Shown piece after piece: positions 1 to 64,000 of a DNA stretch of 64,000 nucleotides. Within the stretch, counting starts at the first letter, position 1. Each line of letters starts with the position of its first letter. Source of the DNA: Candidatus Eiseniibacteriota bacterium (GTDB taxonomy: Bacteria > Eisenbacteria > RBG-16-71-46); the NCBI GenBank assembly GCA_963717935.1, contig CAVQXP010000004.1, positions 1,152,001 through 1,216,000 on the forward strand. The letters run 5' to 3'. The notes under the pieces were generated by a model, which saw only the letters and a program-made list of their open reading frames with translations, did no database searches and was not told the DNA's origin. The translations under genes were made by a program, and so were the position numbers.

Positions 1-2
1 GC

Positions 3-623
3 CAGGTCGTGATCGAGGCGGTGAACGAGGACGCCGCGCTCAAGCGCGTCATCTTCCAGCGGTTCGACGCGGTGGCAGCGCCCGGGGCCATCCTCGCCAG
101 CAACACCTCGAGCATCTCGATCACCGAGATCGCCTCGGCCACGAAACGCCCGGACCGGGTCGTCGGCATGCATTTCATGAATCCGGCGCCCGTCATGGCC
201 CTGGTCGAGATCGTCCGCGGGCCCGCCACCAGCGACGCCACCTGCGCGCTGATCGCGGACCTGGCCGTGCGCCTCGGCAAGACGCCGGTCGTGGTGAACG
301 ACTCGCCGGGCTTCGTCTCGAACCGCATCCTGATGCCCATGATCAACGAGGCCTGCTTCACGCTCGAGGAGGGCGTGGCCACCCGGGAGGCCATCGACAC
401 GGTGATGAAGGTGGGCATGAACCACCCGCTCGGTCCGCTCGCGCTCGCCGACCTGATCGGGCTCGACGTCTGCCTCGACATCATGGAGGTGCTGCACCAC
501 GGGCTGGACGACTCGAAGTACCGTCCCTGCCCGCTGCTCGGGAAGCTGGTGAAGGCCGGCCACCTCGGGCGCAAGAGCGGCCGCGGTTTCTACGAGTACC
601 CGGAGACGCCGAAGGGGACGTGA
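3..623 (+). CDS. hbd: 3-hydroxybutyryl-CoA/3-hydroxyacyl-CoA dehydrogenase (5'-truncated by window edge)
   Basis: Motifs [51 protein letters not shown]. Confidence 0.9.
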
Positions 624-645
624 GCGGCGGGGGGCCTGCGCGGTC

Positions 646-676
646 GCGAGGGGTGGCCGAAGAGGCCACCCCTCGC
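646..676. terminator. 13-bp GC stem-loop between convergent genes (probable bidirectional terminator or REP-like hairpin)
   Basis: gcgaggggtggcc-gaaga-ggccacccctcgc; no clear U-tract. Confidence 0.5.
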
Positions 677-739
677 TCGCTTCGTCACCAGGTCTCGCCG
701 TCCCTCGCCGGGGCACGCTGCGGCGTTCGGGGTGCGGCC

Positions 740-1198
740 TCAGGCCCCGGGAGCGCCGCTCCCCCTGCCCGCGTCGTCGCGCCGGTCCAGGTCGATCCCC
801 CTGGGGGCCATCCACTGGGCGTAGACGAACAGGGCGAGGCCGATGAAGAGCGGGAGGAACGCCACGCCCAGCGCTTCCGCGTCCTGCTTGACGAGCACGA
901 TGCCCAGCAGCCCGATGCCCGAGCCCGCCGTGATGAGCCCGCCGAGCCGCTGGCCCTCGCGGCGCCGCCGCTGGTGGAGGAGGTCCTCCTGGCGCTGCAG
1001 CTCGATCAGGGCCTCCGCCGGCGCGCCCTGCTCGAGCGCCTTCTTCCTCAGCTCGAAGCGGTAGTAGGTGTCCCGTTCCTTGCGCCGCTGGCTCAGATAG
1101 GTGGCGATGGACAGGAACGTGAACAGGGCGATGACGCCGATCACGATACCGATGGTCTTCAGTGCAATGGGGCTCAGCAGCGAATCCAGGACGAGCAT
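740..1198 (-). CDS. Small membrane protein, DUF6249-like, divergent from the ECF sigma factor
   Basis: ATG at 1198 preceded by GGAGG; N-terminal TM, R...E-R-KA-EQG segment, two C-terminal TMs. Confidence 0.65.
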   Translation of the reverse strand: MLVLDSLLSPIALKTIGIVIGVIALFTFLSIATYLSQRRKERDTYYRFELRKKALEQGAPAEALIELQRQEDLLHQRRRREGQRLGGLITAGSGIGLLGIVLVKQDAEALGVAFLPLFIGLALFVYAQWMAPRGIDLDRRDDAGRGSGAPGA

Positions 1199-1244
1199 GT
1201 CGGCCTCCGCGGGTCTCGGGTCACTTCCCTCGAACGTGGGGTTG

Positions 1245-1271
1245 GACGCCGGCGGCCCGCGCCGGGTTGCA
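1245..1271 (-). promoter_or_regulatory. ECF-type promoter TGCAAC-N17-CGTC for the DUF6249-like gene
   Basis: Minus strand reads aTGCAACccggcgcgggccgccggCGTCcaac. Confidence 0.7.
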
Positions 1272-1342
1272 TGGTCCGGCCCCGCGTGCCTCGCCGGGGC
1301 CGGCCCCCGGCGGCTTCCCATCGGGGGGGCCCGGCGGGAAGA

Positions 1343-1369
1343 TGCAACCTGATCGCCCCGCCGGGCGTC
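1343..1369 (+). promoter_or_regulatory. ECF-type autoregulatory promoter TGCAAC-N17-CGTC
   Basis: aTGCAACctgatcgccccgccgggCGTCccac just upstream of the sigma-factor RBS. Confidence 0.7.
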
Positions 1370-1393
1370 CCACCCGGCGCAAGGAGGAGTCTG

Positions 1394-1951
1394 GTGGCCG
1401 ACGATCCCGATCTGCTCGACGTGCGCCGGGTGCTGCAGGGTGACGTCGAAGCCTTCGAGGGCATCGTCCGCCGCTGGCAGAGACCGCTCGTGAACCTCGC
1501 CTTCCGTCTGTGCCGTGATCGGGGCCTGGCCGAGGACCTGACCCAGGAGGCCTTCGTGAAGGCCTACCGGGGGCTGGCTCGCTGGCGGGGCGAGGGCTGC
1601 TTCTCGACCTGGCTCTTCGCCCTGACGCTCAATCACTGCCGCAGCCGGCTGCGCCGCTTCCGGCCGCCGATGGTGGACATCGACGATGTCCCCGATGTCG
1701 CCGTGCCCCCGGACGGAGAGCGCCAGGTCGACGAGGCGCAGCGCGCCGGGATCGTGCGCCGGGCGGTGGCCGACCTCCCCGAGCGCTATCGCGATGCCGT
1801 GGTCCTGTTCTACCTTCGGGGCGCGAGCCTGGAGGAGGCGGCGAGCAGCCTCCAGGTGCCCGAGGGGACCCTCAAGGCGCGGCTCCACCGCGCCCGCGCC
1901 ATGCTGCGCGGGAGGCTCCTGCTTCTGGGTCCGCTCGCGGGGGAGGAGTGA
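1394..1951 (+). CDS. ECF RNA polymerase sigma factor (sigma70 family, group 4)
   Basis: AAGGAGG RBS then GTG 1394; region 2 (AEDLTQEAFVKAY, FSTWL) and region 4 (LPERYR...A..LQVPEGTLKARLHRAR). Confidence 0.9.
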   Translation: MADDPDLLDVRRVLQGDVEAFEGIVRRWQRPLVNLAFRLCRDRGLAEDLTQEAFVKAYRGLARWRGEGCFSTWLFALTLNHCRSRLRRFRPPMVDIDDVPDVAVPPDGERQVDEAQRAGIVRRAVADLPERYRDAVVLFYLRGASLEEAASSLQVPEGTLKARLHRARAMLRGRLLLLGPLAGEE

Positions 1952-2313
1952 TGCGCCAGGACGACATCGGCCGCCTGCTGGCCCTGGAGGAGATGATCGA
2001 GCCGTCGCCGGGCTTCACGGCCTCGGTGATGGGTGCGGTGCGGCGCGAGGCGGAGACCCTGGAGCCGCTCGCCTTCCCGTGGCGCCGCGCCCTGCCCGGA
2101 CTGGTGCTCTCCGCCGCCGGGCTGGTGGCGGGACTCGCGCTGCTCGTCGTGGCCTTCATCTCCGCGCCCGCCTCCGAGACGGCCGTCGTCTGGACCATCC
2201 CCGCCTGGCTCAGTGGCGGGCGCCTGCTGTCCGCGGCCGCGCTGGCGGGCTCGCTCTTCGTCGCCTGGCTCGCCGTACGTCTCTCCCGGGCAGCCAGCGA
2301 TACGGTCTTCTAG
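1951..2313 (+). CDS. Putative membrane anti-sigma factor
   Basis: Overlaps the sigma stop codon; N-terminal PSPGFTASVM motif and two hydrophobic helices. Confidence 0.6.
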   Translation: MRQDDIGRLLALEEMIEPSPGFTASVMGAVRREAETLEPLAFPWRRALPGLVLSAAGLVAGLALLVVAFISAPASETAVVWTIPAWLSGGRLLSAAALAGSLFVAWLAVRLSRAASDTVF

Positions 2314-2460
2314 GCTCGCTGACCGGCCGGCCCCCGCGGCCCCCCGCGGACGCCACGCGGACTGAGCGACCCGGGACGTCTCTGCTAGACTATCCGGCCA
2401 GCCGGGTGGGGAGGCTCCGCTTCCCCGCGGACGCCCAGACCCGAGCATCGAGGAGCAGCC

Positions 2461-3582
2461 ATGTCGAAAGTCGCCGTCCTGCGCACGTCGCCCGAGACCG
2501 TCGTCCAGGACTATGGTCGCCTGATGGACCTCGCGGGCTACCGCCAGGTCCTGCCCTTCGACAAGCAGACCTGCCTGCGCATCAACATCTCCTGGCACGT
2601 CTACATGCCGGCCTGCTCGACCACGCCCTGGCAGATGCACGGGATCATCGAGAAGCTGAAGAGCGACGGCTACGATGTCTCGCGCGACCTCATCGCGGCG
2701 CAGAACGACACGGTCGTGGTCTCGTGCCGCGAGGGCGCGGTGAACAACCACCTGCAGCCCGTGCTCGACCACTTCCGGGTCCCCATCCAGTACCTGAGCG
2801 AGCCGCCCACGGAGTGGATCACCTACCAGCCCAAGTCGAAGATGCTGGTGCTCGACCGGGTGTTCGAGAAGCAGGGCATCCAGATCCCGAAGCTGCTGAT
2901 GGGGAAGAGCGTCATCCACATGCCCACGGTCAAGACCCACATCTTCACCGGTACGACCGGCTCGATGAAGAACGCCTTCGGCGGGCTGCTGAACCTGAAC
3001 CGTCACTGGACGCACTCGGTCATCCACGAGACGCTCGTGGACCTGCTGCGCATCCAGAAGGAGATCCACCCCGGGATCCTCGCGGTGATGGACGGCACCA
3101 TCGTGGGGGATGGCCCCGGCCCGCGCGCCATGCGGCCGCACGTCAAGAACTACATCCTCGCCTCGGACGACTGCGTGGCCATCGACGCGGTCGCGGCGAA
3201 GATGATGGGCTTCGACCCCATGACCGACCTCAAGTTCATCCGCCTGGCGCACGAGAACGGCCTGGGCGTCGGCCGCCCCGAGGAGATCGAGATCGTGGGC
3301 GACGACATCAAGGGCGTGAACTTCGGCTTCCGCGGCTCGCTGAACGAGAACACCTTCGCCTCGTGGGGCCAGAAGCTCATCTACTGGGGCCCGCTGAAGC
3401 CGCTCGAGAACCTGCTGCTGCGCTCGCCCATCGTGCCCTGGAGCTACGTCGCCTCGCGGGCCTACCACGACGGCTACTGGTTCCCGATCAAGGGCAAGCC
3501 GCGCGTGCGCGAGATCATGAAGACCGGCTGGGGCGACCTGTTCCGCGCCTACGGCGACGGCCGGGCGCTGGGGAAGGTCTAG
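2461..3582 (+). CDS. DUF362-family protein (putative Fe-S/oxidoreductase-associated)
   Basis: GAGGAG RBS; PTVKTH, GSMKNAFG, MDGT-GDGPGP and DCVAIDAV-A-MMGFDP motifs. Confidence 0.7.
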   Translation: MSKVAVLRTSPETVVQDYGRLMDLAGYRQVLPFDKQTCLRINISWHVYMPACSTTPWQMHGIIEKLKSDGYDVSRDLIAAQNDTVVVSCREGAVNNHLQPVLDHFRVPIQYLSEPPTEWITYQPKSKMLVLDRVFEKQGIQIPKLLMGKSVIHMPTVKTHIFTGTTGSMKNAFGGLLNLNRHWTHSVIHETLVDLLRIQKEIHPGILAVMDGTIVGDGPGPRAMRPHVKNYILASDDCVAIDAVAAKMMGFDPMTDLKFIRLAHENGLGVGRPEEIEIVGDDIKGVNFGFRGSLNENTFASWGQKLIYWGPLKPLENLLLRSPIVPWSYVASRAYHDGYWFPIKGKPRVREIMKTGWGDLFRAYGDGRALGKV

Positions 3583-3688
3583 CAGGCGGTGGTGCTGGGC
3601 GGTGGCGCGTGTGCGCCGCCGCCCCGTGTTCCCGGGTCGGGCGCGAAGGGGGCTGGCAGGCGCGCCCGCGAGTGCTAAGTTCCCCGCC

Positions 3689-4586
3689 ATGCCCGCCCTC
3701 GAAGTCTCGGATCTCGCCAGGCGCTACGGCCGCGTGCACGCCCTGCGGGGCGTGAGCTTCGCGCTCGAGCCGGGCGAGGTCTTCGGCTACCTGGGGCCCA
3801 ACGGCGCGGGCAAGACCACCACCCTGCGCGTCATCCTCGGCCTCGTCCACGCCGACCGCGGCTCCGTGCGCCTGCTGGGCGAGCCCGCGGGGCGCGCGAG
3901 CGCCCGCGAGCGCATCGGCTACCTGCCGGGCGAGTTGCGGCTCCACGGCGGCATGACGGGTCGTGCGCTGCTCGACCACTTCGCGCGCTTCCGTCCGTCG
4001 CGGCCGCCGGTGCTGCGCGAGCGGTTGCTCGGCGCGCTCGACCTCGAGGAATCCGACCTCGCGCGGCGGGTGAAATGGCTCTCCCACGGCACCCGGCAGA
4101 AGATCGGGCTGGTGATCGCCATGCAGCACGATCCGGACGTGGTGTTGCTCGACGAGCCCACCAACGGGCTCGACCCGCTGGTGCAGCAAGGCTTCCGTGA
4201 CCTGGTGCGCGAGCTGGCAGCGCGCGGGCGGACGATCCTGCTTCTCCTCGCACGTGCTCTCCGAGGTCGAGGCCGTGTGCGGGCGCGTGGCGGTGCTGCG
4301 CGCGGGCGAGCTGCTGGCGGTGGAGGAGATCGAGGCGCTGCGCGCGCGCCTCGTGCGCCGCCTCGAGGCCCGCTTCCGCGGGCCCGCCCCCGGCAGCCTC
4401 GCCGCGCTGCCGGGTGTGACGCGTGCCGAGGTCGCGGGCAGTGCCGCCACGCTCTGGCTCCAGGGCGACGTGAACCCGCTGCTGCGGCGGCTCGCGGAGT
4501 GTGAGGTCGAGCACCTGGTCTTCCCCGAGCCCCAGCTCGAAGACGTCTTCCTCGATCTCTACCGCGACCGGGGAGGGGTGGGCTGA
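3689..4586 (+). CDS. ABC transporter ATP-binding protein (apparent 1-nt frameshift near 4240)
   Basis: Walker A GPNGAGKT, LLDEPTNGLDP; the H-loop SSHVLSEVE continues in another frame. Confidence 0.85.
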
Positions 4587-5385
4587 TGCGCAACCTCCTG
4601 CGGCTCCTGCTGGCGCGGCACGCCGTCTACGTGGTGGTGAGCGGCCTGCTGCTCGGCGGCTTCCAGTGGCTGATCTGCGCCGTGGTCGCCTCGACGGACG
4701 TGACCGGCGCACTCGGCACGCTGGTCCAGTCGCTGCCGCCGATGGTCCAGTCCATGGTCTCGGAGCAGTTCTTCGGCGGGTTCTCGAAGGGGAGCCTGCT
4801 GGCCTTCGGTTGGGCGCACCCGATCGCGCAGGCGGTGGGCGCGGCGCTGGCGGTCGTGCTGGCGACGCAGGCGGTGGCCGGCGAGTCCGAGTCCGGCACC
4901 ATCGAGCTGACTCTGGGCCAGCCGATCGCGCGGCACACCTACCTGGCAGCGCACGTCGTCTTCGCGCTCACGGTGCTCGTCTTCGTCACGCTGCTGGGGC
5001 TCGGTCGGACGATCGCCGGGGGCCGCTTCTACGGTCTCGAGCCGTTCCGCCTGGCGGCGCTGGCGCGACTCGGGCTCGACTATCTCGCCCTGCAGGCGGC
5101 GCTGTTCGGGCTGACGCTGATGTTCTCGGCCTTCGGCCGCGAGGGCGGTCGCGTGGCGCTGTTCGGCTTCCTCTGCGCGCTGGTCTCGTACCTCGTCCAC
5201 GTCATCGGCACGATGTGGGACGGGTGGAAGCCGCTGCTGCCGTACACGCTCCACGCGTACTACGTGCCGAAGGACGTCCTGGTCGAGAGCGCTGGCGTGG
5301 CCCGCCCCGTCGCGATGCTGCTCGCGGTGGCGCTGGCGGGCTGCTCGTGGCGTGGTGGCGGTTCCGGCGCCGGGACCTGCCGTAG
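4586..5385 (+). CDS. ABC-2 type permease (apparent frameshift near 5340)
   Basis: Multiple TMs, AGESESGTIE-L-QPI-R motif; typical C-terminal FRRRDLP lies in a shifted frame. Confidence 0.8.
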
Positions 5386-5402
5386 GCCCGGCGCCGGCTC
5401 CT

Positions 5403-5784
5403 TCAGCCCTCGAACACCACCGTCGCGATCGCCAGCCCGCCGTCGTGCGTGAGCGAGAGGTGCGCGGCGGTGCAGCCGAGTGAGGCGAAGAGCTCGCGGC
5501 CCCTGCCGTGGAACTCGAGCCGCGGCTGGCGGCCGCCCGGCTGGATGACCTCGAAGTCCTTCCAGCCCACGCCCTGGCTCATGCCCGTGCCGAGCGCCTT
5601 CGAGGCCGCCTCCTTCGCCGCGAAGCGCGCGGCGAGATGGGGCAGGGGGTCGCCGGAAGGAGCGGCAGTAGGCCAGCTCGCCCTCGGTGAACAGGCGGCG
5701 CTCCATCCGCTCGCCGAAGCGCCCGAGGGCCTCGACGATGCGCTCGACCTTCACGACATCCACTCCGATCCCGCGGACGGGCAT
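5403..5784 (-). CDS. acpS: Holo-[acyl-carrier-protein] synthase (apparent frameshift near 5654)
   Basis: GIGVDVV...FTEGE in one frame, then LAARFAAKEA-SKALGTG...HLSLTHD in the next. Confidence 0.9.
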
Positions 5785-5805
5785 GGGGCCTCCGGTGCTG
5801 GGTGA

Positions 5806-7296
<1,491 letters not shown>

Positions 7297-7371
7297 AGCG
7301 CCCGCCGGCGTGACCGGCGGACACCCCGATCACCGGCCGTGACGGCCGGTCTTCCAACCGAGGATCCACAC

Positions 7372-7725
7372 ATGCTCATGGTCAGCGACGCATTCGCTCA
7401 GGGGTTGTTCGGCGGCGGCGGCTCGGCCGCGTCCGGCTCGCCGAACCCGAACATGACCTTCATCCTGCAGATCGCGCAGTTCCTGCCGATCATCGCCATC
7501 TTCTACCTGTTGCTCATCCGCCCGCAGCAGCAGCAGGCGAAGAAGCTCAAGCTCATGCTGGCCGCGCTCAAGAGAGGCGACAAGGTCGTGACCTCGGGCG
7601 GGCTGATGGGCACGATCGTCGGGCTCGACGAGCACAAGGCGGTGCTGCGCGTCGCGGACGACGTCAAGATGGAGTTCCTCAAGAGCGCCATCGTGAGCGT
7701 CGTGACGGAGGGCCAGCAGAAGTGA
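7372..7725 (+). CDS. yajC: Preprotein translocase subunit YajC
   Basis: FYLLLIRPQ...L-RGDKVVT-GG-G; follows tgt. Confidence 0.9.
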   Translation: MLMVSDAFAQGLFGGGGSAASGSPNPNMTFILQIAQFLPIIAIFYLLLIRPQQQQAKKLKLMLAALKRGDKVVTSGGLMGTIVGLDEHKAVLRVADDVKMEFLKSAIVSVVTEGQQK

Positions 7726-8282
7726 GTCTCCGGCCCGTGCGCATCTACGGCGACCCCGTGCTGCGCGACCGGGCGGTCGAGGTGCCCGGCGTGGACGACA
7801 CCCTGCGGCAGCTGATCGCCGACATGCGCGAGACCATGAAGGCCTACGGTGGCGTGGGCCTCGCCGCCAACCAGGTCGGCGTGGCGCAGCGCGTGCTGGT
7901 CGTGGACGTGCCGCTGGACGAGGGCGAGCGCGGGGTCCACGCGCTCATCAACCCGGTGGTGAAGCGGCGCGTCGGCACCATCAGCGGCGAGGAGGGCTGT
8001 CTCTCGGTCCCCGGCATCTGGGACGACGTGACGCGTTCCGAGCGCGTGGTGGTGGAGGCGCTCGACGAGGAGGGCCGCAGGCTCGAGCTGGACGTCGAGG
8101 GCTACCTCGCGCGCGCCATCCAGCACGAGATCGACCACCTCGAGGGCGTGCTGTTCGTGGACCGGCTCTCGCCGCTCAAGCGGCAGTTCCTGCGGCGTTC
8201 GCTCGACGAGCTGGCGCGCGGGGAGCTGCCCGAGGACTACCACCCGCCGGTGGACCGCGGGGGACACGGAGGCTCGTTCTGA
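7722..8282 (+). CDS. def: Peptide deformylase
   Basis: GVGLAANQ, EGCLS, QHEIDHL. Confidence 0.97.
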   Translation: MSLRPVRIYGDPVLRDRAVEVPGVDDTLRQLIADMRETMKAYGGVGLAANQVGVAQRVLVVDVPLDEGERGVHALINPVVKRRVGTISGEEGCLSVPGIWDDVTRSERVVVEALDEEGRRLELDVEGYLARAIQHEIDHLEGVLFVDRLSPLKRQFLRRSLDELARGELPEDYHPPVDRGGHGGSF

Positions 8283-9240
8283 GCGGGCCCCGGGTCGTGT
8301 TCATGGGCACGCCGGACTTCGCGGTGCCCGCCCTGCGCGCGGTGGCCCGCACCTGCGACGTCGCGCTGGTGGTGACGCAGCCCGACCGGCCGAAGGGCCG
8401 CGGGCGCGCGCTGGCCGAGTCGGAGGTCGCGCTCGAAGCGGCGCGGCTGGGGCTGCCGGTCGAGAAGCCGGCGGAGATGAAGTCCGAGGCGGTGCGTGAG
8501 CGGATCGCCTCGCTCTCGCCCGACCTGTTCGCCGTGGTGGCCTTCGGCGCGATCCTGAGCCCCGCGCTGCTGGCGCTGCCGCGGCTCGGCGCGGTCAACC
8601 TGCACGGCTCGCTCCTGCCCGAGTACCGCGGCGCCTCGCCGGTGCAGCGCGCGCTGTGGGACGGACGCGCCTTCACCGGCGTGACCACGCTCTTCATGGA
8701 CGAGGGCGTGGACACGGGCGACATGATCCTGCAGCGCTGGCTCGCCATCGAGCCCGACGACCACGCCGGCACGCTGGCGGCGAAGCTCGCCGAGTTCGGG
8801 GCTCCGCTGCTGGCCGAGAGCCTGCTGCTCGCGGCGGCCGGCAAGGCGCCGCGCCGCCCGCAGGCGCGGGACGAGCGGCTCGTACGCCCGGAAGCTGCGC
8901 AAGGAGGACGGCGTGGTGGACTGGGCGACTGGACGCGGTGACGGTCTGGAACCGGCAGCGCGCGGTGACGCCGTGGCCCGGAGCGACGACGGCCTCCGAG
9001 GGCAGGCGCCTGCTCGTCACGGGCGCGTGGCCGCACCACCGGCTGGCCGTGCCCGAGCCGCCGGGGACGGTGCTGGCGGTGACCCGCGAGGGCGTGATGG
9101 TGGCGTGCGCTCCCGGCGTGCTGCTGGTGACGCGCGTGAAGCCCGAGGGCCGCTCCGAGATGGGCGCGGTCGAGTGGGCGCGCGGGGCGCGGCTCGCGAC
9201 CGGTGCGCGCCTGGTGCTGCCGAAGGAGGTGCCCGCGTGA
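8279..9240 (+). CDS. fmt: Methionyl-tRNA formyltransferase (probable CTG start; two apparent frameshifts near 8878 and 8925)
   Basis: VFMGTPDFA, VVTQPDRP-GRG, NLHGSLLP-YRGA-P, then YARKL-KEDG-VDW and RAVTPWPGA in successive frames. Confidence 0.9.
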
Positions 9241-10853
9241 GCCCGCCGGGTGGCGGTGGATCGCGTGGGGGCGAAGGCCGCGGCCAGGGCCCGCGCCGCA
9301 AGGCCCGATTCCCGGGCCCCAAGCCCTCGGGCCAGGCGGGGGCGGTGAACCGCTCGCGCCCGATCTACGAGCCCGCGCCGAGGCGCGGACGGCGGCCCGG
9401 CGGGCCCGCGCGGCGCTTCGAGCGCCCGGGCGCCGGACTGCCCGGCACGGGCCGCGGCGGTGACGCCGGCCGCGGGCCCAACGGCGGTCGCGGCCTGCCC
9501 TTCGAGGAGAAGGGCCCGCCGCCGCTGCCCTCGAACCCCCGCGAGGCCGCGCTGCGCATCCTGCACGCGGCCGACACGCGCAGCGCCTTCAGCGACCGGA
9601 TGCTCGACGGCGCGCACGCGCACGGCGGGCCCGATCCGCGCGACCAGGCGCTCATGCACGAGCTGGTCAAGGGCACGCTGCGCTGGCGTGGCCGGCTCGA
9701 CTGGTCGCTCGACCCGCTGATCCACATCGGCTTCTCGCAGGTCCAGCCCTGGATCAAGAACATCCTGCGGCTCGGCGCCTACCAGATCCTGTTCCTCGAC
9801 CGCGTGCCGCCGCACGCCGCGGTGGACGAATCGGTGAAGCTCGCGCACAAGTACGGGCACCCCGGCACGGCCGGGCTGGTGAACAGCGTGCTGCGCCGCC
9901 TCGTCGAGGAGAAGGACCGGATCGTGCCGCCGGCGGGCGACGACGCCGAGTCGCTGGCGGTGTGGGGCTCGCACCCGCGCTGGATCGTCGAGCGCTGGCT
10001 CGCGCGCTTCGGGCCCGAGGCCACGCGCGCACTGCTGCTGGCCGACAATCGCGCGGTGCCGGTGGGGCTGCGCGTGAATCGCCTGCGCCTGACGCGCGAC
10101 GAGCTGATCGCGAAGCTCGCCGACGCGGGCGTGGTGGCCACGCCCGCGCGGCTGGCGAGCGACCTGGTGTGGATCGAGGGCACGCACGCCCCGGGCGCGC
10201 TCGAGGCGTTCAAGCGCGGCCTGTGCACGGTGCAGGACGAGAGCGAGGCGCTGGTCTGCCGCCTGGTCGCGCCCGAGCCGCACGAGCGGCTGCTCGACCT
10301 GTGCGCCGCACCCGGCGGCAAGAGCACGCACCTGGCGGAGTTGATGGGCGACGAGGGCGAGGTCTGGGCGATGGAGCGCGCCGAGGCGCGCGTGGCGTCA
10401 CTCGAGGCCACGGTCGCGCGGCTCGGCACGCATGCCGTGCACGTGGTGCTCGGCGACGGGCGCATCTACCCGTTCCCGATGCCCTTCGACCGCGTGCTGG
10501 TGGACGCGCCCTGCACGGGGCTCGGCGTGCTCGGCCGCCGCGCGGATGCGCGCTGGCGCAAGGGCCCGGAGTCGCTGCGCGAGCTGCCACCCGCGCAGCT
10601 CGAGTTGCTCTCCGCGGGCGGCCGCCGCGCGCGCCCGGGCGGCGTGCTGGTCTACAGCGTCTGCTCGTTCGAGCCCGAGGAGACCACCGAGGTGGTCGAG
10701 CGCTTCCTGCGCCAGGATCCGGCCTTCGTGCTGGAGAGCGTGCAGGGCCTGGTGCCCGACGAACTGGTGGACGTGGACGGCTTCATGCGCGTGCTGCCTC
10801 ACGTGCACGGTTGCGACGGCGCCTTCGCCGCGCGCTTCCGCAGGATCTCATGA
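9237..10853 (+). CDS. rsmB: 16S rRNA m5C967 methyltransferase RsmB/Sun with a G/R/P-rich N-terminal extension
   Basis: NusB-like domain (HAAVDESV), VQDE, DLCAAPGGKS, DAPCTG-G, YSVCS. Confidence 0.92.
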   Translation: MSPPGGGGSRGGEGRGQGPRRKARFPGPKPSGQAGAVNRSRPIYEPAPRRGRRPGGPARRFERPGAGLPGTGRGGDAGRGPNGGRGLPFEEKGPPPLPSNPREAALRILHAADTRSAFSDRMLDGAHAHGGPDPRDQALMHELVKGTLRWRGRLDWSLDPLIHIGFSQVQPWIKNILRLGAYQILFLDRVPPHAAVDESVKLAHKYGHPGTAGLVNSVLRRLVEEKDRIVPPAGDDAESLAVWGSHPRWIVERWLARFGPEATRALLLADNRAVPVGLRVNRLRLTRDELIAKLADAGVVATPARLASDLVWIEGTHAPGALEAFKRGLCTVQDESEALVCRLVAPEPHERLLDLCAAPGGKSTHLAELMGDEGEVWAMERAEARVASLEATVARLGTHAVHVVLGDGRIYPFPMPFDRVLVDAPCTGLGVLGRRADARWRKGPESLRELPPAQLELLSAGGRRARPGGVLVYSVCSFEPEETTEVVERFLRQDPAFVLESVQGLVPDELVDVDGFMRVLPHVHGCDGAFAARFRRIS

Positions 10854-11671
10854 GCGACGAGCCCCGCAGCGTCGCGCCCGCGGAGCCTGACGCCGCGCCC
10901 GCGCCGGCCCCGGAGTCCTGGCCGGGCGTGGAGCGCCGCCGGCCCGGCCGCGCCCTGCGCACCGCGCTGCTCCTGCTGGTGCTGGCCGGCGGGGCGTTCG
11001 CCACCGGCATGGCGCTCTTCAACGGGCTGGTGATGCCCCGGCTCATCCATCGCCGTGGCGAGGTGCGCGTGCCGGATCTTGCGAGCCTGAGAGTGGAGCA
11101 GGCCGAGCAGTCCCTGCGGCAGCTCGGGCTCAAGCTCTCGCGTTCGGGGGAGCGCTTCGACCTGGCCGTGCCGCGCGGGCTCATCCTGCAGCAGGATCCG
11201 CCGCCGCGGAGCGCCGTGCGCGCGGGCCGCCGCGTGCTCGTGGTCGTGAGTCTGGGCGAGGAGTTCAGCTCGGTGCCGCAATTGTTCGGCACCTCGCTGC
11301 GGGGCGCGCGCGTCCTGATCGAGCGCACCGGGCTCTCCGTGGGCGGCGTCACGCGTGCGCCCTCGGAGGACGTGGGCGAGGGGCTCGTCGTGGGCACGGA
11401 CCCGCCGGCCGAGAGCGTGCTGCCGCGCGAGACCCCGGTGGGCCTGCTGGTCTCGACCGGCAGCGCGGCCGAGAGCCACGTGATGCCCGAGTTGTTCGGC
11501 CGCGACCTGCTCGCCGTGCGCCGCCAGCTGGAGTCCTTCGGTTTCCGCGTGGTGAGCCCCGAGGGCCCGGGCTCGCGCGGCATGATCATCGTGCAGCAGC
11601 CGGCGCCCGGCGCGCGCATGGACCGCGGCACCGTCGTCACCCTGCAGGGCAACGGGAGGTCATCTTCATGA
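10850..11671 (+). CDS. Membrane-anchored PASTA-domain protein (about three PASTA repeats, no kinase domain)
   Basis: One TM, then VPDL..., VPQL-G and MPEL-G repeats with QDP/QQP. Confidence 0.8.
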   Translation: MSDEPRSVAPAEPDAAPAPAPESWPGVERRRPGRALRTALLLLVLAGGAFATGMALFNGLVMPRLIHRRGEVRVPDLASLRVEQAEQSLRQLGLKLSRSGERFDLAVPRGLILQQDPPPRSAVRAGRRVLVVVSLGEEFSSVPQLFGTSLRGARVLIERTGLSVGGVTRAPSEDVGEGLVVGTDPPAESVLPRETPVGLLVSTGSAAESHVMPELFGRDLLAVRRQLESFGFRVVSPEGPGSRGMIIVQQPAPGARMDRGTVVTLQGNGRSSS

Positions 11672-12345
11672 GCCCCTCGCCGCATCCGCTCGCCGGTCCC
11701 ATCGCCGCCCCGTCCATCCTGTCGGCGGATCTCGCGCGCCTGGGCGAGGCGCTGGCACTCGTGGATCCGGCGCGCGACTGGGTGCACTGCGACGTGATGG
11801 ACAACCACTTCGTGCCGAACCTCACCTTCGGTCCGCTCATCGTGGCCGCGTCGCGGCGGCTCTCGGCAGCGTTCCTCGACGTTCACCTCATGGTCGAGCG
11901 GCCCGAGACCCTGATCGCGCGCTTCCGCGAGGCCGGGGCCGACCTCATCACCGTGCACGTCGAGGCCTGCGCCGACCCCGCCGCGACGCTGACCGCCGTC
12001 CGGGCGACCGGTGCGCGCGCGGGGCTCACGCTCAGGCCGGGCACGCCGTTCGCCCGGGCCGAGCCCTGGCTCCAGGACCTCGACCTGTTCCTGGTCATGA
12101 CGGTCGAGCCGGGCTTCGGCGGGCAGGCGTTCATGCCCGGCATGCTGGAGAAGGTGCGCGCGGCGCGCGACTGGCGCGAGCGGCACGGGGCGCGCTACCT
12201 GATCGAGGTGGACGGCGGCATCTCGTCCGCGACGGCGCCGCAGTGCCGCGCGGCCGGGGCGGATGTGTTCGTGGCGGGCAACGCCATCTACGGACAGAGC
12301 GATCCGAAACAGGCGCTCGAGGCGCTGCGCGCCGCGATCCGCTAG
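11668..12345 (+). CDS. rpe: Ribulose-phosphate 3-epimerase
   Basis: APSILSAD, H-DVMD-HFVPNLTFG, DVHLM, MTVEPGFGGQ, EVDGG. Confidence 0.96.
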   Translation: MSPSPHPLAGPIAAPSILSADLARLGEALALVDPARDWVHCDVMDNHFVPNLTFGPLIVAASRRLSAAFLDVHLMVERPETLIARFREAGADLITVHVEACADPAATLTAVRATGARAGLTLRPGTPFARAEPWLQDLDLFLVMTVEPGFGGQAFMPGMLEKVRAARDWRERHGARYLIEVDGGISSATAPQCRAAGADVFVAGNAIYGQSDPKQALEALRAAIR

Positions 12346-12403
12346 GACGGCCGCTTCGCGGGTCGCCTGCGGCGCTGCCCGTGAACGCGCAGGGAGGGAA
12401 GCG

Positions 12404-12925
12404 ATGGGGCAACTGGACGGCGTCCTGAACCCCGACGAGAGGCTCCTGTTCCGCACCCGGCTGCACTGGCTGCCGTGCGCGCCGTCCGCGCTCGCCGTCT
12501 CGCTGCTCGGCGCGGTGGTGATCGCCGCGCTGCTGGTCTTCGCGCGCGGTCCGGTGGCCGACCAGTTCGCGCGCGCGCCCCTGACGGCCTCGATCCTCGC
12601 GCTCGGGCTGGCGCTCGTGGTGGTCATGCCCCTGGTCGTCGTCCGTTTCCTGGTCGCCACGCACGAGTTCGGGGTGACCGACCGGCGCGTGATCGCGCGC
12701 ATGGGCTGGGTCAGCACCCGCACCGTGGACCTGAACGTGACCAAGGTGGAGTCGCTGGTGATCGAGCAGGGCGCGCTCGGCCGCCTGTTCCGCTACGGCG
12801 ACCTGAAGGTCGTGGGCACCGGCGGGACCGCCGAGACCTTCCGCGGCGTGAAGGACCCGATCGGCTTCCGCAAGGCGGTGAACCTGGCCGCGGACCGCGT
12901 GGGCGGGAAGACCGGGGAGGGGTGA
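12404..12925 (+). CDS. Membrane protein with bacterial PH (bPH_2) domain
   Basis: Two TMs then VTDRRVI...KVES...QG-LGR-F-YG. Confidence 0.75.
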   Translation: MGQLDGVLNPDERLLFRTRLHWLPCAPSALAVSLLGAVVIAALLVFARGPVADQFARAPLTASILALGLALVVVMPLVVVRFLVATHEFGVTDRRVIARMGWVSTRTVDLNVTKVESLVIEQGALGRLFRYGDLKVVGTGGTAETFRGVKDPIGFRKAVNLAADRVGGKTGEG

Positions 12926-12931
12926 GGACCG

Positions 12932-14758
12932 TCAACGGGCAGGCGGCTGCGCAAGTGCTGCTGGCGATCGCACCTGGCGCATGATCTGCGCGGCCAGCCA
13001 GCCGGTGGAGTCGCGCACGGCGCTCACCGGGTAGCCCATCCTTCCGGCGACGAGCGCGTAGCACGACTCGGCGCGCGCCGTGTCACCCATCAGTTGATGG
13101 CAGGCCCCCGCGTAGATCAGCCCGTGCGTGCCCCACGGCAGTGAGCCCAGCTTGCCGTACTCCGTCGCGGCCGCAGGCAGGTCCCAGGCGCGCAGGAACA
13201 GACCCGCAAGGTCCTCGTGATTGTCCTCCCACGAGGGGTTCAGGCGCCGCGCGCTCTCCACGTCCTCGGGTCCCCTGAAGACCTCGATCATGCCAGCCGC
13301 GCTGTCGAATCTGAAGAAGAAGTCGCGGTTTTCGTGGCCGTCGGTGCGGGGCGTGTACTGCGAGTAGTAGAGCCCTCTCAGGGTCGTGTCGCGGTACCAC
13401 ACGCGCAGACTCGGGCCGTCCCCCGCCAGGAGGCCGATGTTGTTGGGAATGTGCACGAAGAAGACGCGGGAGGACGGTGGGAAGGACGGGTGCTGGCGCA
13501 GCAGTTCCGTGCGGATCGCCCCGAGGATGCTCCCGGCGCGGCGCTGGTACCACTCGCTGCCCCAGTCCCACGACAGCGTGTGCGCCTGTGTGGAGCGCAG
13601 CAGGGCCAGGAGCGCCACCACCAGCACGGCTGCGCGCGGCCGTGCGGACAGCCAGGTCCCGAGAAGCAGCCACGCGCCGAGGGAGCCCATCACGCCGTAA
13701 TAGGCGTGCCAGCCGATCGAGGGCATGAGCAGGATGCTCCAGCCCGCCAGCGCCCAGACGAATCCCAACACCATGACACCCGTCGGCCGCGGGCGCACCT
13801 GACCGCTGGCGGAACGCACGGCCGTCAGCCACACGAAACCGGCCAGGATGGCCGCGCCCAGAGCACCCTGTGCCAGCGCCTGGCTGGCGTAGTCGCCCGG
13901 ATTCGGCCACGAGTCGAGGTTGACCTGCGCCAGCACGGTCCTGACCATCGTCCCGGTCGTGGACAGTCGCTGCGTGGTCTCCAGCGACGTGCGGAGGGGC
14001 CCGAAGAACCTCGCCCCGAGCAGCGGGTGGATGACGGCCCAGGCCAGGGCGATGAGCCAGAAGGGCGCGGTGCGCACGGCGGTCTCCCGCGCGCTTCGTC
14101 TCTCGACGAGGACCAGGTAGGCGACGGCCAGCCCGGGCAGGATCGCTCCGGACTCCTTGCTCAGCAGGGCCAGGGCCAGCGCCATCGCCGAGGCGATCCG
14201 TCGCCCGCGAGCCAGCAGATGCAGGAAGACCAGCGTGAAGAACAGGACCCACAGATCCTGGACTCCCGCGACCCAGGACAGCGGGGTGCCCCAGAGCGCC
14301 AGGCTGGCCAGTCCGGCGGTCGCGACCGAAGCCGCCGCCGAGCCGGCGAGGCGGCGCACCCAGGTGAAGTAGAGGCTCATGAGGCCCAGCCAGAGCGCGA
14401 AGCTGGCCACGTGGAACGGGAGCTCCCGCGTGCCGAAGAGGTGCTGGAGCCACCAGTAGTGCAGCTCCCGCGACCACGGCCGGTACCAGCCGAAGATGAG
14501 GTCGTGCCGCTTCCAGAGCGAAGCGAAGGAGGCGGTGCGAGTGAGATCCAGGAAGCAGAAGTCGTCGTTGACGAACGCCAGGGTGAGGAAACGGGCATAC
14601 TGGGTGGCGAGGAACAGACCCAGGGCGAGCGCGGCCAGCAGCAGGCCGGCGTGTCGGTCAGCAGCTCCGCCGACGGTGGCGCCGGCCGGTGGCGCCACCG
14701 TCGCGGCGGGACCCTCGAGCGCCTGGTGGGACAGCCTCGACGGGCGTGAACGCTTCAT
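12932..14758 (-). CDS. Polytopic membrane protein, GT-C-like glycosyltransferase with TPR-like C-terminus
   Basis: DD motif after TM1 (FVNDDF), YRP, ALLSKE, about 10 TMs; start uncertain. Confidence 0.55.
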   Translation of the reverse strand: MKRSRPSRLSHQALEGPAATVAPPAGATVGGAADRHAGLLLAALALGLFLATQYARFLTLAFVNDDFCFLDLTRTASFASLWKRHDLIFGWYRPWSRELHYWWLQHLFGTRELPFHVASFALWLGLMSLYFTWVRRLAGSAAASVATAGLASLALWGTPLSWVAGVQDLWVLFFTLVFLHLLARGRRIASAMALALALLSKESGAILPGLAVAYLVLVERRSARETAVRTAPFWLIALAWAVIHPLLGARFFGPLRTSLETTQRLSTTGTMVRTVLAQVNLDSWPNPGDYASQALAQGALGAAILAGFVWLTAVRSASGQVRPRPTGVMVLGFVWALAGWSILLMPSIGWHAYYGVMGSLGAWLLLGTWLSARPRAAVLVVALLALLRSTQAHTLSWDWGSEWYQRRAGSILGAIRTELLRQHPSFPPSSRVFFVHIPNNIGLLAGDGPSLRVWYRDTTLRGLYYSQYTPRTDGHENRDFFFRFDSAAGMIEVFRGPEDVESARRLNPSWEDNHEDLAGLFLRAWDLPAAATEYGKLGSLPWGTHGLIYAGACHQLMGDTARAESCYALVAGRMGYPVSAVRDSTGWLAAQIMRQVRSPAALAQPPAR

Positions 14759-15019
14759 CGCGGGAGCGTCTTCGTGGTCATGTTCCGGCGTGGCCTCTTT
14801 CGTGCCGGCTTTCGGACCGGAGCGCACCGATCATCAGCATCCTGCAGGCGTGGCGTCCGGGATGTCCAGCCCGGGGATTGGCCGCGGGGGGCGGCGGAGG
14901 CGGGCAGGTCGCCCCGGGGACGCACCAGAGCGCGACACCCGGTCGTCTGCGCCTGCCGGTTCCCTGCGGTGGACCCATGTGGTAATTTCCTTCGCCTCTT
15001 TGCCGAACGGAAAGGACCC

Positions 15020-16348
15020 GTGTTCGAAGCACTGACCGACCGACTGCAGGGCATCGTCCGGAACCTGACCGGGCAGGCTCGCATCACGCCCGAGAACATC
15101 CGGGAGAGCCTGCGGGAGGTCCGCCGCGCACTGCTCGAGGCCGACGTGCAGGTCGGGGTGGCGCGCGACTTCGTCGCCCGGGTCGAGGCGCGGGCGGTGG
15201 GCGAGGAGGTGCTGAAGAGCCTCTCGGCGGGGCAGCAGGTCGTGGGGATCGTCAAGGACGAGCTCGAGAGCCTGCTGGGGCGCACGCCGGTGACGCTGGC
15301 CGGCTCGCCGCACGTCCCGACCGTGGTGCTGCTCGCGGGCCTGCAGGGCTCGGGCAAGACCACGTTCGCGGGCAAGCTGGCCGTATGGCTCAAGGCGCGC
15401 ACGAAGCGCGTGCTGCTGGCGAGCGCGGACGTCTACCGCCCCGCGGCGGTGGACCAGCTCGAGCGGGTGGCGGAGCAGGCGGGGGCGGGATTCTGGCGCG
15501 CGCCGGAGGGCACGCTGCCGGTCGAGATCGCGCGCGGAGCGCTGGAACAGGCGCGCGCGCGCGGCTTCGACTTCCTGGTGTTCGACACGGCGGGGCGGCT
15601 CCAGATCGACGAGCCGATGATGGCCGAGCTGGAGGCGCTCAAGCAGGCCGTCCGCGCACACCAGGTGCTGCTGGTGGTGGACGGGATGACGGGGCAGGAG
15701 GCGGTCAGGATCGGGCAGACCTTCGCCCAGCGCGTGGGCGTGGACGGCCTGGTGCTCAGCAAGATGGACGGCGACGCGCGCGGTGGCGCCGCGCTGTCGC
15801 TGCGGCAGGTGACGGGCAGGCCCATCCTGTTCCTGGGCGTGGGCGAGAAGCTCGACGGGCTCGAGACCTTCGACCCGGCGCGGCTCGCCGGGCGCATCCT
15901 CGGCATGGGCGACATCGTCGGGCTGGTGGAGAAGGCGCGCCTGGCGGTGAACGAGCAGGAAGCGGCGCAGTTGGCCGAGAAGCTGCGGCGCACCGATTTC
16001 ACGCTGGACGACTTCCTCGAGCAGCTCGTGCAGGTGAAGAAGATGGGGCCGCTCGAGGACCTGATGAAGATGCTGCCCGGGATGCCCAGGGCGGCGCTGG
16101 AGCAGGCCAGGCCCGACAATGGCCGGCTCAAGCGCTACGAGGCCATCCTGCTCAGCATGACGAAGCAGGAGCGGAGATCGCCGCGGGTGATCGACGGCAG
16201 CCGGCGGCGGCGCATCGCCGCGGGCAGCGGCACGGCGGTGAGCGACGTGAATCAGTTGTTGCGGGATTTCGAGCAGGCGCGCACGCTGATGAAGCGCCTG
16301 AAGCATGGGCCGCGCGGTCTGGCGGGGCTCAGACGCGGCCGCGGCTAG
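15020..16348 (+). CDS. ffh: Signal recognition particle protein Ffh
   Basis: ALLEADV, GLQGSGKTT, DTAGR, KMDGDARGG, RILGMGD, SR-RRIA-GSG. Confidence 0.97.
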   Translation: MFEALTDRLQGIVRNLTGQARITPENIRESLREVRRALLEADVQVGVARDFVARVEARAVGEEVLKSLSAGQQVVGIVKDELESLLGRTPVTLAGSPHVPTVVLLAGLQGSGKTTFAGKLAVWLKARTKRVLLASADVYRPAAVDQLERVAEQAGAGFWRAPEGTLPVEIARGALEQARARGFDFLVFDTAGRLQIDEPMMAELEALKQAVRAHQVLLVVDGMTGQEAVRIGQTFAQRVGVDGLVLSKMDGDARGGAALSLRQVTGRPILFLGVGEKLDGLETFDPARLAGRILGMGDIVGLVEKARLAVNEQEAAQLAEKLRRTDFTLDDFLEQLVQVKKMGPLEDLMKMLPGMPRAALEQARPDNGRLKRYEAILLSMTKQERRSPRVIDGSRRRRIAAGSGTAVSDVNQLLRDFEQARTLMKRLKHGPRGLAGLRRGRG

Positions 16349-16385
16349 CACGCGGCGCACATCACGAGGCAGAGGAGGATTCAAG

Positions 16386-16814
16386 ATGGCGGTGGTGATC
16401 CGTCTCATGCGGGCCGGCGCGAAGAAGCGGCCCTTCTATCGGCTGGTGGCGGCGGACTCGCGGCGGCAGCGCGACGGGCGGTTCCTGGAGATCCTGGGGC
16501 ACTACAACCCCATCACCCAGCCCTTCGAGTTGGTCGTGCAGAAGGACAAGGTGCAGGAGTGGCTGGACAAGGGCGCCCGGCCCAGCCAGCAGGTGGCGTC
16601 GCTGCTGCGCTCGACCGGGATGATGCTCGGCAAGGCGTCGAAGCCCACGAAGAAGGCAGTGCCCGCGGGCGCCGCGGCCAAGCCGCGCAAGCGTCTCAAG
16701 CGGCGCACGGTCTCGGCGCGCAAGACCAAGGTGAAGGCGGCGAAGGCGTCGGCGAAGAAGGCCGGCAAGGTGGTGCCGAAGAAGGGCGCCAAGCGGAAGG
16801 CGGCCGCGAAGTAG
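16386..16814 (+). CDS. rpsP: 30S ribosomal protein S16 with a Lys/Ala-rich C-terminal tail
   Basis: GAGGAGG RBS; IRL-R-G-KKRPFYR-V-ADSR-RDGRF-E-LG-YNP. Confidence 0.96.
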   Translation: MAVVIRLMRAGAKKRPFYRLVAADSRRQRDGRFLEILGHYNPITQPFELVVQKDKVQEWLDKGARPSQQVASLLRSTGMMLGKASKPTKKAVPAGAAAKPRKRLKRRTVSARKTKVKAAKASAKKAGKVVPKKGAKRKAAAK

Positions 16815-16908
16815 GGCCGCAGCACAGCACGGCCCCGCGCCCGGGGCACGGGCTCCGCGCCCCACGCGGAGCCCGCCGGGGCGCGGGGTGCGAGCCGCGG
16901 AGCCTCCC

Positions 16909-17256
16909 ATGAGAACGTCGCCGAGTCATGCGCTGGCGTTGCTGTTCCTGCTGGCCGGGCTGTCGGTGGCCGGCTGCGCCCGGCGCGAGCCCGTGCCGGA
17001 CGTGGCTGCGCTGCAGGCGCGCTCGCAGGCGCTGATCGACGCGGGGAACACCTGCTACCGCGCCGGCGACCACGCCACCGCGGCCAAGCGCTACCGCGCC
17101 GCCATGGTCGTGAAACCCGACGACCCGGTCGCCTACTTCGGTCTGGGCATGGCGCTCACGAAGCTCGGACGCGACGAAGAGGCGCGCCAGGCCTACGCGC
17201 GAGCGCGCGAACTCGCGCAGCAGGCGCGGAGCGCGAGCCGGGACACCGCGCGCTGA
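16909..17256 (+). CDS. TPR-containing lipoprotein
   Basis: Lipobox VAGC; TPR pattern AYFGLG-AL-KLGR-EEA-AY-RA. Confidence 0.7.
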   Translation: MRTSPSHALALLFLLAGLSVAGCARREPVPDVAALQARSQALIDAGNTCYRAGDHATAAKRYRAAMVVKPDDPVAYFGLGMALTKLGRDEEARQAYARARELAQQARSASRDTAR

Positions 17257-17410
17257 AGGTGGGACGGGCGAGTCGATCCGGCGCGCTGAAGGCGGATGGG
17301 GTCGGGCGCCCGGTCCGTCCGCCGGTCACGACGCAGCCGGATGCGTGGGACCGTAGGCTTCGAGTCAGGTGCCAGCCGGTCCCCTGGCCGGGGCCCTCCG
17401 GAGAGGCGAC

Positions 17411-18193
17411 ATGAAACGCCAGCTGAAGAAGATGATCGTCGGGACGCCCTGGGAGCCGCTGGCCAGAAGGCTGCATGCGGCCTTCCTGCGTGCAGGCTCG
17501 TCTGACGTGGAGGACAGGAACCGCCAGTACGACATCCAGACTCTCGAGGTGATGCGGCGAGTCCTGCGGAAGGACTCGAACTGCGTCGATGTCGGCTGCC
17601 ACCAGGGCAGCATCCTGAGGGAGATGCTGCGGTTCGCGCCCGCAGGGACTCACTTTGCCTTCGAGCCGCTCCCCGGGATGTACCAGGGGTTGAGGGAATC
17701 CTTCGGGGGTCTCGCGAACCTCCATCTCCACGACTGCGCCTTGAGCGATGTCGCAGGGACGACGTCCTTTCAGCACGTCGTGAGCAATCCCGGCTACAGC
17801 GGTTTCCGCCGGCGAAGGTACGACAGGCCCCACGAGCAGGTTCGGCAGATCATGGTCAGGACGGACCTGCTCGACAACCTCGTGACCGGGGACATCTCGA
17901 TCCAGTTCATCAAGGTCGATGTGGAGGGCGCCGAACTCCAGGTGTTCAGGGGCGCCCTGGAGACGATCAGGAGGAGTCGGCCGACGATCGTCTTCGAACA
18001 CGGGCGTGGTGCCGCGGGCTGTTACGGAACCGGCCCCGGGGACATCTACGAGCTGCTGGTGGGACGGTGTGGCTTGAGGCTGTTCCTCATGGCCGAGTGG
18101 CTTGGAAGCGGCGGCAGCGCGTCTCTGGACAGGGAGGCCTTCCGCGAACAGTTTGCGAGCGGCAGGAACTACTACTTCATGGCCGCGCCCTGA
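17411..18193 (+). CDS. FkbM-family methyltransferase
   Basis: VDVGCHQG, AFEP, FIKVDVEGAELQV-RGA. Confidence 0.85.
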   Translation: MKRQLKKMIVGTPWEPLARRLHAAFLRAGSSDVEDRNRQYDIQTLEVMRRVLRKDSNCVDVGCHQGSILREMLRFAPAGTHFAFEPLPGMYQGLRESFGGLANLHLHDCALSDVAGTTSFQHVVSNPGYSGFRRRRYDRPHEQVRQIMVRTDLLDNLVTGDISIQFIKVDVEGAELQVFRGALETIRRSRPTIVFEHGRGAAGCYGTGPGDIYELLVGRCGLRLFLMAEWLGSGGSASLDREAFREQFASGRNYYFMAAP

Positions 18194-18261
18194 TGAGAGC
18201 GCCGGTTCGCCTCGGCCCCGCAGGGCCACGGGGACCCGGCGTCAGGCACACGGAGGCTGAC

Positions 18262-18591
18262 ATGCAGATGACCGGCATCCCCTTTGGAGTCACCGACTGG
18301 TCGTCCGTTGAGCGAACCGAACACAAGGGCGAATCGGGCGTCGCGTATTGGCGCACGCGCGAGTTCGGCGGCATCCGGGTCCGCCTGGTCGAGTACACCC
18401 CGGGCTACCTGGCGGACCACTGGTGCGCGAAGGGGCATGTCCTCCTGTGCCTCGAGGGCGAGCTGCGCACGGAGCTCGAGGATGGCCGGACGGTCGTCCT
18501 GAGACCGGGCATGAGCTACCAGGTCGCGGACGGGGCCGAACCGCATCGCTCCTCCACCGGGATCGGCGCGAAGCTGTTCATCGTCGACTGA
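18262..18591 (+). CDS. DHCW-motif cupin-fold protein
   Basis: GGAGG RBS; GYLADHWC-KGH, GMSYQV, HRS-T-GAKLFIVD. Confidence 0.8.
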   Translation: MQMTGIPFGVTDWSSVERTEHKGESGVAYWRTREFGGIRVRLVEYTPGYLADHWCAKGHVLLCLEGELRTELEDGRTVVLRPGMSYQVADGAEPHRSSTGIGAKLFIVD

Positions 18592-18777
18592 ATCGCCCGA
18601 CCTCCCCGGCGCCGGGCGACCTCGGGGCGGACCCGGGCCGCCGCGTCCTTCCGGGATGCGCGGCCACGTTCCCGATCGCGTGCGTGCGCCCGCGCCGCTT
18701 TCCCTCGCCCGTGCCCTCGTTGTAGTCTGGGCCGCGATCCGAGGCTTCACCCTGGCGCCACTTTCGGACGGGAGCCC

Positions 18778-20058
18778 ATGCACGATCTCAAGTTCCTGCG
18801 CAACCACCGTGAGCGCGTCGAGGCAGGCGTGGCCCTCAAGGGCATGACCGTGAACCTGGGGCGCTTCTACGAGATCGAGGAACGCCGCCTCGCGTTGCTG
18901 CACGAGAGCGAGCAGCTCAAGGCCCGGCGCAACGCGGTCACCCAGGAGGTCGGCGCGCGCCGGCAGTCCGGGCAATCGGCCGACGAGCTGATCGCGCAGA
19001 GCCGCGAGCTGGGCGAGCGCATCAAGCGGCTCGACGCGGAACTCAAGACGCTCGAGGAAGAGAGCGCCGAGCTGGCGGCGTGGATCCCCAACCTGCCGCA
19101 CGAGAGCACCCCGCCGGGCAAGGACACGGCGCAGAACCAGGTCAAGCGCACCTGGGGCGAGCTGGCGGCGTTCGGCTTCGAGGCGCAGCCGCACTGGGAC
19201 CTGGCCACGCGGCTCGGGCTGCTCGACTTCGCGCGGGCGCCCAAGATCTCGGGCTCGGGCTTCCTGCTCTTCACCGGGCGCGGCGCGCGTCTGGAGCGGG
19301 CGCTCATCAACTTCATGCTGGACTTCCACACCGTGCACCACGGCTACACCGAGGTCTCGGTGCCGCACGTGGTGCGGCGGGCGGCGCTGTTCGGCACCGG
19401 CCAGCTGCCCAAGCTGGAAGGCGACATGTACCACATCGGTGAGGACGATCTATTCCTGAACCCGACGGCCGAGGTGCCGGTCACCAACATCTACCGCGAC
19501 GAGATCCTCGAACCCGGCATGGTGCCCATGTACCTCACGGCCCACTGCGCCTCCTACCGGCGCGAGGCCGGCACCTACGGCGCGGACACGCGTGGCATGG
19601 TGCGCGTGCACCAGTTCGACAAGGTGGAGCTGGTCAAGATCGTGCCGCCGCAGACCAGCTACGATGAACACGAGAGGCTGGCGCGCGACGTGGCCGAGAT
19701 CTTCGAGGCGCTGGAGCTGCCTTACCGGCAGGTGCTGCTGTGCAGCGGCGACACGTCGTTCGCCGCGGCCAAGTGCTACGACTTCGAGGTCTGGGCGCCG
19801 GGCATCAAGGCCTGGCTCGAGTGCTCCTCGTGCTCGAACTTCGAGGACTTCCAGGCGCGCCGCATGAATCTGCGCTTCCGCCGCGAGGCGGGGGCGAAGG
19901 CCGAGCACCCGCACACGTTGAACGCCTCGGGCGTGGCGCTGCCGCGCACCTTCGCGGCACTGCTCGAGAACCACCAGACCGCGACGGGGACGGTGCGCAT
20001 CCCGTCCGCCCTGCGCCCGTACCTCGACGGCCTCGAGGAGATCGTGCCAGAGGGGTGA
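18778..20058 (+). CDS. serS: Serine--tRNA ligase
   Basis: N-terminal coiled coil, GTGQLPK, PTAEVP, R-EAG, RVHQFDKVE, SCSN, HTLN-SG. Confidence 0.97.
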   Translation: MHDLKFLRNHRERVEAGVALKGMTVNLGRFYEIEERRLALLHESEQLKARRNAVTQEVGARRQSGQSADELIAQSRELGERIKRLDAELKTLEEESAELAAWIPNLPHESTPPGKDTAQNQVKRTWGELAAFGFEAQPHWDLATRLGLLDFARAPKISGSGFLLFTGRGARLERALINFMLDFHTVHHGYTEVSVPHVVRRAALFGTGQLPKLEGDMYHIGEDDLFLNPTAEVPVTNIYRDEILEPGMVPMYLTAHCASYRREAGTYGADTRGMVRVHQFDKVELVKIVPPQTSYDEHERLARDVAEIFEALELPYRQVLLCSGDTSFAAAKCYDFEVWAPGIKAWLECSSCSNFEDFQARRMNLRFRREAGAKAEHPHTLNASGVALPRTFAALLENHQTATGTVRIPSALRPYLDGLEEIVPEG

Positions 20059-21359
20059 AACCGAGCCCGCCCCCGCCGCGGCCGCGGTTCCGCCGCACCG
20101 GTGCGCAGATCCTGCGCACGGCGGTGCTCCTGGGGAGCGTGCTGCTCGTGGTCTCGGTCTTCCTCTTCACCCACCAGACCATCCGGCGCCTGTCCGCGGA
20201 GGTCACGACCACCTCGCGGGTGCTGGCCCGCTTCCTCGCGCTCGCGACGTTCCCGGCCACGCATGACCCGGAGCTGCAGCGCATCACGCGCGAGGTCGTG
20301 AGCAGCCTCGATTTCCCCATCATCATCACGGACCCACAGGGCTTCCCGCGCGCCTGGCGCAAGACGGCGGTGCCGCCGGGGCTGGTGCCCGCCACCAGCG
20401 TCGACAGCCTGAGCGTGGGCCAGCCGGTCTCGCCGGTGATCCGCGCGCGCATCGAGCGCCTGCAGGCCGAGGTGGCGCGGCTCGACCGCCAGAACCCGCC
20501 GTTGCCGATGAAGCAGCCCGGCACGGGCGTGACGCTGGGTGCGGTGCACTACGGCGAGCCCGTCGTGCTGGACCTGCTGCGCTGGATGCCCTACGTCACC
20601 GTGGGCGGCGTGCTGCTGCTGCTCTCGCTCGGGCTCTGGGCGCTCGCCGGTCTGCGCATGGCCGAGAAGCGCACGATCTGGGTGGGCATGGCGCGCGAGA
20701 CGGCCCACCAGCTGGGCACGCCGCTCTCCTCGCTGATGGGCTGGGTGGAGCTCCTGCGCGCGCACGCCGAGGCCGCGCCGCCGGGCGCGGTGGTGCCCGT
20801 GGCGCGGGCCGAGCTGGAGGAGACGCTCACCGAGATGGAGCGCGACGTCGACCGGCTCAACAAGGTGGCGCAGCGCTTCAGCCACGTGGGTTCGGCGCCG
20901 CACCTGCAGCTGCAGGAGGTCGCGCCGGTGGTGCGCGAGGCGGTGCAGTACGTGCGCCGGCGCCTGCCCCACGACGAGGATCGGGTGGTGCTGCGCGAGC
21001 GCTACGAGGACGTGCCGCCCATCAACCTCAACCGCGAGCTGATCGAGTGGGCGCTCGAGAACCTGCTGCTGAACGCGATCTCTGCGCTGGACAAGACGCA
21101 TGGCGTGATCGAGGTCAAGATCGAACGCCGCAAGGAGAACGAGGCGGTCGAGATCGTGGTGCAGGACGACGGGCGCGGCATGACGCCGGCCGAGCAGGGC
21201 CGGGCCTTCGAGCCGGGCTACAGCACCAAGCACCGGGGTTGGGGCCTGGGGCTCGCGCTCGCGCGCCGCGTGGTGCAGGAATACCACGGCGGGAAGCTCT
21301 TCATCCGTCACAGCGCCCCGGGCCAGGGCACCACGATGGTGATGAGCTTCCCGACGTAG
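20055..21359 (+). CDS. Membrane sensor histidine kinase (PorY-like)
   Basis: Two TMs; H-box WVGMARETAHQLGTPLSSL; N-box WALENLLLNA; D-G-G, GYSTK, GWGLGL. Confidence 0.85.
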   Translation: MKPSPPPPRPRFRRTGAQILRTAVLLGSVLLVVSVFLFTHQTIRRLSAEVTTTSRVLARFLALATFPATHDPELQRITREVVSSLDFPIIITDPQGFPRAWRKTAVPPGLVPATSVDSLSVGQPVSPVIRARIERLQAEVARLDRQNPPLPMKQPGTGVTLGAVHYGEPVVLDLLRWMPYVTVGGVLLLLSLGLWALAGLRMAEKRTIWVGMARETAHQLGTPLSSLMGWVELLRAHAEAAPPGAVVPVARAELEETLTEMERDVDRLNKVAQRFSHVGSAPHLQLQEVAPVVREAVQYVRRRLPHDEDRVVLRERYEDVPPINLNRELIEWALENLLLNAISALDKTHGVIEVKIERRKENEAVEIVVQDDGRGMTPAEQGRAFEPGYSTKHRGWGLGLALARRVVQEYHGGKLFIRHSAPGQGTTMVMSFPT

Positions 21360-21366
21360 CTTCGGG

Positions 21367-22236
21367 CTAGAGTCCCTCCAGCCGGATCGAGCCGTCGCCG
21401 CAGCGCATCTCGAGCAGCGGGCCGCCGCCGTTCATGCGCCCCCGCAGCGTGTGCCGCCCGAATCGCCCCGAGGTCTCGACGGGCAGGCCCACCCACAGGC
21501 CGCCGTCTCCGGCATGCAGATCGAGGTCCGCGCGCAGCGTGGAGGGCACGCGGAGCGACATGTTGCCGTCGCCGCTGCGCAGGCTCCAGGCGGAGGCGAG
21601 GCGCGAGCCGTCGAGCGCGGTCGCCTCCACGCGTCCGTCGCTGGTGCTCACCTCGAGTTGGTCGAAGCGTCCCTCGAGCCGGAGGCCGCCGTCCCCGCTG
21701 TGGGCCTCGAGCGCCCCGTCGAGACCGGTGGCCCGGATGTGTCCGTCGCCGGTGCTGAGCGAGAGCCGGCCGCACAGGCCGTCGGCCTGGATGGCCCCGT
21801 CGCCGGAGTGGGCGCGGATCTCTCCCGAGAGCGGTGCGATCGTGATGGCCCCGTCGCCGGTCGAGACGTCGAGGTCGGCGTCGCGTGGCAGGCTGACGTC
21901 CACGCGGGTCGTGCGGGCCCCGAATCCGAAGTGGACGATGCGGCGCGGCTCGCGGACCTCGCACAGGACGCGGTCGCCGCTCTGCGAGGCGTCGACCGAG
22001 ACGCCTCGCGAGCCGATGGACCAGCCCCGCGTGGTGACGCGGATGCCCACGGCCGGGCGGTCCCAGGTCGCGACGTGGACGCTGGCGTCATCGGCCCGCA
22101 GGACGAGTGCGGGGCGCCCGGTGGTCGGGTAGGTCTTCTCCCACCGCGTGACGGCTGCGGGTCCCGCAAGGGCGGGGCTCCAGGCGGTGGCCAGGGCGAG
22201 GACGAGGACGGCGGCGGCAAGGCGAGGCATGGGCAT
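21367..22236 (-). CDS. Secreted DUF4097 (beta-strand repeat) protein
   Basis: Signal peptide; repeated (T/S)GDG-I-x units. Confidence 0.8.
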   Translation of the reverse strand: MPMPRLAAAVLVLALATAWSPALAGPAAVTRWEKTYPTTGRPALVLRADDASVHVATWDRPAVGIRVTTRGWSIGSRGVSVDASQSGDRVLCEVREPRRIVHFGFGARTTRVDVSLPRDADLDVSTGDGAITIAPLSGEIRAHSGDGAIQADGLCGRLSLSTGDGHIRATGLDGALEAHSGDGGLRLEGRFDQLEVSTSDGRVEATALDGSRLASAWSLRSGDGNMSLRVPSTLRADLDLHAGDGGLWVGLPVETSGRFGRHTLRGRMNGGGPLLEMRCGDGSIRLEGL

Positions 22237-22260
22237 TCCCTCCAGGGTGACGATCCCTAC

Positions 22261-22287
22261 TACGGAGGGAGACGGGGGTGGGTTGCA
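22261..22287 (-). promoter_or_regulatory. ECF-type promoter TGCAAC-N17-CGTA for the DUF4097 gene
   Basis: Minus strand reads TGCAACccacccccgtctccctcCGTA. Confidence 0.65.
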
Positions 22288-22297
22288 GGAACCGGGG

Positions 22298-23347
22298 CTA
22301 CCGCCCCGCCACCCCGTACGCCATCGGTCGGTTGGCGGCCACGCCCCAGCCGGTGCGATCCACCGCGATGAGCCCCACGTCCCAGCGCTCCGGGAACATG
22401 GCCACGGCTTCCTGGACCGCCTGCTTCGCGGGCACGCCCGCAGCCAGCCGCTCGTAGACCGAGCGCGCCAGGAAACGCCGGATGATCTGCTCGCCCTCGC
22501 CGGTGCAGGCCACCGCGCCGGCCGGGCCGGCGCAGAGCCCGGCGCCGTAGACCGGCACGTCGCCCACGCGGCCGCAGAGCGTCACCGAGGTGCCGCCGGT
22601 GGAGAGCGCGGCGGCGAAGTGCCCGTCCGCGTCGCGCGTGACCGAGCCCACGGTGTCGCCGTGCCTGCCCCACTCGAGCACGTCGGCGGGCATCGCGCCG
22701 GGGAAGTTCCAGTAGCGCCGCCAGTCGAAGACCGTGGTGTCGCGGCGGGTGAACAACTCGGCCTGGCGCCTCATGCGGGCGCGGTACTTGGCCTCGGCCT
22801 GCGGGCTCACGGGCACGATGTCGGCGAAGCCGATCCGGTGGGCGAAGCGGGTCGCGCCCTCGCCCACGAGGAACAGGTGGGGAGTGGAGTCCATGACCGC
22901 GCGCGCCACCCGCACCGGGTTCTTCACGCGCTCGATCGCTCCGACCGCGGCGAAGCGGCCCTCGTCGGTCATGACCGCGGCGTCCATCTGGAGGGTGTGC
23001 CCGTCCAGCCGGATGTTGGCACCGGTGCCGGCATTGAAGCGCGGATCGTCCTCGAGCCACACGGTGCCCGCGACCGCAGCGTCGAGCGCGGAGCCGCGCG
23101 CGACCAGCACGGCGAGCGCCGTGTCGGCCGCGGCGCGCACGCCGTCCGCGTACTCGGGCCCCGAGCCGGCCCCGCCGTGCGTGACCACGAGCGCTCCGCC
23201 ACCGGTGCCGCCGGCGAGCGTGGGCAGGGGCGCGGGGGCCAGCAGGACGACGGGGGCGGGGTCGCGGGTCTGGGCGCTGGCGGAAGCGCCGGCGGGGAGC
23301 AGCGCAAGGATCAGCAGGCCGGTGCGGGTGGATCGGCTGGGTCTCAT
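22298..23347 (-). CDS. Isoaspartyl peptidase/L-asparaginase (Ntn hydrolase) with a predicted signal peptide
   Basis: HGGAG, LEDDP-FNAG, MDA, VKNP, D/TVG autocleavage site, STGG, GRVGD, TG-GE. Confidence 0.85.
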   Translation of the reverse strand: MRPSRSTRTGLLILALLPAGASASAQTRDPAPVVLLAPAPLPTLAGGTGGGALVVTHGGAGSGPEYADGVRAAADTALAVLVARGSALDAAVAGTVWLEDDPRFNAGTGANIRLDGHTLQMDAAVMTDEGRFAAVGAIERVKNPVRVARAVMDSTPHLFLVGEGATRFAHRIGFADIVPVSPQAEAKYRARMRRQAELFTRRDTTVFDWRRYWNFPGAMPADVLEWGRHGDTVGSVTRDADGHFAAALSTGGTSVTLCGRVGDVPVYGAGLCAGPAGAVACTGEGEQIIRRFLARSVYERLAAGVPAKQAVQEAVAMFPERWDVGLIAVDRTGWGVAANRPMAYGVAGR

Positions 23348-23558
23348 CACTCTTCCTCCTGGTGCCGGACCTGGCGTGGACGGTGGCCCGCGCCACGTTA
23401 GGACGTTGTCAGCGCCGGGGTCAACGGCCGCGTCGGCCCGCGTTGGCGCTCCGGCGCCCCGGCGCTATGATGCCGCTGTTCCCCGCACCCGACACGCGCC
23501 CTGCGGTGTATGCAGCATGGGGTGCCCCGCCCCCCCCAGGCCCGAGATGGACGACCGC

Positions 23559-25127
23559 ATGGAAGAGCCCCGCAAACGCATCCTCTGGGCCGACGACGAG
23601 ATCGACCTGCTGCGGCCCCACGTCAAGTTCCTCGAGCAGAAGGGCTTCGCGGTGACGGCGGTGCCCAACGGTGAGGACGCGCTCGCCGAGCTCGAGCGCG
23701 CCCACTACGACCTGGTGCTGCTCGACGAGATGATGCCCGGGCTCGGGGGGCTGGACACCCTCGGGCAGATCAAGGCGCGCAGCCTCGACGTGCCGGTCGT
23801 GCTCGTCACCAAGAGCGAGGAGGAGTCGCTCATGAACGAGGCGCTGGGGCAGCACATCACCGACTACCTCATCAAGCCGGTCAACGCCTCGCAGGTCTTC
23901 CTGGCGTGCAAGCGGGTCTTCGACGCGCAGAGCCTGCAGGACACCCAGCGCGCGCGCGACTACGTGGGCGAGATGCAGCGCTGGCAGGGGCTCGACCTGC
24001 GCCGCCTCGACTGGCCGGGCTGGGTGGACCTGGCGCAGGACGTGGCGCGCTGGGACGTGCGCTTCGACGGCGTGGCCGACGCCGGGCTGCGGCAGGCGCA
24101 CGCCGACTTCCGGCGCAGCCTCAACATCGACTTCGGGCGCTACGTCGAGGAGAACTACCCGCACTGGGTGCGCGACGCCGCGGACCGCCCGCCGCTCTCG
24201 ACCGACGTGGTGGCGCGCGCGCTCGTGCCGCACCTGCAGGCCGGGCGGCGCGTGTTCTTCGTCATCATCGACTGCATGCGTCTGGACCAGTGGTTCTCGC
24301 TCGAGCCGCTGCTCGAGGAGCTGTTCACGGTCCAGCGCGACTACTACTGCTCGATCCTGCCGACCGCCACGCCCTACTCGCGCAACGCCATCTTCTCGGG
24401 CCTGCTGCCGGCGCAGCTCAAGCAACAGCACCCCGACCTGTGGCAGGAGGGCACCGACGACGAGCGCACCAAGAACCGCTTCGAGCGCCAGTTGCTCGAG
24501 GCGCAACTGGCGCGCCTGACACCGGGCCAGGAGAAGCCGGTCAAGTACATCAAGATCTACGACCAGAACGAGGCCCTGGCCACGCGCCGGCAGATCAACT
24601 CGTTCAGCGGGCTGCCGCTGGTGAGCATGGTGTTCAACTTCCTCGACATCCTGGCGCATGGCCGCTCGGAGAGCGACATCCTGCAGGAGTTGGCGCCCGA
24701 TGAGGCCGCCTTCCGCGCGGTCACGAAGGCGTGGTTCGTGCACAGCCCGCTCTACGACATCTTCCGCGCTCTCTCCACCCAGGACGTCACCGTGGTGTTG
24801 ACCACCGACCACGGCGCGGTGCTCGGGCGGCGGGCGGCGCTGGTCTATGGCAACCGCGACACCTCGACCAACCTGCGTTACAAGTTCGGGATCAACCTGA
24901 ACTGCGACGCGAAGCAGGCGGTCATCATCCGCCGGCCGATGGACTACATGCTCCCCGACGAGGGCGTGAACAAGAACTACGTGCTGGCGCGCGAGGACTT
25001 CTACTTCGTGTACCCGACGCGCTTCCACGAGTTCGAGCGCCAGTACCGCGGGTCGTTCCAGCACGGCGGCATCTCGGTCGAGGAGATGATCCTGCCGCTG
25101 CTGACGCTGACCCCCCGCACGCCGTGA
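23559..25127 (+). CDS. PorX-like response regulator: receiver domain plus PglZ/alkaline-phosphatase domain
   Basis: ILWADDEIDLL, LDEMMPG, TKSEEE, DYLIKP; IDCMRLDQW, SILPTAT-YSRNAIF-GL, NFLD-L-H, TTDHG, FQHGGIS-EEM. Confidence 0.88.
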   Translation: MEEPRKRILWADDEIDLLRPHVKFLEQKGFAVTAVPNGEDALAELERAHYDLVLLDEMMPGLGGLDTLGQIKARSLDVPVVLVTKSEEESLMNEALGQHITDYLIKPVNASQVFLACKRVFDAQSLQDTQRARDYVGEMQRWQGLDLRRLDWPGWVDLAQDVARWDVRFDGVADAGLRQAHADFRRSLNIDFGRYVEENYPHWVRDAADRPPLSTDVVARALVPHLQAGRRVFFVIIDCMRLDQWFSLEPLLEELFTVQRDYYCSILPTATPYSRNAIFSGLLPAQLKQQHPDLWQEGTDDERTKNRFERQLLEAQLARLTPGQEKPVKYIKIYDQNEALATRRQINSFSGLPLVSMVFNFLDILAHGRSESDILQELAPDEAAFRAVTKAWFVHSPLYDIFRALSTQDVTVVLTTDHGAVLGRRAALVYGNRDTSTNLRYKFGINLNCDAKQAVIIRRPMDYMLPDEGVNKNYVLAREDFYFVYPTRFHEFERQYRGSFQHGGISVEEMILPLLTLTPRTP

Positions 25128-25657
25128 CGGGATCGCTCGGGCGCGATCGGCCGGCGCCCGGCGCGGAGCCGGCCGGGTTCCCCGCCGGGCGCCGGCGGGT
25201 CACGGCCGCGGTCGAGGAGACCGAGCGGCTCGGCGAGACGCTCGCCGCGGGGCTCGTGGCGGGTGACGTGCTGGTGCTCACCGGGCCGCTCGGCTCGGGC
25301 AAGACGCGCTTCGTGGCCGGCCTGGCCCGTGGCCTCGGCGCCAGGTCGCGCGTGCGCAGTCCGTCCTTCACGCTGCTGAACGAGTACCGTGGCGCGTTCA
25401 TGCTCCACCATCTGGACCTCTACCGGCTCGAAGGGCCGGACGTGGATGGGTTGGGGCTCGAGGAGCTGGTGGACGAGGGTGCTCTCGTGGTGGAGTGGGG
25501 CGAGAAGCTGCCGGCCTGGCTGCGCGAAGAGGCCCTGACGCTGGTCTTCGAGGTGCTTTCCGAGCACGAGCGGGCAGTCACCGCGAGCGCGGCGGGCGAG
25601 CGCGGCGGCGAATTGCTCGCGGTCTGGGAGCTGATGCCGGCCGGGGAGGCGCGGTGA
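25124..25657 (+). CDS. tsaE: tRNA t6A biosynthesis ATPase TsaE
   Basis: GPLGSGKT, SPSFTL, HLDLYRL, VEWGE. Confidence 0.93.
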   Translation: MTGSLGRDRPAPGAEPAGFPAGRRRVTAAVEETERLGETLAAGLVAGDVLVLTGPLGSGKTRFVAGLARGLGARSRVRSPSFTLLNEYRGAFMLHHLDLYRLEGPDVDGLGLEELVDEGALVVEWGEKLPAWLREEALTLVFEVLSEHERAVTASAAGERGGELLAVWELMPAGEAR

Positions 25658-26955
25658 GCGCGGCCCCGGCGGGACACGTCTCCGCGAAGCCCGGGCTCGT
25701 CATCGAGTCGGCGACCGCTCACGTCGAGGTGCTGGTGTGCGCGCCCGACGGTGCGGCGCTGGCGCACGAGGCCGAGGACGTGGGCCACGGCCACACGCGG
25801 CGGCTCACACCGCTCGTGACGCGGGCGCTCGCCCGGGCGCAGGTCGAGCCCCGCACGCTGGGCTGGATCGCCGCCGACCTGGGACCAGGCTCCTTCACCG
25901 GGGTGCGCGTGGGGCTCGCGACCGCCGAGGCCTTCGCGCTGGCCGCGGATGCGCCGTTGCTGGGCGCCTCCTCGCTGGCCGCGCTGGCGCTGTCGTCCGG
26001 GGCCGGCCGCGCACTGGTCGTGCCGCTGGTTCCCGGCGGGCGGCACGACCTCTACGCCGGCTTCTTCCGCGCCGACCTGCGTGGCCGCGTCACGTTGCTG
26101 GCCGCGCCGCGCGTGGCGGCCCTGCCCGCGCTGCTCGAGATGGTGACCGAGGCGCGTGCCCTGCTGCCGCGCGGCTCGGACCTGCGCTTCACGGGCCCCG
26201 GGGCCGCGCGCGAGCGCGAGGCGCTGGAGCGCTTCGCCCCCGGGAGCACCGGGCCGGCCGGGGACCTGGCGGGGCTCTCGGCCACGGATCTGGCGGCGGC
26301 CGTGCGCTCGGGCTTCGGGCCCGCAGCCGGGCTGCCCGCGCCGGGGGAGGAGCCGCGACCGCTCTACGTGCGCTCGGCGCAGGCCGAGGAGCGCGTCCGC
26401 CATGCGGCGCTCGCCGGCCGGCCCATCCGCATCCGCGACTTCACGGAGCCGGACCTGCCGGCCGTGGCCGCGGTCGAGCGGCGTGTCTTCAGCGATGCCT
26501 GGCCGGAGTCGTTCTTCCGCGAGGAACTCTCGCAGGCCATGGCCTGGGCGCGCGTCGCCGAGGCCGACGGTGCGCTCGCCGGCTACCTGCTGGCCTGGGT
26601 GGGGGCCGGCGCCGGTCACGTCGGCAACCTGGCGGTGGTCCCGGAGGCGCGCCGGCGCGGCGTGGCACGCGCGCTGCTCGAGGACCTGCTGGAGCGCGCC
26701 GGCGCGGCCGGTGCCGTGAGCCTCACGCTCGAAGTGCGGGTCTCGAACTTCGCGGCCCAGGCGCTCTACCGGGCCTTCGGATTCCGGCTGGCGGGTCTGC
26801 GCCGCGGGTATTATCGTGACACGGGCGAAGATGCGCTCATCATGGCGTGGACGGCTGCGGATGCCGGTGTGGCGTCCGCGGCGTCCGGCCGCGGTGGACC
26901 CGCGCGGGACGCGGGCGCGCCGGCCGGCAGACCCATCACCTCAACCCCCGGGTGA
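25654..26955 (+). CDS. tsaB: TsaB-RimI fusion (t6A dimerisation subunit plus GNAT acetyltransferase)
   Basis: GPGSFTGVRVG (TsaB); C-terminal NLAV-P-RRRG, LEVRVSN-A-LY-GF...RRGYY-D-GEDA-IM (RimI), all in one frame. Confidence 0.85.
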   Translation: MSAAPAGHVSAKPGLVIESATAHVEVLVCAPDGAALAHEAEDVGHGHTRRLTPLVTRALARAQVEPRTLGWIAADLGPGSFTGVRVGLATAEAFALAADAPLLGASSLAALALSSGAGRALVVPLVPGGRHDLYAGFFRADLRGRVTLLAAPRVAALPALLEMVTEARALLPRGSDLRFTGPGAAREREALERFAPGSTGPAGDLAGLSATDLAAAVRSGFGPAAGLPAPGEEPRPLYVRSAQAEERVRHAALAGRPIRIRDFTEPDLPAVAAVERRVFSDAWPESFFREELSQAMAWARVAEADGALAGYLLAWVGAGAGHVGNLAVVPEARRRGVARALLEDLLERAGAAGAVSLTLEVRVSNFAAQALYRAFGFRLAGLRRGYYRDTGEDALIMAWTAADAGVASAASGRGGPARDAGAPAGRPITSTPG

Positions 26956-26957
26956 CC

Positions 26958-27911
26958 ATGTCCTGGCTCAAGAAGGAACGCACCCGCGTCATGACGCGGA
27001 AGAAAGAGGAACGCAGCGAGGTCCCCGAAGGCCTGTGGACCAAGTGCGAGGAGTGCGGCGAGGCGCTCTTCCAGAGCGTGCTGGAGGAGAACCTCTGGAC
27101 CTGCCCGCACTGCGACCACCACTTCCGGGTGCCGGCGAAGGTCTACCTCGGCTTCCTCGCGGACCCGGGCTCCTTCGAAGAGCGCTTCGCGAACCTGGTG
27201 GCCGGCGACCCGCTCGAGTTCCGCGACGCCAAGCTGTGCTACCCCGATCGCATCAAGCACGCCCAGAAGGAGACGGGTCTGAAGGACGCGGCGCTCACCG
27301 GTGTGGCGACCGTGGGCGGCAAGCCCGTGAGCCTGACGCTCATGGACTTCTTCTTCATGGGCGGCAGCATGGGCTCGGTCGTGGGCGAGAAGGTGGCGCG
27401 TTCGATCGAGCTGGCGCTGGCCGAGCGCCGGGCGCTGATCCTGGTGTCGTCCACCGGCGGGGCGCGCATGCAGGAGGGCATCCTCTCGCTGATGCAGATG
27501 GCCAAGACCTCGGCCCTGCTGGCGCGGCTGCAGGACGAGCACCTGCCGTTCCTCTCGATCCTGACCGACCCGTCCACCGCGGGCGTGCTCGCCTCTTACG
27601 CCTCGCTGGGGGACGTGATCCTCGCCGAGCGCAAGGCGCTGGTGGGCTTCGCCGGCGCCCGGGTCATCCGCCAGACCATCGGCGAGGAGCTCCCCGAAGG
27701 CTTCCAGCGGGCCGAGTTCGTGCGCGAGAAGGGCTTCGTGGACCGGGTCGTCCATCGCAAGCAGATGCGCGACGAGGTCTCGACGCTGCTCGAGTTCTTC
27801 TGGCGCTCGACGGCGGGCTTCGCGGCGGAGGGCAGGCCCTCGCCGCACCCCGGCGCACCCCGGCCCACCGGTCTTCCGGCCCGGACGGAGGAACCGCCAC
27901 GCCCGAAGTGA
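26958..27911 (+). CDS. accD: Acetyl-CoA carboxylase carboxyltransferase beta subunit
   Basis: GLWTKC-C...CPHC Zn finger, FMGGSMG, GGARMQEG, GFAG-RVI, PEGFQ-AEF. Confidence 0.96.
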   Translation: MSWLKKERTRVMTRKKEERSEVPEGLWTKCEECGEALFQSVLEENLWTCPHCDHHFRVPAKVYLGFLADPGSFEERFANLVAGDPLEFRDAKLCYPDRIKHAQKETGLKDAALTGVATVGGKPVSLTLMDFFFMGGSMGSVVGEKVARSIELALAERRALILVSSTGGARMQEGILSLMQMAKTSALLARLQDEHLPFLSILTDPSTAGVLASYASLGDVILAERKALVGFAGARVIRQTIGEELPEGFQRAEFVREKGFVDRVVHRKQMRDEVSTLLEFFWRSTAGFAAEGRPSPHPGAPRPTGLPARTEEPPRPK

Positions 27912-29203
27912 GCCTCCAGCAGTCGCTCGAAGCGCTGTACGGACTGGAGCGCCGGCGCGACAAGCTCGGCCTCGAGGGCACGCGTGCGCTGCTCGGCGCC
28001 CTGGGCGATCCCCACGCCGAGTGGGCCTCGGTGCACGTGGCGGGCACGAACGGCAAGGGCTCGGTGTGCGCGCTGGTGGAGCGCGTGCTGCGCGAGGCCG
28101 GGATCTGCACCGGGCTCTTCACCTCGCCACACCTGGTGGACTTCCGCGAGCGCATCCGCGTGGCCGGCCAGTGGGCCGACGAGAAGCGGCTGGCGCGGCG
28201 CCTCGCGCTGGTCTCGCGCCTGCCCGAGGGCAAGGGCCGCACCTTCTTCGAGGTCTGCACGGCGCTGGCCTTCGACGACTTCGCCGCCCGCGAGGTCGAA
28301 TGGGCGGTGGTCGAGGTGGGCCTGGGCGGGCGGCTCGACTCGACCAACGTGGTCGAGTCCACGCTCTCGGTCATCACCTCGATCGGGGTGGACCACGCGG
28401 ATCTGCTGGGCCGCACCCCCCGGCAGATCGCCGCCGAGAAGGCCGGGATCATCAAGCCCGAGGTCCCGGTGGTGAGCGGGGTCGCTCCCGGCGAGGCCGC
28501 GGAGGTGATCGCGCGGACGGCGGACCAGCGGGACGCGCCGCTCGTGCTGGCGGCCGAGCGGGTCAAGACGGCCTGGCTCGGCGACGGGCCGGACGGCCTG
28601 CGCTGCACCGCCGAGGTCGCGCCCTGGGGGCGGCTCGAACTGGCCTGCCCGCTCCACGGCCGCCACCAGCTCGAGAATGCGCGCACCGCGCTGGCGGCGC
28701 TCTCGATGCTGACCGAGAGCGGCGTGGAGATCGAGTCCGAGGCGGTGGTGGAGGGCTTCGCCCGGGCGCGCTGGCCGGGACGGCTCGAGGCCTGTCCTGA
28801 CGAGCCGCGGCTGTGGTGGGACGGGGCCCACAATCCCGATGGCTTCGCCGCGCTCGCCGGCGCCTGGCGCGAGGATCTCGGGTTCGAGCCGCCGGGGGCG
28901 GTCGTGCTGGCGCTCGCGCAGGACAAGGACGTGGAGGCCATCGCGCGGCGGCTCGGCCCGTGGGTCGCGCCGGCGCGTGTCATCGCCACGCAGTCGCGCA
29001 ATCCGCGCGCGCTGCCCGCCGGCGAGTTGCGCGCGCGCCTGGGCGCGGAGGGCCTCGACGCGCGGGAGGCGCCGGGTGTGGCGGAGGCGGTCGGGACGGC
29101 GCTCGCGGGGGCGCCCGGCGGGCGCGTGCTGTTGTGCGGCTCGCTCGTCGCCGTGGCCGAGGCGATGGAGGCCTTCGGCGGCGCGCCGGGAGAGTGGCTG
29201 TGA
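27908..29203 (+). CDS. folC: Folylpolyglutamate synthase/dihydrofolate synthase
   Basis: HVAGTNGKGS, FTSPHL-FRERI, EVGLGGRLDSTN, EKAGIIK, WPGRLE, DGAHN. Confidence 0.95.
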   Translation: MSLQQSLEALYGLERRRDKLGLEGTRALLGALGDPHAEWASVHVAGTNGKGSVCALVERVLREAGICTGLFTSPHLVDFRERIRVAGQWADEKRLARRLALVSRLPEGKGRTFFEVCTALAFDDFAAREVEWAVVEVGLGGRLDSTNVVESTLSVITSIGVDHADLLGRTPRQIAAEKAGIIKPEVPVVSGVAPGEAAEVIARTADQRDAPLVLAAERVKTAWLGDGPDGLRCTAEVAPWGRLELACPLHGRHQLENARTALAALSMLTESGVEIESEAVVEGFARARWPGRLEACPDEPRLWWDGAHNPDGFAALAGAWREDLGFEPPGAVVLALAQDKDVEAIARRLGPWVAPARVIATQSRNPRALPAGELRARLGAEGLDAREAPGVAEAVGTALAGAPGGRVLLCGSLVAVAEAMEAFGGAPGEWL

Positions 29204-32200
29204 GGCGCCTGCTGGTCCTGCTCGCGCTGGCCGGGCTGGCGTTCGCCGCTCCCCGCGCGTGGGCAGCCGACCCTCCGGACGAGCCCCCGCTCAACCTCAC
29301 GGCCGACAACCTGACCGGCAGCCACGGTCCCGAGGGCGATTTCGTCATGCTCAACGGCGCCGTGCGCATGACGCGCGGCCGCACCGTGCTCACCGCCGAC
29401 GCCGGGCGCTACTACAAGGTGCAGGGCATGCTCTACCTGGACGGGCACGTGCAGATGGTGGACAGCGTGACCACCATGACCTGCGACCACGCCTCGTACT
29501 CCGAGGCCCAGGACCAGCTGTTCGTCCAGGGTAACGTGAGGCTGGTGGACAAGGACTCGGAGATCCGGGCGCCCTCCGGCACCTACGACCGCCGCAGCGG
29601 GCGCGCCGACCTGGCCGGCCCGGTCGAGGGGCGCGACCGGAAGATGGTCCTGTACGCGGACCGCGCGGTCTACCTGCGGGACTCCGCGGTGGTGCTGGCG
29701 CGCGGCCACGTGCGCGGCGTCGACCAGGAGAACAAGACCGAACTCGAGGCGCGATCCGTGGACTACGACCGCGTGCGGAAGGTGGCCGTGGGGACCGGCG
29801 ATCCCGTGCTGCGCACGCGCGACGACGACAGCCGGGTCACCGAGTTGCGCGCGCTCCGGCTGGTGGTGGACACGGAGCGGCGCGTGGCCGAGGCGATCGA
29901 CTCGGTGCGCATCTCGCGCGACACGCTGCAGGCACGTGGTGACCACGCCCTGTTCGACGACGTCGCCCAGCGCGGCTGGGTCACCGGGAACCCGCGGGCC
30001 TGGGACGATCAGACCAGGGTGAGCGGCGACACGCTCGAGTTCCAGACCGAGAAACGCGCGGTCAAGGCGGTCGTGGTGCGGTCCAACGCGGTCATGGACT
30101 ACGTCGGGAGCCGGCCCAACACGCTGGGCGAGGCCAGCCGGCTCACCGGCGACACGGCGACCGTGTACTTCACCGGCGGCGACATCGACAGCCTGGTGGC
30201 GGTGGGCAAGGCGCGCAACGAGTACACCGGCGTGCCGCGCGCGGGGAAGACCTCCGAGCAGAACGAGGCGGCGGGCGACACCATCACGGTGTTCTTCCGC
30301 GAGCGCAAGATCGACCGCGCCCAGATCCAGGGCGGTGCGCGCGGCACCTATCGCATCGCGGTGGACGTGGGCGACACCACGGCGGCGAAGAAGGAGGTCG
30401 TGGAGTACGACGCCAGGCGCATCGAGTTCCGGGTGGCGGAGAGCACCATCGTACTGGACACGGACGCCCATCTCACCTACCAGGATCTCGAGTTGCGCGC
30501 GCGCCAGGTGAAGTACGACATCGAGCGGCAGACGCTCGAGGCCGAAGGCTCGCCGGTGCTCGGCGACCGCGGCGAGCAGGTCAAGGGCGGACTCATGACC
30601 TACGACCTCCCGTCCCGCGTGGGCACCATCTACGATGCGCAGACCAACTACGAGAAGGGCCTCTACCTGGGCCAGCGCATCCGCAAGGTGGGCGAGAACG
30701 AGCTGGACGTGATGAACGGCACCTACACGACCTGCAACGGGTCCAAGCCGCACTACCGCTTCTCGTCGCACTGGATGAAGATCTTCCTGAAGGACAAGCT
30801 GGTGGCGAAGCCGGTCGTGTTCTACCTGGGGAACGTGCCCCTGCTGGCGCTGCCCTTCTGGGTGTTCCCGGTGAAGTCGGGGCGCCACTCGGGGTTCCTC
30901 TTCCCGCAGTTCGAGTTCGGCCTCAGCAACAGCGCCGGGCAGTTCATCCGCAACGCCGGCTACTACTGGGCGCCCAACGACTACATGGACTTCACCGCGG
31001 CCGGTGACTACTACCAGGCCGAGCCGTCCTGGGTGCTGCGGGGGGACGGCGAATACCGCCTGCTCTACCGCCTGGGCGGGAGCTTCCGCGGCACCTTCGC
31101 GCGCAACGAGAGCCCGCTGAACCGCACCGAGAACTGGGACTTCAGCGCCGACCACTCGCAGGAGATCACGCCGCGCACCCGGCTGGTGGCGCGCGCCTCG
31201 TTCGTCTCGAGCAAGGACTACAACTCGAGCAACCTCTACGGACGCTCCCTCTCGCAGCGCCTGAACCGGTTCCTCACCTCCAGCCTGGCGATCTCGCACA
31301 ACGCCGACTGGGCCAGCATCAACGCGGTCATCGACCGGCGCCAGGACCTCGACGCGGACGAGAGCGTGATCGAGGCGAACCGCAACGCGATCCAGCCCAT
31401 CGGCACCGCCGCCACGCTCGCCAACCTCACCGAGTCGAAGCCCACGCTCTCGATCGCCTTCCCGACCCGCGCCATCGGCAGTCTCGGGCTGCTCAAGCGC
31501 ACACCGCTGGCGAAGCCGCTGCGCACCCTCTATTTCGGGCTCAACAGCCAGTTCATCTCCTACACGGAGCAGCGGGCCTTCGTCGCGGGCCACACGCCGT
31601 TCGCGGCGGACGTGATGCGGGACTCGATCACCACGCTCGGACAGCAACGCACGACGCGGCGGGGCCTGTCGAACAGCATCGGCCTCTCGGACTCGCGCCA
31701 GCTCTTCGGCTGGCTCAATTTCCAGCCGCAACTGCGGGCCAACGTGGTGGTGTTCGACTTCGACGAGCAGGGCCACACGGTGGTGCCGGCCAGCGTCTGG
31801 TCGAGCGGCGTCACGATGAGCACGACCTTCTACGGCGCGTTCCGGCCACGCATCCTCGGGCTGGAAGGGTTGCGCCACGTCGTCTCTCCGAACGCCTCGC
31901 TGTCCTACAGCCCGGAGTTCCCGGGGCTCACCTACGTGGACTCCGCCGGCTTCCGCCGGAACCGATTCAAGAGCTTCTCCGGCGTGGGCATCTCCGGGTT
32001 CCGGCAGTCGCGCCTCAATTTCAGCCTCGACCAGCGCCTGCAGGCCAAGCTCAAGCGCGGCGGAAACATCACGCGCCTGGACAACCTGCTGTCTTGGAGC
32101 ATGGGGGGCTCGTACGACTTCCTCTACCGGGATCACGGGCTCGAGCACCCGCTCTCGAACCTCTCCTCGGGCGTGCTCCTGCAGCCGCCGGGTTACATGA

Positions 32201-32685
32201 ACGCGAACCTGAGCTGGGTGACCGACGTCTACAATCCGCACCCGGTGCGCTCGCTCGGCTACAACCTGGGCCTGAACCTGGACAGCGGCGGGCTCAGGCG
32301 CACCTCGCCCGACCTGCCGGTCGAGCAGCAGCCGGCGGCGGGCTCTGGCGAGAACTGGTCGCTGGGCTTCGCCTACTCCTACTCGGGCGGCTATGCGTGG
32401 GACACGGAGTGGTCCAGCACGAAGACCGCGAACCTGGTGAGCCGCTACCAGTTGAGCCCGGCCTGGGCGTTCGAGTACGCCGCCTCCTTCGATCTCACGC
32501 GCCACAGCGTGCAGACCCAGCGTTTCGTGCTGTCGCGCGACCTGCATTGCTGGCAGGCGGTCTTCACCCGGCTGTTCGTGGCGGGCGGCGAGGCCGAGTA
32601 CTACTTCCGCATCGGCGTGAAGGACCAGAAGGAGATCTACCTGGAGCGCGGCACCCGCGTGGGCAGCCTCGGCGGGATCCAGTAG
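29200..32685 (+). CDS. lptD: LPS-assembly protein LptD with a long OstA/LptA-like N-terminal region
   Basis: Signal peptide; repeated beta-jellyroll segments; YTTC...PHY, R-SGFL-P, GYYWA, C-terminal RDLHCW. Confidence 0.8.
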
Positions 32686-32758
32686 GACTTCCGCGCGCGA
32701 TCCCGCAGCCGAGCGGCGCATCCAACCATCAACGGCCGCGCCCTCACCTGTGGGAACC

Positions 32759-35121
<2,363 letters not shown>

Positions 35122-35125
<4 letters not shown>

Positions 35126-35283
35126 CGGGTCTCGGCCGCCTGATCGTGACCGTGCTCGGCCTGGGCCTGATCGTGGCCGTGAACCTGTACTTCTTCGCCC
35201 GGCCGCGGGACGGACGCCGGAAGCCGGTGATGCAGCCGGAGCGTGCCGGGGAGACCGGGGCGGGGCCCGCCGACCAGGCTTGA
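35122..35283 (+). CDS. Small single-TM protein coupled to copA
   Basis: ATGA overlap with the copA stop; [19 protein letters not shown]. Confidence 0.55.
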
Positions 35284-35332
35284 CCGGGCCGGGACAAGAA
35301 CCTCCTCCCCCCGCGCCAGCATCCAAGCAGCC

Positions 35333-35773
35333 ATGCGCCCGCCCGCCTTCCTCCTTCGTCGCGCCCTGACCGCGATCCTGGCGGTCAGCCCGCTCGTCGC
35401 GAGCGCCGACCTCTGCACCGTCGGCGCGCTCACGGGACGCGCGGAGCTGGCGTGCTCGATGGAGCCCGGCGCGCCCGCCTGCCGGGTGGCGCCTGCGCCG
35501 AAATGTTCGCACTGCGCTCCGGCAGCCCCGGCGCGCGAGACCGCGCGTTCGCACGGTCCGACCTGTTGCGACTTGCGCCCGCAGGCCGCGGCCGTGGCCG
35601 GGCAGCCGATGCTCGCCGCGCCGCTGCCGATCGCGCATCCCGCGGTGGTTTCGGCGGTCGTGGCCCCCGGCGTCGTCACGGCGTCAGCGGTCCGTGTTGC
35701 GCCCGACGACGGCCGCGCTCCTCCGGGCGACGTCCCGGCCCCCCTCTCTCCCCGCGCTCCTCCGCTCGCCTAG
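35333..35773 (+). CDS. Cys-rich exported leader peptide ending in RAPP (CruR/CutF/DUF2946-like arrest peptide)
   Basis: Signal-like N-terminus, 7 Cys including CSHC and CC, C-terminus GRAPPGDVPAPLSPRAPPLA-stop, upstream of cusCBA. Confidence 0.75.
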   Translation: MRPPAFLLRRALTAILAVSPLVASADLCTVGALTGRAELACSMEPGAPACRVAPAPKCSHCAPAAPARETARSHGPTCCDLRPQAAAVAGQPMLAAPLPIAHPAVVSAVVAPGVVTASAVRVAPDDGRAPPGDVPAPLSPRAPPLA

Positions 35774-35905
35774 TCTCCAGCCGTCCCCCGGGTCTCGACC
35801 TTCATCGGGCCCGGCCCGCGCGCATCCTGCGCTCGGGGTCCCTGCGGCCTTCGCGTGCCCTGCAGAGCGCAGCGCACCGCGGGGCCCGGCGAGAGGAGTG
35901 ACGTC

Positions 35906-37204
35906 ATGAGCCCACGTACGGCGCTGCTCGCCGTGCTGCTCGTCCTGGCCGGCGTCCGGCCGGCGCTGGCGCTCGAGCTCGAGAGCGCGCTGCGCGAGGA
36001 CGGGCGGATCGCGCCGTCTCCGGACGAGCTCGCCGCGCTGGCGCTCCAGCGCGCTCCCTCCCTGGCGGCGCTCGCGGCGCGCGTCCAGGAGGCGCGGGAG
36101 ATGGTGCGGCCGGCCGGGGCGCTTCCCAACCCGATGGTCGAGCTCATGATCCAGGACATCGGCTTCCCCAGGTGGACCGTCGGCGAAGAGGGCATGTCGA
36201 TGATCGGCCCGCAGGTCACCCAGGGCATCCCCTTCCCGGGCAAGCGCGGCGCCCGCCGGCGGGCCGCGCAGGCAGACGTCACCGTGAAGGCGAGCGAGCT
36301 CGAGCTGCTCCGGAGGGAGGTGGCCCTCGACATCCGGAGGCTCTGCGCCCGGCTCTATGCGCTCGACCAGGAACAGCAGGCGCTTTCCTCCGGACACGAG
36401 CTGCTCGAGATGCTGGCGGCCACGGTGCGGGAACGTTACAGCGCCGGCGTGGCGGAGCAGGAAGCCGCGATCAAGGCGCAACTCGCGGTATCGCGGCTGG
36501 ACGAGCGGCTGGACGACCTGGTCGCGGAACGCAGGGCCCTGGTGGCCTCCGTGAACCGGTACCTGGACCAGCCGGGCGACGCACCGCTCGGACGCGTGAC
36601 GACATTGCCCGAGCCAGGCGCGCCGCCCACGCCCTGGGAGGCCGTCGTCATGGAGAACTCCCCCGAGATCGTCCTGCGCCGGGCCGAAGTGCAGGCTGCG
36701 GAGCGCAGACTCCGGGTGGCCCGGCTGGAGCTCAGGCCCGACCTCCTCGTCGGCGCGGGTCTTGGCTTCCGGGGCGGCAAGGACCCGGCCGTCACGCTCC
36801 GGCTGGGCATGGACCTGCCCCTCTGGAGCGCGCAGCGGCAGATGCCCATGTTCCGCGCGGCTGGACAGGACCTCGAGGCGTCACGTCAGGTGCTGCGCGA
36901 CGCCGAAGCCCGGGCGCGGGCCGAGACGGCGCGTCTGGAGGCGGACTGGCGGAGAGCGGCCAGACAGGTGACGCGCTACGCGCAGGCCATCGTGCCCCGG
37001 AGCAGCCTGGCGCTCGATGCGGCGCGCTCCAGCTACCTCGTGGGCCGGGGTGACTTCTCCGCGGTCATCGAGGACTTCAACCTGTGGCTCGAGGCCCGGA
37101 CCGGGCTGGCCCGGCGCGAAGCCGAGCGCTTCACGACGTGGGCCGAGCTGCAGGCCATCATCGGCTCGAGCGGTCCCGGAGACGACGGCAGGAGGGGACG
37201 ATGA
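35906..37204 (+). CDS. TolC-family outer-membrane efflux protein (CusC/CzcC-like)
   Basis: GAGAGGAG RBS, signal peptide, LPNP, PFPGKR, two OEP-like halves. Confidence 0.85.
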   Translation: MSPRTALLAVLLVLAGVRPALALELESALREDGRIAPSPDELAALALQRAPSLAALAARVQEAREMVRPAGALPNPMVELMIQDIGFPRWTVGEEGMSMIGPQVTQGIPFPGKRGARRRAAQADVTVKASELELLRREVALDIRRLCARLYALDQEQQALSSGHELLEMLAATVRERYSAGVAEQEAAIKAQLAVSRLDERLDDLVAERRALVASVNRYLDQPGDAPLGRVTTLPEPGAPPTPWEAVVMENSPEIVLRRAEVQAAERRLRVARLELRPDLLVGAGLGFRGGKDPAVTLRLGMDLPLWSAQRQMPMFRAAGQDLEASRQVLRDAEARARAETARLEADWRRAARQVTRYAQAIVPRSSLALDAARSSYLVGRGDFSAVIEDFNLWLEARTGLARREAERFTTWAELQAIIGSSGPGDDGRRGR

Positions 37205-38679
37205 TCCATCTCGAACGAAGGACCCGGCGACGGAGGTTGTCGCTCGTCCCTCTCGCGGTCGGGCTCCTGGCGATCGGGCTCCTGGCGATCGGGACGCTGG
37301 CGGCCGGCTGCGGCAGGAACAGCGGCAGCGGCAAGACCGGCAGCCAGCAGCAGCAGCAGTACCACTGCCCCATGCATCCGACCTACGTGACCGACCGGCC
37401 GGGAGACTGCCCCATCTGCGGGATGAAGCTCGTGCCGATCGGACCGAAGGAGCCGAAGGTCCCTGCCGGGCCGTCCGCCCCGGCGGGCGCTGCGACCGCG
37501 GCCGCCGGGGCGCGCCGGATCCTCCACTACCGGAACCCGATGGACCCGTCGGTCACGTCGCCGGTGCCGATGAAGGACCCGATGGGGATGGACTACGTGC
37601 CGGTCTACTCGGACGAGGTGCCCGCGGGCGCCGGCGTGGAAGGCCATGCCCCGGTGGAAGTGAGTCCCGAGGAGTCGGGACTCGCCGGCCTTCGGACCAC
37701 CGTGGCCCGAAGGGGAACGCTGGCTCGCGCCATCCGCACGGTCGGTGAGGTCAAGGCCGACGAGACGCGGGTCAGCAAGGTGCACTCCAAGATCTCGGGG
37801 TGGGCCGAGCGGCTGTTCGTCAGCTTCACCGGCCAGGCCGTCCGCAAGGGCCAGCCGCTGCTGAGCATCTACTCCCCCGAACTGCTGGCGACCCAGGAGG
37901 AGTTCCTGCGCGCGCGCGAATCGGCGGCGCGGTTCGCGCAGAACGACATGCCCGAGGTGCGGCGTGGCGGCGCGGATCTGCTGGAGGCGGCGCGACGGCG
38001 GCTCCTGCTGTTCGACGTGCCGCAGAGCTTCATCGACACGCTGGAGAGGACGGGACAGCCGCAACGCGCGGTCACGCTCGAGGCCCCCGCCTCGGGCTTC
38101 GTCACCGCGAAGGACGTCTTCGCGGGCGCCCGGATCGAACCCGGTGTCACGCTGTTCACGATCACCGACCTGTCGAAGGTCTGGGTCGAGGGTGAGGTCT
38201 ACGAATACGAGGCCCCGCTCGTCCGGCTCGGACAGAAGGCCCGGGTCACGCTCGCCTACGACCCGTCGAGGGCATACACGGGACGGATCCGTTACATCTA
38301 CCCGTACCTGAACACGGACACCCGCACGCTTCGGGTCCGCTTCGAGTTCGACAACCCCGGCCTGGCCCTGAAGCCCGGCATGTACGTCGACGTCGAGCTC
38401 GACGCGCAGGTGGTCCAGGGCGTCCTGGTCCCCGAGGCGTCCATCCTGGACACCGGCCCCCGGCAGATCGTCTACGTGATGACGGGCGAGGGGCGCTACG
38501 AGCCGCGCGAGGTGACCATCGGGCTCCGGAGCGGCGGCACGGCGCAGGTCCTCTCGGGGGTGAAGGCGGGCGAGGTGGTCGTGGACCGGGCCAACTTCCT
38601 GCTCGATTCGGAGTCCCGCCTCCGGGCCGCCATCGGGCGCTCGGCCGTCGCCGACACCGCCGGAAGTGGCGCGCGATGA
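37201..38679 (+). CDS. cusB: RND periplasmic adaptor, CusB-like, with heavy-metal-binding domains
   Basis: YHCPMHP...CPICGMKLV, YRNPMDP...KDPMGMDY, V-KGQPL-IYSPEL, LKPGM, FLLDSES. Confidence 0.88.
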   Translation: MIHLERRTRRRRLSLVPLAVGLLAIGLLAIGTLAAGCGRNSGSGKTGSQQQQQYHCPMHPTYVTDRPGDCPICGMKLVPIGPKEPKVPAGPSAPAGAATAAAGARRILHYRNPMDPSVTSPVPMKDPMGMDYVPVYSDEVPAGAGVEGHAPVEVSPEESGLAGLRTTVARRGTLARAIRTVGEVKADETRVSKVHSKISGWAERLFVSFTGQAVRKGQPLLSIYSPELLATQEEFLRARESAARFAQNDMPEVRRGGADLLEAARRRLLLFDVPQSFIDTLERTGQPQRAVTLEAPASGFVTAKDVFAGARIEPGVTLFTITDLSKVWVEGEVYEYEAPLVRLGQKARVTLAYDPSRAYTGRIRYIYPYLNTDTRTLRVRFEFDNPGLALKPGMYVDVELDAQVVQGVLVPEASILDTGPRQIVYVMTGEGRYEPREVTIGLRSGGTAQVLSGVKAGEVVVDRANFLLDSESRLRAAIGRSAVADTAGSGAR

Positions 38680-41600
38680 TCCAGAAGATCATCGAGTTCT
38701 CGGCCCGGAACCGCCTGCTCGTGCTGCTGGGCGTGGCGGCGCTCTGCGTCTTCGCGTTCTACACCCTGAAGCAGATCCGGCTCGACGCGCTGCCCGATCT
38801 CTCCGACACCCAGGTCATCGTCTACTCGCGCTGGGACAGGTCCCCCGACATCATCGAGGATCAGGTCACCTATCCCGTCGTCACGGCGCTGCTGGGGGCG
38901 CCTCGCGTCAAGGCGGTTCGCGGCTTCTCGGACTTCGGCTACTCCTTCGTCTACGTGATCTTCCAGGATGGCACCGATCTCTACTGGGCGCGCTCCCGGG
39001 TTCTGGAGTACCTGTCCAAGATCCAGGCGCGGCTCCCGGAGGGCGTGCACACCGAACTCGGGCCGGACGCGACGGGGGTGGGCTGGGTCTTCCAGTACGC
39101 CCTGGTCGACCGTTCCGGCAAGCACTCGCTCGACCAGCTCCGCTCGTACCAGGACTGGACGCTCCGCTACGCGCTCCAGATGGTGCCCGGTGTCGCCGAG
39201 GTGGCCTCCATCGGCGGCTACGTCAAGCAGTATCAGATCACCGTGGACCCCGACCGGCTCGCCGCGTTCGGCCTGCCACTCTCCACCGTGGTCGAGGCCA
39301 TCCGGAACTCCAACAGCGAGGTCGGCGGCCGGCTCATCGAGTGGAGCGGCACGGAGTACATGGTGCGGGGCCGCGGCTACTCGAAGAGCGTCGAGGACTT
39401 CGGAAGCATCGTCGTGAAGACCGGCGAGGGTGGCGTGCCGGTGCTCCTGAGGGACGTGGCGCGGGTCGGCCTGGGTCCCGAGATCCGCCGCGGCGTGTCC
39501 GACCTGGATGGGATGGGCGATCACGTCGGCGGCATCGTGGTCATGCGCCACGGTGAGAACGCCCTGAACGTGATCAAGCGGGTCAAGGAGAGGCTCCACG
39601 ATCTCGGGCCGTCGCTTCCCGCAGGGGTGGAGATCGTCACCACCTACGACCGGGCGGACCTCGTCACCCGGGCCATCGGGACGCTGAAGCACGAGCTGTC
39701 GATCGAGATGATCATCGTCTCGCTGGTCATCCTGCTCTTTCTCTGGCACATCCCGTCGGCCATCGTGCCCATCCTGACCATCCCCATCGCGGTGCTCCTG
39801 TCCTTCATCCCGCTCTTCTACTTCGGCGTCTCCGTCAACATCATGTCCCTGGCCGGCATCGCGATCTCGATCGGCGTGCTGGTGGACGGGGCCATCGTCG
39901 AGGTGGAGAACGCCTACAACAAGCTCCATCTCTGGAACGCCGGCGGCCGGAAGGGCGACTTCCACGCCGTCCGGCTCGAGGCGCTCAAGGAGGTGGGGCC
40001 GGCGGTCTTCTTCTCGCTGCTGGTCGTCGCGGTGTCGTTCCTTCCCATCTTCGCCCTGGTGGACCAGGAAGGGCGGCTGTTCAAGCCGCTGGCCTACTCG
40101 AAGAACCTGACCATGGCGCTGGCGGCGTTCCTGGCCATCACCCTCGATCCGGCCATGCGGATGATGTTCACCCGCATGGACCCGTTCGTCTTCAAGCCCC
40201 GATTCCTGGCCCGGCTCGCCAGCCACGCCTTCGTGGGCACCTACCATTCCGAGGAGAAGCACCCCATCAGTCGCGCCATCTCCAGGGTGTACGACCCCGC
40301 CTGCCGCTGGGTCCTGCGGCGCCCCCGGACGACCATCCTGATCGCCGTCGCGATCGTCGCCGTGAGCATCCCCGCCTATTTCAGGCTCGGCTCGGAGTTC
40401 ATGCCCCCGCTCAACGAAGGCACGATCCTCTACATGCCGACGACCCTGCCCGGGATCGCGGTGGCCGAGGCCCAGGCGCTCCTGCAGACCCAGGACCGGG
40501 TCCTCAAGTCGTTCCCCGAGGTGGAACGGGTCTTCGGCAAGGCGGGCCGCGCCGAGACCTCCACCGACCCCGCGCCCTTCTCGATGATGGAGACGACGGT
40601 GATCCTGAAGCCGCCGCAGGAGTGGCGTGGCAAGGAACGCTGGTATTCCTCCTGGGCGCCCGGCTGGCTCAGGGGATTCCTCCGCCCCATCTGGCCCGAC
40701 CGGATCTCGTGGGATGAGCTGGTCGAGGAGATGGACCGGAAGCTGCAGATCCCGGGCGTGACCAACGCCTGGACCATGCCGATCAAGGCCCGCACCGACA
40801 TGCTGACGACCGGGGTCCGCACCCCGATCGGGATCAAGATCTTCGGCTCGGATCTCGGGGAGATCGAGAAGCTGGGTGGCCAGCTCGAGGGCCTGATGCG
40901 GCAGGTGCCCGGCACCCGCAGCGTCTACGCCGAGCGGGTGACCGGCGGCTACTTCCTCGACTTCGAGCCCCGGCGGGACCGGCTCGCCCGCTACGGGCTC
41001 ACCATCGCGGATGTCCAGAGGGTGCTCATGTCGGCCGTGGGCGGCGAGAACGTGACCACCACCATCGAGGGCCGTGAACGCTACCCGGTCAACGTGCGCT
41101 ACCCCCGGGAGCTCCGGGACAACGTGGACCGTCTGCGAAGGGTCCTGGTGAAGACCCCCGCGGGACCGCAGGTGCCGCTGGCCCAGCTCGCCGACATCGA
41201 GCTGGTCAGCGGGCCGGCGATGATCCGGGACGAGAACGGCTTCATGGCGGGCTACGTCTACGTGGACATGACCGGCCGGGACATCGGCGGCTACGTGAAG
41301 GAGGCCAGGAAGCTCGTCCGGGAGAAGCTGACTCTGCCCCCCGGCTATGCGCTGCAGTGGAGCGGCCAGTACGAGAACATGATCCGCGTGAGCCGACGGC
41401 TCAAGGTCGTCGTGCCCATCACGCTGGTGCTGATCTTCGTACTGCTGTTCGCCAACACCCGCTCGGCGTTCAAGACGCTGGTCGTGATGCTGGCCGTGCC
41501 GTTCTCCGCCGTGGGCGCCATCTGGCTCTTCCACTTCCTGGGCTACAACGTGTCCATCGCGGCGTGGGTGGGGATGATCGCGCTCCTGGGCCTGGATGCG

Positions 41601-41930
41601 GAGACGGGCGTGTTCATGCTGCTCTTCCTGGACCTCTCCTACGACGAGTACCGCAGGAAAGGGCTGCTGCGGACCCTGGCCGATCTGGACGAGGCCATCC
41701 TGCACGGGGCGGTCAAGCGGGCGCGACCCAAGATGATGACCGTCTTCGCCGCCTTCATGGGCCTGCTCCCCATCATGTGGTCGACGTCGGCCGGGGCGGA
41801 CGTGATGAAGCGGATCGCCGCGCCCATGATCGGCGGCCTGGTCACGTCGTTCCTGCTCGAGCTGCTGGTCTACCCGGCGATCTACAAGCTCTGGAAGCTG
41901 AGGACGGAACTGAAGGGGCTCACCCCATGA
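38676..41930 (+). CDS. cusA: CusA/CzcA heavy-metal RND efflux transporter
   Basis: DALPDLSD-QV, ELGPDATGVGW, MSLAGIAI-IG-VDGAIV-VEN, EFMPPL-EG, MKRIAAPM-GG. Confidence 0.93.
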   Translation: MIQKIIEFSARNRLLVLLGVAALCVFAFYTLKQIRLDALPDLSDTQVIVYSRWDRSPDIIEDQVTYPVVTALLGAPRVKAVRGFSDFGYSFVYVIFQDGTDLYWARSRVLEYLSKIQARLPEGVHTELGPDATGVGWVFQYALVDRSGKHSLDQLRSYQDWTLRYALQMVPGVAEVASIGGYVKQYQITVDPDRLAAFGLPLSTVVEAIRNSNSEVGGRLIEWSGTEYMVRGRGYSKSVEDFGSIVVKTGEGGVPVLLRDVARVGLGPEIRRGVSDLDGMGDHVGGIVVMRHGENALNVIKRVKERLHDLGPSLPAGVEIVTTYDRADLVTRAIGTLKHELSIEMIIVSLVILLFLWHIPSAIVPILTIPIAVLLSFIPLFYFGVSVNIMSLAGIAISIGVLVDGAIVEVENAYNKLHLWNAGGRKGDFHAVRLEALKEVGPAVFFSLLVVAVSFLPIFALVDQEGRLFKPLAYSKNLTMALAAFLAITLDPAMRMMFTRMDPFVFKPRFLARLASHAFVGTYHSEEKHPISRAISRVYDPACRWVLRRPRTTILIAVAIVAVSIPAYFRLGSEFMPPLNEGTILYMPTTLPGIAVAEAQALLQTQDRVLKSFPEVERVFGKAGRAETSTDPAPFSMMETTVILKPPQEWRGKERWYSSWAPGWLRGFLRPIWPDRISWDELVEEMDRKLQIPGVTNAWTMPIKARTDMLTTGVRTPIGIKIFGSDLGEIEKLGGQLEGLMRQVPGTRSVYAERVTGGYFLDFEPRRDRLARYGLTIADVQRVLMSAVGGENVTTTIEGRERYPVNVRYPRELRDNVDRLRRVLVKTPAGPQVPLAQLADIELVSGPAMIRDENGFMAGYVYVDMTGRDIGGYVKEARKLVREKLTLPPGYALQWSGQYENMIRVSRRLKVVVPITLVLIFVLLFANTRSAFKTLVVMLAVPFSAVGAIWLFHFLGYNVSIAAWVGMIALLGLDAETGVFMLLFLDLSYDEYRRKGLLRTLADLDEAILHGAVKRARPKMMTVFAAFMGLLPIMWSTSAGADVMKRIAAPMIGGLVTSFLLELLVYPAIYKLWKLRTELKGLTP

Positions 41931-41946
41931 TCCGAGGAGGGAAATC

Positions 41947-42291
41947 ATGAAGATGAACACGAGGACCTTGGCGACGGCCGCGTTGCTGATGCTGGCGGTG
42001 GGTTGCTCGAGCGCGGGTGCGGCCCGCGAACAGCGTGTGAAGATCGCGGTGACCGAGAAGGGCTTCGAGCCGGCCTCCGTGACGGTGCAGTCGGGCCGGC
42101 CCGTCACGCTGCTCGTCACGCGCCGGACCGATCACACCTGCGCGACCGGGCTCGTGCTCAAGACGCACGGCATCGACCAGAAGCTGCCACTGGGGAAGAC
42201 GGTGGCCATCCGCTTCACGCCCGAGCGGCCCGGCGAGCTGACCTATGCCTGCCCGATGGACATGTACCACGGGAAGATCGTGGTGCGGTGA
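41947..42291 (+). CDS. Exported cupredoxin-domain protein (possible lipoprotein)
   Basis: GAGGAGG RBS, LAVGC, GFEP-V-V-G-PV-L...C...YACPMDMYHG. Confidence 0.8.
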   Translation: MKMNTRTLATAALLMLAVGCSSAGAAREQRVKIAVTEKGFEPASVTVQSGRPVTLLVTRRTDHTCATGLVLKTHGIDQKLPLGKTVAIRFTPERPGELTYACPMDMYHGKIVVR

Positions 42292-42334
42292 CCCGGTCTG
42301 CCACCCCGGCCGGGCGAGCCGGCCGGAAAACGAG

Positions 42335-42371
42335 CCACCCCGCTCGCCTCACGGTGAGCGGGGTGGATTTT
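42335..42371 (+). terminator. Intrinsic terminator of the copper operon
   Basis: ccaccccgctcgcc-tcac-ggtgagcggggtgg followed by atttt. Confidence 0.65.
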
Positions 42372-42671
42372 CGGGAGAGGCATCCAAGGTCTCGGGGGCC
42401 GCACCCAAGGGTCCTCAGACACTCTCTCCCAAACCTATGCCTTCCCCCGTGCTTTCCGATGCCGGGATGTCCGGTAGGATTCGGGGGATTCGGGGAGGCC
42501 GGAGGCCGGGCCCGAGGCACGCGGCCCGGCAGGTGATGCAGGCCCGCGCATCCGGCGGGTTCCGAGGTCGAGTCCGCTGGCTCCCGCGCCGCGCCGGGAG
42601 TATCGTCGCGGCAAGTTGCCTGGCCGCCAGCGTGCGCTGGCCCGAGACGGACGCCTCCAAGGAAGGACTTC

Positions 42672-43709
42672 ATGAGCGTTCTGCGCCGCGACCCCACCAC
42701 GAATCGCTGGGTGATCTTCGGAGATCCGCCCCCCCCGGTCCGCACGCCGGGAGATTTCTGCCCCTTCTGCGCGGGACACGAGTCCATGACGCCGCCCGAG
42801 ATCGTCGCCTGGGGCCGGCCCGACGGCCGCCCCGACGTGCCGGGCTGGCAGGTTCGCGTGGTGCCCAACGCGCGCCCGCTCCTGCACATCGAGAGCGCGC
42901 TCGAGCGCCACGCCGACCTGATCTACGACACGACCTCCGGCACCGGCGCGCACGAGATCGTGATCGAGACGCCGGAGCACCATCGCAGCCTTGTCGCGCT
43001 GCCGAAGGCGCAGGTCGCGCTGGTGCTGAAGGCCTGGGCGGAGCGCATCCGCGATCTCAAGAAGGATCCGCGCTTCCGCTCCATCTTCGTCTTCAAGAAC
43101 CAGGGGGCGCGGGCCGGGGCGTGGCTGCCCGACCACGCGCACTCGCAGGTCATGGGTCTGCCCGTGACGCCGAAGGCGCTCAAGGAGATCCTCGACGTCG
43201 CGCGCGCGCACTACCGCGACAAGGAGCGCTGCGTCTTCTGCGACATCCTGCGCGAGGAGCTGGAACACGGCCAGCGCCTGGTGCAGGTCACCGAGCACTT
43301 CGTGGCGCTGGCGCCCTACGCCTCACGCTACCCCTACGAGTACTGGATCCTGCCGCGGGAGCACTCCGCGGATTACGAGACCACCGAGCCCGCTCTGCTC
43401 GACGACCTGGCGGGGGTGCTGCTGACATCGCTGGCGCGGCTCGAGGACATCCTGCCCGAGCCGGCCTACAACCTGTTCCTCTACAGCAGCCCGAACCGCG
43501 ACGCGCGCAAGGCGTACTGGACCACGCTGGCTCAGGACTTCCACTGGCACATCGCGGTGATGCCGCGGCTGGTGCAGATGGCGGGCTTCGAGGTGGGCAG
43601 TGGTCTCTACGCGAACCCGGTGCTGCCCGAGGACGCGGCGCGCATACTGCGCCCCGAGACGCCCAGGGTGGACGACGAGGAGAGCCCGGCCACGCCTCCG
43701 CTGCCCTGA
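42672..43709 (+). CDS. galT: Galactose-1-phosphate uridylyltransferase family protein
   Basis: LR-DP...WVI, CPFC-G-E, G-HE-VIE, FKN-G-AGA, HAHSQ, CVFC, AGFE-GSG. Confidence 0.85.
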   Translation: MSVLRRDPTTNRWVIFGDPPPPVRTPGDFCPFCAGHESMTPPEIVAWGRPDGRPDVPGWQVRVVPNARPLLHIESALERHADLIYDTTSGTGAHEIVIETPEHHRSLVALPKAQVALVLKAWAERIRDLKKDPRFRSIFVFKNQGARAGAWLPDHAHSQVMGLPVTPKALKEILDVARAHYRDKERCVFCDILREELEHGQRLVQVTEHFVALAPYASRYPYEYWILPREHSADYETTEPALLDDLAGVLLTSLARLEDILPEPAYNLFLYSSPNRDARKAYWTTLAQDFHWHIAVMPRLVQMAGFEVGSGLYANPVLPEDAARILRPETPRVDDEESPATPPLP

Positions 43710-43747
43710 GGACGCTGACTCATCCGCACGGGGGCCCGGCCTGGCTC

Positions 43748-44566
43748 TCAGTCCAGTCCCAGCTCCTCGAGGTCGCCCTCGTCGAGGCCGAGCAGGTGCC
43801 CCACCTCGTGCAGCACGGTGGTGCGCACCTCGCGTGCCAGCTCCTCGCGATTCGTGCAGAACCGCAACAGATTGCGGCGGAAGAGGTAGATCGCCTCGGG
43901 CACGGCAGGCAGGTCGAGATGGCTGCGCTCGAGCAGGCTGCGTCCGACGAAGAGTCCGAGCAGATCGGGCGGCAGGGGCGGGTCCTCGGCCGTGAGGATC
44001 TCGCGCCGCGGCAGCTCGTCCACCAGGACCGGCACCTCGTCGAGCTTCCGGCGGAAGGCCTCGGGCAGCTCCTTCAGACCTTCCGCCACCAGCGCGTGAA
44101 ACTCCTGGTCGGGGATCTCGAGCGGCGGGGTGAAGGCCACCGGGTCGATGGCCCGGGCCTCGGCCGCATGCTTCAGCGCGTGCTGCGGCTGGCCGAGGTA
44201 CTCGTAGATGCGGGCCAGCAGCTCGTGTGCCTCGGCCAGGTCGGGGGTCACGGTCACGGCGCTCAGGGCGTCGTCGCGCGCCTGCTCGAAGCGCACCAGT
44301 TCGAAGCGGGCGACGGCGCGCAGGTAGAAGAACAACGCGGGGTCGGCCGAACGCTCGGCGCCCTCCAGAGTCGCGAGCGCTTGTTCGGGCTCGCCCTCGT
44401 CGAGACAGACGGCGGCCTCCACGATGCGCACGTCGGGATGGCCGGGGCGCGCGCGCAGGAGCGCGTCCACGGCTGCGCGGGCCTGCTCGACCTCGCCCTG
44501 GTCGAGCAGATCCCAGGCCTGGTTGACCTGCTCCCATTCGGTCTCGGACAGCGTGGCGTAGCTCAT
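43748..44566 (-). CDS. TPR plus zincin-like metallopeptidase family protein
   Basis: N-terminal TPR helices; LLGLF-G...I-LFR-N...TVLHEVGH-LGLDE. Confidence 0.8.
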   Translation of the reverse strand: MSYATLSETEWEQVNQAWDLLDQGEVEQARAAVDALLRARPGHPDVRIVEAAVCLDEGEPEQALATLEGAERSADPALFFYLRAVARFELVRFEQARDDALSAVTVTPDLAEAHELLARIYEYLGQPQHALKHAAEARAIDPVAFTPPLEIPDQEFHALVAEGLKELPEAFRRKLDEVPVLVDELPRREILTAEDPPLPPDLLGLFVGRSLLERSHLDLPAVPEAIYLFRRNLLRFCTNREELAREVRTTVLHEVGHLLGLDEGDLEELGLD

Positions 44567-44804
44567 CGCAAGGGGCCTCCGTGCGCGCAATCTAGCGCGC
44601 CCGGGCCGTATACGCTACCCGCGTCGATCGGCGGTCCCCTGGGTGGCCGGGTGGCCGGCGCCGGCGCTGGCGCACCATTCGTGCGGGCCGCGCCGCGCCC
44701 GCGCCCGGCCGTCCGGCTCGCCGCTCGCGTGCCCGCACGTCAACAGGATGTCAATCGGGCTCGCCGCGGTGGCGCATGGCGGCAGCACGACGCGGGCCAC
44801 ATCC

Positions 44805-44834
44805 TTGACGCCTGCGCGCGGCGGACCGTAGACT
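44805..44834 (+). promoter_or_regulatory. sigma70-type promoter for the selenoprotein gene
   Basis: TTGACG-N18-TAGACT. Confidence 0.45.
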
Positions 44835-44906
44835 CAACATGAGTGATGTCTTCCGCTACGCCGCTGCAATGAATCCCACTTTGCCCGCGCCAGGAGACCC
44901 CGTCGC

Positions 44907-46324
44907 ATGAAGACCCTGCTGCCCCGGATTCTCGCCACCGCGCTGCTCGCGGCCATCACCTGGATGCTGCTGGCCGGCGCCAGCGCGCCCCGGGGGAATC
45001 CCCTCGAACCGGACAAGCTCGTCATCCTGTCCACGAACGACGTGAAGGGCAAGACCGATCCCTGTGGCTGACACACCCCCAAGGGGGGCTCGCCCGGCGG
45101 GCGGGCTTTGCGGACAGCATCAAGGCGGGCTATGGCCAGGTCGTGTGGGTGGACGCGGGCGGTTTCTTCCCCGAGGACGACCTGCACAAGGACGTCTCCT
45201 GGTTCCTGATGGACGCCATGCAGGTGATGGGCCTCGACGCGGTGGGGATGAGCGAGAAGGAACTGCGCTTCGGGCTGAGCTACCTGAAGGCGCAGCAGAA
45301 GCGCACGCAGCTGCCGATGGTGTGCGCCAACCTCTACGAGAAGAAGACCTCGAAGCTGCTGCTGGCGCCCTATGTGCTGAAGCAGGTGGGCACGGTCAAG
45401 GTGGGCATCTTCGGGGTCATGAGCAACGTCGTGGACCTGGGCCCGGCGCGGGACTCGCTGCGGGTCGAGGAGCCCTCGGCCGCGGCCAAGCGCACGGTCG
45501 CGGAGCTGCGCAAGAAGGGCGCGACGGTGGTGGTGCTGCTCTCGCAACTGGGCAAGGTCGAAGGCGAGGATCTGGTGACGGCGGTGGACGGCATCGACGC
45601 GGTGATCCTGGGCCACAGCGTGCCGCTGTTGCAGAAGGGGCGCCTGATCAAGACCACGGTGGCCTGCTACGGCGGGGAGCAGGGCCAGTACATCGGGCGC
45701 ACGCTGCTGACGCTCGATCCCCAGCGGAAGGTGACGAGCGGGGAGAACGAGACCTTCATTCTGGGGCCCGATATCGCGGACAAGAAGGAGATGGCTGCGC
45801 TGGTGAAGGGCTTCAACGACAGCTTCAACGAGAAGCTGCAGAAGCTGCAGAAGGAGAGGGCCGCGAAGGACGCCGAGAGGGCGGCGCAGGGCGTGCCCGA
45901 GCACTACCTGGGAGGCGAGATCTGCGCGCGCTGTCACGCAGCCGAGACGGCGCAGTGGAAGACCACGAAACACGCGCAAGCCTGGGAGACGCTGGTGGCG
46001 GCGAAGCAGGATACCGTCGCCCGCTGCATCGGCTGCCACGTGGTGGGCTTCCAGCAGCCCGGCGGGTTCAAGGACCAGGCGAGCAGCCGCAACCTGGCGG
46101 GCGTGCAGTGCGAGAGCTGCCACGGCATGGGCTCCATGCACGAGGCCTTCAACACCAAGCCGCGCGGGGTCACCGAGCGGGCCTGTCGTGTCTGCCACAC
46201 GAAGGAGATGAGCCCCGGGTTCGACTACGCCCTGTACCAGCCCCACATCAACCACAAGGGCACGGGGACGAAGCAACCGCTGCCCGGCTCGCCCATGAGG
46301 AACCTGTGGCCGACAGGCAAGTAG
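44907..46324 (+). CDS. Exported UshA-like (CxU) selenoprotein fused to a four-heme cytochrome c; in-frame TGA at 45069 and one G missing in the run at 45083-45088
   Basis: AGGAG RBS, signal peptide, LVILSTNDVKG-TDPCG-TGA-HTPKGGLARR, continuing into VDAG...; heme motifs CARCH, CIGCH, CESCH, CRVCH. Confidence 0.8.
45088..45106 (+). promoter_or_regulatory. Candidate bacterial SECIS hairpin
   Basis: gctcgccc-ggc-gggcgggc; G-first apical loop about 24 nt after the TGA. Confidence 0.55.
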
Positions 46325-46340
46325 CGCCGGATCGGATGAA

Positions 46341-46381
46341 CGTCGCGGAGCGGGCCCTGCGGGCCCGCTCCGCGACGCTTT
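46341..46381 (+). terminator. Intrinsic terminator (17-bp perfect stem)
   Basis: cgtcgcggagcgggccc-tgc-gggcccgctccgcgacg-cttt. Confidence 0.7.
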
Positions 46382-46623
46382 CGGCCCCGCCGCATGGGCC
46401 GGAAGCCCCCGGAACGCAGAACGCAGGTTCGCCGCCGTGCCCTGATGGCCTTGCTTCGGGACTCCGGGGCAAGAGGCTCGACACCGTCCCGCGGACGGGC
46501 TCATCCGCCTGTGGGTGAGTGCCGGAGGTGCCTGGAGTCGTTGACCTGCCCTCGAGTGGATGCTCCAAGGCATTCAGTATCAATGAGTTGAATCCGTGGA
46601 GCTGGGTCTGCCGGGGAAGATGG

Positions 46624-46652
46624 TTGACAAGCCCGTAGCCCCGCCCTAGGTT
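46624..46652 (+). promoter_or_regulatory. sigma70-type promoter for the small lipoprotein gene
   Basis: TTGACA-N17-TAGGTT. Confidence 0.65.
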
Positions 46653-46869
46653 CTCGGAGAATTCTGTCAGGCGCTCATGCCCCGACATGGAAGTGTTTCG
46701 CGCCTTCCGGACTGATGACACGCGACTTACGCGCAGGGACGCCGCGGATTTCGTCCCGTTCTTTCGACGTGGCAGTTCTTGAAGAAAGCGTTCTTGAGGA
46801 AATGATGGGCCGCTGCCGGACTTCTCATGTTCCGGCGCGGCGAGACCGAGAGGAGGTGAATTGGAAAGG

Positions 46870-47043
46870 ATGCGGAAGAATCTCGCTCTGGCGATGGTCG
46901 CCCTCTTGGCGCTGACCCTCGCGCTCGCCGCGGTCGGTTGTGCTCAGCAGAAGGCCGAGGAAATGACCCCGGCTCCGGTGGCTGACACTACCAGCATGAT
47001 GCAGGACACGACGATGGCGCCCGACACGATGGTCCAGCAGTAA
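46870..47043 (+). CDS. Small Met/Thr/Asp-rich lipoprotein
   Basis: AGGAGGT RBS; MRKNLALAMVALLALTLALAAVG-C lipobox; mature CAQQKAEEMTPAPVADTTSMMQDTTMAPDTMVQQ. Confidence 0.75.
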   Translation: MRKNLALAMVALLALTLALAAVGCAQQKAEEMTPAPVADTTSMMQDTTMAPDTMVQQ

Positions 47044-47070
47044 CTGTAATCGTCATCTTGGTTGTCCAGT

Positions 47071-47102
47071 AGGAGGGGGGGATAGCAGTATCCTCCCCTC
47101 CT
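47071..47102 (+). terminator. Stem-loop after the small lipoprotein gene
   Basis: aggagggggggata-gcag-tatcctcccctcct. Confidence 0.6.
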
Positions 47103-47226
47103 TAGTAGTCTCCGGGGGGAATCCGCATCCTGGGCCCTTTTCCTCACCCGGTCCGCATCCCGGCTGGACGCCTGGTCCCCGGTGTCCGCCAGCTGGTTCG
47201 CGAGCCCCCCGGCCTGGCATCCGCGC

Positions 47227-47253
47227 CGCAACCCGGCCGCGGCCCGCTGCGTA
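47227..47253 (+). promoter_or_regulatory. ECF-type promoter CGCAAC-N17-CGTA for the second DUF4097 operon
   Basis: CGCAACccggccgcggcccgctgCGTA upstream of the AGGAGG RBS. Confidence 0.6.
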
Positions 47254-47281
47254 GACGTGAGCAGACTAGGAGGGTCCGTCC

Positions 47282-48358
47282 GTGAAAGCCCATCGCCTGC
47301 TGCTCGCCGTCGCTGCCCTGGCGCTCCTGCCAGGCTCCCTGTTGGCCGAGGCCCCCACCCTGCGCGAGCAGAGCCAGCAGGTGGTCGAGGCGCGGGGCCT
47401 CACCGGCCTCCGGGTCGAGAACCCCCGTGGCCTGGTCCAGATCATCCCCAGCCGGGACGGGCGCATCCACCTGACCGCGCTCAAGCTCACGGCCAGCCGG
47501 ATGTCCTCGCGGGCCCGGGAATTCGCCCGCGGGACCCGGGTCGAGACCTCGACCGAGTCGGGCCGCTACGTGGTACGCGTTCGCTACCCGCAGCGGCAGA
47601 TGCTCAACGCCAGCCTCTCGCAGATCTTCCGGGGCGAGTTCGACCTGCCCCGCGTCGAGGTGCGGCTGTCCCTCGAGGTGCCGCCGCACCTGTCCGTCGA
47701 GCTCGAGACCGCCAGCGGCGATCTCCAGACCACCGGCCTCGCCGGGCCGCAGTCGCTCCAGACCACCAGCGGCGACATCGAGGTACGCGCCGCCACGGCG
47801 TTCCTCTCGGTCACGACCACGAGCGGGAACGTCATGGCCTCCGGGCTGGGGCGGGCGCGGGTGCGCAGCGTGAGCGGCGATGTCACGCTGGACGCCGCGC
47901 GTGGCCCGCTCGAGATCCGCACGACCAGCGGGGACATCAACTTGAGCGGCGTCACCGACAGCCTGGTCCTGTCCAGCGTGAGCGGGGACATCCAGGTGGA
48001 CCGGGCACCGCGCGGCCTGGACGCCGGCACCACCAGCGGTGGCATCGTCGTGGGCGGCATGGCCGGCGGCCTCGTGCGCCTGCACTCCACCTCGGGCGAC
48101 GTGCGCCTGGGGCTCGACCGTAACCTGCGCCGGGCCGACGTGAGCACGACCTCGGGCAGCATCACGGCGCGGCTGGCCGACGGGCTCGGCTGCAATCTCA
48201 CGCTCAAGAGCACGAACGGCACGCTCGATAGCTCCGTGCCCATGCAGATCCGCACCGTCTCTCGCCATGAGATGTCGGGTGTGGTGTCTGGCGGCGGTCC
48301 CCCCGTGGTCCTGCACAGCCTGTCGGGCGACATCGCCGTGACCGGCAGAGGGAGATGA
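47282..48358 (+). CDS. Secreted DUF4097 (beta-strand repeat) protein
   Basis: Signal peptide; repeated TTSGD-I/SVSGD units. Confidence 0.8.
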   Translation: MKAHRLLLAVAALALLPGSLLAEAPTLREQSQQVVEARGLTGLRVENPRGLVQIIPSRDGRIHLTALKLTASRMSSRAREFARGTRVETSTESGRYVVRVRYPQRQMLNASLSQIFRGEFDLPRVEVRLSLEVPPHLSVELETASGDLQTTGLAGPQSLQTTSGDIEVRAATAFLSVTTTSGNVMASGLGRARVRSVSGDVTLDAARGPLEIRTTSGDINLSGVTDSLVLSSVSGDIQVDRAPRGLDAGTTSGGIVVGGMAGGLVRLHSTSGDVRLGLDRNLRRADVSTTSGSITARLADGLGCNLTLKSTNGTLDSSVPMQIRTVSRHEMSGVVSGGGPPVVLHSLSGDIAVTGRGR

Positions 48359-49749
48359 CCATGCGAAGACTCGGAGTGTTGATCCTGGCTCTGGTCCTGG
48401 CCGTTCCCGTGCTCGGCCTGATCGTCCTCCTGCGCGGCGGGCCGGTCACGATGGCGAAGGCCGCGGTGGCCCTGCTCGAAGCGACGGGCCCCCGTCGGGC
48501 GGTGGCCCAGGTGACGACCCTGCCCTTCAAGTCCCTGCCGCCCGAGAGCGTCTCGGCGCTCGACCGCGAGCGCTCGTCGCGGCGGCGGACCCGCGTGAGC
48601 GTGGAGGTCGCGGAGCCCATCGTGGCGCCCGAGGTCCCGGAGCCACCGGCAGCGCCTGAGCGCGTGACGCGCATCGGCGACATGACGCGCGTGGGCAACG
48701 ACATCCACATCGAGCGCGACGAGGTCGTGCGCGGCGACGTCACCGCCATCAGAGGCGACATCACGGTGGACGGCACGGTGCATGGCGGGGTCGTGTCCTT
48801 CGGCGGCGACGTCTACCTGAACTCCACCGCCCGCGTGGACGGCGACGTCGTTTGCATCGGTGGCGAGTTGCGCGAGGAATCCGGGGCCTACGTGAGCGGG
48901 GAACGCGTGACCGCTCTTGGTGGGGGGAGCGGCGAGCGCATCGCGCGGCGCCTGCGCATCAGCCAGCCGGGCCACGGGCGCAACTGGGGCTGGGGCGGCC
49001 TGAAGCTCTTCGGTGAGCTCCTGCGGTTGCTGATCGCCATCGGCCTCACCGTGCTCGTCGCCTGGCTGTTCCAGGGCCGCATCGCGGTCGGGGCGGAGAC
49101 CCTGAAGCGCCAGCCGGCCCTGTCGCTGGGTGTCGGAGCGCTGGTCCACGCGCTGTTCATCCCCTCGATCGTCGCGCTGGCCCTGGTCATGGCCCTGCTG
49201 TGCATCACCATCGTGGGGATTCCGCTCGCGCTCGCGGCGCTGGTTGGCTACCTTCTGTTCTTCGTGGTCTTCTGGGTCTTCGGTCTCGTGGTCGGGGCCG
49301 CGGTCGTCGGCGAACGGATCGCCGCCAAACGGGGCGTCGCCGCGATGCCGTTGTGGCAGTCGGCCATGCTCGGCGTGCTCGTGGTGGTGGGTGCGGGCTT
49401 CGTGGGCAATGTCCTCGCGGTCATGGGCGTGCCCGGCTTCGGTGGCCTCGGCAGGCTGGTCGTCGCTCTCGCCGCGATCGCGAGCGTCGTCCTGGGCGTG
49501 ATGGGTGGAGGCGCATGGCTCAAGTGGGAATTCACCGAAGGCGTGTTCGGACGGTGGCGGGGGCGCTGGGAGGGCCGCAACGCCGCGCGCGTTCCGCCCG
49601 CTCCCTACGGTCCGCCGCCGGCATCGCCGTACGGTCCTCCTGCGGCTGCGGCTCCGCCCATGCCGCCGCCCGTGGCTCCTGCTTCCCCCGGGACCTACAT
49701 GCCTCCCGGCCCGGAACCGCCGCCGTCCGAGCCCACGCCGGGCGCCTGA
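48355..49749 (+). CDS. Membrane protein with a bactofilin-like (polymer-forming) beta-helix domain, several TMs and a Pro-rich tail
   Basis: GDVTAIRGDITVDG-V-GGVV-FGGDV...V-GDVV-IGG repeats, then TMs with TIVGIPLA. Confidence 0.7.
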   Translation: MTMRRLGVLILALVLAVPVLGLIVLLRGGPVTMAKAAVALLEATGPRRAVAQVTTLPFKSLPPESVSALDRERSSRRRTRVSVEVAEPIVAPEVPEPPAAPERVTRIGDMTRVGNDIHIERDEVVRGDVTAIRGDITVDGTVHGGVVSFGGDVYLNSTARVDGDVVCIGGELREESGAYVSGERVTALGGGSGERIARRLRISQPGHGRNWGWGGLKLFGELLRLLIAIGLTVLVAWLFQGRIAVGAETLKRQPALSLGVGALVHALFIPSIVALALVMALLCITIVGIPLALAALVGYLLFFVVFWVFGLVVGAAVVGERIAAKRGVAAMPLWQSAMLGVLVVVGAGFVGNVLAVMGVPGFGGLGRLVVALAAIASVVLGVMGGGAWLKWEFTEGVFGRWRGRWEGRNAARVPPAPYGPPPASPYGPPAAAAPPMPPPVAPASPGTYMPPGPEPPPSEPTPGA

Positions 49750-49765
49750 GCCAGGTCCAGCACGC

Positions 49766-49805
49766 GCGCGTCACCCGGGGGGCCAGCTCCTCCCGGGTGA
49801 CGCGC
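49766..49805 (+). terminator. GC-rich stem-loop
   Basis: gcgcgtcacccggg...cccgggtgacgcgc. Confidence 0.45.
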
Positions 49806-49825
49806 CGTCATGAGGAGGCTGCGCT

Positions 49826-50353
49826 CTGAGTCCCGCGTCGCTCTGGGTTCTCTGCCTGCTGCTCTTCGTGGACGGGGCCACCTTCTCCTTCGCCACGACG
49901 CCGCTGCTGCTGCAGTACGCGAAGTACCACGAGCCCTGGCTGGTGGCGCTGGCCGGGGGCGTGTCGAGCGGGCTCGGGAGCGCCGTCCAGTTCCTGCTCC
50001 TGCGCTGGGCGCTCGGCGCGCGTCAACCGTGGATGAAGCGCTTCGCTCCCAGCCGCGAGCGGCTCGAGGGCGCGCTCCGGCGCTTCCCGTCGGCTTCCTT
50101 CGCGACCATCGCCCTGGCCCGCGCCACGCCGCTGCCCGACGCGCCCATCAAGCTGGTGGCGGCCGCGGTGGGCTACCCGGTGCCGTTGTACTTCCTGGCG
50201 GTCCTGCTGGGCGCGCTGCCGTACTACTTCGCCATCGCGCTCCTGGGGCGCCTGGTGAAGATCCCCACCTGGATGCTGATCGCGGCCGTCGCGGTGATCG
50301 CGTTCTTCGTGGCCCTGGATCACCTGCGCCGGCGCGTGCGCGGGAACCCGTGA
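49826..50353 (+). CDS. DedA/VTT-domain membrane protein (probable CTG start)
   Basis: GGAGG 7 nt before CTG; G...GS-F...R-TPLP...AA...F-A-LLG-LP pattern. Confidence 0.65.
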   Translation: MSPASLWVLCLLLFVDGATFSFATTPLLLQYAKYHEPWLVALAGGVSSGLGSAVQFLLLRWALGARQPWMKRFAPSRERLEGALRRFPSASFATIALARATPLPDAPIKLVAAAVGYPVPLYFLAVLLGALPYYFAIALLGRLVKIPTWMLIAAVAVIAFFVALDHLRRRVRGNP

Positions 50354-52374
50354 AGCGCGTCCGCCGCCCGGCCCGGTCGCCGCGCCGTCCCGTCGCCGCG
50401 GGCGCGGTCGCCGCGGCGGTCGGCGTGGATACCGGCGGCACGTTCACCGACTTCGTCGCCCTGAGCGGCGGGCGGCTGGTCGCGCTCAAGCTGCCCTCGA
50501 CCCCGCGCGCCCCGGAGCGGGCCGTGCTCGAGGGGCTCGCGTGCCTGGGCACGGTCGCCACCACCCGGGTGCGCCACGGCTCGACCGTGGCGACCAACAC
50601 GCTGCTCGAGCGCAAGGGCGCGCGGGTCGCGCTCGCCACCACGGCGGGCTTCGAGGACCTGCTCGAGATCGGCCGCCAGGACCGTCCCGACCTCTACGCG
50701 CTGCGTCCCCGGCGGGTCGAGCCGCTGGTGCCCGCCGCGCGGCGGGTCGGCGTGCGCGAGCGGCTCGGGCCCGGCGGCGCGGTGCTGCGCCCGCTGGCGC
50801 CGGCCGAGGCGAAGCGCGCCGCCCGCGCGCTCGCGCGCGCGCGGCCCGAGGCGGTGGCCGTGGGCTTCCTGCACGCCTACGCCGACCCGCGCCACGAGCG
50901 CCGGCTCGAGCGCGCGCTGGCGCCGCTCGGGCTCCCGGTGACGCTCTCCTCGTCGCTCTGCCCCGAGGTGCGGGAGTACGAGCGGCTCGCCACCGCGGTC
51001 ACGAACGCCTACCTCATGCCGCGCATCGCGGCCTACCTCGGCGGCCTGGCGCGCGGCACGCCGGCCCGTCTCGAGATCGTGCTCTCGCACGGCGGCACCG
51101 CGCCGCCCGCCATCGCCGCGCGCGAGCCCGTGCGCCAGCTGCTCTCGGGCCCGGCCGCCGGGCTGGCCGCCGCCTGGCAGGTGGCGCGTGCCTGCGGCTT
51201 CGAGCGGGCGCTCACGCTGGACGTGGGCGGCACCTCGACCGACTGCGCCTACGTCGCGGGCGTCCTGCCGCGCCGGCGTGCCCGCGAGCTGGCCGGCTTC
51301 CCCTTGTCGTTGCCCGTGCTCGACGTGCACACCGTGGGCGCGGGCGGCGGCTCCATCGCGCGGGTGGACGCGGGCGGGCTGCTCCACGTCGGGCCCGAGA
51401 GCGCCGGCGCCGACCCGGGCCCGGCCTGCTACGGGCACGGCGGGCCCGCCACCGTCACCGATGCGCTGGTCGTGCTCGGGCGCATCCCGGGCGAGCGGCT
51501 CGCGGGCAGCGGCCTGGCCCTCGACCGGGCCGCGGCGGCTCGCTCGCTCGCGGGGCTCGCGCGCGCGCTGGGCCGGCGCGACGCGGTCGAGGCGGCCGAG
51601 GGCGTGCTGGCCGTGGCGGACGCGCGCATGGAGGCGGCGCTGCGCCGGGTCTCGGTGGAACAGGCGCACGACCCGCGGGGCGCGGCGCTGGTCGCCTTCG
51701 GTGGCGCAGGTGGGCTTCACGCCTGTGCGCTGGCCGAGGCGCTGGGCGCGGCTGCCGTGCTCTTCCCGGTGCACGCGGGCGTGCTCTCGGCGCTCGGTGC
51801 CCTGGCCGGCGGCTCGCGCCGGGAACGCAGCCGCTCGGTGCTGGCGGACGCCCGCGAGGCGCCGGCGCTGGAGCGTGCCTGGCGCGCGCTCGAGCGCGGG
51901 GTGCGCTCCGACTTCGCGTCCGCCGAGCGGCGCGGGCTGGCGCTCGAGCGCTGGGCCGAGGTGCGCTACCAGGGCCAGTCGCACGAGGTGCCGCTGGCCG
52001 GCGGGCCGGATCTGGTCGAGCGCTTCCACCGCGAGCACGAGCGGCGCTACGGCTTCAGCGATCCGGCGCGCGCGGTCGAGGTGGTGACGCTGGAGGTGCG
52101 CGGGGCGACGCCCGACGCCTGGGGTCTCGTCGCGCGGCTGCGCGCCGGCGCGGCGCAGGTGGCGGCGCCGCGGCCCGAGTCGGCGCGGGTGCGCACGAAC
52201 GGGCGCTGGCTCGAGGCGCGGGTCTGGCCGCGGCCGGCGCTTCCCCGCGACGCGATCGTGCGCGGCCCCGCCGTCGTCGCCGACGCGGGCGCGACGCTGT
52301 GGGTGGCGCCGGGCTGGAGCGCCCGCGCGCACGCGGGCGGCACGGTGGTGCTCACGCGCGGGGGCGCGCGATGA
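50350..52374 (+). CDS. Hydantoinase/oxoprolinase subunit A
   Basis: GVDTGGTFTD, HGSTVATN, EYER, LSGPAAG, DVGGTSTD, GAGGGS, GPESAGADPGPACY. Confidence 0.92.
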   Translation: MKRVRRPARSPRRPVAAGAVAAAVGVDTGGTFTDFVALSGGRLVALKLPSTPRAPERAVLEGLACLGTVATTRVRHGSTVATNTLLERKGARVALATTAGFEDLLEIGRQDRPDLYALRPRRVEPLVPAARRVGVRERLGPGGAVLRPLAPAEAKRAARALARARPEAVAVGFLHAYADPRHERRLERALAPLGLPVTLSSSLCPEVREYERLATAVTNAYLMPRIAAYLGGLARGTPARLEIVLSHGGTAPPAIAAREPVRQLLSGPAAGLAAAWQVARACGFERALTLDVGGTSTDCAYVAGVLPRRRARELAGFPLSLPVLDVHTVGAGGGSIARVDAGGLLHVGPESAGADPGPACYGHGGPATVTDALVVLGRIPGERLAGSGLALDRAAAARSLAGLARALGRRDAVEAAEGVLAVADARMEAALRRVSVEQAHDPRGAALVAFGGAGGLHACALAEALGAAAVLFPVHAGVLSALGALAGGSRRERSRSVLADAREAPALERAWRALERGVRSDFASAERRGLALERWAEVRYQGQSHEVPLAGGPDLVERFHREHERRYGFSDPARAVEVVTLEVRGATPDAWGLVARLRAGAAQVAAPRPESARVRTNGRWLEARVWPRPALPRDAIVRGPAVVADAGATLWVAPGWSARAHAGGTVVLTRGGAR

Positions 52375-54134
52375 GCGCGCGGCGCGCGGCGCGCCCGCGG
52401 CGGGGTTTCGACGGCGTGAGCCTGGCGCTCTACCAGGGGCTCTTCGCGGCCTGCGCCGAGGAGATGGGCATCACGCTCATGCGCACCGCGCACTCGCCCA
52501 ACATCAAGGAACGGCTCGACTACTCCTGCGCGGTGTTCGACGCGCGCGGCGCGCTGGTCGCGCAGGCCGCGCACATCCCCGTGCACCTCGGCAGCCTGCC
52601 GCGCGCGGTCGAGGCCGCGCTTGCGCTCGGGCCCTTCCGGCCCGGCGACACCGTGATCCTGAACGACCCCTATGCCGGAGGCACGCACCTGCCCGACGTG
52701 ACGCTGGTGAGCCCCGTCTTCCTCGCGGGCCGCCCCGCCGGCGTGCACGGTCCCGCTCCCGAGTTCTTCGTCGCGAGCCGGGCGCACCACGCCGACATCG
52801 GCGGCGGGGCGCCCGGCTCGATGCCGCTCGCGCGCGAGATCTACGAAGAGGGCCTGCGCATCCCGCCGGTGTTCCTGCAGCGGGGCGGGCGCATCGAGCA
52901 GGGCGTGCTCGACCTGCTGCTCGCCAACGTGCGCACGCCCGGGGAACGCCGCGCCGACCTCGCGGCCCAGCTGGGCGCCCAGGCCACGGGCGCGCGCCGG
53001 CTGGCGGAGTACGCGCGGCGCGGCGCGCCGGCCCGGGCTGCGCGCGGTGACCCCGGGCCTGGGTCGGAGGCCGCGGAGCTGGTGCGTGCGGCGCGCGCGC
53101 TCATGGGCCACGCCGAGCGCGTGGTACGCGCCGAGCTGGCGGGGCTGCCGCGCGGGCGCTGGCGCTTCGAGGACGCGCTCGACGACGACGGGCTGGGTTC
53201 GGGGCCGGTGCGCATCGCCGTGACGCTTTCGCTCGGCGGCGGGAAGGTCCGGCTCGACTTCGGCGGGTCGAGCCCGCAGGTGCCGGGGCCGGTCAACGCG
53301 GTCGAACCCGTGACGCGCGCGGCCTGCGCCTACGCCCTGCGCTGCGTGCTGGGTGGGGATTGGCCGGTGAACGCGGGCGCGTTCCGCCCGCTCGAGGTCG
53401 TCGCCCCCGAGGGCACGATCGTGAACGCCCGCCCGCCCGCCGCGGTCTCGGCCGGGAACGTCGAGACCTCGCAGCGCATCGTGGACGTGGTGCTCGGCGC
53501 CTTCGCCCGGGCGCTCCCCGGACGGATCCCCGCCGCGAGTGCGGGCACCATGAACAACCTGCTGGTGGGTGGACGTGACCCGCGCACGGGCGAGCCTTTC
53601 GCCTACTACGAGACGCTGGGTGGTGGACATGGCGCGGGGCCCGGCTGGGACGGCGCGAGCGCGATGCAGGTCCACATGACCAACACCCGTAACACGCCCA
53701 TCGAATCCCTCGAGCATGCCTACCCGCTGCGCGTGCTCGAGACCCGCGTGCGGCGCGGGGGCCCGGCGCGCAGCACGGGTCGGGGCGGTTCGGGCGCGGG
53801 TCGCGGCGGGAACGGGCGCTTCCGCGGGGGGGACGGGATCGTGCGCAGCCTCGAGCTGCTCGCGGCTGCGCGCGTCACGCTCATCACCGAGCGTCGCGCG
53901 CGCGGGCCCTACGGCCTGGCGGGTGGCGAGCCCGGGGGGCCGGGGGAGAACCGCGTGCGCGTGGGCGCGGGCGCGCGCTCCTCGCGGGCGCTGCCGGCCA
54001 AGGTCCAGGTGGACCTGCCGGCGGGCGCGGTCGTCACGGTCGTCTCGCCGGGGGGCGGGGGATTCGGGACGCCTGCGCGCCGCGCGGGAAGCCCGGCCGG
54101 GCGTGCGCCGGCCCGCATCCGCCGCCGCAGGTAG
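52371..54134 (+). CDS. Hydantoinase B/oxoprolinase subunit B
   Basis: AEEMG, SPNIKER-DYSCA, HIPVHLGS, NDPY-GGTHLPD, HHADIGG, GNVETSQR, HMTNT. Confidence 0.92.
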   Translation: MSARRAARPRRGFDGVSLALYQGLFAACAEEMGITLMRTAHSPNIKERLDYSCAVFDARGALVAQAAHIPVHLGSLPRAVEAALALGPFRPGDTVILNDPYAGGTHLPDVTLVSPVFLAGRPAGVHGPAPEFFVASRAHHADIGGGAPGSMPLAREIYEEGLRIPPVFLQRGGRIEQGVLDLLLANVRTPGERRADLAAQLGAQATGARRLAEYARRGAPARAARGDPGPGSEAAELVRAARALMGHAERVVRAELAGLPRGRWRFEDALDDDGLGSGPVRIAVTLSLGGGKVRLDFGGSSPQVPGPVNAVEPVTRAACAYALRCVLGGDWPVNAGAFRPLEVVAPEGTIVNARPPAAVSAGNVETSQRIVDVVLGAFARALPGRIPAASAGTMNNLLVGGRDPRTGEPFAYYETLGGGHGAGPGWDGASAMQVHMTNTRNTPIESLEHAYPLRVLETRVRRGGPARSTGRGGSGAGRGGNGRFRGGDGIVRSLELLAAARVTLITERRARGPYGLAGGEPGGPGENRVRVGAGARSSRALPAKVQVDLPAGAVVTVVSPGGGGFGTPARRAGSPAGRAPARIRRRR

Positions 54135-54146
54135 CAGAGCGGTCCG

Positions 54147-55604
54147 TCAGACTCCGCCCGCCGCGCGCCACAACTGCGCGACGGTGCGCGCGACGACGCG
54201 GCGCGTGAGCGGCGTGGCATCCGCCGCCGAGACGCGGACCGCGGCCTCGGGCAGCGCGTCGAGGAAGGCGTCGTTCTGCAGGCCCACGAGCACCGTCGGG
54301 CGTGCGCGGCAGAGCGCGCGCAGGCGCTCGAACTCCGAGTCCGCCAGCGGCACGCGGCTCGCGATCGCGACGAACTCGACGCCCGGCGTGCCGCCCGCCG
54401 CCGGCTCGCCGAGCAGCAGTCGCATGGGCAGCCCCGCGTTCGCGAGGCAGCCGCGGAAGCCCGGTCCCTCGAGGCCGCCGGGTGCCTCGATGCGCCACGG
54501 TCGCGTGGCCGCCTCGCGCGGCAGCGCGCCGCGGATCACGAGTCCGCGCGTGGCGATGCGCTCCAGCCGCTCCTCCCAGTCCGCCGGCGTGAGGGCCTCG
54601 AGCGGCTTCGCCAGTTCCTCCACCGTGGGCTCGGGGCAGGCGCGCGCGAAGACCTCGAGCCGCTGCGCGGAGGCCTCGAAGTCGACGGGGTCGAGCCGGC
54701 CGCTCTCGAGCGCCTCGGCAAGCCCGGCCCGCAGGGCCGGGATGGAACCGTCGTCGCGCGCGAAGAGCAGCAGGTCGCAGCCCGCCTCGAGCGCGAGCGT
54801 GGCCGCCCCGAGGGGCGTGCGCCCGTCGGCCGCGCCCTTCATCTCGAGCGCGTCCGTGATGCAGATACCCTGGAAGCCGAGCGTGTCGCGCAGCAGGCCG
54901 CTCACGATCGCGCGCGAGAAGGTCGCGGGCCGCTCCGCGTCCAGCGCCGGGTAGAGCACGTGCGCGGTCATCACCGCCGGGGCGCCGAGCCCGGCGCGGA
55001 AAGGCTCGAGGTCGCGGCGCTCGATCGTCGCGCGGTCCGCGTCGCACACCGGCAGCGCCAGGTGCGAGTCGAGCGCCGTCGAGCCGTGCCCGGGGAAGTG
55101 CTTGAGGCAGCAGGCCACGCTGGCGGCCTGGAAGCCGCGCACCGCTTCGGCGACGCCGCGGGCCGCGTCGTCGCCGATGCCGTAGGCGCGCGGACCGATG
55201 ACCGGGTTCGCCGGAAGCGCGTTCACGTCGGCCACCGGCGCGAAGACCCAGTCCACGCCCAGCGCGCGCAGGCGCTGTCCCGTCCAGCGCGCGGCCCACT
55301 CGAGGTCACCGGGCCCCGCCCCGCGCGCGAGCAGCGCTGCGTTGGGCGGCACCACCAGGTGGCCGCGCAGTTGCGAGACGAAGCCGCCCTCCTCGTCCAT
55401 GGCGATGAAGAGGCGCTGCGGCCGCGCCAGCCCGCGCAGGCGCGCGGTCAGCCGCCGAAGGCCCTCGAGATCGGGGAAATCGCGCCGGAAGAGGATGACC
55501 CCGACGGGCGGGGACGTGGCGAAGTCCCGCTCCCAGCCGGGCGTGAGGCCGCTCTCCGGGAGCCCGATCATCATGCGGCGCGCGATCGTCTGACGAGCGT
55601 CCAT
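54147..55604 (-). CDS. nagZ: GH3 beta-N-acetylhexosaminidase
   Basis: DEEGG-V, FAPVADV, KHFPGHG-T-DSH, VMTAH, ITDALEM. Confidence 0.85.
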   Translation of the reverse strand: MDARQTIARRMMIGLPESGLTPGWERDFATSPPVGVILFRRDFPDLEGLRRLTARLRGLARPQRLFIAMDEEGGFVSQLRGHLVVPPNAALLARGAGPGDLEWAARWTGQRLRALGVDWVFAPVADVNALPANPVIGPRAYGIGDDAARGVAEAVRGFQAASVACCLKHFPGHGSTALDSHLALPVCDADRATIERRDLEPFRAGLGAPAVMTAHVLYPALDAERPATFSRAIVSGLLRDTLGFQGICITDALEMKGAADGRTPLGAATLALEAGCDLLLFARDDGSIPALRAGLAEALESGRLDPVDFEASAQRLEVFARACPEPTVEELAKPLEALTPADWEERLERIATRGLVIRGALPREAATRPWRIEAPGGLEGPGFRGCLANAGLPMRLLLGEPAAGGTPGVEFVAIASRVPLADSEFERLRALCRARPTVLVGLQNDAFLDALPEAAVRVSAADATPLTRRVVARTVAQLWRAAGGV

Positions 55605-56119
55605 GGCGCGGAAGGTGGGGGAGCGGCGCACCGCTGTCAATCGGTCCGGGCGTCCGTGTCCGGGCGTCCGCCCGGGGCCTTGCCGCGTCCGTGCGGTCGC
55701 TGGTTCCCGGACACGGCCCGCGCGGGTACGATCGCGCTCGACATGGCCCATCGCCCCGTCGTGCTCCACGTTGCCTGCCTGCGTCCGCCGGGTGCCCTGC
55801 TCGGCGCCGCACGGGATTCACGACTCCTTGACCGCGACCGGCCCGGGCCGTTTCAGGAAGTGGTGTCCCCGGCCTCAGCCCGGACGCTTCATGAACCGCC
55901 GCCTGCGAGCACGATCTGGAGCACGGCTACTGCGTTGCGCGACCGGGGTGCTCCTCGGCGTGTCTCATGACACGCCTGCGGTGCAGCCCGCTCGCGCGTC
56001 TTGTCGCCGTGCCCCATCTCGCGCTCTCGGCTGGTGTTTCATGAAGGGTCCGGGCTAGACTGATCCCAGGTGTACGGATGGTTCCACCGCCCGAAGACGA
56101 CTCTTGAAAGGCATCCTCG

Positions 56120-57775
56120 ATGGCATTGATGCGTGGCAGACGGACCGGCCCCCTCGTGGCGGCCATGGCGCTGGCGCTCCTGCTGGGCTTCGGCCTCGCG
56201 CGGGGCCTGCAGGCGACCGACGACCTGATGACCCAGTTGCACCTGTTCGGCCAGGTGCTGAACGCGGTCCAGCAGAACTACGTCGAGGAGCCCGACAGCG
56301 AGAAGCTCATCCGCGGTGCCATCGACGGCATGCTGAAGACCCTCGACCCGCACTCGGTCTACGTGCCGGCGCAGCGCGCGGAGCGCATGGACGAGGAGTT
56401 CCGCGGCGAGTACTCGGGCATCGGCATCCAGTTCGAGCTGCGCGACAACGCCATCGTCGTGATCTCGCCGCTCGAGGGCACGCCCGCGTTCCGGCTCGGG
56501 CTGCGCGCGGGCGACCGCATCACCGAGGTGAACGGCAAGCCGCTCGCCCACGGCATCACGAACGAGGACGTCTTCAAGCTGCTGCGCGGGCCCGCGGGCA
56601 GCATGGTCGAGGTCACCATCGTGCGCGAGGGCGAACCCGAGCCGATGCGCTTCTCGATCGAGCGGGCCAAGATCCCGATCGAGAGCATCCCCTACGCCTA
56701 CATGATCCGGCCGGGCGTGGGCTACGTGCGCATCATCCGCTTCTCGGCCACGACCGGCGAGGAGCTCGAGAAGGCGCTCGCGACCCTGCACGCCGGGGGC
56801 ATGAAGTCGCTCGTGATCGACCTGCGCTCGAACTCGGGCGGGCTGCTCAACCAGGCGGTGGAGGTCCTCGATCAGATCGTGCCCAGAGGCAAGCTGCTGG
56901 TCTACACGCGCGGCCGCATCCCCACCGCGAACGCCGACTACCGCAGCGCCGACCGGCCCCGCATCGCCACCGACGAGCCGCTCATCGTGCTCATCGACCA
57001 CGGCAGCGCCTCGGCCTCCGAGATCGTGGCGGGTGCGGTGCAGGACCTGGACCGTGGCCTGGTGGCGGGCACCAACTCGTTCGGCAAGGGGTTGGTCCAG
57101 AACCAGATCTCCCTGGGTCCGGGCGGGAGCCAGGGCAAGCTGCTGCTCACCATCTCCAAGTACTACACGCCGAGCGGGCGGCTCATCCAGCGCGACTACG
57201 CGGGCAAGGACCAGCAGGAGTACCGCGAGGAGGCCTTCGAGGGCGACGTGCCGCCGGACTCGGTGCTGGCCAAGCGGCCGCAGTTCAAGACCGTGGCCGG
57301 CCGGAAGATCTACGGCGGCGGCGGCATCTATCCCGACGTGATCCTCAAGGACGGCCCGTACCTGACCCGCCCGCAGATCGACATGATCCAGAAGCGGGCG
57401 TTCTTCCCGTTCGCGGCGCACTACGTGACCGTCGCGCACAAGGACAGCAACTGGACGGAGGGCTCGTTCGGCCCGGGCTTCACGCTGAGCGACGCCGAGT
57501 GGGCGGACCTGCGCGAATCGATGGCCAGGGGCAAGGTGGTCGTCACGGACTCGGTCTGGCAGGCCGACCGGCCCTTCATCCTGCGCCAGCTGCGCGCGGA
57601 TCTCTCCACCTCGGCGAACCTCGGGCAGGCGGCGCGCTACCGGATCCTGGTCGAGGAGGACACGCAGCTGAACGCCGCGCTCGACCTGTTCCCGCAGGCG
57701 GCGAAGCTCATGAGCCTCTCCCTGGGCGAGCCGGTGAAGGCCGTCAAGCCGGCGCGGACGGGTGTGAAGCGCTAG
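56120..57775 (+). CDS. S41-family carboxyl-terminal processing protease
   Basis: LDPHS, PDZ domain (GIGI...GD-I-VNG), DLR-N-GGLL, SASASEIVAGA-QD, FGKG-VQ, YYTPSGR. Confidence 0.92.
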   Translation: MALMRGRRTGPLVAAMALALLLGFGLARGLQATDDLMTQLHLFGQVLNAVQQNYVEEPDSEKLIRGAIDGMLKTLDPHSVYVPAQRAERMDEEFRGEYSGIGIQFELRDNAIVVISPLEGTPAFRLGLRAGDRITEVNGKPLAHGITNEDVFKLLRGPAGSMVEVTIVREGEPEPMRFSIERAKIPIESIPYAYMIRPGVGYVRIIRFSATTGEELEKALATLHAGGMKSLVIDLRSNSGGLLNQAVEVLDQIVPRGKLLVYTRGRIPTANADYRSADRPRIATDEPLIVLIDHGSASASEIVAGAVQDLDRGLVAGTNSFGKGLVQNQISLGPGGSQGKLLLTISKYYTPSGRLIQRDYAGKDQQEYREEAFEGDVPPDSVLAKRPQFKTVAGRKIYGGGGIYPDVILKDGPYLTRPQIDMIQKRAFFPFAAHYVTVAHKDSNWTEGSFGPGFTLSDAEWADLRESMARGKVVVTDSVWQADRPFILRQLRADLSTSANLGQAARYRILVEEDTQLNAALDLFPQAAKLMSLSLGEPVKAVKPARTGVKR

Positions 57776-57780
57776 CGAGC

Positions 57781-57812
57781 GAAGCCCCGGCCTCCGCGGA
57801 GACCGGGGCTTC
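57781..57812. terminator. Bidirectional terminator-like hairpin between convergent genes
   Basis: gaagccccggcctcc-gc-ggagaccggggcttc. Confidence 0.6.
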
Positions 57813-57845
57813 GTGCCGGCCGCGGGAGCGCCCGCGGCGACGGCA

Positions 57846-58685
57846 TCAGTGCCGGGGGGGCTCCAGTTCGCCCGCGGGCACCGAGCCCCGCAGCCGCCGC
57901 ACCTGGACGCGGTCGCCCTCGCCGATGCCCAGGCGCGTGGCGCAATCGCCGCCGACCTGCGCGAACTCGAGCCGTCCGCTCGAGCCCACCACCGCCACCA
58001 CCGCGCCCAGCGGGTGCTCGCCGTAGGCGCGCGCGAGACCGCGGATGGTGTGATCCAGCACGCGCACCTCGAGCTTCGGCTCGGGCACGTCGGGGAAGGC
58101 GCGCGCCAGGTCCTCGGCGTCGATGTTCGTGAGTGCATTGCCGAAGTGGTCCACGAACATGACGCAGCCCTCGATGGTGTCGTTGCGGGTCTGCGGCACG
58201 GCGTGCGGCAGCCGCACGGGGTCGCGCACCTCGGGGCCCAGGCGGTCCGGCGCCACCCCGCCGGCGAGGTGTGCCGCGACCGGCGCGAAGATGTCGCGGG
58301 CGTGGAAGGTGCGCGAGACCGGGTGGCGGAACCAGCGCGCCCCGGTCAGCGCCCAGGCGCGTGCCGCCGGGTCGCGCACCGCCCACTCGAGGATCCCGTT
58401 GTCGGGCCCGACGAACATCTGCCCGCGCGCCGCCACGGCCAGCGCGCGCCGCGCCGTGCCGACGCCGGGGTCCACGACCGCGAGGTGAACGGTGCCCGGC
58501 GGGAAGTCGAACGCAGCGGCCTCGAGCAGGAAGGCGGCGCGGGCGACGTCCCGCGGAGGCACGTCGTGGGTGAGGTCCACGACGTGGGCCTCGGGGCAGA
58601 CCTGGTAGAGGACGCCGTGCACCACGCCCACGAACCAGTCCTTGCGGCCGAAGTCCGAGGTGAAGGTGATGATGGGGCGTGCCAT
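57846..58685 (-). CDS. SAM hydroxide adenosyltransferase (DUF62 family)
   Basis: TSDFG, DLTHDV, VVDPGVG, GPDNG, TFHARD, DHFGN. Confidence 0.88.
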   Translation of the reverse strand: MARPIITFTSDFGRKDWFVGVVHGVLYQVCPEAHVVDLTHDVPPRDVARAAFLLEAAAFDFPPGTVHLAVVDPGVGTARRALAVAARGQMFVGPDNGILEWAVRDPAARAWALTGARWFRHPVSRTFHARDIFAPVAAHLAGGVAPDRLGPEVRDPVRLPHAVPQTRNDTIEGCVMFVDHFGNALTNIDAEDLARAFPDVPEPKLEVRVLDHTIRGLARAYGEHPLGAVVAVVGSSGRLEFAQVGGDCATRLGIGEGDRVQVRRLRGSVPAGELEPPRH

Positions 58686-58687
58686 GG

Positions 58688-59740
58688 TCAGCGACCTCCC
58701 GGGGGGTGTGATGCGACCAGCATAGCCGACAGCCGCTCCCAGGCTCCATCCACCGTCAGGCGCTCGAGACAGCGCAGGTCGTCGCAGTGGTCGCGGGCGC
58801 ACGGGCTGCACTCGGCGCGCGCGTAGTGGGCGCGGTGACCGGCCTCGGCCGGATAGGGGAAGAGCGCCACCGGCCGCTGCTTCGAATACAGGCCGAGCGT
58901 GCGCGTGCCGACCGCGACCGACGTGTGCACGGGGCCGGTGTCGCCGCACACGAAGGCGGCGCACAGCGATTGCAGGGCCACGAGGCGCGCGAGCGGCCAG
59001 CCGGCGACGACCCGCGCGCGCCCGCCCAGCGGCGCGGCCACGCGGGCCGCCAGCGAGTCCTCGCCCGGCCCGGCCGTCACGAGCGCCACGCCGTCGGGCC
59101 AGGCCTCGAGAAAGCGCTCGGCCAGCGCGGTGAAGCGCTCGGGGGCCCACCGGCGCGTCGGCCAGCGGGCGCCGGGGTGGAAGCCCACCAGCCGGGCGCC
59201 GCCCGGCACGCCCAGCGCCATCAGCGCCGCGCGTGCCGCCGCGCGTGCCTCGTCGCGCAGGTGCAGCCGTGGCGTCGTCTCGGGCGCCGGCCAGCCCAGC
59301 GCAGCGAGCGAGGCCAGGTGGAAGCCCACGGCCGAGAGCGTGCGGGGCTGGACGTGGTGCGTGTAGAGCGCGGAGCGCCAGCCCTTGCCGGGGTAGCCCA
59401 CGCGCACGCGCGCGCCGCAGAGGAAGGTCCAGAGCGCGGTGCGCGGGTTGCAGAAGAAGTCGAGCGCCACCTCGGGCGCGAAGCGGCGCAGGCGCGCGAT
59501 CAACGCGGCGGTCGCGGCGGCGCCGGGCTTCGGGGGCACGGCGATCAACTCGTCCACCCGCGGGTCGCCCTCGAGCAGTGGCGCGGCGGCACGCTCGACC
59601 ACGTAGGCCACGCGCGCCGCCGGACAGGCCGCGCGCACCGCGTCGAGCGCGGGCAGCGTGAGACAGATGTCCCCGAGGAACCGCGGCCGCACGAGCAGCA
59701 CGCGGCGGACCGGGGCGGGGGCGACGGGAGGAGCGGTCAT
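58688..59740 (-). CDS. GT9-family glycosyltransferase (LPS heptosyltransferase-like)
   Basis: R-LGD, HPGA-W-RRW, CGDTGP-H, C-PC...C...C. Confidence 0.85.
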   Translation of the reverse strand: MTAPPVAPAPVRRVLLVRPRFLGDICLTLPALDAVRAACPAARVAYVVERAAAPLLEGDPRVDELIAVPPKPGAAATAALIARLRRFAPEVALDFFCNPRTALWTFLCGARVRVGYPGKGWRSALYTHHVQPRTLSAVGFHLASLAALGWPAPETTPRLHLRDEARAAARAALMALGVPGGARLVGFHPGARWPTRRWAPERFTALAERFLEAWPDGVALVTAGPGEDSLAARVAAPLGGRARVVAGWPLARLVALQSLCAAFVCGDTGPVHTSVAVGTRTLGLYSKQRPVALFPYPAEAGHRAHYARAECSPCARDHCDDLRCLERLTVDGAWERLSAMLVASHPPGGR

Positions 59741-59951
59741 GGCGTGGGGCACGGCACCGGCACTGTAGCCCATCCCGGCGCCACCCTGCACGCGAGCCGC
59801 TGCGGGGCGCGAGTGTCCGGGAGATGTCCAAGGACCCCGCGGCCGGCACCGATGCCCCCGCGGTTGGAGGCCCCGTGCGGCCCGTGCTACCATTTCGGCT
59901 CCTGTCGCAGTTTCCACCGACCCGAGAAGGAGTGGATCCCGTGAAGCGACG

Positions 59952-60584
59952 ATGATGACGATCCTGTTGTGCGCGAGCCTTGCGGCGGTCGCGGTCTCAC
60001 CGGTGCGCGCCCAGGGCGACGCCAGCGTCCGCGTGGTCGCGAAGAACCCGGACGCGGCCGTCCCGGTGGATTCCCTGGCACTGCTCGAGAAGGCGGTCGC
60101 AAGGGACTCGACCCGGTTCGAGGACCTCTACACGCTGGGCGTCATGTACCTGGACCGGGACAAGGTCGGCGAGGCCATCCAGGTGCTCACCCGGGCGCAC
60201 CTGCTGCGGCCGGATGACCACCGCGTCAGCGTCAACCTGGGCGTGGCCCTCGACGCCAGCGGCAGGGCGGTCCCGGCGCAGGCCTACTACCGCGAGGCGC
60301 TCGCGCAGTTCCCGGACGACTCGGTGGCCTCGTGCCGGCTGGCCAGCTCGCTCTACTCCCAGTCCAGGTACGCCGAGGCCACGACGCTGCTGCAGGAGAT
60401 CATCAAGAAGTCCCCGCGAGCCTACTGCGCCTACTTCACGCTCGGCGTGGCCTTCGCGGACGCGGGCATCTACAAGGATGCCGTCCGGATGTGGCGCAAG
60501 GTCGTGGAGATCGCGCCCAGCTCGCCCGAGGCCATCAGCGCCCGCGAGAGCATCGACGTGCTGGAGAAATTCGTCGGCCAGTAG
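59952..60584 (+). CDS. Secreted TPR protein (true start may be GTG 59941 with a 1-nt indel)
   Basis: Signal peptide; several TPR repeats (YTLG...NLG...AYFTLG). Confidence 0.75.
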   Translation: MMTILLCASLAAVAVSPVRAQGDASVRVVAKNPDAAVPVDSLALLEKAVARDSTRFEDLYTLGVMYLDRDKVGEAIQVLTRAHLLRPDDHRVSVNLGVALDASGRAVPAQAYYREALAQFPDDSVASCRLASSLYSQSRYAEATTLLQEIIKKSPRAYCAYFTLGVAFADAGIYKDAVRMWRKVVEIAPSSPEAISARESIDVLEKFVGQ

Positions 60585-60700
60585 GTCCTGGCCCGGGTCG
60601 CGCCGGGGGCCTGCCCGCGGGCGGGCCCCTCGGCATTTGAGCCCGTGCGGCGCCGGCCGCCCGCCTTGCCTGGCCGCTCTTCCGGGGGCACTCTGACGCC

Positions 60701-61852
60701 ATGATCTACTTCGACCACAACGCCTCCACCCCCGTGCGTCCCGAGGTGGTCGAGGCCATGTGCGCGGCGCTCGCCGACGTGTCCGCCAACCCGTCGAGCC
60801 TGCACCGCGAGGGCCAGCGCGCCCGTGCCGCGGTCGAGCGCGCCCGCGAGCAGGTGGCCGCGCTGCTCCATGCCCGCCCCGACGACGTGGTCTTCACGAG
60901 TGGCGGCACCGAGGGCGATCACGCCGGTCTGATCGGCGCCGCCTGGGCCCTCGAGCCGCAGGGCAGGCGCATCGCCTTCCCGGTGATCGAGCACCACGCC
61001 GTGCACGGCGCGGCCGCGGTGCTCGCGAGGTCGGGCTTCGAGGTGACGCACCTGCCGGTGCTCGCGGACGGCTGGGTGCCGCCGGCGGCGGTGGACGCGC
61101 TGCCCGCGGGCACCACGGTCGTCGCCGTGATGCTCGCCAACAACGAGACGGGCGTGCTCCAGCCCGTGGCGGAGATCGCGCGACGCGCCCGCGGACGCGG
61201 CCTGCGCGTCCTGTGCGACGCGGTGCAGGCCGCGGGCAAGATCCCGGTGGACTTCGAGGTCCTGGGCGTGGACTACCTGATCGTCTCGGGGCACAAGCTC
61301 GGCGGACCCAAGGGCGCAGGCGCCCTGATCCTGCGGCCGGGGGCGCCCTTCGAGCCGCTCTTCCGCGGCACCGGCCACGAGCGCGGCCGGCGCGGCGGCA
61401 CCGAGAACGTGCCCGGCATCGTCGGACTGGGACTGGCCGCCGAGCTGGCGGCGCGCGAGCAGCGGACCGGGGCCGTGCGCCTGCTCGCACTGCGCGAGCG
61501 CTTCGAGCGGGGCCTGCTCGCGGCCGTGCCCGACGCCGTGGTGCACGGCGCGCGCGCCCCCCGGTTGCCCAACACCGTGAACGCGTCGTTCCCGGGGGCG
61601 CGCAGTGACCACCTGCTGATGGCGCTGGACGCGCGCGGCATCGAGGTCTCGGCCGGCGCGGCGTGCGCCAGCGGCGCGGTGGAGCCCTCGCCGGTGCTCG
61701 CGGCCATGGGCGTGCCCCGCGAGCTGGCCGTCTGCGCCCTGCGTTTCTCGATGGGGCGCACCACCACGGAAGCGGAGGTGGAGGAGGTCGTCGCCGCGGT
61801 GGGGGAGGCCGTGCGCGCGGTGCGGGCGGTGCCGGGTGGGGGTGGCGCGTGA
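60701..61852 (+). CDS. iscS: Cysteine desulfurase (IscS/NifS family)
   Basis: YFDHNAST, NPSS-H, FTSGGTE, NNETG, DAVQ, SGHK, R-GTEN, SAGAAC. Confidence 0.92.
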   Translation: MIYFDHNASTPVRPEVVEAMCAALADVSANPSSLHREGQRARAAVERAREQVAALLHARPDDVVFTSGGTEGDHAGLIGAAWALEPQGRRIAFPVIEHHAVHGAAAVLARSGFEVTHLPVLADGWVPPAAVDALPAGTTVVAVMLANNETGVLQPVAEIARRARGRGLRVLCDAVQAAGKIPVDFEVLGVDYLIVSGHKLGGPKGAGALILRPGAPFEPLFRGTGHERGRRGGTENVPGIVGLGLAAELAAREQRTGAVRLLALRERFERGLLAAVPDAVVHGARAPRLPNTVNASFPGARSDHLLMALDARGIEVSAGAACASGAVEPSPVLAAMGVPRELAVCALRFSMGRTTTEAEVEEVVAAVGEAVRAVRAVPGGGGA

Positions 61853-62991
61853 GCGAGCGGCTCCGCGTGCTGGTCGCGATGAGCGGCGGCGTGGATTCGG
61901 GCGTGGCCGCCGCGCTCCTCGGCGGGCAGGGGCACGACGTGACCGGCGTGACGCTCAAGCTCTGGTGCCACGGCCAGGCGCCGGCGGCGCCGCGGGCCTG
62001 CTGCACGCTCGAGGCCATCGAGCAGGCGCGCGGGGTCGCGCGACGGCTGGGGTTCCCTCACTTCGTGGTCGAGGCCGGGGAGGTGTTCCGCGCGCGCGTG
62101 GTGCAGCCGTTCCTCGACGACTATGCCGCGGGGCGAACGCCCTACCCGTGCGCGCTGTGCAACCGGCACCTGAAGTTCGGCGACCTGCTCGCGCGCCTGG
62201 AGTCGCTCGGTGCCGACCGGCTGGCGACCGGCCACTACGCGCGACTCGAGCGGCTCGCCGACGGCACGCACGCGTTGCGGAGGGCGGCCGATCCGGCGAA
62301 GGACCAGTCCTATGCGCTGGCGCTCACCCCCCGCGCCGCATTGCCGCGGCTGCTCTTCCCGCTGGGCTCGCTCACCAAGAGCGAGGTGCGCGAGCACGGC
62401 CGGCAGCTCGGGCTCGCGCTCTGGGACCGGCCCGAGAGCCAGGACCTGTGCTTCGTGCCCGACGGTGACTACGCCGGGTTCATCACGCGGACCCTGGGCG
62501 AGACCTGCGGCACCGCGCCCGGGCCGTTCGAGGACCCCGAGGGCCGCAGGCTCGGCACGCACCGCGGCATCATCCACTACACCGTGGGCCAGCGCCGCGG
62601 GCTGGAACTCGCGGCGGCCGAACCGCTCTACGTGCTCGCGGTGGACGCCGGGCGCAACGCCGTGGTGGTGGGCCCGCGCGCCGCGCTGGAGGCGCCGGGG
62701 CTCGTCACCGGGGCCGTCAACTGGCTCACGAGCGCGCCGCCCGCGGACGGCACGCGCGCGGTGGTCCAGATCCGCTACCAGCACCGGGGCGCGGCGGCGA
62801 CGCTCCATCCGCGCGCGGACGGAGCGTGCGAGGCACGATTCGACCAGCCCCAGGCCGCCGTGACGCCCGGGCAGCTGGCCGTGTTCTACGACGGCGACCG
62901 CGTGCTGGGCGGCGCGGCGATCGAGCGCGCGTGGCAGGGCGACGGCTCCGGTCGCGCCCGGTCGCGTCCCCGCGGAAGCCCCGGCCGCCCG
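61849..62991 (+). CDS. mnmA: tRNA-specific 2-thiouridylase MnmA (reads in-frame into the next gene in this assembly)
   Basis: AMSGGVDS, TP-PC-CN-KF, ATGHY, KDQSY, ESQDLCF, YTVGQR-GL, VTPGQ. Confidence 0.93.
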
Positions 62992-63903
62992 ATGAACGCC
63001 GCCGCGCCGCTTCCCGTCCGCTCGCTGGACTCCTGCGTCGCCTGCGGCAGCGCCACGCTCCATCCGCTGCCGCTGGTCTACGAGTTCCACGGCCGGTTCC
63101 CGCTGGTCGAGTGCGGGGACTGCGGGCTGCGCTTCCTGCGCGTGCAGCCCGCGGGAGAGGGGCTCGCGGCGCTCTACTCGGCCGACTACTTCACGAGCGA
63201 CTTCCGCTGCGGGCGCAGCGCGGTGGCCTACTCCTCCGAGGAGCCGTTCCGCGCCGAGAACGCGAGCCTGCTCGAAGCGTTCGAGCGGCTCGGGCCGCGC
63301 GGCCGGCTGCTCGAGCTGGGCAGCGCCGGCGGCTGGCTGCTCAAGCACGCGCGCGAGCGCGGCTGGCAGGCGCAGGGCGTCGAGCTCTCCGCCGCAGCGG
63401 TGGCGCAGGCGCGCGCGCTCGGCCTCGAGGTGTTCCAGGGCGACCTGCTCACGGCCCCGCTGCCGGCAGACACGTTCGACCTGATCTACATGGGCGATGT
63501 GCTCGAGCACGTGCCCGACTGCCGCGCGGTGCTGGTCGAGGCGGCGCGCCTGCTCAAGACCGGTGGCCATCTCTACCTGCGCGGGCCCATCACCACCCAC
63601 TCGCTCGCGCGCCGCCTGGCGCTGGCGCTCTACGGCGCTGCGGGCCGCGCGATCGTGCTGCGCGAGCCGCCCTATCACCTCTGGGAGTTCACGCCGGGGC
63701 CGCTGGAGCACCTCTTCGCCTCGGCGGGACTCGAGGTGATCACGGCGCGGCAGAGCAAGATCCCGCCCGGCCGGGCGCACGGCGAGAAGTCGGCGCTCCA
63801 GCGGCTGGCGATGGGCGCGGTGGACGCCCTCAACCTGCCGCTCACCCGGCTGCTCAACGTCGCCGGCGACCGCATCGTGATGGTGGGCCGGAAGCAGGCG
63901 TGA
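62992..63903 (+). CDS. Class I SAM-dependent methyltransferase with N-terminal Zn ribbon
   Basis: CVAC...CGDC; LLELGSAGG, GVE-S, FDLI-M-DVLEH, PYHL-EF. Confidence 0.8.
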   Translation: MNAAAPLPVRSLDSCVACGSATLHPLPLVYEFHGRFPLVECGDCGLRFLRVQPAGEGLAALYSADYFTSDFRCGRSAVAYSSEEPFRAENASLLEAFERLGPRGRLLELGSAGGWLLKHARERGWQAQGVELSAAAVAQARALGLEVFQGDLLTAPLPADTFDLIYMGDVLEHVPDCRAVLVEAARLLKTGGHLYLRGPITTHSLARRLALALYGAAGRAIVLREPPYHLWEFTPGPLEHLFASAGLEVITARQSKIPPGRAHGEKSALQRLAMGAVDALNLPLTRLLNVAGDRIVMVGRKQA

Positions 63904-64000
63904 CCTGGGGCCCGCCGGGCCACGGCCGTCGCGGTCCGCGGCCTGCCCGGACGCGGGCGAGATTCCGGTTGACAGCCTCCCCCGGCGGCCCAAGGATTGA

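Follow-up and report, generated by a model that had tools for sequence, protein, structure and literature searches.

We found that a Cys-rich open reading frame directly upstream of a Cus-like efflux operon in an Eisenbacteria genome belongs to a conserved family of small proteins that end in RAPP. With moderate confidence, we propose that its product is a translated nascent-peptide metal sensor, resembling CruR and CutF, that gates translation of the OEP-MFP-RND operon that follows. The DNA examined, referred to as the window, is a whole stretch of 64,000 nucleotides from Candidatus Eiseniibacteriota bacterium (GenBank assembly GCA_963717935.1, contig CAVQXP010000004.1, positions 1,152,001 to 1,216,000 of the forward strand). 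A first-pass annotation of the same DNA had regarded the frame as a ribosome-arrest leader through which copper sensing during translation controls an RND copper exporter. This interpretation was supported in part: the product is Cys-rich and exported-looking, its RAPP is invariant, the operon is Cus-like and the layout of the mRNA would allow a Shine-Dalgarno sequence (SD) to be freed, whereas the HMM search against DUF2946 that it proposed was negative and the target is not unusual. The leader and the elements recognised within it are as follows.

35333..35773, + strand: leader ORF (P0001), 146 amino acids plus a TAG stop, by translation; GC3 0.857; 68 homologues
35333..35407, + strand: putative export signal, residues 1-25, with a basic n-region, a hydrophobic core and A-x-A before D26, read by eye and from alignments A1 and A4
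35414..35569, + strand: Cys-rich, presumed metal-sensing region (C28, C41, C50, C58-x-x-C61, C78-C79), by alignment conservation
35714..35725, + strand: first RAPP (R128-P131), 13 codons upstream of the second; P130 and P131 invariant in A1
35753..35764, + strand: terminal RAPP (R141-P144), the presumed arrest site, encoded CGC GCT CCT CCG; invariant in A1 and A4

Translation of the forward strand gave the 146-residue product that had been described earlier, with seven Cys (residues 28, 41, 50, 58, 61, 78 and 79) and the double-RAPP tail DG-RAPP-GDVPAPLSP-RAPP-LA-stop, in which the two motifs occupy residues 128-131 and 141-144. The N-terminus looks like that of an exported protein and, judging from the sequence, the product is presumably exported. 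An AF2 model of the protein (mean pLDDT 63.5, pTM 0.22) contained helices only at residues 4-23, within the putative export signal, and at residues 27-34. Past residue 34 no regular secondary structure was assigned, at low confidence.

Of 928 candidates, 68 proteins with lengths of 139-194 aa matched the leader at E<=0.01, and all of them are without a name. In an alignment of 38 of these (A1), the residues C28, C41, C61, C78, C79, P130, P131 and R141-A142-P143-P144 were invariant and C58 was near-invariant, being conserved in at least 90% of the sequences. Conservation of the Cys residues and of RAPP in orthologues, which the first-pass annotation had set as a test of its interpretation, was thus borne out. 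In a second alignment of 31 sequences including distant relatives (A4), C28 and C78 were still invariant, and C41 and C58 were conserved in at least 90%. A profile search of 1.84 billion representatives (50% identity) produced only 18 matches at E<=0.001. In the distant representatives the signal, C28, C41, C58 and the CC pair are retained, as are a terminal RAPP-[LQ]-x and, roughly 13 residues from the end, an xPP. The median dN/dS over 105 leader pairs was 0.52. With the narrow profile A1 the gene was detected in 6 of 206 Eisenbacteria genomes, and with the broader profile A4 in 36 of the 206, distributed over 22 of 83 genera; within the window's own family, A4 detected it in 31 of 88 genomes. 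As this 72% G+C genome contains 40 stop-to-stop frames of at least 60 codons that end in RAPP followed by 0-4 residues, nearly all of them off-frame, a terminal RAPP alone is no more than what is expected by chance. It is the conservation, that is, the 68 homologues with their invariant Cys, PP and RAPP, that places the leader beyond chance. The leader represents a conserved protein-coding gene family.

The motifs at the C-terminus were then compared in two sets of loci. The first consisted of 26 fetched loci, 23 of which have a complete 3' end and which comprise about 17 distinct sequences, and the second of 24 loci from other genera. The terminal motif was RAPP in 22 of the 23 complete loci of the first set, with RGPP in one (L015), and RAPP in 20 of the 24 loci of the second, with RSPP in three and EWPP in one (L064). 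Robust stalling, refractory to EF-P, is reported for RAPP and RGPP, and RSPP is described as partially permissive (PMC12992588). Among 129 distinct sequences, the terminal RAPP stands two residues before the stop in 124 and three residues in the other five. The distance from the CC pair to RAPP is 57-65 residues in 127 of the 129, many of which are close kin, with a mode of 61; that from CxxC to the terminal RAPP has a mode of 79, CxxC being missing from 25 of the sequences. In the window protein, counted on the translation, 48 residues separate CC from the first RAPP.

In the core clade, the Ala of the first RAPP is encoded by GCT in seven cases, GCC in five, GCG in two and GCA in one, and all four Ala and all four Pro codons are in use in this motif. 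The terminal RAPP of the 24 further loci likewise shows each of the four Ala codons and, at Pro143, each of the four Pro codons. This synonymous variation in both sites indicates that the RAPP peptide is under selection. A true first RAPP is confined to the core clade, and ESPP, GPPP, GQPP, HDPP and similar motifs are found elsewhere. The tandem RAPP, which had been singled out as unusual, is therefore real but specific to the core clade, as deeper relatives keep only an xPP about 13 codons upstream. The upstream site, PP or RAPP, probably serves as a first pause, 13 codons ahead of the terminal one. The TAG stop found in 20 of the 23 loci was also considered as a special feature and was set aside as unremarkable, since 239 of the 646 long ORFs in the genome also stop at TAG and the loci are related to one another.

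The genes surrounding the leader in the window are given below.

32750..35125, + strand: copA, with Pfam E1-E2 ATPase and HMA domains
35122..35283, + strand: membrane ORF of 53 aa that overlaps the copA stop and precedes the leader; tblastn shows its conservation in most core loci
35906..37204, + strand: OEP (CusC/TolC-like), the proposed regulated gene; Pfam OEP, E 5.8e-33
37201..38679, + strand: CusB-like MFP with HMBD; Pfam HlyD_D23, 6.5e-78, and HMBD, 4.7e-12
38676..41930, + strand: CusA-like RND pump, the MFP and RND starts overlapping; Pfam ACR_tran, 1.5e-215
41947..42291, + strand: cupredoxin-like protein, the last gene of the operon; Pfam Cupredoxin_1, 1.5e-19

Pfam thus agrees with a leader placed between copA and a tolC-cusB-cusA-cupredoxin cluster, except that the conserved 53-aa ORF, for which neither Pfam nor NCBIfam has a family, intervenes after copA. 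The first-pass annotation had seen no CueR, CsoR or CusRS gene in the cluster. No metal regulator was present among the 15 gene-like ORFs scanned from 16.3 to 55.8 kb of the window, and this genome has no CsoR. Two MerR_1 genes are found in the genome, both about 1 Mb from the leader locus. In the core clade the leader starts 50 nt after copA and the small ORF, and so need not head its transcript. A scan for sigma-70 promoters gave no match, and the two sites given by a terminator scan both fall within copA, with none close to the leader; both scans are uninformative for the Eisenbacteria phylum.

The gene that follows the leader was examined in both sets of loci. An OEP gene comes next in 21 of the 23 loci of the first set, 20 by tblastn and L006 by Pfam. 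In L023 the next gene is probably an OEP, as read from its N-terminus, and in L024 it is a cupredoxin, not an OEP. In the second set an OEP comes next in 20 of 24 loci, and two of the other four have less than 330 nt of downstream DNA. The distance from leader to OEP ranges from 116 to 383 nt across loci. copA lies upstream of the leader in none of the 24 loci of the second set. As the OEP follows with or without copA upstream, the leader travels with the pump and not with copA.

What connects the leader with the OEP gene is, according to RNA folding, a pairing between the terminal RAPP codons and the OEP SD, which involves the following elements.

35755..35770, + strand: anti-Shine-Dalgarno (anti-SD) arm, codons 142-146, paired with 35888-35900 in MFE, partition-function and RNAalifold folds
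35774..35905, + strand: intergenic region of 132 nt with three hairpins (35788-35814, 35816-35836 and 35845-35887), from the folds and the RNAalifold consensus
35888..35900, + strand: SD arm, with the SD GAGAGGAG at 35891-35898, 7 nt before the OEP ATG, from an alignment of OEP starts

The terminal RAPP is encoded by CGC GCT CCT CCN, and 5'-CGCUCCUC-3' is the exact complement of 5'-GAGGAGCG-3'. Among 16 distinct sequences, the 14 of the core clade have GAGAGGAG[C/T]GA before the OEP ATG, and L004 and L005 have variants. In seven neighbouring genes, GCT accounts for 9 of 482 Ala codons (1.9%) and CCT for 7 of 248 Pro codons (2.8%), both being rare; the leaders nevertheless use GCT for 15 of the 16 Ala codons at position 142, and CCT at position 143 in all 17 distinct ORFs. 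The conservation of these rare codons is explained by the pairing with the SD. When the loci of the first set were folded individually, the probability that the SD pairs with the RAPP-to-stop codons was at least 0.74 in 15 of 17, the exceptions being L016 (0.49) and the RGPP variant L015 (0.00). The intergenic region measures 126-134 nt in the 14 core loci, and L004, L005 and L006 are among the 15 pairing loci despite intergenic lengths of 247, 184 and 164 nt, compared with the usual length of about 132. In the second set, 20 loci were attempted and 17 had an SD-preceded OEP start; pairing was predicted at 0.5 or above in 11 of these and below that value in 6. The anti-SD of L070 is shifted into the last two leader codons.

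RNAalifold on 14 core sequences returned the long-range helix around the three hairpins, with a few compensatory changes in the hairpins and no covariation in the anti-SD helix, both arms of which are invariant in the core clade. The fold as a whole, in this very G+C-rich RNA, is no stabler than shuffled sequences (z-score −0.42), and the leader and intergenic RNA had no match in Rfam. When codons 142-143 were recoded in silico to the preferred synonymous codons, the median pairing fell from 0.99 to 0.26. Masking a ribosome footprint at Pro143 raised the median probability of the SD being unpaired from 0.00 to 0.19, and with a second footprint masked at the upstream site it was 0.34. The RNA 3' of the stalled ribosome, folded alone, gave 0.37. 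With one footprint masked, the SD is predicted to remain mostly paired, with other C/U-rich stretches, and in L001, L003, L009 and L012 its back-up partner is the first RAPP's own GCU-CCU codons. These thermodynamic predictions go in the direction expected but are weak. Taken together, the folds predict that the terminal RAPP codons sequester the OEP SD.

The leader may be coupled to the pump in this manner with a signal other than copper, such as Ag, Cd, Zn, the thiol-redox state or disulfide capacity of the periplasm, or Sec activity, or the coupling may be constitutive. Translation of the leader alone would suffice to open the helix that sequesters the SD, RAPP uORFs have been reported upstream of Dsb and thioredoxin genes (PMC12992588), and the metal of HME-RND pumps of this kind is not assignable from Pfam alone. 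Nevertheless, we judge a non-copper signal to be rather unlikely, considering the copper flavour of the operon (copA with HMA, a CusB-type HMBD and the cupredoxin) and the combination of invariant Cys with a conserved 61-residue ruler between Cys and RAPP, which is hard to explain without sensing.

Control might also be exerted on transcription into the OEP gene, by attenuation of the CruR type, in which a ribosome stalled at RAPP would shield the transcript from Rho and the metal would set its dwell time. CruR is the best-studied RAPP copper leader and works in this way: copper relieves the arrest, and Rho then terminates before the gene of a TonB-dependent importer (PMC9426467). The intergenic region is 162 nt in CruR (PMC9426467) and 132 nt here, and in the window it is somewhat rich in C (C 0.42, G 0.35). 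However, C and G are near-balanced in most loci, and the region is predicted to be tightly folded with its three conserved hairpins, whereas a site for loading Rho needs unstructured RNA. The conserved rare codons are already accounted for by pairing with the SD. Moreover, an exporter would be ill served by the logic of CruR, in which copper turns the operon off, unless that logic were inverted. We therefore consider attenuation unlikely.

The leader was next compared with known systems. Its likeness to CruR (Bp2923 of Bordetella pertussis, the prototype of PF11162; PMC9426467) extends to a length of about 145 aa, a chain that is poorly structured and carries an export signal and a CXXC, a RAPP placed 2-3 residues from the stop, a conserved distance from Cys to RAPP, a long intergenic region and a position heading copper-homeostasis genes. 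Unlike CruR, the leader contains seven Cys, among them a CC pair, together with an additional PP/RAPP site, and its spacing to RAPP is 79 residues from CXXC or 61 from CC, compared with 45 in CruR. Its target is an exporter instead of a TonB-dependent importer, and its mRNA suggests masking of an SD instead of termination by Rho. In DUF2946 proteins, the distance from CXXC to RAPP is reported to be 45 residues, within one or two (PMC9426467). The leader shares with that family a CXXC (C58-x-x-C61) and a RAPP near the C-terminus. The HMM search against DUF2946 proposed in the first-pass annotation was nonetheless negative: PF11162 had no match at E<=1 in the leader protein, none at E<=10 in 38 family members and 17 distant representatives, and none in a six-frame search of the genome. 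With no HMM match, a spacing that departs from the rule and no detectable homology over the whole length, we rejected membership of DUF2946. NCBIfam contains no model for the leader family.

Canonical DUF2946-like leaders do occur in other Eisenbacteria (L030-L048), with sub-threshold PF11162 matches. They share the phylum and the RAPP-x-x-stop ending with the present leader but differ in an HHH...CxxC arrangement, a spacing of 44-46 residues (counted by hand in four sequences), a shorter length and other downstream genes. Pairing between the SD and the tail was predicted in 3 of 6 of these canonical leaders. When A4 was aligned by hhalign with eight sub-threshold DUF2946-like leaders from the same phylum, only the last 23 columns aligned (probability 24.7%, E 7.9e-4). 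The plasmid pMOL30 of C. metallidurans gave no PF11162 match. In the ESM Atlas, the nearest clusters are without a name, and the best named one, in which 23% of members have DUF2946 (score 0.94), serves as a lead only.

The second close relative in design is CutF of Rhodobacter capsulatus, which stalls in the presence of copper, the stall melting a stem-loop that hides the SD of cutO (PMC9973294; bioRxiv 10.1101/2025.02.05.636593). CutF and CutF-like proteins are described as having fewer than 150 aa, a signal of the Sec type, Cys residues in the periplasm and a Pro-rich C-terminus at which stalling occurs, along with a downstream stem-loop that hides the SD of the next gene and, commonly, an OEP of an RND pump as neighbour (PMC9973294). 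All of these have their counterpart here, in the 146 aa, the signal, the Cys motifs, the PP...RAPP tail, the predicted SD-shielding stem-loop and the OEP downstream. That copper turns on a detoxification gene, as for CutF, is proposed for the leader by analogy. OEP genes of RND systems are in fact reported as the most frequent downstream neighbours of CutF-like proteins (PMC9973294), and the view that an efflux target is unusual has to be abandoned. CutF differs in that it stalls at PPP in an EF-P-dependent manner and carries CxxxC, whereas the leader ends in RAPP, reported to be EF-P-refractory, has its anti-SD inside the arrest codons themselves and comes from the phylum Eisenbacteria.

ApdA and ApdP are likewise small exported proteins that carry RAPP at the C-terminus and are encoded upstream of the gene they regulate, but they monitor Sec/YidC and precede sec genes, whereas the leader, with its presumed Cys sensor of the metal type, stands before an operon for metal efflux; the gene downstream of the leader is an OEP and not sec or yidC. 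SecM, with its RAGP, is similar in freeing the masked SD of secA. The main text of PMC12992588 makes no mention of efflux, TolC, Shine-Dalgarno, or tandem or two RAPP. The leader family may figure in the supplementary lists of PMC9973294 (29 clusters) or PMC12992588. In our view it is a distinct family of probable regulatory leaders that belongs with the metal-sensing arrest peptides already known; what sets it apart is a sensor region of its own, a longer ruler, an additional PP/RAPP site and the placing of the anti-SD in the arrest codons.

Taking into account that the product has an export signal and seven Cys and that no CusF gene was seen within the operon by Pfam, one might suppose that it is chiefly a periplasmic metal-binding protein standing in for CusF, with a C-terminal RAPP of no regulatory role. 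We find this improbable. The AF2 model is of low confidence with no predicted fold, RAPP-like motifs are reported to be under strong exclusion from the proteomes of bacteria except in arrest peptides (PMC12992588), and the supposition leaves unexplained a RAPP placed 2-3 residues before the stop, its RGPP and RSPP substitutes and the SD pairing. The notion that the leader is not a gene, but an open frame that arose by chance in G+C-rich DNA and is conserved at the RNA level only, could appeal to the numerous chance frames of this genome that end in RAPP and to the nucleotide conservation of the last leader codons within the core clade, but has practically no likelihood, as it is already contradicted by synonymous variation beneath the invariant Cys (TGC/TGT), PP and RAPP, by a length kept at about 146-148 aa across homologues and by a GC3 (0.857) that is gene-like in a window of 72.4% G+C.

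We thus return to the nascent-peptide metal sensor, and consider that the leader is most likely a translational on-switch of the kind known from CruR and CutF. Arrest would occur when Pro143 occupies the P site of the ribosome and Pro144 the A site, as toeprinting has placed two Pro codons in CruR (PMC12992588). The footprint of the stalled ribosome would cover the whole anti-SD arm (35755-35770), which would free the OEP ribosome-binding site and allow translation of the pump. On release of the arrest, the ribosome would terminate, the long-range helix would re-form and the OEP site would be shut. By analogy with CutF, the Cys motifs would already be exported while the chain remains tethered at RAPP, and binding of Cu or another thiophilic metal to the Cys may block the folding or pulling that releases the arrest, turning the exporter on. 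We infer this direction of the response from the exporter target only, and its sign is less certain because the logic of CruR is the opposite, copper relieving the arrest and acting via Rho.

The family may further represent a two-ribosome, transmembrane RAPP metal switch, a proposal that we regard as speculative and rather doubtful. With a ruler of 61 residues, 16 longer than the 45 of CruR, the final pair of Cys would have reached the periplasmic opening of SecYEG when the arrest occurs, and the leader would then sense metal in the periplasm and not in the cytoplasm. A trailing ribosome would be held at the second PP/RAPP site, 13 codons (39 nt) upstream, without quite colliding with the first; rescue triggered by collision would thereby be avoided, and the back-up anti-SD sequences would be covered as well. 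Full opening of the pump ribosome-binding site would in that event need both sites to be occupied.

If the sensor reading is correct, the leader would provide a clear case of arrest codons that form an anti-Shine-Dalgarno element and are held by rare codons. With the anti-SD located in the arrest codons, synonymous recoding can separate the effect of the peptide from that of the RNA, and the ruler of 61 residues, as against 45, between Cys and RAPP could be used to find out where metal is sensed by the nascent chain. The locus also shows a route by which such leaders can be recognised in unannotated genomes that have no transcriptional copper regulator near their efflux genes. Nascent-peptide metal sensing would then reach an uncultured phylum and a leader family that has been missed by the models of Pfam and NCBIfam.

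Concerning the leader's own translation start, AAGGAG is found just 2 nt 5' of the leader ATG in most homologues. In the window (region 35293-35332) this motif is degenerate and reads AAGCAG, and a CCUCC-rich stretch lies immediately 5'. Initiation of the leader may be poor. Between the leader and the OEP gene, a further element was present.

35816-35836: second intergenic hairpin, with homologous hairpins in other loci; its loop is the conserved AUCCU

When only the RNA downstream of the ribosome stalled at the terminal RAPP is folded in silico, the AUCCU loop is predicted to become the alternative partner of the OEP Shine-Dalgarno sequence in several loci. The loop may act as a weak second anti-SD, in addition to the leader's terminal RAPP-to-stop codons.

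We also examined the surroundings of the leader.

35122-35283, + strand: 53-aa single-helix membrane ORF, its ATG overlapping the copA stop (ATGA)
19740-25124: histidine kinase and response-regulator-PglZ protein, 8-15 kb upstream of copA

The histidine kinase and the response-regulator-PglZ protein both lack a DNA-binding domain, and nothing obvious connects the pair with the copper genes. The membrane ORF is kept 3' of copA in most core-clade loci. Genes of CcoI-type copper ATPases are followed by those of the small CcoS/FixS proteins. The placement of the ORF behind copA is reminiscent of theirs. The ORF gave no family match in Pfam or NCBIfam. The place of the cupredoxin gene within the cluster is fluid, since this gene, at the operon end in the window, is found 5' of the leader in locus L005 and immediately 3' of it, about 300 nt away, in L024.

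Elsewhere in the phylum, other Eisenbacteria genomes (loci L030, L033, L041, L042, L046, L047 and L048) harbour small ORFs with a membrane helix and an HHH...CxxC motif, followed after 44-46 residues by RAPP-x-x-stop. These ORFs, sub-threshold matches to PF11162 (DUF2946), were found in 22 of 206 genomes. Genes for secreted proteins stand 3' of them, and several of the encoded proteins start with ...AAAQT...SSLFSNLANPS or ...NPDISVIGQP.

Follow-up and report, generated by a model that had tools for sequence, protein, structure and literature searches.

The locus lies within a stretch of 64,000 nucleotides from a Candidatus Eiseniibacteriota genome (the window); all positions below refer to its forward strand. 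A listing of open reading frames in the window returns only two entries at this locus, 44907–45071 (54 aa) and 45143–46324 (393 aa). Read directly, the sequence tells of a single, larger gene. The first frame opens at an ATG at 44907 with the N-terminus MKTLLPRILATALLAAITWMLLAGASAP, judged by eye to resemble a signal peptide, runs as far as STNDVKGKTDPCG and there meets a TGA (45069–45071) at codon 55, beyond which it continues as HTPKGG. From 45089 the sequence continues as LARRAGFADSIKAGYGQVVWVDAGGFF in a second frame, displaced by one base, which remains open until the stop at 46322–46324. With one base added the gene would have an intact length of 472 aa, the TGA being codon 55. A version of the gene in a single frame with one TGA is present in six of seven congeneric genomes and in numerous further relatives, which places the arrangement far above chance. 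The start, the ribosome-binding site, the TGA at codon 55, the change of frame and four CxxCH motifs had all been put forward in a first-pass annotation made from the sequence, and every coordinate holds.

The ribosome-binding site (AGGAG, 44892–44896) stands 10 nt before the ATG, and its GGAGA is invariant across eight aligned sequences. Further upstream is a promoter-like site, TTGACG-18 nt-TAGACT (44805–44834), known from a consensus scan match only; in the upstream 16-mers of several congeners, TAGACT likewise stands a short way ahead of the ATG. The first coding piece (44907–45088) is defined by translation, by a match to positions 7–44 of the family model NF041198 and by alignment to orthologues. 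It comprises a putative signal peptide (approximately codons 1–24), a beta-1 strand carrying a relic of phosphoesterase motif I (STNDVKG), the P-C-G-U motif and HTPKGG. Within it are the codons TGT GGC TGA (45063–45071) for Cys53-Gly54-Sec55, the proposed active site, recognized by conservation of the TGA; it ends in a tract of six G (45083–45088) where, from alignment to relatives and from public contigs, the frame changes. Immediately downstream is a SECIS-like hairpin (45089–45105), identified by folding and covariation. The remainder of a degenerate 5′-nucleotidase-type metallophosphoesterase domain, together with a linker helix, occupies 45089–45898 (profile and Foldseek matches), and a cytochrome c554-like tetraheme domain extends from 45899 to 46324 (PF13435, 1bvb and NF041198 positions 345–519). 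A perfect 13-bp GC-rich inverted repeat (46345–46373), 21 nt after the stop, is a possible terminator: a terminator scan passed over it because it is not followed by a T run.

Profile alignment places a 5′-nucleotidase fold over residues ∼36–310, the Thermus enzyme 2z1a matching with an E value of 4.8e-27. The same structure is the top Foldseek match for an AF2 model of the intact orthologue from a congener, G005 (E 8.6e-23, TM ∼0.5, ∼309 columns); the top matches of this model are all 5′-nucleotidases, and its pLDDT exceeds 90 across the N domain. The motifs of the fold survive in the window as relics – VDAGGFF (45149), MSEKE (45248), LSQLG (45539) and LGHS (45608) – in which the residues that bind metal are replaced: DxH by DVK, GD by GG, GNHE by SEKE, SH by SQ and GHxH by GHS. 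The alignment to 2z1a bears out the ligand losses at DxH, GD, GNHE and SH described in the first-pass annotation, and the same or similar losses occur across the family (SEKE or GERE for GNHE). The window protein thus lacks the dinuclear metal ligand set of an active metallophosphoesterase. The 5′-nucleotidase C-terminal domain is likewise absent from the six Pfam families that match the C-terminal piece at E values up to 0.1; alignments to 5′-nucleotidases in the PDB stop near query residue 291–314, after which the heme domain follows. In comparison with the UshA/CD73 5′-nucleotidases (2z1a, 1ush, 4h2i), with which it has in common the fold and a GG(L/V)ARR segment, the protein has its nucleotide-binding domain exchanged for a heme domain and a Cys-Gly-Sec added. 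A more distant bearer of the fold is the thiosulfohydrolase SoxB (TIGR04486, 2wdc), a dimanganese enzyme that acts in periplasmic sulfur chemistry. Matches to it are weak (57.7 bits, E 5.7e-11), and scores of 55.8–68.3 bits against a TIGR04486 cut-off of 550 place the protein outside the SoxB family: the window protein is without the metal ligands, and SoxB is without hemes.

The C-terminal part contains the four CxxCH motifs that had been predicted for it – CARCH (45923), CIGCH (46025), CESCH (46109) and CRVCH (46184) – and scores 60.2 bits on PF13435, for which the gathering score is 20.8. Cytochrome c554 of Nitrosomonas (PF13435, 1bvb), which also carries four CxxCH, is matched with an E value of 3.3e-19 by profile alignment; here, in contrast to that cytochrome, the domain is not a free electron carrier but is fused to an enzyme-like fold. 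NF043010, for which the cut-off is 400, gives 51 bits. Genes for cytochrome c assembly are present in the genome.

Both halves of the protein are encompassed by a single family model, and the gene is very probably a member of NCBIfam NF041198 ('UshA_like_PCGU', UshA-like (seleno)protein), encoding one exported selenoprotein of ∼472 residues whose frame is intact in the organism. The N-terminal piece scores 24.9 bits over model positions 7–44 and the C-terminal piece 240.5 bits (45089–46321 alone, 235.9 bits). Because of the frame break a single score is unobtainable, and the two pieces sum to ∼261–265 bits against the curated cut-off of 275. The intact G005 orthologue, which is 81% identical to the main piece in the window, passes with 289.6 bits; that of a second congener, G004, falls just under the cut-off with 272.5 bits, and one form with Cys in place of Sec (Cys form) reaches 265.2 bits. 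Common to the family are a signal peptide, P-C-G-U/C, a degenerate 5′-nucleotidase N-domain and a C-terminus with four CxxCH; the heme part lies inside the model (residues 229–397 of the C-terminal piece correspond to positions 345–519). The clade to which the window belongs is a borderline fit to the model, with positions about 274–343 unmatched, and the window copy departs from its relatives by the one-base frame break in the assembly. Named relatives in the clade are labelled Candidatus Eisenbacteria.

The family has been in print for some time. 'COG0737, UshA-like, CxU' was listed by Zhang and Gladyshev in 2008 (PMC2398784) and again in reviews of 2022 (PMC9312934) and 2026 (PMC13188914), in accord with the earlier statement that UshA-like proteins with CxU are a described selenoprotein family with Cys homologues. 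The listings in these three sources give the name of the family, the motif and an example protein, and make no mention of the heme domain or of a function. The novelty implied by the first-pass annotation does not stand: the fusion to hemes is already part of the NF041198 model and the family has been listed since 2008. The gene belongs to a family already catalogued; its recovery soundly corrects the annotation but does not introduce a novel type of protein. A second selenoprotein family drawn from the same fold, NF049981 (UshA-like (seleno)protein family 2, CxxU), is distinct: its cut-off is 140 bits and the window protein reaches 20.6, and the model, of 262 positions, has a CxxU motif and is without a heme part.

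Evidence that the TGA is translated comes from several directions. The window reads DPCG-TGA-H at 45057–45074, and PCG-TGA-H is present at 21 of 22 loci in relatives. In an alignment of 34 family members PCG[U/C] is invariant; the TGA is kept in 34 distinct relatives, and in the Cys forms the codon is TGC or TGT. PCGC is found in all 16 full-length database homologues fetched, as expected of a homologue search across the TGA, and in six further diverse relatives. The sel genes, named at the outset as a check, are present: profile searches of the genome return selA (526.6 bits), selB (308.1 bits) and selD (339.4 bits), each over its cut-off, and ARAGORN identifies a tRNA-SeC adjoining selD with a second copy elsewhere in the genome.

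The hairpin downstream of the TGA has a stem of 45089–45095 paired with 45099–45105 and a GGC loop. It falls within the codons for L-A-R-R-A-G, which among relatives encode Leu-Ala-Arg-Arg-Ala-Ser/Gly, and in this assembly begins 17 nt after the UGA; in relatives the spacing is 18 or 21 nt. Complete pairing at all seven stem positions is seen in 31 of the 34 distinct sequences of Sec type and in none of the 18 of Cys type; related sequences in these counts are not independent of one another, and the average distance is greater for those of Cys type. In the alignment 96.1% of cells are paired, and 18 cells carry changes on both sides. Compensatory changes are evident at pair 27–39 (GC 16, CG 13, UG 2) and at pair 30–36 (CG 29, AU 2, UA 1). 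The score was equalled in none of 500 shuffles, and in controls slid along the alignment 17–49% of cells were paired. These comparisons show a predicted hairpin that covaries in the Sec forms and is absent from the Cys forms. Because PCG-TGA is kept, homologues carry PCGC, the hairpin covaries, and selA, selB, selD and tRNA-Sec are all present, the TGA at codon 55 is, as judged from sequence, a selenocysteine codon, and the hidden selenoprotein gene first proposed for this locus is upheld.

The assembly has six G at 45083–45088. All seven aligned relatives have one extra base right after the tract (GGT, GGA or GGC), and an extra G, placed at 45080/45082, is present in three public contigs that bridge the site (X2 record 6, X3 record 10 and X4 record 19), each with less than 10% mismatch to the window; bridging was counted by a rule of 31 letters. 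These contigs differ from the window at 5–6% of positions and hence are from other strains. A fourth contig, of 125 letters and also from X4, has seven G and is otherwise identical to the window; its depth is 2.5, and with 29 letters to the left of the tract it is 2 below the bridging rule. The missing base proposed at the tract is thus found in every aligned relative and in the three contigs of other strains. X1, the run in which the stretch is most fully represented, lacks cover over the tract and so says nothing on the frameshift either way.

Changes of frame are common elsewhere in this genome. In a control based on the open frames of G004 and tblastn, 19 of 96 orthologous genes contained a total of 33 frame switches, 22 of them with clean junctions, of which one is near a run of five or more. 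The selenocysteine genes are affected also: selD has one base too many shortly 3′ of its own Sec codon (by comparison with one congener, G004), and in eight of the nine relatives with a match, the ninth being G026, it is in one frame from profile position 1 onward; selB changes frame toward its C-terminus. We consider selD to be broken in the same manner as the gene described here, and selB probably so, and read both changes as likely assembly error. Lengths of G/C runs are not clearly different from those at the loci of relatives. A codon-phase test did return more frame changes at longer runs before gene ends were filtered, but error specific to homopolymers was rejected, since the excess was gone once near-stop sites were removed (9.0–14.6 against 12.1 per 1000 sites). 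This test is crude and misfiled the G-tract site because of the Sec TGA, and the tblastn control was used in its place. Given that there is no homopolymer excess, and that one of 22 junctions is near a long run, the errors appear to be general indels; it follows that a 'missing G' is just one description of the lost base. The frame break is most likely an assembly error and, because the one-base change most likely stems from an indel-rich assembly, the organism itself probably has an unbroken gene.

Two other readings of the locus need to be weighed. Were the TGA a plain stop, 44907–45071 would amount to a short ORF of its own, if to anything, and the GTG at 45143 would be the start codon of the cytochrome gene. 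This is how the databases call the family: 104 of the best 120 matches are 312–423 aa in length and start past the TGA, and the protein called from this very contig is of 391 aa. The same 391-aa entry bears out the expectation that gene callers truncate the gene. A plain stop is contradicted by conservation of the upstream part as protein (it matches NF041198 positions 7–44), by Cys forms that read through the position uninterrupted in one frame, and by hairpin covariation limited to the TGA forms. Moreover, a c-type cytochrome requires a signal peptide, which is encoded in the upstream part, and a start at 45143 would cut into a conserved fold. We regard it as scarcely credible. The second reading accepts the selenocysteine codon and takes the one-base deletion to be real, the gene being a true pseudogene, perhaps part of a decaying selenocysteine trait. 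The break is present in the assembly as given, selD and selB change frame too and may be read as decay of that trait, and X1, the run that best represents the stretch, provides no cover at the site. Yet 19 of 96 unrelated control genes change frame as well, so that in this assembly frame breaks are the rule and not a signal; every contig covering the site has the extra base, including the one otherwise identical to the window; and the remainder of the gene is open and 81–86% identical to intact congeners. A true pseudogene is accordingly improbable, and the identity of the gene as given above, taken jointly with an artefactual frameshift, is in our estimation highly likely.

The family is abundant, with 784 database clusters at E ≤ 1e-10 among 8000 scored candidates, and is spread across many phyla; a search of the ESM Atlas returned the same uncharacterised family only. 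Gene neighbours were considered as a clue to function and dropped, there being nothing common across phyla. In the window the upstream neighbours are a zincin/TPR gene in divergent orientation and one resembling GalT, with genes for copper efflux beyond them; downstream are DUF4097 and bactofilin-like genes. At other loci DUF1573 is adjacent in three instances and DUF4159 in two, the remaining neighbours being unrelated; among 70 scanned of 149 usable flanking ORFs (150 listed) no neighbour is conserved across phyla. Literature searches, the scope of which lay outside subscription journals, returned neither selenocysteine, multiheme and nucleotidase together nor Eisenbacteria together with selenoprotein.

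What the protein might do can be sketched from its parts. The signal peptide would export it, and in the periplasm it would receive four c-type hemes. Cys53-Gly-Sec55, in a loop beside what would be the abandoned dinuclear metal site of the 5′-nucleotidase fold, would act as a selenylsulfide/selenol redox centre, exchanging electrons with the periplasmic electron pool via the c554-like heme domain. The substrate, as a guess, would be either a small compound, chalcogen or oxyanion in nature, or else a persulfide or disulfide carried on a protein. The loss of the metal ligands, the invariance of PCG[U/C] and the heme domain lead us to infer this heme-fed redox mechanism, of the kind suggested in the first-pass annotation, and we give it about an even chance. 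The AF2 model of the G005 orthologue, folded without hemes, is least confident at the PCGU loop (pLDDT ∼66) and in the heme domain (∼55–75).

The same gene, with the same selenocysteine, might instead employ Cys-Gly-Sec as a ligand and not as a free redox pair, either to a new metal in the old pocket or through an axial bond to a heme iron. Cys is an axial ligand of heme iron in TsdA or SoxAX. The motif adjoins the former metal site, 8–10 residues after the motif I aspartate, and is directly followed by a nearly invariant His56. Moreover, to serve four hemes there are just three conserved His (H356, H412, H450) that do not belong to a CxxCH motif, so that one heme may lack a distal His ligand. 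Weighing against a ligand role, the fold is predicted in a model made without hemes or metals, His56 is replaced in several Cys forms (PCGCS, PCGCT, PCGCF, PCGCA), and CxC/CxU is the listed motif of several selenoprotein families, with ferredoxin-thioredoxin reductase among the CxU entries in selenoprotein reviews. We consider a ligand role unlikely, if less so than a pseudogene, and keep the redox pair as our working proposal.

For the source genome the immediate outcome is a correction: two ORF fragments should probably be merged into a single gene for an exported selenoprotein, and the 391-aa entry called from this contig treated as a truncation. There is also a warning about the assembly, in that about one in five control genes changes frame, as do selD and apparently selB; because frame changes are so common, apparent pseudogenes in this genome are not to be trusted without reads. 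Beyond the genome, it is possible, though we put it forward tentatively and think it rather less probable than the redox mechanism itself, that the whole family may constitute a new class of periplasmic enzyme, in which an emptied 5′-nucleotidase pocket has been rebuilt around Cys-Gly-Sec/Cys and is fed by four hemes. If so, the centre would act as a redox pair of the selenylsulfide type or, in a bolder version, would serve one heme as a selenolate/thiolate partner or ligand, and the substrate that the enzyme oxidises or reduces could be, for example, polysulfide, thiosulfate/tetrathionate, selenite or arsenate. Cys-form members occur in cultured bacteria, namely Blastopirellula marina DSM 3645, Haloferula luteola YC6886 and Aestuariirhabdus sp. 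LZHN29; these are open to study at the bench, and make of the family a general lead that extends beyond this window.

The gene lies on the forward strand at 44907–46324, with an AGGAG ribosome-binding sequence (44892–44896) 10 nt 5′ of its ATG (44907). Codon 55 is a TGA (45069–45071), preceded by MKTLLPRILATALLAAITWMLLAGASAPRGNPLEPDKLVILSTNDVKGKTDPCG and followed by HTPKGG; the frame breaks at 45088/45089, after a run of six G (45083–45088), and resumes, shifted by one base, as an open frame that begins LARRAGFADSIKAGYGQVVWVDAGGFF, ends at the stop codon 46322–46324 and carries four CxxCH motifs: CARCH (45923), CIGCH (46025), CESCH (46109) and CRVCH (46184). The ORF listing gives just two fragments, 44907–45071 (54 aa) and 45143–46324 (393 aa), and the database protein from this contig (P0015) is a 391-aa truncation. 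The first-pass annotation had proposed a hidden periplasmic selenoprotein, a degenerate UshA-like CxU domain fused to a four-heme cytochrome c: this identity is right, and the positions it gave for gene, TGA and G run are exact.

The UshA-like family is present in all 41 related genomes, in most as a ~500-aa open frame with exactly one TGA. Such a frame occurs in six of seven same-genus genomes, the seventh (G006), whose contigs are fragmentary, having a match that contains no TGA; PCG-TGA-H is read at 21 of 22 loci in relatives, and the remaining locus is a Cys form. Among the best 120 database hits, 104 are 312–423 aa long, cut by gene callers at the TGA, and all 16 full-length entries (467–486 aa) have PCGC, the alignment of Cys homologues with the TGA that the first-pass annotation had asked for. 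Six more distant members, including those of Blastopirellula marina DSM 3645 and Haloferula luteola, combine PCGC with four CxxCH motifs. The machinery it had named as a further check is also present: profile searches of the genome itself return selA (526.6 bits), selB (308.1) and selD (339.4), and ARAGORN calls a tRNA-SeC adjoining selD (contig C4:1910457–1910554). For a second ARAGORN tRNA-SeC, of different sequence, at C2:66885–66982, there are three possible explanations: an additional gene, a miscall or a contaminant (the genome's stated contamination is 2.56%).

In several relatives, two to four UshA-like paralogues stand in tandem, TGA and TGA-less copies mixed (G027:C39:7397–12917, G031:C175:13953–16223, G012:C29:28744–31573 and G035:C183:3277–5536), which suggests repeated Sec/Cys switching after duplication. 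There is also a much longer paralogue in the window's own genome, with the same degenerate nucleotidase-like domain (C4:73963–74679, within a 1233-aa open frame), and many relatives have equivalents of ~1200–1300 aa; in most relatives the match of these long paralogues begins at profile position 48, and they therefore lack the PCGU part.

Folding places a hairpin (7-bp stem, GGC loop) at 45089–45105 (forward strand), built from Leu-Ala-Arg-Arg-Ala-Ser/Gly codons. Its start lies 3′ of the TGA by 18 or 21 nt in relatives, against 17 nt in the window's own assembly. Among distinct sequences fitting the search pattern all seven positions pair in 31 of 34 Sec-type and 0 of 18 Cys-type sequences (mean pairs 6.74 vs 4.22), the sequences being kin and the Cys forms on average more distant; the 34 include one locus (L033) from an unpublished genome (G026), without which full pairing stands at 30/33. 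Across the Sec-type alignment 96.1% of hairpin cells are paired. Where two synonymous third positions pair with each other, 16 rows have GC, 13 CG and 2 UG; a second covarying pair is CG in 29, AU in 2 and UA in 1. The observed score was reached by none of 500 shuffles, and slid controls were 17–49% paired.

The family is catalogued as NCBIfam NF041198 (UshA_like_PCGU, ‘UshA-like (seleno)protein’; 519 positions, cut-off 275 bits), which matches both pieces of the gene: the part before the frame change at positions 7–44 (24.9 bits), and the part after it with 240.5 bits and a best stretch at positions 345–519. Since this stretch is the heme part, the multiheme fusion already belongs to the curated family, and the architecture is not new. 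Against the cut-off, congener G005's intact orthologue, with 81% identity to the main piece of the window gene, reaches 289.6 bits, congener G004's 272.5 and one Cys form 265.2: the window's clade is at the edge of the model. The family entered print in 2008 as ‘COG0737, UshA-like, CxU’, when GOS data gave 76 Sec sequences for it and 92 Cys homologues (PMC2398784), and is tabulated in two reviews (PMC9312934, PMC13188914), one with the accession NF041198; the review table entries and the passages on the family in the 2008 paper mention neither its function nor hemes. No paper that brings together selenocysteine, multiheme and nucleotidase, or Eisenbacteria and selenoprotein, turned up in literature searches. 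The novelty implied by the first-pass annotation fails, with the heme fusion already inside the model and the family long in print.

A profile built from 34 members of the family matches 5′-nucleotidases over residues ~36–310 (2z1a, E 4.8e-27; CD73; UshA) and, in the heme part, cytochrome c554 (1bvb, E 3.3e-19); its match to SoxB is weak (E 5.7e-11). In the alignment to 5′-nucleotidases DxH is replaced by DVK, GD by GG, GNHE by SEKE (GERE or GDRD in relatives) and SH by SQ, as the first reading of the sequence had it, and GHxH is GHS or GRN in the family. GGLARR is common to true nucleotidases and so not family-specific; unlike 5′-nucleotidases, the window protein has no nucleotide-binding C-domain (Pfam scan and PDB alignments). 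Modelled with AlphaFold2 and without hemes, the G005 orthologue has a mean pLDDT of 81.8 (N domain >90, PCGU loop ~66, heme part 55–75), and the Foldseek hits of the model are 5′-nucleotidases throughout.

The analysis establishes Sec recoding signals and machinery, lost metal ligands, an invariant PCG[U/C] and a c554-like domain with four CxxCH motifs. The protein would be exported by its signal peptide and its hemes attached in the periplasm (cytochrome c assembly genes are found in the genome); Cys53 and Sec55 may form a selenylsulfide–selenol centre in the emptied nucleotidase pocket, exchanging electrons with the heme chain. This redox role has roughly an even chance of being correct. A variant in which the invariant PCG[U/C] would be a ligand of metal or heme is rather unlikely.

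The gene looks monocistronic, with a promoter-like consensus match at 44805–44834 (forward strand), a 13-bp GC hairpin 3′ of the stop and a divergent zincin/TPR gene upstream. Farther upstream are a GalT-like gene and a forward-strand copper/heavy-metal efflux block (32621–42291: a CopA-type P-type ATPase with HMA domain, OEP, an HlyD_D23/CusB-type fusion protein bearing a heavy-metal-binding domain, an AcrB-family (RND) protein and a small cupredoxin-like protein); downstream are DUF4097 and bactofilin-like genes. No conserved neighbour, the efflux block included, was found across 17 loci from other phyla (70 of 149 usable flanking ORFs scanned, 150 listed). DUF4159 adjoins the UshA-like gene in two of these loci and DUF1573 in three, the DUF1573/HYDIN-type Ig-like neighbours lying at L064:4864–5913, L098:4880–5902 and L116:7248–8282 (labelled Scalindua, Planctomycetota and Poribacteria).

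At the frame break, all seven relatives in a DNA alignment (six congeners and G010) have CCAAGGGGGG, then T, A or C, then CTCGCC, and the window lacks exactly that one base. Three contigs from public sequencing runs that bridge the G run (X2 record 6, X3 record 10 and X4 record 18) have one extra base, at 45080/45082, bearing out the first-pass reading in so far as a base is missing at the G run. In X4 record 19 a seventh G is the sole difference from the window over 124 letters (depth 2.5; with 29 letters on the left side of the run, it is two under the bridging rule); run X1, which covers most of the stretch, does not cover the G run.

As a control, 130 long codon-biased open frames from 400 kb of the complete congener G004 were compared with the window's genome by tblastn. 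Orthologues were found for 96 (47,184 aligned residues), of which 19 contain frame jumps, 33 in all and often clustered (for example in C2:327992–335545, C4:925141–927485 and C1:53347–54188); runs of five or more lie near only one of the 22 clean junctions, so that the switches are not tied to homopolymers. Indel errors are therefore frequent in this assembly and of a general kind, at roughly one in every 4 kb of coding sequence. The genome's selD, itself a selenoprotein gene (VACSG-TGA-ASKLGPADL; C4 ~1909250–1910210, locus L017 1380–1560), has one base too many ~75 nt after the Sec codon relative to the one aligned congener (G004); it is in one frame from profile position 1 in eight of nine relatives with a selD match, the ninth, unpublished G026, being left out. 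In selB (C4:50300–52158, reverse strand) the C-terminal ~100 residues are in another frame than the 584-aa main frame, probably through a further assembly indel. Because relatives and bridging contigs have the extra base, control genes are rich in indels and selD and selB are similarly broken, the break at 45088/45089 is very probably an assembly artefact, and a true pseudogene, possibly alongside decay of the Sec trait, is improbable. The window gene belongs to a catalogued selenoprotein family and is ordinary among its members; it is viewed here through an error-rich assembly, and the apparent pseudogenes of this genome are in need of read support.
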